DNA of 64,000 nt from Eledone cirrhosa (taxonomy: Eukaryota). Positions 1 to 64,000 of this stretch are shown one piece after another. The stretch covers positions 112,158,001 to 112,222,000 of the forward strand of contig OZ024745.1 in NCBI GenBank assembly GCA_964016885.1. Direction: 5' to 3'. A program made the position numbers and the translations under genes. How positions within the stretch are numbered: the first letter of the stretch is position 1; each line of letters opens with the position of its first letter. The notes beneath the pieces are model-generated. The model saw nothing but the letters and a program-made list of their open reading frames with translations. It searched no databases and was not told where the DNA came from.

Positions 1-1274
1 ATACTTTCTGAAGTGAGGACATGACATAAAAACCGCACCTTTGGAATCGAGGTATTCTCTGAAGGATTTTCTTGAAGAATTAGGGTATCTTAATCACCTT
101 AATTAGCATATTTCTAATTTACACCTTCTCTAAGTACGGGCAGCTTATAACTATAAGCTTCACAATCATTTCAAATGCTAGGCCTCACAATCATTGAGAA
201 ACTCGTATGATAATCGCACATTCTTAATATAGCTAGGACTGCATCTCAACTATTGGTCTTTCTCTTCAGTGGTTAGAAAATACTTCAGTCACAAACAAAT
301 ACTAACCCTCCACAAAGCTGAGGTTAGGCGCACAATTTTTAGTTTATCGTATATGGAATGTTCAGATGATAACTAATCTCAGGGTTTGTTCCAAATCAAT
401 AACCAAACAAACTGAAAATTAAAGTCAATTGTAAGAATTAAAAAACAAAACAAAACAATATAGATGTGTAAGTGATTTAATCGTTACCATTTGTTGAGGG
501 AGATTGGCTGCTATTTATATAAGGTTCAAAGTCCACATAGTCTAATCTGGCTATTGTAGGTCAGTGTAGTGCGAAAGAAAAGTGTAGAATGTGGAAGCGT
601 AAAAAAGCGAAATTATTAGGTGTCAAACAAAACGAAAATCAGTTAAGTGAAGTGTGAAATTATGATAGCACCAATCATAGCTAATATTGTTTTGTTAACA
701 ATATACACCTGATTTAACATTTGTTTCTGAGTGTATTTTATTAGATTTGAAAACAATTTTCAACCAGATTATATTTTGATACAAGAACAGAATTGTTATT
801 TAAAAAAACAACAACAAAAAAAACAAAAAACAAAACAACAGTTTCGGTTAATAGAATATTGTTCACTTATTGTTCACTATTTTGGTCATTCTTTTATTAT
901 TTGGTATTCCCATAACGAAATGTCATGATACAATTGATCGAGGAATGTACAATGGCATCTCAGAATTTATTGCTGTTGGACGTCTATCGTTTACGGCGAC
1001 GAGTGTTCAAGTTGATTTAATCAACGGAACTGCCTTCTCTTGAAATTAACGTGTATCTATGAGATTTTGATATTATTTATTTTGAGAACAATACCTTAAA
1101 GTTGGTAGGAGGGGTCAATTATGACTGGTTTGAACAGAAAGAGGTGAAAGAATTCTTGCCGGATACGGCCGGTTTAAATGCTAAAGAGTTAACGTAGATT
1201 TGAGTGAGATTTAGTGAACTGGAGCAACGTGAAATAGTGTCTTGCTGAAGAACACAATGCACTGTTGTCAATGT

Positions 1275-1490
1275 TGGCCTCAGTACTACTCGTTGAAGGC
1301 CTTCCGCTCCTGGGGGTCGTCTTTTACGTCCACGCCTCAATGTTTGAGCCTATTGTGCCACTCGAAAATCCCTGAGCGCAACATCGTCTCATCTCTGTAC
1401 ATTTGTTGCAGTATTCCGAATGCTTCTGACGGAGTTTTCCCCAGCTAAACCAGAAATTTCCGGTTGGTTCGTTGCTCTGTGCCTATCGCT
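1275..1490 (-). pseudogene. Mariner transposase N-terminal HTH relic
   Basis: TEQRTNRKFLV*LGKTPSEAFGILQQMYRDETMLRSGIFEWHNRLKH*..DDP, then a frameshift into RSGRPSTS. Confidence 0.85.
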
Positions 1491-1944
1491 CGATGGCCTA
1501 AAATTGAGGAGCTGTTAATGAGAAACACGGGGAAAAACATACAATGGCTGCATAAAAAAGATTCAAAGCAAGAACATTAACAGTACCAATAATTGTTGTC
1601 TGGAAGCCCCGTTGTTGATTTAAGTTTTATTGCTTAACAGTAATTCTTCGCCAGACAGGTTTATGTTTTGCTGTCATCAGTAAATTGGTAAATCGACAAA
1701 TTGTGGGCTAGATTCACGGGAGTATATCTCTTTACTGTTCAAATATATAACATATGTATTTTCATGTGTACTGTTAACCTCAGCTGTTTAGTATGATCCT
1801 TCTAATGAAATCTTTGTATATTTGTATGTTATTCTAAACTGAAATACTGTATTGGGTGTCACTGCTGTGTAAATGTGTTCATACATTCCAATGTGTCTGT
1901 CGTTTTTTTCCTGTCGTGCGTGTCCAGTGGTGGTGATAAAAAAA

Positions 1945-2223
1945 GTCTAAAGTCTGTCTTAAGCCAGAAGACTCATTTGGCCGGTGCTTATCCCCGGTTT
2001 CATGGCGTGAAGTGACTGAGAGAACAAGACTCCCCCTGGACAGGACGCCAGTCCATCGCAGGGTTAAACCTCCAGCCATTGCTGGTACTCATTTTCAGCT
2101 GAGTATACTGGAGCAACGTGAAATGAAGTGTTTTGCTCAAGAACACAACACGCAGCCCAGGAATCGAACCCACGACATTATGATCGTAAGTCCAACACTC
2201 TTACCACTAGGCCACGTGCCTCA
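1945..2223 (-). mobile_element. Second tRNA-derived SINE family (Meta-domain-like)
   Basis: Minus strand: tggcctagtggtaag (A box), ggttcgattcc (B box), ttgagcaaaacactt, aaccctgcgatggactggcgtcctgtccagggg. Related copies at 17650-17990, 22170-22320, 38130-38235 and 53200-53310. Confidence 0.8.
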
Positions 2224-2596
2224 GTGGTGGTGATAGCATTAACAATATCTTGTCGACCTCGTCGATCTTATTGATACTCCCAGGGCCGCGGCGTGGACTC
2301 TCCTATCTTGATCCCTGTCAGTCGTTGAGTTGACCCAATGTACGCCTCACCATATTACTCTATTACTTGATCCATTCGACTGGCTGTTGCCATGCTGAGG
2401 CACTGCCATTAAAACTATTGTATCGACCGGGAAACGAACCTGAACCGCCCGCTAGCATATTGCCAAATTAACTTGTAAATAAATAGGTTTCTAAACATTG
2501 ATTGGCGACTGTTGGGTAACTTATTCCATCCTATTTGGAATCTATATATACATTTCTGTGATTCTGTCACAACACGTAAACAGAGAGGAATAGTTT

Positions 2597-2812
2597 GACT
2601 ACCTCATACTACTCCTCTCTACAACAAAAACAGGGTGCTACTACCACAGTTGTTATGACTACTTCATACTACTCCTCTCTGTTTACAACAAAATACAGGG
2701 GGCTACTACCACTGTTGTTATGACTACCTCATACTACCCCTCTCTCTTTACAACAAAATACAGGGTGCTACTACCACTGTTGTTATGACTACTTCATACT
2801 ACTCTTCTCTCT
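2597..2812. repeat. ~60-bp tandem repeat, about 3.5 copies
   Basis: gactac(c/t)tcatactactcctctct..acaacaaaatacagggtgctactaccactgttgttat. Confidence 0.85.
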
Positions 2813-4606
2813 TCCCATATAAATATATACGTATGCACATACACACAAGCACACACATATACGCATACGCGTCAGCGTATGGGAAAACATTCTAGTTGAT
2901 TAAGAAGCTAGATTGGTAGATATTGTCTTAGAGTATAGCCACTCAAGATTTCTGTTTCAAGTAAGCGTCATAAAAACCTATAGTTCAATAGATCTATAAT
3001 TACTAACAGCTTCCTGATCAGGCAACTCAATTAGGTCTAAAAACATAAAATAAGTATCCCATTCGTAATCACTTTCATTCGAAAATAAATCATTTGAACT
3101 GCCTTAATTCTCAGGCTTGTTGATTCATTAATAGGAACAGAAATATTGTCATATATCTGCTTGAAATGATGGTTATATGATCAATTTTCTCTGTAGCACT
3201 AGTGCAGAAATATAGTCCTGTTCCAGCGTCAACACTATTTTTTCTTTTGATGTTACTGTAAAGCAAAGGGATCAGTGTATGGTTTGTCATTCTCAGTTAA
3301 ATTAAATGCAGAATTCCAAACTGAACAACTTATCTTTAAATGTGAAGCATTCATGGTGTTTGGAATTGGAATTGGACTCCACTCCTCGCACTAGTGTGAC
3401 GGAGATAATTAATTACATGGACATTGATATGAAATGAAAATTTGCCAGCTGTCAAGCAGATAAATGGCAACATTTTTGTTCTCATTAAGGAATCAACGTT
3501 TCCCAAGAGAATTTTCACTTGCTCTATTTTCAGCACTTCGAGCAGCAATGTGGACTTTTAACAATATATGACGAACAATTTCTATTTATCAGAGACTTCA
3601 GATGTGTACTACTATCGGTTCTATAACAGGAAACATAAAATATCTACTATTAATTTGACAGTCTCGAATCCTTACGAGTGAAATATTTCACTTTGTTCAT
3701 GTTTTTCTTTTGTTCAAAGGCCGCCAGGGTATACTTTCATTATCCCAAGGTCAATAAATAAAGTACCAGTCTAGATCGATGGACTGGTGGACTCATTAGA
3801 ATGCCGGATATAGTGACTTGTTCTGGCTGTGTTCTAAGTTGAAATACCACGGCGCTCTACTTGGAGAATGGACTTAATTCATCACCCGCTGTAACATCAC
3901 AACTTGGCCCGTGGGCACCTTTAACTGTCCCCACTCTTGTTGCAATTTGAGTGAGGTTTCCGGTTTGAGGAGACCTTCCTCCTGACTAAGCGAAAAAAAC
4001 AAAAAAACAAAAAAAAAACGAACTTATTTTATCATCCACGAAGTTTAATTAGGTAGAAGTTTCTTTCGTTTTCTGTCTAAATACCTGAAAAAGAATACAA
4101 CCTTATTTTAAAGCCCCACTATTCTCAGCAATCGTGATCAATGAGAATATGACGCAAGATCTTGAATAGCTGTAGCGTGTGAGTTGGCAATGAGTTTCTT
4201 TTCTGCACCAACCAAAGACTCTGGGGATTTTTACTGCAAATAATTAATATAATTACACGTTTTCTTCTTATATGAAAGCAGTTCTTAGCAAGTGATGAAA
4301 TGATAGGTGTGAGCTGGTAAGACTCAGGATGTCTCCTTATCACTCAGAAGTCGGGCTGAGGGACATAGAATGACGAGCAACAGAAACAGATGTTCAAAAC
4401 AGCTTAAATATTGCCAAGTAGAACAGTAGAATCTAAAAATAAATTAAATTAAACACATTTTTATTGTTAAATAATATATTATTCAATCATCAGCACTCCC
4501 ATATTTTTCACTTGAAGCTACTTTTTTAAGAGAATCATTGTCATTCTTAATATAATAAAAACAATTCAGCAGCTTTTACCACATATCTCTTCACATTATT
4601 TATCAC

Positions 4607-5000
4607 AGCGGTGGTAGATTGGCAGAATCGGTAGAGCGTCAGACAACATGCTTTCTAGCATAGTTACGTCCCTTTACAGTCTGAGTTCAAATCCCGCCGA
4701 GGTTAACTTTGCCTTTCATCCTTATGGGGGTCGATAAAATAAAGTACCAGTAATGCTCTGGGTAATTGCTGGCCTTGTACCAAAAGTAGAAACAATTATT
4801 TATGACAGCGGTGGATTGGCAGTATCGGTAGAGGGTCGGACGCTATGCTTTGCAGCATAGTTACGTGCCTTTACGGACTGAGTTCAAATCCCGCCGAGGT
4901 TAACTTTGCCTTTCAGCCTTACGGAGTCGATAAAATAAAGTACCAGTAATGCACTGGTGTAATTGCTGGCCTTGTGCCAAAAGTAGACACAATTATTTAT
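4607..5000 (+). mobile_element. Two tandem tRNA-derived Deu/Nin-domain SINEs
   Basis: A box tggcagaatcgg, B box gagttcaaatcc, core gcctttcatccttacggggtcgataaaataaagtacc, and ATT tail. Confidence 0.85.
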
Positions 5001-5094
5001 CACAGAGAAAAACTCCTTCAATTGGTGCAGAAGAACCAAGAAGACAACAGTAAGCCTTTTTCTTTCTTTCTTTTTTAATCTAATATGTGTCTTT

Positions 5095-7018
5095 CTTGGC
5101 AACGAGAGAAAACAATTTGTCACTTTTCTTTATATTTAAAGTTCTATATTGCCTAAACCTCTGCCTTAAAAGTCCCAAAACTTTCCACAATAACAATCTT
5201 ATTAAATAATTGATCAATATATACTAATTGCTTTCCAATCTTTTGGTTGATCTTAACTGTGACCGCTCAACACTGGACCAAATTATGTCTCCAGAATTTA
5301 ACTACAAAAACGTTTCCTGTTCAAAGTTCTCTATTCATATGTCTAGGTATAAGGGGCATCTTTTAAGAAAATCTTTTAATTCTTTCTTCACCTTTTTAAC
5401 GTTTTCACAATTTTCTTCAAGGTTTGTTAGCAAGGTCTTTGCATCTTTTCATTGTACTATGTTTGTTTTGAATCAGGTTTTGAACTTCTAGTTTGATAAC
5501 TGCTGCATTGGAATTTTTCTTCTCTGTGGACAGAATCGATTTGGTGAGAATGCAAAGCTATCCATATAAAAACCATAAATACATTTCTCCAAAATCATTT
5601 TCAAAGAATTGTTTTTCTTAATCCCAGTCAGTTTTCTTAGGAACAAAAGTAGGATTTCAAGCAATCAAAATTGTTAAGAATTCTTTCAACCACTGGTAGC
5701 ATTGACACAAAATCTGGTATTACCATTCTACTCTGGTAAAGTCAAAACATCCTTTTAGCCGTGTTACACAAACTGTGTATATATGAAAACATTAAACATG
5801 TTTCACAAGAAGTTCTTCGATATCAATTAGTAATAGATTAACAACTGTTTGGAGATAGTTGTGCACAATATGTGAAATACAGCCAATCCCAACAAGGTTC
5901 ATTCCAGGTTTGATTCTTAATCAGCTAAATTTGTTGTTCTTGTCTTTCCGTTTTACGCCACAAATATTTGTTGCAGTTGTCACCACAAGACCTAACAACT
6001 TTTCCATCAATCCGTGATGAACAATAACTGAGAGTAAGGCATTAGTGAAGATCTTATCCGTTTCACCTGGAACAGTGAGTAAATACCCCCACCGCGACCT
6101 GGAATATAATGAGAAGTATCATTTTAACACCTTTTCGATTCAAAGCATCCATAGAAATTATCACGAAATTTGCCCCGATAGGTCTTTTAGCTAGCTTAGA
6201 TTTAGCCATTGGTGAAATTACGTTTAAAATTATGGCTTCAGGTTTTATCCGAGTTAGAGAAACTTTGGCTCAAAATATTTTGAGATCAACTTTCACGAAC
6301 TGTTGGATGTATTGAAACTCAGGTTATGAGAAACGATATGAAAAAAAAAAAGTGGTTTCGTTAGTAGCAACGAGAAGCTCAAATTCGATTTATTTCTGCC
6401 TTAAAAAAAAAAGAAAAGTATCTAATCGTGGTGAACTAGCAATAAAACTCACTTTTTGCCTTTGAGATTTCAAACGGTTTTTAATATCCAATCTACCTCC
6501 ATATGTCAGAGATATCTTTGAAAAACAGTGATCACACGTTACTTTGTCGACACAAAGGCTTTTCTTTTTTTAATTTTATTTAGAAAAGCGTAATCATTCT
6601 TGAGTTCTTTTGTAAATACACGCACCATTTTCGGCATTGTAAAAATAAAGCAAATTTTTAAAAGGGAATTATGTATGAAATAACAAAGTAAAGAGAAATA
6701 TGAACTATGTATCAGATGTGGTTTAATCTGGAACGCACCATCAACCGGAAAAATGTACAGCCATTAACATAGCAAGAAAAATAGCGATGAAATATGCAGA
6801 GCAAATTGTCTATTCATGAAGCAAATAAAAAAAATCATTGTTACTTAATCCAAAAGTCCCTGTTTATATCACATATTTGAGCGCAGCAAAAACATATGAA
6901 CACTTAAGGGGGGGGGGGGGTGTTTCCATAAATGTGTGTATGTGTGTCTATATGCACGTGCACATATATGTGAGAGAGAAAGGAGAATTTGTGTTCGGTT
7001 GTTAAAAATTAAGCAGAG

Positions 7019-7102
<84 letters not shown>

Positions 7103-7845
7103 TCTCGGTCAGAGGTGAGCGGCAACTTGTATAGGTTCCTTTAACAATTTTCATGAGTTGTATAAGGGACAAGTTGTGTCGTTCAAATTGTACAGCCAAT
7201 CTCTATTTCTCTGGAAAAAAAAACCTGTCTTATACAAGGCCTAATATTAACAGCTATTAATGTGCGAACCGAGGGTGGTGGATTGGTAGAATAGTTTGTG
7301 CATCGAACAAAATGCTTTGTGATATAATGAGTTAAAATCCGGCCGAGGTCAACTTTGTCTTTCATTCGTTCAGGGCCGATAAAATAAAGTACTAGTGAAG
7401 TACTTGAGCCGATGTTCGATGTAAGCAACTTTCTCTTACTCCAAAACTTCGGTCCTTATGTCGAATTAGAAAGCGTTAACGTGCGAATAGGTCGGAGTTC
7501 AGAGAACTCCATGTTTTTCACACCCAACCTCTATATTCCATGTTATCAACTGTTTTTTTTTTTTTAGAGGCAATCTGGTTTTTCAATGGTTATCTTTTTT
7601 TTTCACCAACCGTAAGAACAATTCTGAATATTATGTTTTTATGTGTGAGTGGAGCGAAGGGTTTTAGTTTCAAATCCTGGTTTCATTATGCACTAGAAAT
7701 ACTAATTAGTATCAATGCCTTGCAATTTTTCTCTCTCAAAAGAAAAAAGACCAAAAATAGGGACATATTTTCAAACCATCGGGACGCCAGGGCAACGTTA
7801 ATAAACCCGGACAGACCTGGTTAAACTGAGACCTAAATAACCCTA
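5095..7845 (-). mobile_element. Decayed hAT (Blackjack-like) DNA transposon
   Basis: Near 6640-6460 (-): MPKMVRVFTKELKNDYAFL..KVTCDHCFSKISLTYGGRLDIKNRLKS. Possible TAGGGT terminus at 7845. Boundaries are approximate. Confidence 0.6.
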
Positions 7846-8114
7846 CGTATAACAACTGCACATATTAATTGTATAATCCATACACTATTAATCTAATCAA
7901 ACTTTAAAGTGTGATTTCTAGTTAGAAATATCATTGTTGATTATATCAGCACTAACATTAACTGCTAACTACTATTGCCCATAACTTACAGCTAACGCTT
8001 TAGATGTCACTAACACACTTGATAAATATTACTTCTTTCACACTGTTACTGCTGCTGCTGCTGTTACTACTACTACTACTACTACTACTGTTACTACTGC
8101 TGCTGCTGCTACTA

Positions 8115-8146
<32 letters not shown>

Positions 8147-8189
8147 TCTGCTGCTACTACTACTACTACTACTGCTGCTGCTGCTACTG

Positions 8190-8238
<49 letters not shown>

Positions 8239-8971
8239 CACCGCCACCAACACCACCACCCACTATTACAGCATGGTGTTGGTGGTTGTACTGGTTCTGG
8301 TATCAATGGCGGAGATGATCATATAATAGAAATAGAAAGTAGAATGTTTAACATTGGCGCAGAGATAAAAATTTGATGAAGAAGAAATCAGAAGGAATGA
8401 AGAAAGAATAATTTTTATAGAAGAAAATCTAGTGGAATCTATAAAACAGACTGTAAAAGAACCGAGACTACAGCGTAAGCAGTGTATAGAGAAAACTCAA
8501 CAGAGCTGCAGAAACTTGGATTCCATGAAAAAACAACAACAACAACAAAAAAAACAACAACAACAAAGAAAAAATACAAAAAATAGAGAAAAAAACTCCA
8601 ACTTATTCTACTATTAACACGTTGGAATAAATGATATAAACAAGTTGTGCGGGAGAAATTGAGAGAGAGAATTGAAGTAATATCAGTGTTGCACAGGCTA
8701 TGTAAAGAAAAGAGAGAATGAACTCAACTGTTTGTTGTCTGGATATAAAATACTTGCTGGGAATGATTGTATTAAGAAGTATAAAAATGTATTGATGGAC
8801 TTTAACTGTGTAGCATAGGCAAAGCAGCAATGAATGATTGGTTGAAATAAGCCGAGTATAAAGGTATAAAGGTATAAAGGTATAAAGCAAGATGATATAG
8901 ATAGAGTTCTATCCACATTGAAGAACGAGGAAAAGAAACTGTGTAGCGATTTTTGATTACCACCACCACTT

Positions 8972-9420
8972 CCTCCTTCTTCTTCTTCTTCTTCTTCTTC
9001 TTCTTCTTCTTCTTCTTCTTCTTCTTCTTCTTCTTCTTCTTCTTCTTCCTGGTAGGGCCGTGAAGGCAGAGTCCTCAGACACGCATTCCAAGGGATTTTT
9101 TTTTATTAGAAGCAACCATCTCCAGTTGATCCGGCTGAAACACCAAGTGGGACCAACCGAGCTCATGGACGTATTCCAACTATTTTAATCGCGGTCAACC
9201 CCTGGATCTCCTACCGGTTGGTTTTGCCCGTAAAATCTGTCCAGCGATTCTTTCCTAAGACATTCTAATCACATCTCCGTAGTATCGGAGCTGTGATCTC
9301 TCAATTCAGAGAAGTAGCAACTCTACCTGGAGCGACTCCTTGATTTTCAAGCTACGTACTCTATCGAGTAACGCTATTTCAAAGATCCTTCGGAGGAACC
9401 CTATTTTGGCCACTTGTGTT
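8972..9420 (-). mobile_element. RTE-like LINE 3' end with (GAA)n tail
   Basis: Homologous to 11272-11462 (ERIAGQILRAKP..RGRPRKRWLD) and ends in a TTC repeat on the plus strand. Confidence 0.75.
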
Positions 9421-11271
9421 CGCGATTGTATACCATCGGTCATTACCCAAGATTCATGGCCATTTTGAATATCACATGCGTAAATCTCCTGTTAGACGTT
9501 CGTATTTAACTTCAAAGTTACTCACAAAAAATAGATATGGATTTTTGATAAGGCTTTTCATTGTGAGAAAAAGACAATCTGAACCCCCCCCCCCAAAAAC
9601 ATAACGAACAAAGAAAGAAACAAATAAACAAAAGCAAGAGAAGATAAGAAAATACAAATGTTTAAGGTGCATGAAAAGAGGATTGTGGCAATTGTGATTG
9701 GTTAAGTGGACAAATGATTGAAACCAAAGGATAAAAGAGCAAGTGAATTAATGGAAAGAGGTTAAGGGAGTATGTATACGTCTAGTTGTAGAACATAGTG
9801 AAGTATAAAATAGAAAGAACATTGAAAAAGCTATTGTTTGGAATTGTCTAAAAAACAACAACCAAAACCTAAACCAAACAAACAAAGCGAGACTTTGTCT
9901 GACCTAAATGGACTAAAAATCTCTTGGAAGATAAGCATCTCCAGACATTCTATTAAAAATAATTGTTTCTACGTTAGGCACAAGGCCAGCAATTACCCAG
10001 TGTATTACTGGTACTTTATTTTATCGACCCCGTAAGGATGAAAGGCAAAGTTAACCTCGGCGGGATTTGAACTCAGAATATTCTATTAGAAATAATATTA
10101 ATAACTGAACTTAGAACGTAAAACGCTTTAACTATAGGTCACAAAGCATGTCCGACGCTCTACCGATACTGCCAATCAACTGCCAATATTTAGACACAAG
10201 GCCAGCAATTTTGGAGATATAAATAAATACCGCAAAGCATGCTGTCCGATGCTCTACCGACCCTATCAATCCACTACTCTATAATAACAAAATAATTGTT
10301 TCTACTTTTGGCACAAGGCCAGCAATTACCCAGTACATTACTGGTACTTTATTTTATCGACCCCGTAAGGATGAAAGGCAAAGTTAACCTCGGCGGGATT
10401 TGAACTCAGACCGTAAAGGGACGTAACTATGCTGGAAAGCATGGCGTCCGACTCTCTACTGATACTGCCAATCCACCGCCCTATAATAACAAAATAATTG
10501 TTTCTATCTTTGGCACAAGGCCAGCAACTATCCCAGTGTATTACTGGTACTTTATTTTATCGACCCCGTAAGGATGAAAGGCAAAGTTAACCTCGGCGAG
10601 ATTTGAACTCAGACCATAAAGGGCCGTAACTCTTTGCTGCAAAGCATGGCGTCCGACCCTCTACCGATACTGCCAATCCAATAATGGTTTCTGATTTAGG
10701 CACAAGGCCAACAATTTTGGGAGAGGGGGAAAATCGATTGAATCGGCCCCAATGTGTTTCTGGTGCTTTATTTTATCGACACCGTAAGGATGAGAAGCAA
10801 AGCTAACCTCGGCGAGATTTGAACTCAGAACGTTAAATTCCGTAACTATTTGCCACAAAACATATTGTCCGACGCTCTACCGATACTGCCAATCCACGAA
10901 ACAATAATAGTTTCTGATTTAATAATTGTTTCTACGTTTGGCACAAGGCCAGCTATTACCCCAGTGTATTACTGGTACTTTATTTTATCGACCCGGTAAG
11001 GATGAAAGGCAAAGTTAACCTCGGCGGGATTTGAACTCAGAATGACAAGGGCCGTAACTCTATACGTCAAAGCATGGCGTCCGACCCTCTACCGATACTA
11101 TCAATCCACCATTGTTTCTGATTTAATAATGATAATAATAATTGTTTCTACTTTAGGCACAAGGCCAGCAATTACCCAGTGCATTACTGGTACTTTATTT
11201 TATCGACCCCATCGACCCCAGTGTGTTGCTGGTACTTTATTTTATCGACTGCGTAAGAATGAAAAGCAAAA

Positions 11272-11462
11272 TTAATGTCTAAGGAAAGAATTGCTGGACA
11301 GATTTTACGAGCAAAACCAACTAGCAGGATACCCAGGGGTAGACCCCGAAAAAGATGGCTGGATAACATTCATGAGATCGACTGGTCTCACTTGGGGATC
11401 CAGCCGGATCAATTGGTTCCGCTGGATGGCGTGCTTGAGGACTCTCCCCTCACGACCCTGAT
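11272..11462 (+). mobile_element. RTE-like LINE 3' fragment
   Basis: MSKERIAGQILRAKPTSRIPRGRPRKRWLDNI. Further copies at 23205-23487 (+) and 36730-36797 (-). Confidence 0.75.
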
Positions 11463-11810
11463 GCGCACATCTCGTAGCCACCGAAGATGGGTGCGAAATT
11501 TCGTGTGTTGGAAATTCTGGTCTTGCTGATGGCCACCACATCTATGTTTAGTGACCTGAGGTCGTTGAGCAGGTGACTCTGCTTCCAAGACGATCCCAGG
11601 CCATGTGCATTTACACCGCCTATCTTGAAGGATGAAGAAAAAGTGGGAAAGGCCACCTTCCTTAGTCTTTTTTTGGGAAAAGACGATTGTTCCGTCCCCA
11701 TGGTCAGATGTGGGTTCATTTGCAAGTATGTCTCCACATATCCCTACGGAGAGTGTCCTTCGGTATTCACCTATTGCCTCGGGGAATTTTGTTTTCAAAT
11801 TTGTGTACGT
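11462..11810 (-). mobile_element. L1/Tx1-type apurinic-like endonuclease N-terminal fragment
   Basis: KIGGVNAHGLGSSWKQSHLLNDLRSLNIDVVAISKT resembles the xNVRGL...DVxxIQET motif. Confidence 0.65.
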
Positions 11811-12890
11811 TAAAATAATTGTTTCTACTATTGGCACAAGGTCAGCAATTATCCCAGTGTATTACTGGTATTTTATTTTATCGACCCCGTAAGGATGAAA
11901 GGCAAAGATAACCTCAGTAGGATTTGAACTCAGATCGTAAAGGGACGTAACTACGCTGGAAAGCATGTCTGACCCTCTACCAATACTGCCAATTCATCAA
12001 GTCGATTAAATCGATCCAAGCGCGTTACTGATCCTTTAGTTTTTCGACCCCCGTAAGGAGGAAAGGCAATGTTGACCACGATCGGGAATCGAACTCAGAA
12101 TGTAAAGTCCCAGAATAAATACAACAAACAACTGAAATCATCTACCCGTGTCCCACCTGACGAAATCGATTTTGCACCCCATGAAAAAGAAAAGAGAGAA
12201 AGAATTATTGTATATAGACAAATTATACATTAACATGTCATACAACATCATTCAATACCAAATATCATCGTCTTTATTCATAAAGTCCACCATCGTCGCC
12301 GTCACCATCACCATTAATATTGTCCTTATACACACCGTCGCCGTCATCATTTAACATTGTGATGTCCATTTTCCATTCTCAGTTCTGTAAATTAGCTCAT
12401 TTTCAACAGTATCTGTTCTTCTTCGTTTTACTTCCTCTCATTTCTATTCCTATTTTGGTTAGTTTGAAGAGTCCCAATCCAATGCCCGAGTTTACAGAAC
12501 ATCTTCACACTGATTTTCTCTGTTATTACCGACTTCTTTTATCATTTATTAAATCTAATTTTCCCAATTGCGATAAAGATGTACTGCATTAAATTCCTAA
12601 CATTGAACTGATAGAATTACACAAAGAACCAGAGATTTATAAACACAAAAGGGATATAATGATAATGTCAGTAAATGTTAGACTTGATTACAGAGAATCA
12701 ATATCATATAAGGCCAGGTCACGTGTCCCTTTTTTCTTTGCAGGTTTCCGTCTTTCTGCCGCATTATAGAAAAATGAAAGAGAAAAGAGTGGCCGTGCTG
12801 AGAGAGGTAGAAAAGCGAGAAAGAATGTATTATAAAGAGAAGGGGATTAGTTAGATGAATAAATGAGAGATAGAGATATAGGGAAAGAGA

Positions 12891-12972
<82 letters not shown>

Positions 12973-13141
12973 TGGAAAGGGTAATTAAAAATAAGACGTA
13001 ATAAAATAATAGAGTTATAGAGATTAAGTGAATGATGGCGAGAGTTCTCTCTCTCTCTCTTGCCCTCTCTCTCTCTATATGTATATAAATATATATATAT
13101 ACATACATACATGCATAAATATATATAAATATGTGTGTGTG

Positions 13142-13178
<37 letters not shown>

Positions 13179-13252
13179 TTACTGGTAATAAGGCGGTAAA
13201 GAATTACTGACTTTCCCTGTTTATAATTATATATAGTGTATATATAAGTATA

Positions 13253-13341
<89 letters not shown>

Positions 13342-13379
13342 ATTAAATAAATGGAAAACTATATTTATAAAACCATATT

Positions 13380-13445
13380 TATTTCATTATATATATTTCG
13401 GGGATATCATATTAACAATATGCTATGCCTTCATCAGACAAAATA
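13380..13445 (-). ncRNA. Hammerhead ribozyme, inverted copy of 13718-13783
   Basis: Reverse complement in the left arm of the 13.2-13.9 kb inverted repeat. Confidence 0.72.
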
Positions 13446-13717
13446 CAATATAAACAGTTTTATAGATAAATATATTCGACATACCATCTCTCTATTTTGT
13501 TCCATGCATTTCTTCTTTTTCTTTTTTTCTTCTTTTTCTTTTTCTTTTTCTTTTTCTTCCTTCTCTTCGTTCTGTCTTTCTTTCTTTCTTTTTTTCCCTC
13601 TTTTCTTTCTCTCTTTCTTTCTCTCTGTATTCTCACTGCTAGCGTAAACCTCTCCAAATGAAGTTGATGTTTATTACGGTATGTCGAATATATTTATCTA
13701 TAAAACTGTTTATATTG

Positions 13718-13783
13718 TATTTTGTCTGATGAAGGCATAGCATATTGTTAATATGATATCCCCGAAATATATATAATGAAATA
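13718..13783 (+). ncRNA. Minimal type I hammerhead ribozyme
   Basis: UAUUUUGU-CUGAUGA-stem II (CAUAUU/AAUAUG, GG/CC)-GAAA-uauaua-UA-AUGAAAUA. Stem I is 8 bp with two GU pairs. Confidence 0.75.
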
Positions 13784-13821
13784 AATATGGTTTTATAAAT
13801 ATAGTTTTCCATTTATTTAAT

Positions 13822-13876
<55 letters not shown>

Positions 13877-14043
13877 TATACTTATATATACACTATATAT
13901 AATTATAAACAGGAAAAGTCAACGTGAGGTATATGATTTTTAATGCATAAAATATCTATGATCGTTGGCAAATCACTGATGAGGGACTCATTTTATAACA
14001 TGTTATCCATGTGCAACCTGCAGTATTCTTCTCCTCATTTTTT

Positions 14044-14101
<58 letters not shown>

Positions 14102-14407
14102 TAGAAAGGGAAATGTTCGTGTATAATATTGAAGTGTGTTTGTGTGTGAAAGACGTTGAAAAAAGAAGAGAAGCGATGGAAGGAGGTTTGTGTTAAGAGA
14201 AATACACACGCACATACACAGACACACATATTCTTACTGGTAATAAGGTGGTAAAGAATTACTGACTTTTCCTATTTATACACACATATATATATACTTA
14301 TTCATATATATGAAGGACAGTCTTTTCTAGTTTCAATTTCTTTATTAGAACCTTCTAGTATTTTTTAATAAGGCTTCGTTTGGAACAACTTCCTAAGTCC
14401 ATAATTT

Positions 14408-14448
14408 AATCGACGTTTCCAGATCCTCACAGTATCATCATCAGGAGT
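14408..14448 (-). ncRNA. Probable decayed hammerhead motif
   Basis: Minus strand: acUC-CUGAUGA-uGAUac...gAUCug-GAAA-cg-UC-GAuu. Core intact, stems imperfect. Confidence 0.45.
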
Positions 14449-15502
14449 GTTGATGACTTATTTTTACTGCCTTTTTTAAAAATAATATTAAAAGCATATG
14501 TATTTTATGAAATTTCACACAATTCTTACTTCGCCTGCCTCATCATGTCTTTCGATGTACAAGTATGTCAGTCAAGCTTCAAATTACGACAAGAAAGCCA
14601 TAGAATACTATAAGTTTTGGAGGAAGAGAGAAAACAATGAGATACACGGTGGAGGGAGTGGCAGCGTAAGAGTAAAAAAGTGAAGGGAAGACTTCTCAGA
14701 TATACAACAGGTAAAACCTGTCTCAACTCCGAACTGTAGAAAGTAAAGATTATCGTTTGGAGATATCAATTTTCGATATGAATTGGAGAGAAGATATACT
14801 GCAGAAGGACAACAAACATAAGAAGAAACAGAAGCAAGATCCGAGGTTAAAAAGAATAGGAATAACTGAAATAAAAAGACAAAGTGAAGCACAAGACTAC
14901 CACGAAGCAAAGCTTGAAACAGAAAGATTAAGAAATTCTGAAAAGTGACAAAAATAAATCTTGTTAGGTTTACGAGTATTACACCAGTCCCAGGATGGGA
15001 AATGGTTGAGTGGTTAATGTGTTGGATTAAACATACCTTGGTATTTGTTCTGGCTTATTGTACTCTTTGTCAATGTTGCCTTTTATTCTTTCGCGGTCGA
15101 TAAATAAAGTACTCGTCTAATACTAGGATCGATTCTTCCTCTTTCTCCCCCACCTCTCTCTCGCTCTATTTTATTTGTTTCTCTGGAGGAAATCGATGGT
15201 GTTTCGACCTGGAGTGGGGTGGGCTCTGTCAGGATTAAAATGTTCAAGACCTGCCATGTGCCAGGACGGCACCTCTACAACTTCATCAGGAGTTAATGGC
15301 CCTCTGCCATTACCCTACATCAGTTCTTACAGTGGGAAATTCTTATCGCTCACAATTTTGTCACAGAATCACAAAAAAAAAAAAAAAAATCTATTTTAAA
15401 TAAACCAATGTCTCAAACCAAAGCTTTGAACTAGGATCGAATGACTAATAAGTTTCAGAAAGCCGGTACAATGTGGTAGACATATATAAAGGGCAAAAGA
15501 TG

Positions 15503-15563
<61 letters not shown>

Positions 15564-15599
15564 ATTAACAAATGGAAACTATATTTATAAAACCATATT

Positions 15600-15664
15600 T
15601 ATTTCATTATACATATTTCAAGGACACCAAGTTAAATTATGGTGTGCTTTCATCAGATAAAATA
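15600..15664 (-). ncRNA. Hammerhead ribozyme, inverted copy of 15802-15866
   Basis: Reverse complement in the left arm of the palindrome. Confidence 0.8.
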
Positions 15665-15801
15665 TAATATAGATCAGTTTTATAAATAAATATTGACATA
15701 CCCTTAAAGAATGCAACCATTACTGTTAGAAGCTCCCGGATAGTAATGGTTGCATTCTTTAAGGGTATGTCAATATTTATTTATAAAACTGATCTATATT
15801 A

Positions 15802-15866
15802 TATTTTATCTGATGAAAGCACACCATAATTTAACTTGGTGTCCTTGAAATATGTATAATGAAATA
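15802..15866 (+). ncRNA. Minimal type I hammerhead ribozyme (same family as 13718)
   Basis: UAUUUUAU-CUGAUGA-AAG c ACACCA loop UGGUGU c CUU-GAAA-uaugua-UA-AUGAAAUA. Confidence 0.82.
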
Positions 15867-16618
15867 AATATGGTTTTATAAATATAGTTTCCATTTGTTA
15901 ATATCGTATTTTTACTCCAAATATTTGTTGAGTGGTTTATATCAGTTATAAAAATATTTGCTTGTTGTATCCCAACAATTTAAATAGAACTTTTACATAT
16001 ATATATATATTTCAACATAATATTTCAGAGTAAACTCCCTTTTCAAATGTAAAACGAAAAAAGGTTCAAAACAAAAAACGAACGATCAATGTGTTCTTCC
16101 CTAACTGATCTAAAGTGTCTAATATTTTGTAATTTTACAGCAGCGGTAACAATTGTAAAATGGTGAAATGCAAATTCATTTGAAACTATTTTCTGGATCA
16201 AGGATCTCCATTCTCATTACCAGCATATGTAATATCTGTTATTTTTCTATGTTTACCAATGAATCAAAATCGTGCCGGACTATGCAACTAATATCGATTT
16301 ATTACTTTGCAAGAATGAAATGTTAGCTTTATAGAAATGAGAGAGTGAGTGACATCAGTTATCTAGGAGAAATTGTTGTAATAAATTCATTTTATTGCTG
16401 TGATCAATTGTTGATGTAGTCTGATAGGGCTGTACACAAGTTATTCGTCTGACATACTTGTGGAACATTTAGAGGTCATAGATACTGCAATGCATGCATA
16501 GTCCCGTGACACCTGATAAAAGCGTGGAGGCGCCGCAGTGATTTTTCTAGGACATTTTAAACCTGGTGGAGCCCATCCCTCTCCAGGTCTGATCACAGCA
16601 GATTTCTTCCAGAGAGAG

Positions 16619-16661
<43 letters not shown>

Positions 16662-17306
16662 GAGAGAAAGAGAGAGTGAGAGAGAGAAAGGAAGAAAGAA
16701 AGAGATACAGAGGAAGAATCAACCCCAGTACTAGACTGGTACTTTTAGTACCAGTCATATACTGGGGTAATTTAATTGACTCCCTTCTCACGCCCCGGTC
16801 TTGCGCCAATGCTAGCAATAATTAGCATATTATTCATTTTAGTTCCTCATATTATTCATTTTAGTTCCTCATATTATTCATTTTAGTTTCCTCAACCAGA
16901 CCATGTACCTACTTATCTAGTCAGAGTTTAGTGACCTATACATGTGCTTAGAGCTAGTAGGGATTTTTACGATAAGAAAAATCATTTTGAGTTCGCCATT
17001 AATTCAGAGTTAACATCAATATTAGCTGAGCTCAAAATTACAATCTGATTCAGTTGTTTACTGTTCTTTCTTGACACCTACATCTAATACTATCTAATAT
17101 TTATCTATAAAACTACTAGATATCTATTTCCCCTTTAAACACAATTATACTAAGATTATTTTTCTCTCACCTCCGAATTCAATACACTTGAACAGTTGAG
17201 AATAACATTTATCATTTATGAAGATTTCTTATCTTTCAGTTGATACACACACACACACACACACACATACACACACACACATACACAGATACATATGTAT
17301 TTAAGC

Positions 17307-17337
<31 letters not shown>

Positions 17338-17606
17338 ATCAAGGTTTAGCAAAGAAAAAGTTTCAAAATAAATTAAAAAAAATTAACTTTACTTACTATA
17401 GTTACCTTTACCGAATCGGTTTCGAGTCCATACGGCAACCGTTGCAAAGAAAGGCTCTCGTCAGAAGGATCTTTTCATTCGAAGAATATAAAATTTTCCC
17501 GAATTCAAATTACTAACTGGCGCTATTCAAAATTGTTCCCGAGATGAGAGAAAATGAAGTGGAATCAATTTTTTCAAGGGCCGAGTGTAAAGATAAAGGC
17601 GGAGGC

Positions 17607-17652
<46 letters not shown>

Positions 17653-18454
17653 TCATTTCATCATCATCATTTCATTTTACGTCCGCTTTTTCCCTGCTTG
17701 CAAGGGTGGGACGGGAACTGATTCTGGCTTGATTTCTACAGCTGGATGCCCTTCCTAACACCAACCTCATTTACAGTGAGTGGTGGGTGCTTTTTTGCCG
17801 TGGCACCTCCACGGTGGAAAGATAGGGACCCCAGTCCCTATCATCTCATTTCTACAGGTGAGTAAACTGGAGCAATGTGAAATAAAGTGTCTTGCTCAAG
17901 GAAACAACACATCACCCGGTCTGAGAATTGAACTCACAACCTTTCGATTGCAAGGCCAATGCTCTAACCACTAAGCCATGTGCCTCCATATATATAATTG
18001 GTGTTAACACTAAGACAACATTTACTCATAATAGAGGTGTATATGAAAACATATATAATACTGCATTTATATACAATAAACATATGGGTAGCTTCGCTGC
18101 CAAAGAAAAATATTTTTTCGTAACCCAAAGATTTTATTTTTTTCTATTTTCCTCCGTGAATATGCCATTGAGTTGCCAATATGTTCTGAGAATGTCAGAC
18201 AGCGCTGTTTCAAGATTTGTTATTCTTTCATCAGTGACACTCACTCAAAACATACAGACATGAAATAGACTATAGCCTTTATAGAAATTTATGTAATAAC
18301 CATTTTCTCGAAATACTCATCTGCATATAGGAAAGAGAAATAGATCGGGTGAAAATGCACTTTTGAGTATAGTGTGAGTTTCGCTGGTCATATTTAATTA
18401 GTGGTAGAATTAAGACTGTTTCAGCATAATAAAGGTATATATGAGAACATATAT

Positions 18455-20030
18455 AAACATATATATGTTTATATACAATAAACATATATATATGTTTATA
18501 TACAATAAACATATATATATATGTTTATATACAATAAACATATATATGTTTATATACAATAAACATATATATATGTTTATATACAATAAACATATATATG
18601 TTTATATACAATAAACATATATATATGTTTATATACAATAAACATATATATATATGTTTATATGCAATAAACATATATATGTTTATATACAATAAACATA
18701 TATATATGTTTATATACAATAAACATATATATATATGTTTATATACAATAAACATATATATGTTTATATACAATAAACATATATATATATGTTTATATAC
18801 AATAAACATATATATGTTTATATACAATAAACATATATATATGTTTATATACAACAAACATATATATATATATATGTTTATATACAACAAACATATATAT
18901 ATATGTTTATATACAATAAACATATATATATGTTTATATACAATAAATATATATATGTTTATATACAATAAACATATATATATGTTTATATACAATAAAC
19001 ATATATATGTTTATATACAATAAACATATATATGTTTATATACAATAAACATATATATATGTTTATATACAACAAACATATATATATGTTTATATACAAT
19101 AAACATATATATATGTTTATATACAATAAACATATATATATATGTTTATATACAATAAACATATATATGTTTATATACAATAAACATATATATATGTTTA
19201 TATACAATAAACATATATATGTTTATATACAATAAACATATATATATGTTTATATACAACAAACATATATATATATATATGTTTATATACAACAAACATA
19301 TATATATGTTTATATACAATAAACATATATATATGTTTATATACAATAAATATATATATGTTTATATACAATAAACATATATATATATGTTTATATGCAA
19401 TAAACATATATATGTTTATATACAATAAACATATATATATGTTTATATACAATAAACATATATATATATGTTTATATACAATAAACATATATATGTTTAT
19501 ATACAATAAACATATATATATGTTTATATACAATAAACATATATATGTTTATATACAATAAACATATATATATGTTTATATACAACAAACATATATATAT
19601 ATATGTTTATATACAACAAACATATATATATGTTTATATACAATAAACATATATATATGTTTATATACAATAAATATATATATGTTTATATACAATAAAC
19701 ATATATATATGTTTATATACAATAAACATATATATGTTTATATACAATAAACATATATATGTTTATATACAATAAACATATATATATGTTTATATACAAT
19801 AAACATATATATATATATATATATGTTTATATGCAATAAACATATATATATTTATATATGTTTATATGCAATAAACATATATATGTTTATATACAATAAA
19901 CATATATATATGTTTATATACAATAAACATATATATATATATATATATGTTTATATACAATAAACATATATATATATATATATGTTTATATGCAATAAAC
20001 ATATATATGTTTATATACAATAAACATATA
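18455..20030. repeat. Palindromic-unit minisatellite (tgtttatatacaataaaca + variable TA)
   Basis: Dozens of tandem units of roughly 25-35 bp. Confidence 0.95.
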
Positions 20031-20464
20031 GTTAGCCTTGTTGCCAAAGAAAAATATTTATTCGTAACGAAAAACTATTTTTTTCTCTATTTTCCTCTGT
20101 GAATAAATCACAGAGCTGCCAGAATGTTATATACATGTGTGTGTGTGTTTGAGTGTGTGTGTGTATGCGTGTGTATATGTGTGTGTGTATGTGTGTGTAT
20201 ATGTGAGTGTGTGTGTGTGTATGTGTGTGTGTATATGTGAGTATGCGTGTGTGTATGTGTGTGTATGTGTATGTATGTGTGTGTATGTGTGTATGTGTGT
20301 GTATGCGTGTGTGTGTATGTGTGTGTGTGTATGTGTGTGTATGCGTGTGTGTGTATGTGTGCGTGTGTGTATATGCGCGCGTGTGTGTATATGTGTGTGT
20401 ATGTGTATGTGTGTGTATGCGCGTGTGTGTGTCTATGTATGTGTGTGATGTATGTGTATGTGTA

Positions 20465-20506
<42 letters not shown>

Positions 20507-20559
20507 CTTGTGTGTGTGTATGCGCGCGTGTGTGTGTGTGTGTGTGTGTTTGTGTGTGA

Positions 20560-20621
<62 letters not shown>

Positions 20622-20819
20622 CGTGCGTGTGTGTGTGTGTACATATAGGTTGAAGAAATAAAAACCAGCGGCTCTCTCAATGATAAACATTCATTGATTG
20701 TCAGCTAAAATATAAAAATATATAAAAAAAATATAAAAGTATACTGAAGTGAAAACCAAACTAAACAGTGAATGTGTTTTACTATATTTTTAGGACAACA
20801 TGACCCTCCCCAAATATAG

Positions 20820-20901
<82 letters not shown>

Positions 20902-21050
20902 AGTATATGTTGGTTGTTTACCGACACCTCAGTATGCAGATTGGAGCACTAGACGAAGTACGCAGGTTGGTTTGTTTACTCCAGAGTAATGTAAAATAAG
21001 TAAGTCAAACAGGCAAAATTTGGCTTCGTTTATTATAAATTATAAATTTT

Positions 21051-21103
21051 CTGCTATATATATTTCGGTGACAGCTATTATTGGCTGTGACCTCTTCAGG
21101 CAG
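21051..21103 (-). ncRNA. Hammerhead ribozyme, inverted copy of 21228-21280
   Basis: Exact reverse complement within the left arm of the inverted repeat. Confidence 0.85.
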
Positions 21104-21227
21104 TCCGAATTAATTCCAGTTCCTCGGAGGACTAACATCACACGCAGGAGCTGGACATGTCGATGTATTGACAGAGTGGAACATACTTCAACAACATGTG
21201 TACCTGTCTTTTCCACACCAACTCGGA

Positions 21228-21280
21228 CTGCCTGAAGAGGTCACAGCCAATAATAGCTGTCACCGAAATATATATAGCAG
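21228..21280 (+). ncRNA. Minimal type I hammerhead ribozyme
   Basis: CUGC-CUGAAGA-GGU c ACAGC caauaaua GCUGU c ACC-GAAA-uauaua-UA-GCAG, with palindromic stem III/loop. Confidence 0.88.
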
Positions 21281-21397
21281 AAAATTTATAATTTATAATA
21301 AGCGAAGCCAAATTTTACATGTTTAACTTACTTATTTTATTTCGTTTCTGAATTTGTTTAGCAAGATTCTTTATCTGAAATCGTGTGTTGAAACCGA

Positions 21398-21782
21398 TAT
21401 TGTTATACTTTGGGAGGGTCATGTTGCCAATAAGAAACACACGCACCAGTTGACCTCTTCAGTGACTGGGGATTTCTTTCTTTGTTTCTGTGCCTTTCCT
21501 TTCTTCTATCCTACGCCATTTTCAGAAAATGGCGTAGGATAGAAGAAAGGAAAGGCACAGAAACGAAGAAAGAAATCCCCAGTCACTGAAGAGGTCACAG
21601 AGTGTGTGACGAAAGAACTATGACTATATATATATAAACAACTATCTGGTTGTGGAACCAACCAACCAACCAGAAATTTATAAATTTGTAAATTTATAAA
21701 TATTTAATAAATTAAATTGAAGTGAAAGCAACTGGTGCGTGTGTTTCTTATTGGCAACATGACCCTCCCAAAGTATAACAAT
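21398..21782. mobile_element. Fold-back PLE 3' terminus (pseudo-LTR)
   Basis: Inner palindrome 21451-21597 centred at 21524, outer arms 21398-21452 and 21729-21782. Homologous to 47403-47650. Confidence 0.9.
21581..21625 (+). ncRNA. Minimal type I hammerhead ribozyme (same family as 47551-47595)
   Basis: AGUCA-CUGAAGA-g-GUCACA gagug UGUGAC-GAAA-gaac-UA-UGACU, with 5-bp stem I and 6-bp stem II. Confidence 0.88.
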
Positions 21783-21791
21783 TACTTATTT

Positions 21792-21828
<37 letters not shown>

Positions 21829-21860
21829 TTAAAAGAATAGAGGTGTAACACACAAGTTAT

Positions 21861-22146
<286 letters not shown>

Positions 22147-22931
22147 GCGTGTATGGTCCCGTAACTCCCGTAAGTTGCTCCAGTATACAGAGCTGAAAAT
22201 GAGTACAAGCAATAGTTGCGGATTTAACTCTGCGATGGACTGGCGTCCTGTCCAGGGGGAGGTCTGGTTCTCTCAGTCGCTTCACGCCATGAAACCGGGA
22301 TAAGCAGACTTTAAAACTTTTTTAGCCAGAATTTCTGGAAAGTTTTTAACGTATGCGAAATTAGATCTAATACATGTGTGCATACTCTGAACAATGCATA
22401 TAGTTTAAAACGAGAAAGAGATGGTGGGAAGAGAGGATTTGATGATGGATGAGATAAATCCATTTTCTTAGTGTGTCCTAAGGTGATTAGATTGACTGTT
22501 TCAGTTAAGCTATGGTTTGTGTTTGATGTAAATAGTAATTTTCTGTAAGTTATTTTCGTGGGTTAATGGTACTTGTCTTTTGAACATCCAAGAAGCTGTA
22601 AAACATGTAAAGCCAGTCTCTATATTTATATGAAGATAACAACAAAATGCATTTACAATTGTTTACATTTTCACAGCGAGGTTTACAATTTAAAACTGTA
22701 GTTATAATTACAGTTATAACTACATTAAATTTATCTTAAATTTTCAAGCGAATATGAAAAATTGGTAAATCCATAGAAGATATAAGAAACAGAACTAAAT
22801 AGAAAGAACATATTTAAAGGATCAACATATCGGCATATTTGGTAGACATATAGATATATACAATATAAATCTGTTAATGATACACAATGGTGTACAGTTC
22901 GGTATAGATCCTGAGGATATTTCTCTCCAAA

Positions 22932-23180
22932 CTGATAGAAACACGGAAACCAGATATGATCATATCAGAAAAGAAACATATAGTATGTAAGATCATAGAT
23001 TTTACTGTACCATATGATATCAAAATCCATACGATAGAGAAAGCAAAGACGAAAAAAAAATTGACAAATATCTGGATAGATAATTAGGAAACATTAGAAT
23101 AAAGTGGAGGTTTTCCCTGTTGTCAGAACATAAAAATAGGTTCAAATTCTATAAGAACTCTTTACGATATCTTGAGAGTT
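22932..23180 (+). mobile_element. RLE endonuclease domain relic
   Basis: Manual translation from 22932: LIETRKPDMIISEKKHIVCKIIDFTVPYDIKIHTIEKAK. Confidence 0.65.
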
Positions 23181-23705
23181 GAGACAACATGCTGCCACTA
23201 AATCTGAAAGCCACTACTTCTCCGAATTCAGAGACCACAACTCCGATACTATGAGCTCGAATGTTTCAGGAAAGAATTGCTGGACAGATTTTACGGGTAA
23301 AAAGCAACCGATAGGAGACCCAGGAGTAGACCCTTAGCAAGTTGGTTGGATAACATCCATGAGTTCGGCTGATCTCGCTTGGGAATCCAGCTAGATCAGT
23401 TGGAGACGATGCTGACCCGTTCGAAGGAGTATTTGAGGACTCAACCCTCTCAGGAATAAGTGGGTGAAGAATAAGATGATGATGATCAATATGAAACATA
23501 TTTTTAATAATAATTCTTTCTTTATTGGAAACTAGGTCCGAAAAACAAGGGACAATACAAATGGACACACACAGCGGGATTTACATATTTAATCGTATAA
23601 ATAAAGAAAACAGGTAACCAAATAATAAATTAAAACAACAGAATTTCTAAATGGGAGGAGCATTACCCAGGGGTAGTTTGTTTAGGGACCCTAAACAAAC
23701 TGTTG

Positions 23706-23739
<34 letters not shown>

Positions 23740-23885
23740 CACTACCGGCAGCAGCAGCAGCAGCATCACCACCACCACACCAGCACTACTACTACTACTA
23801 CCCCCACCACTACCCCCTACTACTACTAACCACCCACTACTACTACTACTATTACTACTACTACTACTACTACCCCACCCCCACC

Positions 23886-23936
<51 letters not shown>

Positions 23937-25918
23937 ACATTTTTTGTGACACCACAATAAACGTTTGTCTCTTTTTTTTTTCCTGGAAAGTATTCACAAG
24001 TTATCTTTTTGCTCGATAGCACAAATTATAAAGCAAAATATAATTGCACACAGATATTTTCTAAAATTCACATGCATATATTTACATATATGTTATGCAG
24101 TAAAAAAATCTATTTTTACACTGTAAAACCATTGGCGTTCCATCGAGAAAGCATCTATTTTTCCAAACTTGTATGGATTTAAAATGAGCCTGACTGTCTG
24201 GTTATATTTGCTGGCTAAACCTATATACTATACTGGAATATATAGAACAAGTTGCATTATAAATGTAGCATGATTTTGTGATTTCCTGATTTCCCGTGGC
24301 TTACCGTGTTTAACTAGAGTACAGATTTTATAAATGATTATCCTTTTGAACAGCAACAATTACACTGTGAAGAAATTTAAATGGAAGCAATATAGCAATA
24401 ACTAATGATATTTATTGCAGTTACTACTAGACGCCTTCTACCATCCTCTTACTACTAATAATGATTTTATTTTATTTTAGGCACAAGGTCAGTAATTTTT
24501 GTGAGGAGGAGACAGTCGATTAAATTGACCCCAATTCGTTACTGGTACTTTATTTTCTCACCCCGTAAGGATCAACGGCAAAGCTAACCTCGGCAGGGTT
24601 TGAACTCAGATCCTAAAGCGCAGTAGCAATATGTCACAAAGCATTTAGTCGGACGCTCCACCGATACTGACAACCCACTGCCCTCCTCTTAGTACTTATA
24701 ATAACCGCACATTTTTTTTAGGGAAGTGTGTAGTCACCTCATTGAAATTTATCGATCCTAGCCAAAACCAAGGACAAAGTCGATCGACTTCGACGGTATT
24801 GTAACTCTAAGGTAAAGGTATGTATTTAAATATCACGACACATTTTGTCTTAGTCCTGATAATAAGTGGATGCAGCATGGCCGAATGGTTCAGAAATTCG
24901 CTTCCAGTCTTTATTTCCAAAGGACAGCCTTGTTTTACGCTGAATCTGCCTGGGAATTGCGTTAAGGAATTTCAGGAGCAGGCTGTTCTATTGATCGAAC
25001 AATTGGAATGTTCATCGTCGAAACCGACGGAAGCTCATTTATTCCTTGATAATAATGGTTTCAAGTTTTGGCAAAATACCACACCTTTAAGGCAATTGAT
25101 GTAGTCAACGTAATCGACCACATCTCTAGATTCGTTCTTATTTTATCATCTAATCTCCAGAACAATGAAAAGCAAAATCGACTTCAGTGGGGTCAGAATT
25201 GTGAACGAAATGAAACACAATTAAATACAACAATTGATTATTACTGTCTTGGATTTTAAGAATTTATACATCCCTAGAGAGAGTTTTTGGCCTTTGATTG
25301 CAGAGTCAAACTTATTTAACCGAAGTTTTTCTTTAACTCACAATATTATAAACGTGAGTCTTTACAAAACAACGTCAATTGTTTTTAAAGATCAAACAAA
25401 CTGTGATATAGATAACAATAATTTTGTTCTTTAATTATTATTCAATTATTTAAATGACAACTAACAGGAAGGGGGGAAAAGGGCAGATTAGATGATAACA
25501 GAAAACATGATAAAGATGTAACAACTCTTTGTAAAGAAAAGATGACGGTTGAGGTGATGAGAAATGAAGGGAGAAAATAAAATAACTAGAATATAAAAGA
25601 GATGAAAATGATAAAGAGATGGGATCTACACCTTATAATCTTTATATAGTTCTTTATATGTTAGTCTTACCGAATTTTACATGATGTTTCCAAAGTGCTA
25701 TTAACATCTTTGAAGAAATCATGCTGTTGTTAACACACATAGATAGTTCAGAGAATCCGAGTGGTTGTGACGTGCTGCCAATCAATCGAATGACTTTCAT
25801 TTTGTAATGGTCTGTAATATTTATGTGAGTAGCAGTAGCACTGATTCAGCTGTAGCCGATTGCCAGTTTCGTAGAAAACCAGCAGCTAATGAAGTATTGT
25901 CTTTCAAAAGGGGAGCTA

Positions 25919-26089
25919 CCGTATTTCCCGGCGTCGAAGACGCTTCTGCTTTCCTAAATTAAGTCTAAAAAATCTACCATGCGTCCTGGAGGCCAAAGGT
26001 TGTTTATTATTTTTTTTTTTCAAATTTTTGGTTGTCAAAATTAGGGTGCATCCTCAAGGACGAAGCGTCTTCGGCGCCGGGAAATACGG
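25919..26089. mobile_element. Tc1/mariner (pogo-type) MITE
   Basis: 28-bp TIRs ccgtatttcccggcg(t/c)cgaagacgcttc with one mismatch, and TA on both sides. Confidence 0.9.
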
Positions 26090-27199
26090 TAGTTTTGAAG
26101 TTTAGTTCTGCAAATTTTATAAGTGTTAATACAAAAGATTGGAATGTCAAGCATTTGTTGTAATTTAAGGGGCTTTAAAAGTGTGTATTTTATGTGAAGG
26201 GAGCGTGTGGTAGCAAATTATTTCCTAGATATGGATAGCAGTTATGATATGTGTGATATGTGCTGTAAAAAGTAACTAGGTTGTCACAGAGATGTCGCAC
26301 GTGTGCTAAATGTTAAGAAGGGATGTGATAGATGTGATGCCATCTGTTTAAGAAAACGTTTTGTTTGTAGTGACAGTGGCAAGGTCATTGATGTTCAGAA
26401 GAAAGGATGTAAGAAATATAAACGAACACGAGAAGACATAAAATTTGATAAACTAGCTGATAGAAGTGGTGTTCATAACGATAATGACATTAGTGGAGGT
26501 GCTGAGAAGAATGGGGGTCATAGTGGTCGTGCTTTTGGTCGGCTTTGATTTGCTGTTATTGTTGAGGATGTTGACTTTGGGCGCATACCAACGAAGGCTG
26601 ACAGATTGTTCGTAGAAATGGATTTTCGTACATGATGGAATAATGAATGGTACGTGAATAAATATTACTGCTATCTAGCTATTGTTGATTAGCTGAAGCA
26701 AATGACTTGTGTGTGTGTGTTGGTATTGTTACTTTATAATCAGAAGCGTTACTTTAATAGATTATTTTCGTATTAGATAGTATTGTTTCCTTTTTTCTTC
26801 TCACTTTGTTATCCCCTGGTGATGCTATACCAAATATCAAGCTCAGTCTTTTCTCCTTAACGATAAGAATAGTAGGCAGTCTATCTTCCATTTCTTGGTG
26901 ATATTTGTTTAATGTTGGAATTTCACAGTAGCTTCACTTCTCACGGGCGGTGGAAGTATTTCTGAATTGGAGGGAGGCGTTTGCAAATTTGGTCAATTTA
27001 GTTGTAGTGATTAGTTTAGCTTTTTGCAATCTAAAAATGGTCAGAAAACTTCTATATGAAATAAACATAACATGTACATAAATTGTAGCGTATTTACAAA
27101 TAGATGTGTTTTGGTAGTTTGGGGAGAAAAATAAAATTATTGTTATTGGTGGGGGCCATGCACCCCCCCCTCTCTATGACTCTAACACTGCATTAAGCG

Positions 27200-27455
27200 G
27201 ATACTCATACTACTTTTCTGTTCTGCTCAGCTTATGTTTCTTGCATAAGTTCGTGTAATCGGTCGTAGCAATGTTATTATGCTTCTGTTTGTATTCCTTT
27301 TGTTCTAGTTTACTGCATTCACTTACAACGTGGCTGATAGTTTCTTTTTTTATTCCACCATATAGTGACCTTACGGTTTTGTCGATGTTATATTGCACAT
27401 AGTTCTTAGAGACTGCGCTTATGCTGTACATATTAATGCTCCAGTCTCTATCAAT
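27200..27455 (-). mobile_element. RLE-type LINE zinc-knuckle relic
   Basis: ETISHVVSECSKLEQKEYKQKHNNIA. Confidence 0.7.
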
Positions 27456-27471
27456 GGTCTGATATTATTAT

Positions 27472-27882
27472 TGGTAGATTGGCAGTATCGGTAGAGTGTC
27501 GGACACCATGCTTTGAAGCATAGAGCTACGTCCCTTTATGATCTGAGTTCAAATCCCGCCGGGGTTAACTTTGCCTTTCATCCTTACGGGGTCGATAAAA
27601 TAAAGTACCAGTAATGTACTGAGTAATTGCTGGCCTTGTGCCTAAAATAGAAACAATTATTATTGGTAGATTGGCAGTATCGGTAGAGTATCAGACACCA
27701 TGATTTTCAGCATAGAGTTATGGCCCTTTACGTTCTGAGTTCTCATCTCGCCGAGGTTAACTTTGCCTTTCATCCTTATGGGGTCGATAAAATAAGCATC
27801 AGTATAATGTACTGTGGTCGATTTAATCAACTTTTCCCTCCCCCAAAATTGCTGGCCTTGTGCCTAAAGTAGAAACAATTAT
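27472..27882 (+). mobile_element. Two tandem SINEs
   Basis: Same SINE family consensus. Confidence 0.85.
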
Positions 27883-28356
27883 TATAACAACGAGAACACC
27901 AACGATAACAACACTAAGAACAACGATAATAACGATAAGAATTACAGTTTCAAAAGTAACAAAACTAACGCCGATAGCAACAACGACACCAATACTAGTA
28001 TAATGACTAAGAATCCTGTTTCATACGCCAACGTAGACATCATAGGAACCCAGCACTCACTTGAAACTAAAAACGAGGCGATAAGAAAATATAGGGGTGA
28101 TAGTCATGATTGCTCTAGGCAAAAATGTCGGCGAAACCAGCAGAAAAGCTATAGAATATAAAATATTCTCATAAGAGTTTGAAAATTAGAATTTGCCACG
28201 TCACGAGTGGAGATATGCCCGGAAAAGATATAGGATGCTCTAGGGTACATAACGAAAGGGGGGATATGCAACTGTAGTGGTAATTAGTCAAGGAGAACAG
28301 GATATCTGTTGATTCTCTGCTACACTTGAAAAGGAAAATCAGTGTAGAGAGGGCAG

Positions 28357-29036
28357 TGGTGCATTCCAGCCAGTTTGTTGAAAAGTGGATGAGAGAGGCA
28401 AGTGGATGGCTCGTGTGCATGGACCTGTCCTGAGCATGTGCCTGTAATATCGAAGGAGGACTACTGGGAGTAGGCGCTTGTCCTGGCAGTCAGGGTGACC
28501 GAGGCTTTTTGTGGGCTTTCTCTAACGAGTAACCCTCGGTGGTCTCTCCGCTATTGGGGAATTTTTGTTACATCTGTTGTTATTGTTATTGTGTTTCCTT
28601 TTATACAAAGAGAACAAGAAGTTCGCTAAATCTCTACTACACCTGAAAAGGATAATCAGGATGGAGAGGGACGTAGTGCATTCCAGCCAGTTTGTTGAAA
28701 GGTGGGTGAGAGAGGCAAGTGGATGGCTCGTGTGCATGGACCTGTCCTGAGCATGTGCCTGTAATATCGAAGGAGGACTACTGGGAGTAGGCGCTTGTCC
28801 TGGCAGTCAGGGTGACCGAGGCTTTTTGTGGGCTTTCTCTAACGAGTAACCCTCGGTGGTCTCTCCGCTATTGGGGAATTTTTGTTACATCTGTTGTTAT
28901 TGTTATTGTGTTTCCTTTTATACAAAGAGAACAAGAAGTTCGCTAAATCTCTACTACACCTGAAAAGGATAATCAGGATGGAGAGGGACGTAGTGCATTC
29001 CAGCCAGTTTGTTGAAAGGTGGGTGAGAGAGGCAAG
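28357..29036. repeat. 317-bp tandem duplication
   Basis: Identical ORF translations offset by 317 bp (28565 versus 28882). Confidence 0.92.
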
Positions 29037-29361
29037 AATGACCCGTGTGAATGGGCCTGTCCACATAGCAAGAATTTATTACGATATCAATGTACATGTG
29101 AAGAGACATCGCAAAAGTGACTGTGACTAGTGCACCACCCAATAAAAACAAAGTTAGAGTAATGGCAATGGTTGAAGAATCCTGGAGAACTTGGAACTGA
29201 TATTCTACGGAATTCCAGACTATATCTGCACCCGAAAATGTTGGTAACGTGTCCGAATTGTTAAAGCTCAATTCAAGTATCGGTGCTGAGTTAATCAATT
29301 TTTCCCTTTCCTCAAATTATTCGTCTTGGGCCTAAAATAAAAACGATTTTTTAAATTAGAA

Positions 29362-29992
29362 TGGTAGATTGGCAGTATCAGTAGAGTGCCGGAGAACATG
29401 CTTTGCGGCATATAGCTACGACCATTTACATTCTGAGTTCAAATCCCGCCGAGATTAACTTTGCCTTTCATCATTACGGGGTCGATAAAATAAAGTACCA
29501 GTAATGAACTGGGGTAAATTTAATTCACTTTCCCCTTCTCTTCAAATTTTTGGTGTTGTGCCAAATGTATAAACAATTATTCGTTGAATTGGCAGAATCG
29601 CTAGAGTGTTAGAGAAAATGATTTGTGGCGTTTATTACGGATCTTCACGTCTTGATTTCAAATCCCGTCAAAGCTTACTTTGTCTTTCATCCTTTCGGGG
29701 TTGATAAAATAAAATACCAGTCACGTACTGGGGTCGATATAATGACCCCACCCATTGTCCTTGTGCCTAAATTAGAAATCATTATTTATATCTTTTTATG
29801 CGGTGGATTGGCAGTATCGGTAGAGGGTCGGACGCCATGCTTTGCAGCACAGTTACGTCCCTTTACGGACTGAGTTCAAATCCCGCCGAGGTTAAATTTG
29901 CCTTTCATCCTTACGGGGTCGATAAAATAAAGTACCAGTAATACACTGGGATAATTGCTGGCCTTGTGCCAAAAAGTAGAAACAATTATTTA
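29362..29992 (+). mobile_element. Three tandem SINEs
   Basis: Same SINE family consensus. Confidence 0.85.
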
Positions 29993-30336
29993 TATCTTTT
30001 TTATTTTATTTCAAAGTGGTTAATGGCAAGAATAGTAGAGCATCAGATAAAATCTCTTTTGGTATTCTCATAAGCTTTTAAGCTTTTCCCTTATATTTTG
30101 ATTTTTAATCCCAGTTGTATAGATATTATACCGAGGACTGTTTTGTTCGTTTGAAATCATCAAGGTCTAGTCCTGTAGAAGTATATTCTATACGAAATAA
30201 AAAAGGTAACTAGCTGAAACCGCCCGAGCTCACAGTCGACCCTCTACTTTCACAAATATACCCACTCTGCATCATACAATATATTGAGTACTACTCAGAT
30301 TTGTGGTTTTTCCAGTCTCCGTACCGCAGACTATCA

Positions 30337-30370
<34 letters not shown>

Positions 30371-30661
30371 GCATATATATATATATATATTTCGTAGTCA
30401 TTCCAATACAATGGGAGGAGACATAATCGTACCACTGATGTATGACGAAATAACTTTGATAGACTACATATATATATATATATATAGTAATAATAATAAA
30501 TTTGAAGACTAAAATCCAAAGAGGGCTCGATAAGGATAAATATATATCAAATATATAAGAACCGTAGAGCAAATATTTATTAAAATAACAGATTAAAGAT
30601 TAAGCAAAGAATCCCGTTAAGGGTGAAAGCAGCGATTCTTTGGTTAAACTTTAATCTGTTA

Positions 30662-30748
<87 letters not shown>

Positions 30749-30948
30749 CTGTATTTTTAACCGCTGCTCAATCAATGATAAACATTGATTGCCATATAAA
30801 TTAATTATGGAGATATAAAAAATACAGAAGCGAAAATCAACCCAAACCAAACAATGAGTTTGTTCTGTTATTATTTCTGGCAATATTATAACAATATGGC
30901 CCTCCCTAAGTATAACAATATATCTATCTATCTATATATATATATATC

Positions 30949-31042
<94 letters not shown>

Positions 31043-31129
31043 AATATAAATTAATATATATGATGAAACATAAATACCAACATATCTGTGTTTATATTGT
31101 AAAAGAAATTAAGTTAGCTAGAATGAAAT

Positions 31130-32348
31130 ATACTAATTATAATATTACAGCTTGCCTATATCGATTTAATCCAAATAGAGTCGTCGAAATTAATCACCGA
31201 CTTACGGGCATTGAGGATGACATCAACTTCGAAATCATTAACCACCGTGAGCGTTTTAGCGAAATTGATAGCTCTAAGAAGAAGTGGTAAAGTGATGAAG
31301 TAGTAGTAGTTATTGATGTCGAATTGGATAAAGTGGCAATGTTCCTTGTTGCATATGCCATTGAACCAATCAATCACCGCGAAAGAATTGTTCCACAGTA
31401 CAAGAGAGGGACAAGCTTCTAATTTCAGGTATAATTCTATCTAAAATCCTTTTACTAAGTCTACCTAAATCGGTTAATAAGCCGAATAGAGGGGTAGTTA
31501 GCGAAATTGGGTTTGTGATCCTTCAGGGTAAAGTGGGGAGAAATAGAGTCCAGAGGTTCAGTCCGGTCCTGGATGTTGAGTTCAGAGGTGATTTTAAACC
31601 CAGCACCGTTGATGTCATTAATTGTTTCTACTTTTTGGCACAAGGCCAGCAATTACTCAGTACATTACTGGTACTTTATTTTATCGACCCCGTAAGGATG
31701 AAAGGCAAAATTAACATCGGCGGGATTTGAACTCAGAATGGTAAGGGCCGTAACTCTATGCGTCAAAGCATGGCGTCCGACCCTCTACCGATACTGCCAA
31801 TTTGATGTCATTAATGACACTTCGATTAGTTTTCCGGTAATCCTAGTTACAACATTATGTAGCAGTTGATGGTAAGTACTGCGCTCCACTTGATATAGAT
31901 TGCCAGTTTTGTCGGAATGGACGTGCACAGCATCAGGATCCTTAATAGAACGAATTCTATTCTTTAGGTCCTGCTGGAGGGAATTGCTCCTATTCCGAAA
32001 TTTGATACTCCGTATGAATTTCAAGATATCGTTTTCGAAGGGTAGTAATGCTGGGCTACTCGGAGGGTTATTATAAGTTTTAAACCCAAATTTATCCCGT
32101 TTATTGTCCGCTTTTTCCTGATTATCGAAATAAAAGGCACGCCAACGCACCCTTTTAAGGAACGAGTCTGTTTTCTGTATCAGGAGTTTTAGGTATGTCT
32201 TCCTGCTTGGTACGGGTATATTCTTTGTAGAAATATTCAAATGTTGTTTCTGCATGATGAATATAAGTCAATAGAGTGCTTATATATTTGATAAATATTT
32301 ATCCTTATCGAACCCTCTTTCGATTTTAGTCTTCAAATTTATTATTAT

Positions 32349-32352
<4 letters not shown>
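31130..32352 (-). mobile_element. Penelope-like element N-terminal/RT fragment of a different clade (possibly Hydra-like), interrupted by a SINE
   Basis: STKNIPVPS..RVRWRAFYF..FGFKT..SDKTGNLY, then TLKDHKPNF..IRLIN, then FIQFDINNYY (RT motif A). SINE inserted at 31623-31801 with 14-bp TSD ttgatgtcattaat. Confidence 0.8.
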
Positions 32353-32402
<50 letters not shown>

Positions 32403-32700
32403 GTTGTGTGAATATTTTTACAAGTATTTGAATGCATACAGTTATACGAACGCACAGAGATTGAAATTTAAAAAAGAAACATCACGGTCGAACGCACACT
32501 AACAACATTCACGCGACTAACAGGCACACATACATGCATACACATACACATACATATACTCACACGCATACACACAGGCACCCGCGCACACATACATATG
32601 TATGCACAGGAATAGATTTTCACACGAACCACTTTTCTCCTCCTCTAGATAAACACCCCACCCACACTTCTCTATATCTCTCATTCTCTCCCCATCGCTC

Positions 32701-32739
<39 letters not shown>

Positions 32740-33056
32740 TCTCTCTCTCTCTTGCTCTCTCTTTAAAAAAAATGCTTTTCGTTTTGCCTTGTTTTTTTCT
32801 TCTTTCACAAGACTTTCGTTCTATAAAAAGTACAACACCTAGTCGTCACATAAAAATCTGTGTACAAGTTATAACTTACAATATTTTCACGCGTGTGTGT
32901 GTGTGTATGTGTGTGTGTGGTGTGTGTGTGTCTGCGCGTGTGAGTGTGTGTGTGTGTGTGCAGGCATGGCTGTTATTGCATGTGTGGATCTGTGTTTTGA
33001 GTTATATGTGTACCCGTGGATGTGTTTCTGTGTCTATACATGTGTATATGCAGATA

Positions 33057-34010
33057 TTACATGCAGATTTTCTGAAATGTTTTACATGTTTTTACCATTC
33101 CATTAATGAACTGTACTTGCCACTTCCTAACTAGCCACACTCTTTCTGGTTTTGTGAAGCCCAGCTTCTCAAGATTTGTACTGAGGCAGTTAGTGACGTA
33201 GCTAAGAGTCCCAATGATCACAGCTATAAATCTAAAGGTATTCTCAGGTTGGAGTATCTGCAGATTCCTCATTAGTTCAGCATAAATGTTCTGCGTTTCC
33301 CGTATCTTTAGCATTATATTGATATCTGCTGGGCAGCTAACTTCCACTACTGTGAATGCCTTCTTTTCTCTGTCCCATATCACTATGTCTGGTTTGTTCT
33401 GTTTGCATTTTATTTGGGTTTTTGGCTGAACCAATCCATCAGTATTCTTTCGTATTATGTATGTATATGTCATCCACGTTATTATAACCATTTATATGTT
33501 TATTCTACAGATAGCATTGTATAGTGTTTTTTACGAACTGCATTGTACAGTGTTTTGGCCACTACATCATGCCTCATAGGTAGAAATACCATAATGACAT
33601 CTTTGGACAGCTGATTATGATATGGGTGACATCTTTGATCTTAATTCCGCAGAGTCTGCATCTGTTGTCATATCTAAGTGTTTTGTCTGAATCCCCATCC
33701 CTTTTGGGAATAAGGTATTTTGTAGTTATTTCCTGTTCTTGGATTGCAAAAGCATATCCATCAAAGTGAAAGCCAATATAATGGTTGTTGCTCCAACATA
33801 GACTACTTTTCTTATCTATATTACTCTCACCCCGGAGCCTCCTGGCAACATTTCCATACATGATTTTTTTGCTGATAACCATGCAGTTTTTCATCCATAG
33901 ATTCATTACAGTATTGTTGTGCAATTTTCCTGGATGTGATTTTTTGGTTATCGTGTAAGGAGTATTTTTCAAGGAGCTCCTTCTCAACTCTCATAATGTT
34001 AGCTGACTCG
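33057..34010 (-). mobile_element. RLE-type (R4/Dong-like) non-LTR retrotransposon 3' fragment
   Basis: AIQEQEI..CRLC..VTHIIISCP (CCHC knuckle) and KPDIVIWD..VVEVSCP (restriction-like endonuclease). Flanked by TG-rich tracts. Confidence 0.85.
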
Positions 34011-34659
34011 TGTAGAAAATCTTGTTCAACAGATATGCTCTTACGCTTGGTGGTTGTTGGGATATGATGTGACACTTGTGTGTGTGTGTGCATACAAATA
34101 TGATTTCTAGTACAGGCACAAGGCCAGTAATTTTGTGGGAGGGAAAAGTCGATTAAATCCACCACCAGTATGTTACTGGTGCCTTATTTTAACGACCTCG
34201 TAAGGATGAAAGGCAAAGTTAACCTCGGCGGGATTTGAACTCAGACCGTAAAGGGGCGTAACTCTATGCTGCAAAGCTTTTTGTCCGACGCTCTACCGAT
34301 ACTGCCAATCCACCGCCCTTTGTATGTACAAATATGGCTCTTATTGTGTGTGGATCTGCATGTTTTGAGTTATATGTATATACATGCATATTATGTATGT
34401 ATGTATGTATGTATGCATCTTTGTATGTTCTTCTGGTTTTATAATTTCACAAATTGTTACCAATAGAGAGAGAGTCGGTTTCTAACATAGACACAAGACT
34501 CTCTCATTGGAATTTACACAACATCAACTAGGTAGATTATGTATGCATGTCTGCATGCATGCATGTGTAGATATGGATGTTTTTGTATGTGTGGATGTGT
34601 ATGTTTTGAGTTGTATGCGTGCATGTGTATATGCTTAGTATCTGTACATGTGTATATGC

Positions 34660-35008
34660 AATTATTAGATGCAAAATTTTTTGAATGTTTTACATATTTT
34701 TACTGTTCCATTAATAGATTTACTTGTAATTTCCTATCTAGTCGTGTTCTTTCTGCTCTTGTGAAGCGTAGCTTCTCAAGATTTGTATTGAGGCAGTTAC
34801 TAATATACTCCAGTGCTCCAATAATCACAGGTATACATCTGAAGGTGTAATCAGGGTGGAGTATCTGCAGATTTCTCATCAGTTCTGCATAAATATTCTC
34901 CTTTTCGCTAATCTTTGATATTATATTGGCATCTGCTGGACAGCTAACTTCCACTACTGTGCATGCCTTCTTTTCCCTGATATCTGGTCGGTTATGCCTG
35001 CATTTTAT
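34660..35008 (-). mobile_element. Second RLE-type 3' fragment, same family
   Basis: HNRPD..VVEVSCPADANI..KENIYAELMRNLQIL..IPVIIGAL. Confidence 0.85.
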
Positions 35009-35944
35009 TGTGTGTATGTATGTATATATGTATGTATGTATGTATGTGTGTATGTATATATACATGGCTATTACTTTTATAAAATCTTATCATCTATGAT
35101 TGACTCGTTGTTTGATGACAATGAACCAAGTTTTTCAATTCAATGACGGTAAGTATGTGACCTTTATCACATTTCCGAGAACACTCTTATTTTCTGTTTG
35201 AATCTTCGCATGATATTTTTTCAATTTTTCTCCTTTTTTTGGTTATCCTTTCAATTATCTCTTCCAATATATTTTTTTTTACCTGTTCTTTTCATCACAC
35301 ACTTTCCTTTTTACTACGTCTTTCTTCTGCTTTTCTTTATACTTTTTTTACCACATCTTTTTATCTCTTTGAGCTCATTTTCATCTTTCAAATTAGATTT
35401 GGAAATAATGAAGCTAATCTTTCAAGTGATGAGAGAGAAATGTGATAAGTTTCTGTTGATGGAAAAACAAAGGAACTAAAGAGAAAGAGCGATAAAAAAA
35501 AATGACTGGCGTGGTAGGGGGTGTGGTGGACAGAAGAAAGGACAAGATAGGAAGAAGAAAGAGAGGCTTTCAAAGAATTTTTGAGATAAGTTAAAAGGAA
35601 CATTTACTATATTTACTCTTAATATCTAAATAGAAATAATTAAATCTAGAAAAAGTTATATAATTAAATGTGTATCCTTAAATACACTTAAACATGAAAT
35701 TATATACATACATTCATATATATATATATATACATATATACATATATACATATATATATACATATATATATACATAGTCCAGAAATATACATATATATAT
35801 ACATAGTCCAGAAATAGCCGTCGTCGAAACTTCTTGGGCTCTGCCGTCAGCGTTAAACATTTTCCTATTACCCACTCTACTACCCTAAGTACTGAGTACT
35901 CTGGTCAGTTATGGTCCATCTGATTCCTTAACACACCTCCTTCG

Positions 35945-35982
<38 letters not shown>

Positions 35983-36127
35983 AGTAAGTATGTTTTGAAA
36001 CAGTGAGCAGGTTTGAAATTAGAAAATAGAATAGCTTTCACCGTATTTTTGACTAAAGGAATTTTAGCCTGATAAATATATATATATATATATGTGTGTG
36101 TATGTGTGTGTATATATGTACACACAT

Positions 36128-36160
<33 letters not shown>

Positions 36161-36598
36161 AATATATATATAATTATAATAATTGTTTCTACTTTAGGCA
36201 CAAGGCCAGCAATTACCCAGTGCATTACTGGTACTCTATTTTATCGACCCCGTAAGGATGAAAGGCAAAGTCAACCTCGGCGGGATTTGAATTCAGATCG
36301 TAAAGGGACGTAACTATGCTGGAAAGCATGGCGTCCGACCCTCTACCGATACTGCCAATCCACCGCCTATATAATTATAATAATAATGGTAATAATAATA
36401 TAATATGTATATACGAATCTTTGTATTTGTGTGTATAGGCGTGTTTTTGCATTGATGATCAAAGTTTTCCAGAGGAAAATCGTGTAAGATTTTGTATAAC
36501 GATTAAAATCTTCAATAACCTCGTGTAAGCATACCCTTCCTCTCCCCATCTCTCATATCTATCTATCTATCTTTCGATATCTATATATGTACGTATGA

Positions 36599-36676
<78 letters not shown>

Positions 36677-36896
36677 ATATATATGTGTGTGTGTGCGTGT
36701 ATTTATATATATATGTGTGTGTGTTGACCCTTCTTCTTCTTCTTCTTCTTGAGAGGGTCAGGGAGTACGAGTCCTCAAACACTCCTTCCAGCGGGTCCTG
36801 TCAGAAGCATCCAAGACCAGCCAAGCTCATATATTAATATATAACTTATGAAGAGGATATACACAGTGTCGCTTTAGGTTAGTGTGAGGCCTGTAA

Positions 36897-37943
36897 CTCT
36901 ATATCACTATATCACTATATCACTATATCACTATATCACTATATCACTATATCACTATATCTCTATATCACTATATCACTATATCACTATATCACTATAT
37001 CTCTATATCACTATATCACTATATCACTATATCACTATATCACTATATCACTATATCTCTATATCACTATATCACTATATCACTATATCTCTATATCACT
37101 ATATCACTATATCACTATATCACTATATCACTATATCACTCTATCTCTATATCACTATATCACTATATCTCTATATCACTATATCACTATATCTCTATAT
37201 CACTATATCACTATATCACTATATCACTATATCACTATATCTCTATATCACTATATCACTATATCACTATATCACTATATCACTATATCACTATATCTCT
37301 ATATCACTATATCACTATATCACTATATCACTATATCACTATATCTCTATATCACTATATCTCTATATCACTATATCACTATATCACTATATCACTATAT
37401 CACTATATCTCTATATCACTATATCTCTATATCACTATATCACTACATCACTACATCACTATATCACTATATCACTATATCACTATATCTCTATATCACT
37501 ATATCTCTATATCACTATATCACTATATCACTATATCACTATATCTCTATATCACTACATCACTATATCACTATATCACTATATCACTATATCTCTATAT
37601 CACTATATCTCTATATCACTATATCACTACATCACTACATCACTATATCACTATATCACTTTATCACTATATCTCTATATCACTATATCTCTATATCACT
37701 ATATCACTATATCACTATATCACTATATCACTATATCTCTATATCACTACATCACTATATCACTATATCACTATATCACTATATCTCTATATCACTATAT
37801 CACTATATCACTATATCACTACATCACTATATCACTATATCACTATATCTCTATATCACTATATCACTATATCACTACATCACTATATCACTATATCTCT
37901 ATATCACTATATCACTATATCACTATATCACTATATCACTATA
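36897..37943. repeat. 8-bp satellite (ATATCACT)n with ATATCTCT variants
   Basis: About 1 kb of continuous octamer. Confidence 0.95.
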
Positions 37944-38239
37944 TAAAGCTACCCTAAATTTTAAAATATACGACATAAAGGTTAAAGGCAGTATGGTGTT
38001 ATAGTATAAGGCACTGAAAATGTGGAGCCCGTAGCAAATGCTACTCTTGTTATTAAGCTACGGAAGGACACACGATTAATGTTTCAATGAGAATATGACT
38101 ATACGTATTGGAGTCTATATGGGATATTGTGTGAAGGCGAGTGGCTTCGAAGTTACTCTGTCCGGCGCACGATTGTAATATTTAAGTTCGATTCCCTGTG
38201 ATGCATTGTGATATTGAGCAAGACACTTCTCTAAGCACG

Positions 38240-38955
38240 TCTCTAAGATTGTCAAGAAGGCCGAGGGTGTCTTGGCATCACTCAGCAAGACCTTTGTTAG
38301 CCGCTCTCCAGCCATCTATTTAAAGCTGTATACAGCTATGGTACGACCACACTTGGAATTCGCATCATCAGTCTGGAATCCCTATCTTGCTCAGAACATT
38401 GACCTCCTGGAAACTGTTCAGAGACGTGCAACCAAGCGCATACCCTCCATCAGACACCTAACATACTCTGAACACCTTGCTTCCCTGGGCATGGATTCAT
38501 TGAAGCTCCGACGTCTGGCAATGGACGTGGTAAACACCCACAAAGTTATTAACCATCTCGCCGACAACAACCCTGAGCACCTTTTTGATCTCCATGTGTC
38601 TAACACACGTGGACATGCCTACAAAATCAGAAAACAGCACAGTTCCCATGACTTTCGGAAACATTTTTTTCACGCTTAGAGTTGCTGAAGCATGGAACAA
38701 ACTGCCTGCTTCAGTTGTTAGCTGCCGAGACACTTCATCCTTTAAAACCCGCATGCTTCTCGAAATTCGGCAAAACTACACCTGATGTACCCCTTCCATA
38801 CACATGCACACATGTGTATATCATGACTCATGCACTGTTCATTTTCCTGACGTTTGTACATTACCCTATGTACTATACATACACTTTTGATGAGTTGTAG
38901 TGCACCTGAGCACTGTACACAATATTTTCATTATTATTATTATTATTATTATTAT
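38240..38955 (+). mobile_element. CR1-clade LINE 3' fragment with (ATT)n tail
   Basis: LYTAMVRPHLEFASSVWNPY..LETVQRRATK..TRGHAYK..FFTLRVAEAWNKLP with a single frameshift, followed by 3' UTR and ATT tail. Confidence 0.92.
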
Positions 38956-39353
38956 TTCACGTTCTTTCAGTTCACTAAGCTGGAAAAAGAAATGAGTTGT
39001 ACATGTAATTCAAAGGACCAACATTTTCACACAGTGTTACGCTGAATCTCCCTGAGAATTATATCGGAAACACGGTGACCCCAATACACACACACACACA
39101 CACACATATGTAAGCGTGTATGTATGTGTGTATGTGCATATGTATGTATGTGTGTGTGCGTGTGTATATATGTATGTATGTGTGTGTGTATGTGTGTATG
39201 TATGTGTGTATGTATGTGTGTGTGTATGTATGTGTGTGTATGTATGTATATGTGTATGTATGTATGTATGTGTGTGTATGTATGTATATATGTATGTGTA
39301 TGTATGTGTATGTATGTGTGTGTATGTATGTGTGCAGTAATCATAAGTTCCAT

Positions 39354-40030
<677 letters not shown>

Positions 40031-41971
40031 CGAAACTGTGGCTTCCTTTCGACGCTAGTCAAATTTTCTGCTTATTAAACAATCTGACTAATAGGAAACC
40101 GTATTATAAAGACAAATTTCATGTAAGATTTACCTGTGACACAAGTTAGTGATTAGTGAAAGAAATGCAGAACTCTAGACAGGAAAAATAAAATGTACTT
40201 TATTTCAAATAAAATTTAAGCTTGAATGTTAATCCCAATACTGCAATTACTTTTCAAATTTTAATACAGAAATACTTCATATCTCCTAGAAATCATAAAT
40301 ACCACAGCATAATATTTCATCAAAAATAGTGTAAATGCCAGCTACAGTTGCACCGAAAACTTTGCTGTTTCTCCTGCCAGAGTATATTTTTAATTTGTTT
40401 AAGGATATGGGAGAATATTGTGCTCAAGTCATTTACAAGCGATTCCTGAATTATTTTGTTGTATTTGTTGTTTCGTCCCAGGTTAGATCTCTGTTTCAAG
40501 ACATTCCAACCGAGATAATTCCATTTTTCTTTTGTATATCAAAGACAATGTATTCTATATTAAAGGTGGTAGGGTGTTGTTTGATGGCCATTTGGTTGTC
40601 ATTTCTAGCAGTTCTAGCAACCGACGAGGATGATGTTCATTATAATTCTCTATAGGTTGCTACCAATAGGAAAATATGGGTAAGAAGAGAATTCCAGAAG
40701 AATGGAGTTTTGGAGTGAAATGATTGGAAAGTACTTACTGCAAAGTTTAGCAAATGAGAAATAGTAGATATCATGGAAAGTAAAGAGGCATCTGAGTGGT
40801 GGTAGTATGAAGGTGGTATTATAGTTGCAGTACAAAGGCGGTGGATTGGCAGTATCGGTAGAGCGTTGGGCACCATACTTTGCAGCTTAGAGTTACGGTC
40901 CTTTACGTTATGAGTTCAAATCCCGCCATAACTCTATACTGCAAAGCATAGTATCTGACGCTCTACCGATACTGCCAATCCAACGCCCTGTATAATATAA
41001 TAAAGGGGCTATACATTTATAGTACCAATAGAAGATGCAACGTTAGCTAATCTTTTGGTGATGGGTGGAGAGCAGATAGGGCAAGTGTGTTATGTAAATT
41101 AGTGTAGAGTAGATGAATGTACAGATGTTCAGAACCAACAAGAAGCATATTTTTATTATTTCAGAATCGGTAGAGGGTCGGACGCCATGCTTTGCGGCAC
41201 AGAGTTGTTCCTTGACGGTCTGAGTTCAAATCGCACTGAGGTTAACTTTGTCTTTCATCCTCACGGGGTCGATAAAATAAAGTACCAGCAATGCACTGGG
41301 GTAGGTTTAATCCCCCCCTCCCATCCTCCTCCAAAATTGCTGGCCTTGTGCCTAAAGTAGAAACAATTACAGTTGCAGATAGAGAGATAGAGAGAAAAAA
41401 CAGCAAGTATAAAATGTCTTGTTCAATGAATATTTGTAAATCAGTTGAATCGATTTTTTTTTTATATAGAGTAATATATATTATTGCTAACTCTAACCCA
41501 ACAAGCCCCTAAAATGTGTCCCAGTTGTGATCATCCTAGCCTTTTTTTTTCAGACGTAAGTTAAGTGTATATCCAATGTGATTTCAATTTTTAAAGACAT
41601 TGAGGAGATTTAGCTGTTGTTTCTAGTAGAAGTTCTCTCATTGGCTCATAATTAAGATATTTGTATGTATAGCAGTAGCAATGCTACCATTATGTGAGAA
41701 GTAGGCCAAAATGGATTGTATTTGAGAGTTGAAGATGGTCTAGAGCAGATAAGAGTTGCAATATTCTCCGACCCCCTTGTCAAAAGAGGAAATGTAAGCT
41801 TTTTAGAATGTTATACACACACACACACACGCACATATATATATATATATATATAAGTGTGTGGGGGGAGGGGGAGAAGCCATCAGAGATTAACAAAGAT
41901 TGTGAAGTTAACCATATGCAGTAAGAGGAAGTTCATCTGTTGGTGCTACAGTAATTATATATATACACATA

Positions 41972-42013
<42 letters not shown>

Positions 42014-42032
42014 TTTATATATATATATATAT

Positions 42033-42231
42033 AAAACAAAGAGGGTGTGGTAAGATACCAGGTGGACCATAACGGACCAGAGTACTCAATACTTAGGGTA
42101 GTAGAGTGGGTAATGGGAAAAGAGTCAGGACTCCGACGGCTGAGCTCCGGCCGTTTCGACAGCTTGATCCGTAACTAGTTCTGATCTAGCTGTCGAAACG
42201 GCCGGAGCTCAGCCGTCGGGGTCCTGACTCT

Positions 42232-42235
<4 letters not shown>
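42033..42235 (-). mobile_element. Short TA-anchored element ('ccctaag' family) with fold-back end and 3' half of a HHR
   Basis: Shares ttacccactctactaccctaagta(t/c)tgagtact with 35810-35947, 43474-43581 and 49295-49432. Inverted arms at 42117-42169 and 42183-42235. Confidence 0.8.
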
Positions 42236-42291
<56 letters not shown>

Positions 42292-42523
42292 GTATATAAA
42301 TATATATATATATAAATATATTAAGGGTACTATTTATGGTTATGTATGTAATAAAACCATTAATGGTAATATATTATATATACAAACCTTAAATAGTGAA
42401 AGATAGTCATTAATTACTATCCTATTACCAGTAAGATAAATAGCTCAATGTAATAACATCAGTTGTTTTACAGAGCAGTTATATAGAGATTACAATAATC
42501 AAAGTTCAGTTTAAGTCATTTAT

Positions 42524-42572
42524 TTGCTTACAATTGTTTCCTCCAAACCGAGGTTTGGATTCTTCGGAGCAA
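42524..42572 (-). ncRNA. Hammerhead ribozyme with variant core CCGAAGA
   Basis: Minus strand: UUGCU-CCGAAGA-a-UCCAAACC uc GGUUUGGA-g-GAAA-caauug-UA-AGCAA. Confidence 0.75.
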
Positions 42573-43127
42573 CTATTAACTGATCTATAACATACTTGAC
42601 CTCCTTTTCAACCCAAGAGACATATAAAACATATGCGCATATTGATCAACAGTGGGTGACATTCATCAAATGATATATCATGGCAATTTACATATAAAGG
42701 TTACAGGATAAAAATAAAAATAAAAACAAGAATGAAAATAAAGATAAACATGAAGCGTTGGCAGTCTATGAAGATAAAGCAAGAGGAAAGTTTAGAGTAG
42801 TCAGTGTATGAAACAATCTCACGTGTAGCATGCACGCGTGTCTTATTTATACATGATTAGAGTGCGTCAGAATGATATTTGCAGGGTCAAGCAGTTGAAG
42901 CAGGCAATCGATCTTATTATGTGGGCTGAATTATTAAGTCATTTATTCGCCTACATCTGTATGATATACAGTCTCGGATGCAGGGAAACACCAAAATATC
43001 AAAAACTTTCAACATACTATAAACCTTATTGTATCGTAGGCAAAGCCGTACCACTGTCTTCGCTCACACCATTTATATGTCTCTTGGGTTGAAAAGGAGG
43101 TCAAGTATGTTATAGATCAGTTAATAG

Positions 43128-43176
43128 TTACTCCGAAGAATCCAAACCTCGGTTTGGAGGAAACAATTGTAAGCAA
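43128..43176 (+). ncRNA. Hammerhead ribozyme with variant core CCGAAGA, inverted partner of 42524-42572
   Basis: Same fold, with one stem I mismatch (UUACU/AGCAA). Confidence 0.72.
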
Positions 43177-43216
43177 ATAAATGACTTAAACTGAACTTTG
43201 ATTATTGTAATCTCTC

Positions 43217-43304
<88 letters not shown>

Positions 43305-43314
43305 TATATATATG

Positions 43315-43581
<267 letters not shown>

Positions 43582-43845
43582 ATATATATATATATATCAC
43601 ATAAGAAACGGTGAATCAGTGTTGCGACGAATAAAATTTATTAGAAATATTACAATCCTTTCTCTGGCGACCAGCTCGAGGCACGATCCATGTAATGATC
43701 GAACCTGACTCGCAAGGTCCTCATACGTCTCGATTCTACGAAGCAGAGTTTCCAAATGTCGGACTTTGGAAACTCTATATATAAATATAAATATAGATAT
43801 ATATAATTATGTATAAATAACTCGATCTCTCTCTTTATATATGTA

Positions 43846-43912
<67 letters not shown>

Positions 43913-43925
43913 GTATATATGTATG

Positions 43926-43994
<69 letters not shown>

Positions 43995-44069
43995 AAGCTC
44001 AGAATAGGATGAAAGCAATATTCTGTGCTTGAACTTTAATGCACGCGCGTACACACACACGCCCGCGCG

Positions 44070-44159
<90 letters not shown>

Positions 44160-44799
44160 TACAAATATAACATCATATATGCGAATCACTTTTTACGGAA
44201 TTGCGTGTTAGGGCTAAAGTAATTGATTCGTGGTAGATTTATTGAATCCCCTTAAAATATGTCGTTTAGCTCCAGAAAGTAATAAGCGACCGATAGCCCT
44301 GTGATATAAAATGTTCCAGACGTGACGTAATGTATCGAGTATTACATTATTACAAATTTCGCGCCCGTATTTTGGAATTGTTTGTAGCCCTTTAGAGAAT
44401 TTTGATCCAAACAAAAGATAATTGTTTCTACTTTAGGCACAAGGCCAGCAATTACCCAGTGCATTACTGGTACTTTATTTTATCGACCTTGTAAGGATGA
44501 AAGGCAAAGTCAACCTCAGAAGATAATGGTCAAGAAAAAGGGATGGAGAGAGTTGTTCTGAGTATGACTGATGTGCTGAAATGTAATTTAATTGGTTATA
44601 AATGAAATTATGATTGTCACGTGAACAAGTACATTAAATTTTGTGCCCGTATTTGGGAATTTATTTTGTAGCCTTTTAGAGAATTTTGTGCCAAACAAGA
44701 AAAACGGGATGGGGAGAATTGTTCTGGTTCAGTGAATATGGCTGGTGTGCTGGGGTGTCAAAATTCAGACTTTCTATTGAAATAAAGAAAGTAGAGATA

Positions 44800-45156
44800 T
44801 GTATGTTTATTTGTGGGATGTTCTTGTGAATAGTGTTGTAAGCTTCCGCATTTCTTGGGTTGTGTGTTGAGATATATGATAGAATATTGGACGTACCTTG
44901 AATTTGTTTCTGTTTTCGTAATTCATCAATGTCTATTGCTTTAGCCCTTTCTATTCCATTATTTATTAGTAATGGTGGGTACTGTCTTTCGAGTAGAATT
45001 TCCTTTAATTCTTGAAGTCTTTTATTTCGCGTTTCATAATTGGAGACAATTGTGCAAATTATTCTTGCTAGGTTAAAAGGGGTGTTCGTCTTCGTGTGCT
45101 TTGGATGGTTGGAGGTGAATATCAGGTATTGTTTGGAATCTGTTGGTTTGTAGTGC
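44800..45156 (-). mobile_element. Penelope-like RT thumb fragment (Neptune/Poseidon type)
   Basis: HYKPTDSKQYLIFTSNHPKHTK..PFNLARIICTIVS...LLERQYP. The 5' end abuts (TA)n. Confidence 0.85.
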
Positions 45157-45674
45157 ATATATATATATATAATGTATGTTATATATGAAATATAATATAT
45201 GCTACTATACGTATTATTTATATATATGCAGGTATGAACAAACACACATAATTCTGATAAAAAAAAAGAAATCTTTGAGTAGTTCACTTTCAGCAGACAT
45301 GATATTTTCAGTGATAGTAAACAAAGTGAATGGAAAAAATGTCAAAGGTAAAGTTGACTATAATGGCGATGGCACTGGTAGATAAGAATCTCATGATGAA
45401 AATATGAAGACTTATTTAGCTGTGGTATTGTTGGTGATAGAGTGATTATGATGATGATGATGGTGTTGATGATTATGATGATATTTACAATGACTGTAAC
45501 AACATTGAATACCGAGTATAGGCATTATACATACACAAGCACACAAGCAGACATGCAAACACGAATACACACATGCGCACACGTACACTAACACATCATC
45601 ATCATTTCAGGGCTGTTACCCTCTTTTCCCCACAAAATATTTCTCTGACTAAGTTTTGATCCCATCACACTTAC

Positions 45675-45754
<80 letters not shown>

Positions 45755-45980
45755 ACACACACACACACACACACAAATATAAATGTGTATGTACCTAGAA
45801 ACACACACATGTATATATATATGTGAATATATCTACACACGCGCACACACACACACACATTTATATATATATATATATGTGTGTGTATATATGTATATGT
45901 ATATATGTATATATATTGTATGTATATGTATGTATTTATATATATATATGTGTATATATGTATATATGTATATATGTATA

Positions 45981-46068
<88 letters not shown>

Positions 46069-46072
<4 letters not shown>

Positions 46073-46780
46073 GCGAGAATCACATTTTCGGCGGGCAGGA
46101 AAAGCGAAGCGAAACGCAAAAATCAGAAATGATACTGGCAAAGTGCTCAATAGTTAAAAACCAGAGCTAAACAATGTGTTAAGAAGCCATACAAAACTGA
46201 AAAGGTGGTCAAGAAAGCATTAACCACCCAAGCCAAAAACCAAATCAAGCTAAACAGGTCAAAACAAAATAAATGATAAAAAATAACTGATAAGCAGACC
46301 TGGACTCCCGGAATTGCTGTTAAAATCCGATGTAGAGTTTCTGTGACACCTAAATCAAAATACAGTCTGCTTAAAAATATAAGCTTTGTGTATAACGATC
46401 GAACAAGGAATATCACGTTATCAACAGGTATTTCGCTCTGTACCAAATAAGTGAATGACACGGTGGTAAGTTAAACCACGTGTGGAAATCATAAGGAGAA
46501 TAACGCCAGATTTTGGCAAAGTAATTCAGTTGGTGTAAACCATGCGGAAAATAGCATAAATAGCACAAATCGAATAAGTTCTCAACCGAGTAGTTTAAAA
46601 TAAACTTATACAATTAACCTGTCAATAGAAATTATTAACAAGTTAATTGTAAGACACGGGAGTTTAATACAAATAAAGATTCAGCGAGAATCACATTTTC
46701 GGCGGGCAGGAAAAGCGAAGCGAAACGCAAAAATCAGAAATGATACTGGCAAAGTGGTCAATAGTTAAAAACCAGAGCTA
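46069..46780. mobile_element. Non-coding TA-bounded unit with 101-bp direct terminal repeats
   Basis: 46069-46169 equals 46680-46780 with one mismatch. (TA)n lies immediately outside both ends. Confidence 0.7.
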
Positions 46781-47242
46781 TATATATATTTATCTGTGTG
46801 TGTGAGTGAATGTGCTTGTAGACACCTGAAATATAGCTTAAGAGAAAGTTGACAATAAGGAGAGGCACCCAATATTTGAACTGGTTTATAGAATTCTTTC
46901 TGCCTTTGTCACTCTAAGTAACGCTTTAATGAATTAGCTTTTAAAGAATTCCCCTTTCTTTAAACCCATCAACCATGACTGACCTCCAACCATCTTATAT
47001 ACACCTAAAATATAGGCATTGTTAGCTTAAGAGAAACTTAAAAATAAGGAGTGGCACTCCAATTTGAACTTGTTTATAGAATTCTTTCTGCCTTTGTCAC
47101 TCTAAATATAAATTATAGCTTTAAAGAATTAGCTTTTAATGAATTCCCTTTTCTTTAAACCAATGACCTCCACCCATCCCACTCCCCACTCTCTCCTACC
47201 ACCAGAAAAGATATAAATACCACCATATTTACTTGGACAGTC

Positions 47243-47293
47243 AGATTCCTGATGATTTCTCACGAATGAAATAGTTCTAGTCCTGTGGAATCT
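47243..47293 (+). ncRNA. Hammerhead-like motif, probably inactive (G at cleavage position)
   Basis: AGAUUC-CUGAUGA-u UUC ucac GAA u-GAAA-UAG uucuaguc CUG-UG-GAAUCU, with a perfect 6-bp stem I. Confidence 0.6.
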
Positions 47294-47402
47294 CTTCTCT
47301 GTTAAAACTTTTATACTCTGCTATGTATTGAGTACCTTACTTACTGTGGTTACCTCTGATCCAACCCGGAATAAGTTATCTATCTATCTATATATATATA
47401 TA

Positions 47403-49277
47403 TATTGTTATACTTTGGGAGGGTCATGTTGCCAATAAGAAACACACGCATCAGTTGCTTTCACTTCAATTTATTATAATAAATTTATAAATTTAGGAAT
47501 TTATAAATTTCCGGTTGGTTGGTTCCACAACCAGATGATTGTTTATATATTGTCAAAGTTCTTTCGTCACACATTCTGTGACCTCTTCAGTGACTGGGGA
47601 TTCTTTTCTTTGTTTTTGTGCCTCTCCTTTGTTCTGTCCTACGCCATCTTGTTTTTGTGTGTGTGTTGTGTGCTTAGTTTGCGCATGTGTTACATCCGGG
47701 TGTCTGTGTGTGTTTATATTCGTTTACTTATTTGTTTATTTACATGTTACTGGTTGGTTGTTTGTTCTATGTGCGTATGTGTGTTTTCATTTTGTCCTTA
47801 ATTGTAAGTTGTGATGTTGCTGTTCCACTCATGTTTTCTATTTAATTTTGGTTGGAGTTCATTTATGTTTATTGCCTCTGTGATTTGTCTAAACATTGCG
47901 TCTTTTCTGTGTGTAGATTCTATTTTTATTTCTATGTTCTCTAATTTACCCTTATGTTCTATTTTAGCATGTTGGTAGAGTGCAGATGATTCTTTACTAT
48001 CTTGAAGGTCTCACCAGTGTTCATTTATCCGTTCCCCTATACTACGAGCTGTCTCACCTATGTACTCTATATTTTTATTTCTACATTGTCCTTCAGTACA
48101 TCTTATGCTATATACTACATTTCTAGTTTTACAGTTAATATGGGGGCTTAATTTACAGATTATACATTTCTTATCTATACAGGGAGGTCTTTGAAAAGGG
48201 TATGTATTGCTAATAAGTGTTTTTATAGGGGTACCTGGTCTTTCTACTATCTTAATATTGAGTTTATGTTTATCTCGGGGCCTTCTAAATTTGTAAGCTA
48301 ATTCACCTCTAGGGGTTGTATCGATGAACATTACACTCTGGTATTTATTGCTATCATACCATGAGTTTATTCTATTAGCCTTATTCCTAGTTCTTTCTAT
48401 TCTATTCCAAAATTTGCTTCTATACAAGGGGCAGGTCCCATTTGTGTCATTACTTACCATTTTTTCCCATTTGGTTCTGGCTCCTCTATATACTCTGATT
48501 TTATCTCTCTGATTGTAACCAGAGAACTGCATACGGTGGATGAAGTGTTGTATGTGTCTCTCTAGTTCTTTGGGGTTGCACATGCGGGACACGTTTCTCA
48601 TCACTCGTACCAAATCCGCAATCAGTATGTTGATTTTGGTATGGTCCGAAACAGCTGAGTTTCGGTGGATCAGATATTTGGAAGTGATGGGTTTGGCATA
48701 ATGGGAATGGAGGATTTGTTTTTTGTTATTAATAGTATCTAACCAGAGCTCTGTGTCTAGTACAGGTAATCGATGGTTGGGGTGTTTGCTTGAGTAGTCT
48801 ATAGTAACTCTAATACTCTGGTGGATGGAGTTAGCTATTTTCTGGATGCGTTCCATTGTGTTTTTCTCTAATTCCTGACTGTTCTCTAGTGGGGTGTTTT
48901 TACTACGATGTTTATATCATCAATGTAGCGGGAGTACATTATCAGTGTTGAGGGGTCTTATAATTGTTCTTTAAGTTTAAGTTTAAGTCTACTGTCCCAC
49001 CATACCATAAATAGGTTAGCTATGTCGCCTGCAATGCTAACACCAATGGCTGCTCCCTCCTCTTGGGCATATGTTTTTCCATTAAATTTGAACATATGTT
49101 CCTTAAGGGTTAATTTTATGCTGGCCCCCACCGCATGGGCAATCATTTTCTTTAGTTCATCGTGGTTTTCGGGGGTCCGTATGGCTCTGGTCCACCCGTT
49201 CCATCTATCTGTGTGGGTTTTCTTGGCCATTGAGGTAATGGTAGGTGGTCTACCTCTTGCTGGTCTTGTAGGGCACG
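47403..49277 (-). mobile_element. 5'-truncated, frameshifted Penelope-like element (RT + GIY-YIG), related to the 62-64 kb element
   Basis: ORF pieces 48958-49277 (GAAIGVSIAGDIANLFMVWWD) and 48011-48856 (LPVLDTELW...NVVYSIRC...YIGETARS) are collinear with the 557 aa ORF. Both ends abut (TA)n. Confidence 0.93.
47551..47595 (-). ncRNA. Minimal type I hammerhead ribozyme in PLE 3' UTR
   Basis: Minus strand: aGUCA-CUGAAGA-g-GUCACA gaaug UGUGAC-GAAA-gaac-UU-UGAC. Confidence 0.85.
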
Positions 49278-49639
49278 CATATATATATATATATAACAAA
49301 GGAATTGTGGTAAGGAACCAGATGGACCATAACGCACCAGAGTACTCAATACTTAGGGTAGTAGAGTGGGAAATAGGAAAAACTATGACACCGACGGCAG
49401 AGCTCAAGCGGTTTCGACGGCTATTTCCGGAATTCCTAAAACAGAATTTCTTTTACAATTCTATAATTATGACAATCCCATTTACCTCTCTCCCCTATAG
49501 CAATTGTCTCTAGCTTACATTTCCTCTCTTCGCCACCCCCATCTGACCTCTTGACCAGTTCTTTAACACAATTGAGATACAAACACCTATATTCAGAAAC
49601 ATTTCCTCTCCCTAAAAATAATCTTGTTCTGTGAAAATA

Positions 49640-49689
<50 letters not shown>

Positions 49690-49692
49690 GTG

Positions 49693-49755
<63 letters not shown>

Positions 49756-49758
49756 GTG

Positions 49759-49822
<64 letters not shown>

Positions 49823-50134
49823 CTCTTTCTCTCTATATAAGGTTCTATTTTAGACCCGGTTTTCTTCTTAACAAGAAAGATGAACAGACCTTCTTCAACA
49901 CTTAATTTTAAATTTTAATTTTTAATTCTTTTAAATTCTTTTTAATTGTAATATTCAACATTTGATAAGATGGATTATAGCGATACATCGAAACCGGTTA
50001 TATTTCGTATATTTTATATACATAATAAAACTCCCTTTTTTAAAAACATTGTTTCTCTCATTTTTTTCAATAATGTCACTTCGACGGATCAAAGAAGAAA
50101 AAAAGAAAAACAATCTATCTTATTTCTCATTCTT

Positions 50135-50170
50135 TCTTCTGATGAAGGACTAGCGTCCAAAACGCCAAGA
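50135..50170 (+). ncRNA. Decayed hammerhead motif
   Basis: UCUU-CUGAUGA-a GGAC uagc GUCC-aAAA-cg-cC-AAGA. A related copy on the minus strand at 51384-51419 retains GAAACGUUAAGA. Confidence 0.5.
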
Positions 50171-50255
50171 TCCTCTTCCTGCTATATCAAGCGTTAACCT
50201 AATATATCCCTTCCATATACTGTACCGATTGTGTTGTTATTTCTATTTACATTTT

Positions 50256-50290
<35 letters not shown>

Positions 50291-50299
50291 CATACATAT

Positions 50300-50396
<97 letters not shown>

Positions 50397-50488
50397 ATAT
50401 ACACATACATATATATATACATACACACATATATATATATATATATACACAGTATATACACACACACACACATATATACATATGTATG

Positions 50489-50530
<42 letters not shown>

Positions 50531-50946
50531 AAAGGGGAGTAAGGTTCTACACACACACACACACATGTATATAGAGTAGTTAGAATTAAATGAAACGAAA
50601 GAGAAAACAATACAAAGCTACAAAGAACTTGAGAATGTTCATATTGATATGTTAATTTATCGTTTGCACTTACCAAACGTGGTAGATACTACTATACTGT
50701 TTGAGATGTGATAAAAAAAAATGTGATATTTGAAATGATGGGCTTCTATTCGCTGGTTTAAAACACCTGATGCTATGTCGCTATAGCAACTGAAGATATT
50801 TGAACCGTCCAATCAATGCAGACAATACGGTGCCTCATGGCACCGTATTGTCTGCTCAAACAGAATTGCTCGATGTGTGTGTGTATGTATGTATGTATGT
50901 ATGTATGTATGTATGTATGTATGTATGTATGCATGTATGTATGTAT

Positions 50947-51280
50947 CTTGGTTAAGAGAGCGGGACTGGCTTTGTGCAGTGCCTTTGCTCACTATAAAAG
51001 CTTCACGGCACAGGCATTGCTTTATATCTGGAGATCTCTCTGCACTTGTCGTCACATGGTACCATGGGCCCAGCACTATGTGTCAATAATGTCACAAGTG
51101 TAGTGTTTGTACCAGAGTTTTCAAGTCGCTGGCTGGACTAAAAAGTCACACTCGTTCAGCGCATCGGTAGGGGTTCTCCTACATGGATATAAAGTAGTGG
51201 CCGTACTCGAAAACGAGTTGGCAACCACCATGTATGTATGTATGTATGTATGTATGTATGTATGTATGTATGTATGTATG
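50947..51280 (+). mobile_element. RTE/BovB-like 3' end with C2H2 finger and (TATG)n tail
   Basis: 51093-51170 translates HKCSVCTRVFKSLAGLKSHTRSAHR*, followed by a short UTR and TATG repeat. Confidence 0.6.
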
Positions 51281-54200
51281 TGTGTGTGTGCATGCAAAAG
51301 GCAAACAGAAATAACAAAGCAAACAACACAGTACAATTAAGAAATATATTATTAGTTGTACGCTTGATATAGTAGGAAAAGAGTCTTAACGTTTCAGACA
51401 TTAGTCCTTCATTAGAAAATAGAATGAGAAATTAAAGAGGAAATAGAAACATTGAGGAGACGGGCACTGGCAGAAACGAAAAAAAGGTCTATTCACGTCG
51501 CCATTTCTAGGAGAACTGTTGATGCTGGCATTTTGTGTAAGATAATCTTATTTTAAAAAGTTGTGATCGAACGCGTCTAGCTGAAAGGGGAAAAACGGTT
51601 TTGTAAATAGAGCTGTACGTATACGTGTGTGTGTGTTATACGTCCGTACGAAGCAAGAGGGTATGTGTGTGTGTATATATAAGTGTAAGAGTGTGTGTGT
51701 GTGTTTGTAAGTACGTAGCTGTGAGCATATGTGTATGTATATAAGGGTGTGTCTGTGTGTGTGTTAGTTGTTGTTCCGTACAGAGATGTGAAGGTATGTA
51801 TAGAGGTGTGTTTTGTTGGTCTGTATAAGCTGTAAGAGTGTGTGTTTCTGACCACAACAGAGTCATAGTTTAGCTTGGACTATAACTAGAGAATGTTTTA
51901 AAATTAAAAGATTCTATCTAGCAGTAGCATGAATATTAGAAGCCCATTGACTATTATCCACTTCACTTCCTCCTCCTTCACTTGTTACACAAATATGCCT
52001 AATATATATTATTTCATTATCTCTGGACACAAACATAATGCGAGTGAGTGAATACAATATTTATACTAAATATTGTGGTAAATTATTGGAAGCTTGAATC
52101 ATACTTGAAGATTTAACATCATATTACATAACTCCATTAACTACTCAGAGAACAAATATGTGGTAAGCTGTTTCACTGTTATTTACATATTCATTCTACA
52201 CTAATACAAATTAACCAACAAAAAATGAAAACTTCCTATCTTCACACACACACACACATAGTAGCAAGTTACTCGCCGAAGGTTTTATGATAAACAACCT
52301 TTTTTTATTTTCTCACTTTATCATTAACATAAATATTGTTTTGGCGTCCATCACCACCCCAGGGCTCATCAATCCTCAGCCTAGCTAACTTTAACGTCGG
52401 ACTTTGTTATCTGTTGATGGACATTGTGAAGCTAATGTATGAACGGAATTGGAGTACTTTGATCTGATATGGTTTCTCGGTAGGACGGTAATACCGTGAT
52501 GAGAAACCTTTACCCATTGAAACATTTACTGAAACAGAGAAATATTCGTAAAAATTGCTGTAATTTTTGTAGAAAAACATTCTCTTGACACATGACGTCT
52601 TCATGTCAAAATAATTCTCTCTATCTCCCCACAAAATACTGTTGGGAAATATGTGGAAAACATTTTGTCTCACGCAATTTTAATAAAATATAAAAAGAAT
52701 AGCCACTAAAATAATGGTTTCTGATTTAGGCACAAAGCCAACACATTTGGGGAGGGGGAGTCCATTAAATCGACCCCAGTACGTGACTGGTACTTTATTT
52801 TATCGACCCCGTAAGGATGAAAGGCAGAGCTAACCTCGGCAGGATTTGAACTTAGAACGTAAATGGCCGCAACTCTATGCCACAAAGTATGGTGTCCGAC
52901 GTTCCACCGCCCTATTATAGTCACTAAAATAATAACGGCTCATCTGTGAAATATATACGAAATTTTTCATTCGGAATTTGAAACTTTTAATAATAGTCTG
53001 TATTATTGTGTTGTCAATTTTACTGTTAATATAAAGATTTTCTCTTTAAATCCTTCTATCCAGGGATTAGTTGTAATGTGGAGCAGCATTAGGAAAATAA
53101 TGGTAATAATATTTGATGACGATCGTTTGTTCAGGTATTCAGAGAATTGTCTTGTTTCTCGGAAACAAAGTATTGTGAATTAGAACGTTCTAAAGTGAAA
53201 GTGCGTGGCTGAGTGGTTAGAGAATTGGATTCGCAATCATGAAGTTGTGAGTTCGATACCCAGACCGCACGATGCGTTATGTCCTTGAGCAAAACACTTT
53301 ATTTCACATCGTTCCTTCTGCCTGGATTTGCGACGGTAGATAGTATTAGCAATTGGGAAGACCAATTGAAACATCGTTTCCACGGTCCGATTTGACGAAC
53401 TCCACCCCAACTCGTTGCGTGAATGATGTTTGGGATCTTCTCGATCGACTGTTATTATTACAAAGTAATATATAATATGTATGCTTTTGTAAAATTTGCT
53501 CCAATGCTATCAAAAAATCTGATTTCTTTTATAAAAGATGTACTTTTTTTTTAGCTTCCTTGTTGTTTTAGGTTACAATTATGCAGGAATTGTCATCTCG
53601 TTATAATCCTTTTCCTATATTTGGGAATTTTATTTGAAGATTGTGGAGAAGATACAGGATTATATTGCTTATTTAGCTGAACTTTTAGCATTAAAACTTA
53701 CATAAATCGGAGTATTAGATGGATTTCTACTCAACATGGAATCTTATAAATTTATTCTCATATTACGTTCATATGTGATTATGTTCACATTCGAATTCTT
53801 AATATTAGCGATTCATCTGTCAAAGTTAGGGTCCTTGTTGAACAAAGTTAGTGTAGTAGTAGAGTAATACTTCACACCTAAATCTCTAGTTTAAATCTAT
53901 TTATATAACAACCCCCAACCTTTTACAAAATTTATTTGACAAATTCTTTTTTTATCAATTTTTTCTTTTCTCCTTTAGCTATCAAGCTATGTATATATGG
54001 AGTCATATCTCCCGAGGGAGTGGTTGCGTTGCCACCATATTGACATACAGCGTTTCAAGGGCTTTTATTTTTAAAACCTAACGGAGCCTATCTCTTCTCC
54101 AGGTTTGAATACAGTAGATTTCTTCCAGAGAAATATAGAGTGAGAGAATGAAAGTGAGAAAGAGATATAGAGGAAGAATCGACCCCAGTACTAGATTGGT

Positions 54201-55567
54201 ACTTTTTTTATCGACCTTGAATGGCTGAAAGGCAAAACTGATATTAGCGGTATTTGAGCTCAGAGAGCAGAGAGCCAAAACGAATACTGCAAAGCATTCT
54301 ATCTGAGGTTCAAACGACCCGGCCAATTTACCGCATTGCTGTCAAGTTACCAATACCCACCTAAATTAGAACTAGTGTCACTCCTTCATCGATAAATTCT
54401 CATTAAATCCCCATCTTCATCTAAATTTTGATTAGAAAAGCATTTATTTTTTCAACAGAAGTCCCTTTATAAAGTCTTAGTTTTATAAACAGATGTGTCA
54501 GAAAAAGAGACATATTAATTTTTTTAAAGGTTAGTCTTTAAACTTATACTATTTTCCGTTATATCTTATCAATTGGGTTCTTCTTCATTTGAAACTAGAT
54601 GTTATGTCCCACTCACAGTTTGTCTCTTTCTCCTCTCCCCCCTCTCTATCTCACTTATTCATTACAACTTCCATACTTCACTTCTTCTCCAGTCAATTCT
54701 CCTTCAAAACTTCTCTCAATTGACTGATTGATTGATCGGAACAAAACACAGATAAACAACTAGACTTATTTTATCATAACTTCATTTATTAGAAACTATA
54801 AGCCCTGTCTAATCAAAAGATTTAGGTTTGCCGTCATTTCATGATAAATTGGCTTCGTCATGTATGTCTGGAAGAAGGCAATCAGTTGATATCTATCTTT
54901 CTTATTCTCAATTCTTGTCTGAAACGATGTACTGGCCTCATATTTAGCTTACTCTTGAACTCTCCCCCTCAATATATGACAGGAGCAACATACTTACTCG
55001 CTCTCTATCTTCTTCTTCTTCTTCTTTTTCTTTTTCTTTTTCATTTTTTCTTTTTCATTTTTCTTTTTCATTTTCTTTTTCTTTTTCTTTTTCTTTTTCT
55101 TTTTCTTTTTCTTTTTCTTTTTCTTCTTCTTCTTCTTCTTCTTCTTCTTCTTCTTCTTCTTCTTCTTCTTCTTTCAACCTATACTATGACCTCTCACAAT
55201 TTACTCACAATTTCTTTCATTCTTATTCTTTTTCTCCGTATCTAAGAAACATTTTCTGAAATGTGAACATTCTAAAATAAAGTGAATACCTTATTAGGAA
55301 GACATCAATTCCTCTCTTACTTCTTTTTTCCCTTCTAAACAAAACATTTTGAAATTCGAATGATATATATATTCAGGCGAATTCCTTATATGGAACTTAC
55401 AATAACATACATCACCCATAATTCATTGTTATTTTTATAAATTAAGGAGAAATGTAAATAGTTATACTTTTTAAAAGAAACTGAGCTATGCGTGCTTTTT
55501 AGAATATACAACAATACTTATATATGACTTTTATATAATATGCTTGCATGCTTAATAATAATAATAA

Positions 55568-56140
55568 TAATTGTTTCTACTTTAGGCACAAGGCCAGCAA
55601 TTACCCAGTGCATTACTGGTACTTTATTTTATCGACCCCGTAAGGATGAAAGGCAAAGTCAACCTCGGCGGGATTTGAACTCAGATCGTAAAGGGAGGGC
55701 TTCAAAGCATGGCGTCTGACCCTCTACCGATACTGCCATGGTTCCTTATATAGGCAGAAGGCCAGCAATTTTGGGGGAGGGGAAGTCGATTAATTGGACC
55801 CCAGTGCGTGACTGGTACTTTATTTTATCGACCCCGTAAGGATGAAAGGCAAAGTTAACCTCGGTGGGATTTGAACTCAGACCGTAAAGGGGCGTAACTC
55901 TATGCTGCAAAGCATGGCGTCCGACCCTCTAGATTTAATAATGGTTTCTGATTTAGGCCCAATTTGGGGGGAGGGGAAAGTAGAATAAATCGACCTCGGT
56001 GCGTGACTGGTACTTTAATTTATCAACCCCGTAAGGATGAAAGGCAAAACTAATCTCGGTGGGATTTGAACTCAGAACGCAAAGGGACGTAACTATATGC
56101 CGCAAAGCACTATCTACCGATACTGCTAATTCACCGCCCT
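55568..56140 (-). mobile_element. Three tandem SINEs
   Basis: Same family. Solo copies also at ~7275, 24470, 31623, 34105, 36180, 41163, 44420, 52710 and 57265. Confidence 0.85.
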
Positions 56141-56310
56141 CATCCTAGATTTAATAAGATACATTTTAAATACATTTTTATTGTTTAAAAAGGATTCCTT
56201 TTGTCAGTCTCTCCCCCTAAATCTCAGCTGTAAATCAACTGTAACTTAACTCCCAGCTTCTACATAACCCAACGTTTACCAGTTCTTTCATTCATCATCT
56301 ATCAGATAAC

Positions 56311-56505
56311 CAGACCTGTCAACTTTCCCCGTCGGACGGGGAGATCTCTCACCCACTTTGGGATAGGTGAGAAATGTCTTTTCTTGTGAAAATGGGTAGA
56401 GTTTTCATTATAAAAAATTTCCCCATTTTGCCTCATTTCTCTCCATTTTGGGGTCCCTTTTTTCATGGTACTCCCCGTTGGGGATTTTAGAGGTTGGCAG
56501 GTTTG
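56311..56505. mobile_element. hAT-type MITE with 6-bp TSD
   Basis: TIRs cagacctgtcaac and gttggcaggtttg, with GATAAC duplicated on both sides. Confidence 0.7.
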
Positions 56506-57713
56506 GATAACCAACACCTACATTAAAACTAGGCCTTACTAACATTCCTTTAGTTAACAACTGTCACTATACCCTTATTTCATTTTCATTTTATTTGATT
56601 TATAAAATTACAAACTGATTCTCTCATTACAGATTCAAAATATATTTTTGACCCTCCCCCCTAAAATTAAAACATTTTAAAGGTGTGCCATTGTTCATTT
56701 TCTCTGGATTTACGTCTATTTCAACAAAAATTATAATTACTTTTTATAATTCCAGTCTTTTTGTAAATGTTTCTTTTCTCTTCGCTCGATTAAACCCATT
56801 TTAATTTTTATCTTTACACCTTTTTAAAACTACAATTATAATTTTCATATATAAATAAATGGATTTGTATTTTTTACTATTCCAGCTAAACCCATCCCCT
56901 CAAAAACAACAAAAACAAAACAAAAATAAACATTCAATAATAAAATTCTGTAATACAAGTAGCTGAGTTAATTAAACATTTTTATAATTATAAGTAAATT
57001 TGTTTCCATTCTCAATCTACTCGACGTAAGTTTAACAAGTAATTTAAAGTTCTTAAATATTTTTTACAAGCAATATTTAACCGTTTGAAATAAGTAAACA
57101 ATTTTATGAAAATAAGTACACAATTAAAAAAAAATCACAATTCAAATTTGAAAATCACTTTCCTTTTAGTTTTGTAAACATTGCTGAGATTAGAAAATGA
57201 GAAATCTTTAAAAAATGAAGGTTAATTTCTATACTTTCGTTTTCTTCCGTTATATTTAATTAATTGTTTCTACTTTAGGCACAAGGCCAGCAATTACCCA
57301 GTGCATTACTGGTACTTTATTTTATCGACCCCGTAAGGATGAAAGGCAAAGTCAACCTCGGCGGGATTTTGAACTCAGATCGTAAAGGGACGTAACTATG
57401 CTGGAAAGCAAGGCGTCCGACCCTCTACCGATACTGACAATCCACCTAATGGTGGAATGACTGTTCCAAGGCGTCTCCTTCGACGTCCTCCGGGCTAATG
57501 TCTTCTGCATCCTGTCAGCCGGTACTACGAGGCAGACGGACCCTTAAGTTTCATTTATGGTGGTGGCATGTGGATTAGATTTACTTCCATAAGCAAGATT
57601 AGTAAGAAAGTGGAAACATTTAAACACACAAATAAATACATTCATCATTACTTTAATCAATTGTATTCGAAATTAGATCTTAATCCCACTTCTCCTTCTC
57701 TCCCCCTCCCCCT

Positions 57714-57765
<52 letters not shown>

Positions 57766-58580
57766 GCTCATTATATCACTTATAACTTCACTTCATTTTC
57801 TCCAATCAGTACCCCCAACCTGAATCTTCTCTCAATTTATTTGAACTCTTATATATTACAAAACAGATAAATAACTAAACATACTTGATCATAACTTCAT
57901 TTATTACAATCAATACACCCTGTCTAAACAATAGATCTAGCCTTCTCATCATTCATGATAGATTGCCTACTTCATATGACTGGAACAACACATTCATTTG
58001 ATATCTACTTTACGGTTTTTGTTATAGATTGTTTTGCTATCTTTCTGGGTTTCTGTCTGTCTGCCTGTCTTTTTCTTCACCTTTTTCTTCTTCCCCTTCT
58101 CCCCCCCCCTCCCCCTCTCTCTCTTCCCTCTCCTCTCTCCCTCTCCCTTTCTGTTGATATGTGACTGAAGCAACGTACTTCCTATCTATCTTTAATTTCA
58201 TTCTCTTCGTTATTTAACCTAAACTGACGTACACATACACACAAGCAGTACACAGACACACTTATATGAAAAACACGCACACACACACACACACACACAC
58301 ATACACGCATACTCACACATACAGCCACACTTCCATCAGGGAACGTATTCTCACCGACAAATAAATAAGGAAGCAGACACACGCACATACGAACAGGACA
58401 TTAGCACACGCACGCACTCACACACACACACACACACACACGTACACACACCCTCACACATAATTGAGACTGATGTAAGAATGAGAGAGCGGATGCCGGG
58501 GGGTGAAGAAATGTTGTTTTACATATATTAATGTTTGGTTTACATTTGTTAAAAAACAACACAAATCTAAGTTGTATATA

Positions 58581-58659
58581 CAGGTTGTCCCCGAAAAATG
58601 TGTACATACTTCAACAACATTCTAATAAAAGTGTGTATACATTTTTTGGGGACACCCTG
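58581..58659. mobile_element. 79-bp mariner-type MITE
   Basis: caggttgtccccgaaaaatgtgtaca ... tgtatacattttttggggacaccctg, with TA flanks. Confidence 0.8.
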
Positions 58660-59189
58660 TATGTATGTTTGTACGGATGTGATACACACAATATCAAACA
58701 TTATCAAGCGTGCTCCCTTACTCACACACCCACACGTACGTATAGAGACGCACATACACACACACATTAAAGGATATACATTTCACTTATTACTATTAAA
58801 AGAAAAATTACTTCCTTCAGTCATTTAAATGCTCTGCAGGTCATACTGGGGCACCGTCTTCAAGAGTATCAGCAATTGTAGCGATACCAGTACTTATTTC
58901 AATCTATTACATATTTTATTGCTCTTCATTTGCTGAACCGCTAAGTCACGAGATGAAAGCAAGATCATAGATATGGATACACGCACGCACACACAGATAT
59001 ATCCACACACACACACACACACATATACACTCCAACCATCTCACATAGTCACACACGCACATGCTTAGTGGTTTATTTCTCGGACAACGCACTATACTAT
59101 TGTAAAAAGATGTATCTATGTTGCACAATAAATTCATGCAGAATTATCATAATATTATTTATCAAAATCGCCACAATTTTAATGGATTA

Positions 59190-59860
59190 TATTCCAGAGC
59201 AACAGTGGGTAGCCGTGAAGTACTTTCGTGTAACGTTGATTTAACAGCCACATAAAGACGAAGAGTAGTTTCATTTTCAACAACTAGAGTATATAACAGT
59301 GTGTCTCTCTGACAACCTTATTCAAATCAAAGTATTTCATAACTATAGATAAAATTTGGGTAACTGAAATGTCTGTACTTTCATCAATTACGATAGAAAA
59401 CTTTTGTAGCTTGCAGATAGATATCCGTTATCACCATTTTTTCATGGAAGTCATTTTACTCTGAATGACATACGAAAGTTTTGTTCTTATCATTGATAAT
59501 TTTTCAGCAATCTTACCGCCCGGAAATTTTCTTTTACACACTATCAGAAGAAGATTAATGTTTGCAAAAGGAATATTATGTTCAGTAAAAATAACCAGTA
59601 ATAAGCAGTTAAGTTTTAGTTGTATGTTCACGTCGTTATCGCCATGCATTGATTAATATCAACACTAGATTTAGCCACATCAAAACATGCTTTACTGAAG
59701 TTTTGTGTTTCATTAGCATGGATTTATTTGCATTTCTCAGAGAAATGTTGCAACATCTACAGTAGCTATCATCTTTATTATTTTTTAAATATTTTGTTGA
59801 AGCCAATCCTTAAATTCAGGATATTGCAGTCAGTCTTCCTTGAAAGATTGCACATATAAT
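59190..59860 (-). pseudogene. hAT transposase relic
   Basis: TEHNIPF..FPGGKIAEKLSMIRTK and FSIVIDESTDISVTQILSIV (catalytic D region). Confidence 0.75.
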
Positions 59861-60087
59861 TTCCTTTATTTATTATTTTGTTTTAGTGAAAGTTAGCCTT
59901 TCATTACTCATTATGATAGCACGCAAGTTATAAACAAATGTAACAACGATTAGAAAAATGGGACCACTCATACAGACGTCTTGACGAATGATCAACGCCA
60001 ATAGTAAATGCCGGGGCTGCTAGACACAAAGTAACTACTATACTATAACAGTTCACATATCATAAAAGATTCAGACACGTTTAATTA

Positions 60088-60272
60088 ATTGTTTCTACTT
60101 TAGGCACAAGGCCAGCAATTACCCAGTGTATTACTGGTACTTTATTTTATCGACCCCGTAAGGATGAAAGGCAAAGTCAACCTCGGCGGGATTTGAACTC
60201 AGATCGTAAAGGGACGTAACTATGCTGGAAAGCATGGCGTCCGACCCTCTACCGATACTGCCAATCCACCAC
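60088..60272 (-). mobile_element. Young SINE with 16-bp TSD
   Basis: gacacgtttaattaat occurs at 60075-60090 and 60278-60293. Confidence 0.88.
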
Positions 60273-60517
60273 CCTGGGACACGTTTAATTAATGACTTAT
60301 CAACAACTTATTTGAAGGTAGTTACATTTTTAAAAGTTACTTTAAACATATACATATCCACACTTGTTATTTTCAAGAATGTATCTATTTGTGGCCTGAA
60401 AAACGTTAGTTTATTTTCAGAATATAAACCCAGAAACCTAGATGGCAGGTGAAAACACCAGATCGATTAATGTTTAAAATCAATAGATTTCTTCTATCAA
60501 TGATGTTTCAGTAAATA

Positions 60518-61085
60518 TTCTTCTTGTGTACGAGACAGTAATTACGTGGCACCCCAGCCACTGCAATCAGCTCATGGTAGTGGGATTAAGGTGCTTGAGG
60601 CCTACACTCTTTGGTGGGCAGAGATCCCAGTACTCATTTAGTATATGTTTAGCAGTCTGCTCTGGCGAACTACACTGGCAAGCTGCTGATGGATGCAACC
60701 CTGGGTGGTGCATAGCTACATTGAATCGGCCGACACTTGTATGTAGCTGATTCGGGAATACCCACTCCACTTGAGAGAGGTTTGCACCTGGAGGAGAGGG
60801 CTGTATTGGAGCTGAAAACTCAGTTAGGCAGCTCGTTATGGTGTATGTTATCAGCTAGCTTCCCTACTCCGAAGCATGTTGACATCTGAGTTTCACAGCT
60901 TTGCTGCGTGATGAGAGAAATGGCAGTATGTCGTCAAACGATGTTGGTCCAGTAGCTGAGAATCTTCAGGCGTGTCGCAGGGCGGATGACTTGAGTCTGT
61001 TGAGGCTTTGGTTACCAACCTCGACACTGAAGTGAACCTAAACATCGAGTGCTCACCCGGGTGAACCTACAGTAACTCCAAGTTA
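60518..61085 (-). mobile_element. Vingi/Ingi-like LINE 3' fragment
   Basis: PPGANLSQVEWVFPNQLHTSVGRF..ACQCSSPEQTAKHILNE, with a short GAA tail. Confidence 0.7.
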
Positions 61086-61094
61086 CACTCCATG

Positions 61095-61815
<721 letters not shown>

Positions 61816-62000
61816 TTGCGTAATATTGCCAGAATTAATAACAGAACACACTCACTGTTTGGTTGGTTTTCGCTTCTCGCTGTCTTTTATATATATATAT
61901 CTGCGATCTAACTTACTCGGTCCTCAATGTTGCCATTGACTGACCGGCGGTCAAAAATAATACAGATACAATATAGACAAACACATATATATATAGTTTA

Positions 62001-62040
62001 CATAAATCTTTCGTTGCACATCTGCAACATCGTCAGTGGT
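62001..62040 (-). ncRNA. Minimal type I hammerhead ribozyme in PLE 3' UTR
   Basis: Minus strand reads acCA-CUGACGA-u-GUUGCA gaug UGCAAC-GAAA-gauu-UA-UG. Core intact, 6-bp stem II, weak stem I. Confidence 0.7.
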
Positions 62041-62307
62041 GTTATATTCATTGTTCCTCCTGTTGTGTTGTATGTCTACGCCATTTTTTTTTGTTCAGTC
62101 TGTCTATATATTTATTTATTTATTTGCTTGTTTGTTTATCTTATTTTATTTTGTCTTCTTTGCGCATGCGTTTGCGTGTGTGTATAGTGTTATGTGTGAT
62201 GTGTGACTAGTGTGTATAGTGTTGTCTGCTGGGTGACTAGTGTGTGTTTATGTGCTTGTGTATGTATTTATTTATCTTATTTTATTTAATTTAATTTACT
62301 TATTTAT

Positions 62308-63981
62308 TTATACTTCTCTTAGGTCAGTGTTGTTTGTTTGGGTGTTGTTGTTGTTCCACTCATTCTTTCTGTTTAGCTTTGGTCTTCTAATTTCTATTTC
62401 ACTGGCCTCTCTGATTTGCCTATCTGCTGGGTCATTCCTATGTTTAGATATTATTCTAATTTCTATGTTGTCTATGTTACCGTCATGATGTTGTCTAGCA
62501 TGTTCGTATAGTACTGACCCGTTTTTTCGTCCTTTTAGTTCCCCCCAGTGTTGGTCTATCCTTTCACCTATGCTACGAGCTGTCTCACCTATGTATGTTG
62601 TTGTCGTGTTTCTGCAAGTACCCTCTGTACATCTTATGCTATAGACTACGTTTCTAGTTTTACAGTTTATCCGGGGGTTCACCTTACATATGATACATTT
62701 CCTATTGGTACAGTGGGTTTTCTTAAAAGGGTAGGTTTTGCTGATCAGGGATTTTATGGTGGTTCCTGGCTTTTCTACCACCTTTATTTTTAAGTGGGTC
62801 TTTCTCAGGGCCTTTCTACACTGGTTAGCTAATTTCCCTCCAGGGGTGGCGTCCACAAACATGACACTCTGATATCTCTGGTTGTCGTACCATGATGTGG
62901 CCTTCCCTATCTTATGTCTAGCCCTATCTAAGCTATTCCATGATTTGCTCCTGTATAGTGGGCAAATTCCTTTCATGTCCAGTTCTATGAGGGTCTTATA
63001 CTTTTCCATGGCTCCTTCGTATACTCTGACTCTGTCTCTTTGGTTGTAGCCAGAGAACTGCATGCGGTTGATGAAGTGTTGGATGTGTCCTTCCATTTCT
63101 GTTGGGTCGCACATGCTGGACACATTCTTCATCACTCGTACCAAATCTGCGATCAGAATATTAAACTTAGCACTACTGGACATTGCTGAGTTTTTGAGTA
63201 TCAGGTATTTGGAGGCCATGGGTTTAGCATAGTGTGAGTGGAGAATTTGGGCTCTCTCGTCTATAGTGTTAATCCAGAGTTCTGTGTCTAATACAGGTAG
63301 TCTATTGTTAGGGTGTTTGGAAGGGAAGTCTATAGTTACAGTTATACTCTGGTGTATGGAATTAGCTATCTGCTGGATGCTTTCCATCGTGCTACGTTCT
63401 AAATCAAACTTGTTAGTGCTCTCTAGTGGGGGTGTTCTTATAACTATATTGATATCGTCTACATAACGAGAGTACATGATGAGGTCTATGGAGCTTTCAT
63501 TAAGGAGATCTTTAAGTCTCCTTTCCCACCATACCATGAAAAGGTTGGCAACATCGCCAGCTATGCTGACGCCGATGGCTGCTCCCTCATTTTGGGTGTA
63601 GATTTTCTCATTGAACTTAAATATGTGGCCCTTTAGGGTAGTTTTGATACTAGCCCCTATTGCATGTGCGACCATTTTTCTTACCTGATCAGTGTTTTGG
63701 GGGGTCCGTATAGCTTTGGTCCACCCAATCCACCTTCCTATGGGAGTCTTTTTAGCCATTGAGGTTATGGTGGGGGGTCTACCTCTTATAGGTCTACTAG
63801 GGCAGAAACATCTAAGGTCATGGCTGTCTAGGTAGTCAGTGTCGTAGGTAAGTCTAAGTAGGAGGCCCAGTTCGTCTGTGTCGACGTCGCAGAACTCCAC
63901 CTCACTCTCAATGATCATCTCCACACATCTTTTCACAGCAAAATCAATGTTAATGGATGGGTACAGTGACACCACATCCAT
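62308..63981 (-). CDS. Penelope-like retroelement ORF: reverse transcriptase + Cys-rich linker + C-terminal GIY-YIG endonuclease (continues past window end)
   Basis: 557 aa open frame with RT motifs DVVSLYPSI, GAAIGVSIAGDVANLFM, RYVDD, LPVLD and thumb HYAKPMASKYL. Linker CTNRKCIIC. GIY-YIG as NVVYSIRC...YIGETARS..R...QIREASEI..PKLN. Frame stays open to base 64000. Confidence 0.95.
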   Translation of the reverse strand: MDVVSLYPSINIDFAVKRCVEMIIESEVEFCDVDTDELGLLLRLTYDTDYLDSHDLRCFCPSRPIRGRPPTITSMAKKTPIGRWIGWTKAIRTPQNTDQVRKMVAHAIGASIKTTLKGHIFKFNEKIYTQNEGAAIGVSIAGDVANLFMVWWERRLKDLLNESSIDLIMYSRYVDDINIVIRTPPLESTNKFDLERSTMESIQQIANSIHQSITVTIDFPSKHPNNRLPVLDTELWINTIDERAQILHSHYAKPMASKYLILKNSAMSSSAKFNILIADLVRVMKNVSSMCDPTEMEGHIQHFINRMQFSGYNQRDRVRVYEGAMEKYKTLIELDMKGICPLYRSKSWNSLDRARHKIGKATSWYDNQRYQSVMFVDATPGGKLANQCRKALRKTHLKIKVVEKPGTTIKSLISKTYPFKKTHCTNRKCIICKVNPRINCKTRNVVYSIRCTEGTCRNTTTTYIGETARSIGERIDQHWGELKGRKNGSVLYEHARQHHDGNIDNIEIRIISKHRNDPADRQIREASEIEIRRPKLNRKNEWNNNNTQTNNTDLREV

Positions 63982-64000
63982 GCTGCCTATTATGCAGTTG

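Follow-up and report, generated by a model that had tools for sequence, protein, structure and literature searches.

A head-to-head pair of Penelope-like element termini in Eledone cirrhosa and a possible route of its integration

Endonuclease-positive (EN+) Penelope-like elements (PLEs) are typified by an inverted, 5'-truncated copy that adjoins their 5' end and by a tail of 30-40 bp at one end only (PMC8557442; PMC8969392). A 2013 study of rotifer elements described inverted pLTRs, palindromes at the inverted junctions, tails that extend the start of the ORF, target-site duplications (TSDs) of 8-10 bp and deletions at microhomologies, and it inferred self-priming, an idea that has thus been in print for PLEs since that year (PMC3846280). 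Purified PLE protein nicks and extends both strands, and two reverse transcriptase (RT) start sites bound the tail (PMC11167929). The origin of the inverted ends and of the one-sided tails is stated to be unresolved (PMC8557442; PMC11167929). Our search of the literature, which covered papers available without subscription, found no twin-priming or snap-back model for PLEs.

Outside the PLEs, L1 twin priming reportedly employs primers on both target strands and leaves inverted pieces that are joined by microhomology; its second primer is said to start inside the RNA and its pieces not to overlap, whereas in the unit studied here both pieces start at the 3' end. L1 twin priming is mentioned in a recent preprint (bioRxiv 10.1101/2024.12.14.628481), and R2 provides snap-back junctions, likewise comparable to our locus, in which the 3' end of the cDNA primes on itself before 5' joining (PMC11371274). 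Both R2 and L1 differ from the elements considered here in being non-LTR elements with other endonucleases. Non-LTR retrozymes resemble our unit in being short, non-coding, type I hammerhead-bearing and derived from PLE termini, but they are tandem arrays of units joined head to tail, at least two of which carry a complete hammerhead (bioRxiv 10.64898/2026.07.22.740005). The studied unit is arranged head to head and holds one complete hammerhead motif, and its reading as a non-LTR retrozyme was therefore rejected.

The unit lies in a 64,000-nucleotide stretch of Eledone cirrhosa DNA (the window). It consists of two PLE tail-end pieces arranged head to head, and we regard the cassette (21341-21781) as one dead-on-arrival retrotransposition product whose class is almost certainly that of an EN+ PLE. 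With canonical EN+ PLEs it shares head-to-head termini, a palindrome at the inverted junction, a tail at one end, a terminus and tail that may encode the first ORF residues, a terminal hammerhead, a short TSD, an AT-rich or microsatellite target and an internal gap with microhomology (PMC3846280; PMC8557442). It differs from them in its palindrome of 73 bp per arm, as against 15-38 bp in the rotifer examples (PMC3846280), in its tail of about 58 nt rather than 30-40, in its TSD of 12-13 bp rather than the 8-10 bp of rotifers, and in being a unit of 441 bp without any ORF body. PAc, the Poseidon element of Anolis, is comparable in that both strands are nicked and extended at an AT-rich target, and its two RT start sites bounding the tail predict one tailed and one tail-less arm; its ORF begins inside the hammerhead, whereas that of the studied family begins about 170 nt downstream of CUGAAGA (PMC11167929). 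The pattern is known for the class, and the locus taken alone is one more example of a described structure. This copy preserves the steps of integration unusually clearly, separating within one insertion what we read as a long cDNA, a snap-back and a short tail-bearing cDNA.

Layout of the unit and its target site

The features of the unit and of its relatives in the window are as follows.

21328 to 21340, forward strand: left TSD, 13 bp (12 if the first T is the element's)
21341 to 21398, reverse strand: one-sided PLE tail, 58 nt, extending the ORF start in frame
21399 to 21452, reverse strand: outer left piece, the last 54 nt of the family terminus, 54/54 identical to the reverse complement of 21729-21782
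21451 to 21523, reverse strand: inner left piece, 73 nt, which repeats the right arm's 5' part in inverted orientation, 72/73 complementary to 21525-21597
21524, no strand: apex, a single unpaired base where the conserved AARATGGCG motif begins
21525 to 21782, forward strand: right arm, a 258-nt 5'-truncated PLE 3' terminus, pLTR-sized and without tail, 228/258 to the reverse complement of 47404-47650
21581 to 21625, forward strand: minimal type I hammerhead motif, core and stems annotated by hand
21782 to 21794, forward strand: right TSD, followed by (TA)n
47404 to 49275, reverse strand: same-family PLE copy with RT and GIY-YIG, 5'-truncated and broken, tail-less and ending in (TA)n
61821 to 64000, reverse strand: second, more distant PLE copy, with 72% DNA identity over 62342-63804 and its own hammerhead

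Against the reverse complement of 47404-47650 the right arm shows 19 mismatches and 11 gapped columns in addition to its 228 identities (blastn E about 1e-93), and the left arm (21399-21523) is an inverted copy that starts at the apex and is 124/125 identical to the right, both much as the preliminary description had proposed. Arms as similar as these indicate one source template. Pairing between them falls into two blocks: 21451-21523 pairs with 21525-21597 apart from one mismatch (21483/21565), and 21399-21452 pairs with 21729-21782 throughout. Between the blocks, 133 nt of the right arm are missing from the left, where a skip of about 130 nt had been reported, and the tg microhomology noted at the join corresponds to a 2-nt TG/CA overlap at 21451-21452. 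Random junctions in this arm would show microhomology of at least 2 nt in 19% of cases, and the overlap is consequently not evidence by itself. The claimed loss of half the ribozyme from the left arm is equally real: the inner left piece stops just past CUGAAGA, which is kept, and stem II and GAAA are gone. The left boundary had been placed wrongly at 21398, as the tail and the TSD carry the unit to about 21341. In keeping with EN+ PLE membership, an inverted 5'-truncated copy adjoins the 5' end head to head. The ATG of the ORF lies at 21759 in the right arm and at 21422 in the outer left piece, and there was no sign of any host function at the locus.

The 13-mer that we take for the TSD occurs exactly twice in the window, at 21328-21340 and 21782-21794; among 1261 control windows of 150 nt, none reached an 11-nt prefix match, the best being 10. 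Such a repeat, followed by (TA)n, is consistent with the short TSD in an AT-rich or microsatellite target that EN+ PLEs display. The left duplication also forms the final bases of a neighbouring hairpin, B (20992-21339), which argues that the 441-bp unit was inserted between B and (TA)n in one event. The cassette thus appears to have entered at the junction of an older PLE end and a (TA)n run.

The putative hammerhead comprises a stem I of 5 bp, CUGAAGA at 21586, an unpaired base, a stem II of 6 bp, GAAA at 21611, a stem III of 2 bp and a predicted CUA cleavage triplet ending at 21620, and it fits the published description of the minimal hammerhead (PMC4209133). In the 72%-identical relative near 62036, two pairs of stem II have changed in a compensatory way, and core, stems and compensatory changes together point to the minimal type I hammerhead expected in an EN+ PLE terminus. 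None of the 148 Rfam matches at E up to 1 was to a hammerhead family. Elsewhere in the window, hammerhead-like CUGAUGA..GAAA motifs occur at 47249-47300 (+) and at about 50140-50165 (+), the latter within one arm of an inverted repeat whose arms (50122-50255 / 51296-51432) are 76% identical.

Several other origins of the 133-nt skip were considered and rejected. A spliced intron is contradicted by its ends, for the acceptor side ends in AG, yet the junction keeps GT, and the ends fit GT..AG on neither strand; the skip is, moreover, absent from the best 15 of 396 joints in family reads. The corresponding joint in the public-run contigs, 47455 to 47581, was not found among those best 15 joints even though some 83,000-110,000 reads cover its start, and a skip missing from that list at such depth is not a variant commonly carried by family copies that reach beyond the apex. 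Ribozyme cleavage fails because the predicted cut after 21620 fits neither breakpoint (21595-21597, 21729-21731), and a structural cause of the jump fails because the arm, folded as RNA or as DNA, leaves the breakpoints apart. Matches to miRNA precursors at 21476-21577 were all under their gathering scores and were discounted, since they are expected for any perfect hairpin.

The tail and the parent family

Four public runs, of 13 listed, were compared against 47398-48600 for joints and loose ends; runs X5 and X1 are labelled as different organisms. Contigs that run beyond the PLE 3' terminus enter a shared sequence (139 contigs in X5, with a median of 33 nt, and 11 in X1), and the loose-end consensus before 47402 matches 21367-21396 at 27/30 positions in X5 and 26/30 in X1, its best matches elsewhere in the window being 20/30 and 22/30. 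The DNA to the left of the arm is therefore the family tail, and it stands at one end only, the left, as EN+ PLE membership would have it. The comparison with reads covers 30 of the 58 nt (21367-21396); for 21341-21366 the basis is only the TSD and a weak similarity to a protein N-terminus.

That similarity arises from the frame that begins at ATG 21422 and stays open for 27 codons, to 21342. The peptide of tail and terminus resembles the N-terminus of P0065 (6/5000 shuffles), one of three homologues tested, the other two giving 885/5000 and 315/5000. Of 65 proteins, 11 were long, and from these the three were selected by eye; P0065 was picked following a non-significant blastp match (E 25), so the resemblance is to be read as weak; a database search with a 40-residue N-terminal query found no protein. 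Related, diverged termini at 20800 and 30896 keep the first codons. Both stop at the same point as the studied family, eight codons past the conserved ATG, and their conserved start reads M[TA]LPKY with synonymous, third-position changes.

As is further expected of an EN+ PLE, the terminus is joined in the remnant at 47.8-49.3 kb to an ORF for RT and, C-terminally, a GIY-YIG domain, which were recognised by motifs and homology. This copy is damaged by a frameshift near 48895 and by in-frame stops. In its ORF pieces a GIY-YIG-type motif that includes two cysteines occurs together with histidines downstream and with a linker of four cysteines; the four-cysteine cluster lies upstream of the GIY-YIG motif in the 48011-48913 frame, a Cys-rich linker between RT and EN being, together with RT phylogeny, the criterion of the Neptune/Nematis clade. 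The homologues of the ORF include Octopus RT-domain proteins, and in two frames its pieces show 64-71% identity in tblastn to the predicted Octopus vulgaris RT-domain protein P0043. Pfam found no RT or GIY-YIG match on the ORF pieces of the window, and the PLE call accordingly rests on motifs, homology and terminal anatomy; on P0043, Pfam gave an RVT_1 match only, below the cutoff. The more distant copy at 61.8-64 kb, whose 3' boundary is approximate, shares the AAAATGGCGTAG motif.

The preliminary description had tied the hairpin to the PLE some 26 kb away. The tie holds at the level of the family, in that the terminus belongs to the family represented at 47.4-49.3 kb, and it fails for that particular element, because the arms match each other at 124/125 and the 47-kb copy at only 228/258. 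As a donor this copy was rejected on its 30 differing columns, a private allele, its lack of a tail and its broken ORF. The private allele is at position 47451, where nearly all of the family and the hairpin read C and the 47-kb copy reads T, and the two 4-nt insertions of the hairpin are family variants in the public-run reads. An autonomously replicating mini-element family would be expected to repeat one fixed apex and one fixed gap in many genomic copies; the studied apex and gap were both absent among the best 15 of 396 joints and 24 of 1831 loose ends, and a scan of metagenome contigs with a 27-nt pattern of the terminus gave 0 matches. Depth steps near 47650 (1.38M to 0.95M to 0.74M in X5) would be compatible with a boundary but were left uncounted, as this depth gives no copy number.

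Integration route and competing readings

The best model for the cassette combines two-strand priming, snap-back and joining, and on balance we think it probable. From the pieces, the tail and the TSD we infer the following course. The GIY-YIG endonuclease would nick both target strands 12-13 nt apart, a spacing suggested by the TSD. The right nick would prime a cDNA at the tail-less RT start site, which would run for 258 nt, and the left nick may have primed another at the tail-proximal start site that stopped after about 112 nt; the outer left piece (21399-21452) is read as this short second cDNA bearing the tail. The 3' end of the long cDNA would then snap back through a loop of 1-3 nt and copy itself for ~72 nt, a step suggested by the zero spacer of the palindrome, and the inner left piece (21451-21523) is read as the product of this synthesis. 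The snap-back end and the end of the short cDNA would presumably anneal through 2 nt, with fill-in completing both strands. If two nascent strands were joined in this way, the 133-nt "deletion" would be a junction and the loss of the GAAA half incidental. The model predicts that apparent deletions in inverted arms are junctions between an apex palindrome and a tail-bearing end.

Other loci supply some comparisons. Among the opposite-strand joints listed, 2/5 start at 47451 and 47459, near the equivalent of the junction (47455-47457), a weak indication, from RAD reads with 1-2 starts each, that short inverted 3' pieces exist at other loci. Short inverted arms at 42117-42235 and 43420-43503 stop inside the element and join (TA)n, each paired with a long arm. 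In the cassette at 13338-13825 the flank too belongs to the inverted repeat for about 50 bp (61/62), an arrangement that requires DNA-templated copying. Against the two-strand model it must be said that it draws on one locus only, and that a 58-nt tail exceeds both the 30-40 bp usually cited and the 33-nt median of the X5 loose ends. Counting against snap-back in particular, no self-pairing is predicted for the final 40 nt of the cDNA, so that the step would be protein-assisted, with at most one base pair.

The preliminary description had suggested fold-back priming followed by a template jump. Fold-back, or snap-back, priming remains the best reading of the zero-spacer apex; a jump within the same cDNA does not account for the outer left arm, because the 58-nt tail is missing from the right arm, and fold-back plus jump on one template could build the left arm only with later trimming. 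Fold-back on the target-primed cDNA of the right arm would copy target rather than tail, so the outer left piece calls for a second template or for trimming. The route may be amended such that a tail-bearing cDNA folds back, jumps 133 nt on itself and is copied to its end, yielding a hairpin intermediate from whose right arm the endonuclease then cuts the tail. One template would thereby explain the 124/125 identity, in the view of Craig et al. it is the endonuclease that, by resolving an intermediate, leaves the tail on one side (PMC8557442), and Arkhipova et al. infer self-priming from junction palindromes (PMC3846280). We nonetheless hold this course to be quite unlikely, since a copy of the target-primed right-arm cDNA would enter target DNA and need an extra trimming step, and since in vitro two RT start sites account for the tail (PMC11167929).

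A less probable reading than two-strand priming with snap-back, albeit one to be taken seriously, is that two equal cDNAs of 258 nt, one of them with tail, were primed at one nick each and joined at the apex without snap-back, 133 nt being lost through an RT skip or a later microhomology-mediated deletion. Tail, TSD and arm identity are explained equally well in this manner, and the identical sequence results if an inverted arm that was full at first lost the segment later. Microhomology-mediated deletions are reported in Penelope copies (PMC3846280), near-equal arms are found in the cassettes at 15557-15909 and 21867-22049, and the skipped segment is full of local hairpins. Both cDNAs would have to stop at the same nucleotide, however, and one extra event is needed. 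Spacers of 9, 17, 108, 192 and 443 nt separate the terminal arms in the five other cassettes that have two of them; a spacer of zero is thus not usual, unless the RNA naturally has its 5' end at the apex. Fold-back chimeras can also yield perfect palindromes, but it is very improbable that the hairpin is such an artefact of library or assembly, which would add neither a family tail missing from the other arm nor a TSD; the arms differ at one site, and the arm identities of neighbouring cassettes range from 115/120 to 148/148, as expected for insertions of differing age.

The apex itself invites a further reading. The AARATGGCG motif, which we take to resemble a YY1 initiator site, occurs 4 times in the window (21522, 21526, 47650 and 62087), always in the studied PLE family, and forms an island of conservation between elements that are just 72% identical. 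The right arm opens with G, where two longer copies have C and A, and this extra G together with the motif at the apex suggests a natural transcript start. For L1, an untemplated 5' G is held to indicate that the template was capped, and accurate initiation is cited as depending on a YY1 site (PMC6425141). The apex could accordingly be the natural 5' end of a short capped transcript from a promoter in the PLE terminus, and such cassettes could be full-length copies of a dedicated hammerhead RNA of ~260-320 nt, integrated by double-strand priming and snap-back, a proposal that we consider unlikely. Many family reads pass through 47650, and neither a joint nor a loose end falls there among the best 15 of 396 joints and 24 of 1831 loose ends. 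Were the proposal true, a genome rich in such cassettes would be a natural archive of the second, unsolved half of PLE integration.

Neighbouring cassettes and other repeats

The studied cassette is one of three head-to-head cassettes that lie back to back in 20901-22049, a local insertion hotspot in (TA)n; the others are at 20992-21339, in the end of which it is nested, and at 21867-22049, and a related PLE terminus at 20708-20825 precedes the trio. At 13208-13924 lies a head-to-head hammerhead cassette with arms of 148/148 and a spacer of 192 nt, whose inverted repeat crosses (TA)n runs into the flank and points to DNA-templated fold-back across the insertion junction. Extra non-microsatellite sequence that is tail-like and lies past one arm only was seen at 15557-15995, 20901-21339, 21830-22049 and 42400-43220.

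Another terminus family is represented by cassettes at 42035-42235 and 43420-43580, each with a long arm and a short inverted one (59 and 30-50 nt); relative to the family sequence, the two short arms terminate at roughly the same place, in (TA)n. That family recurs at 35807-35945 and at 49296-49431, the second of these copies sitting at the 5' break of the 47-kb PLE. A very abundant dispersed repeat of ~190 bp, often in short tandem arrays, occupies 4595-5010 and about 20 other places, including 9950-11210, 27472-27896 and 55566-56140.
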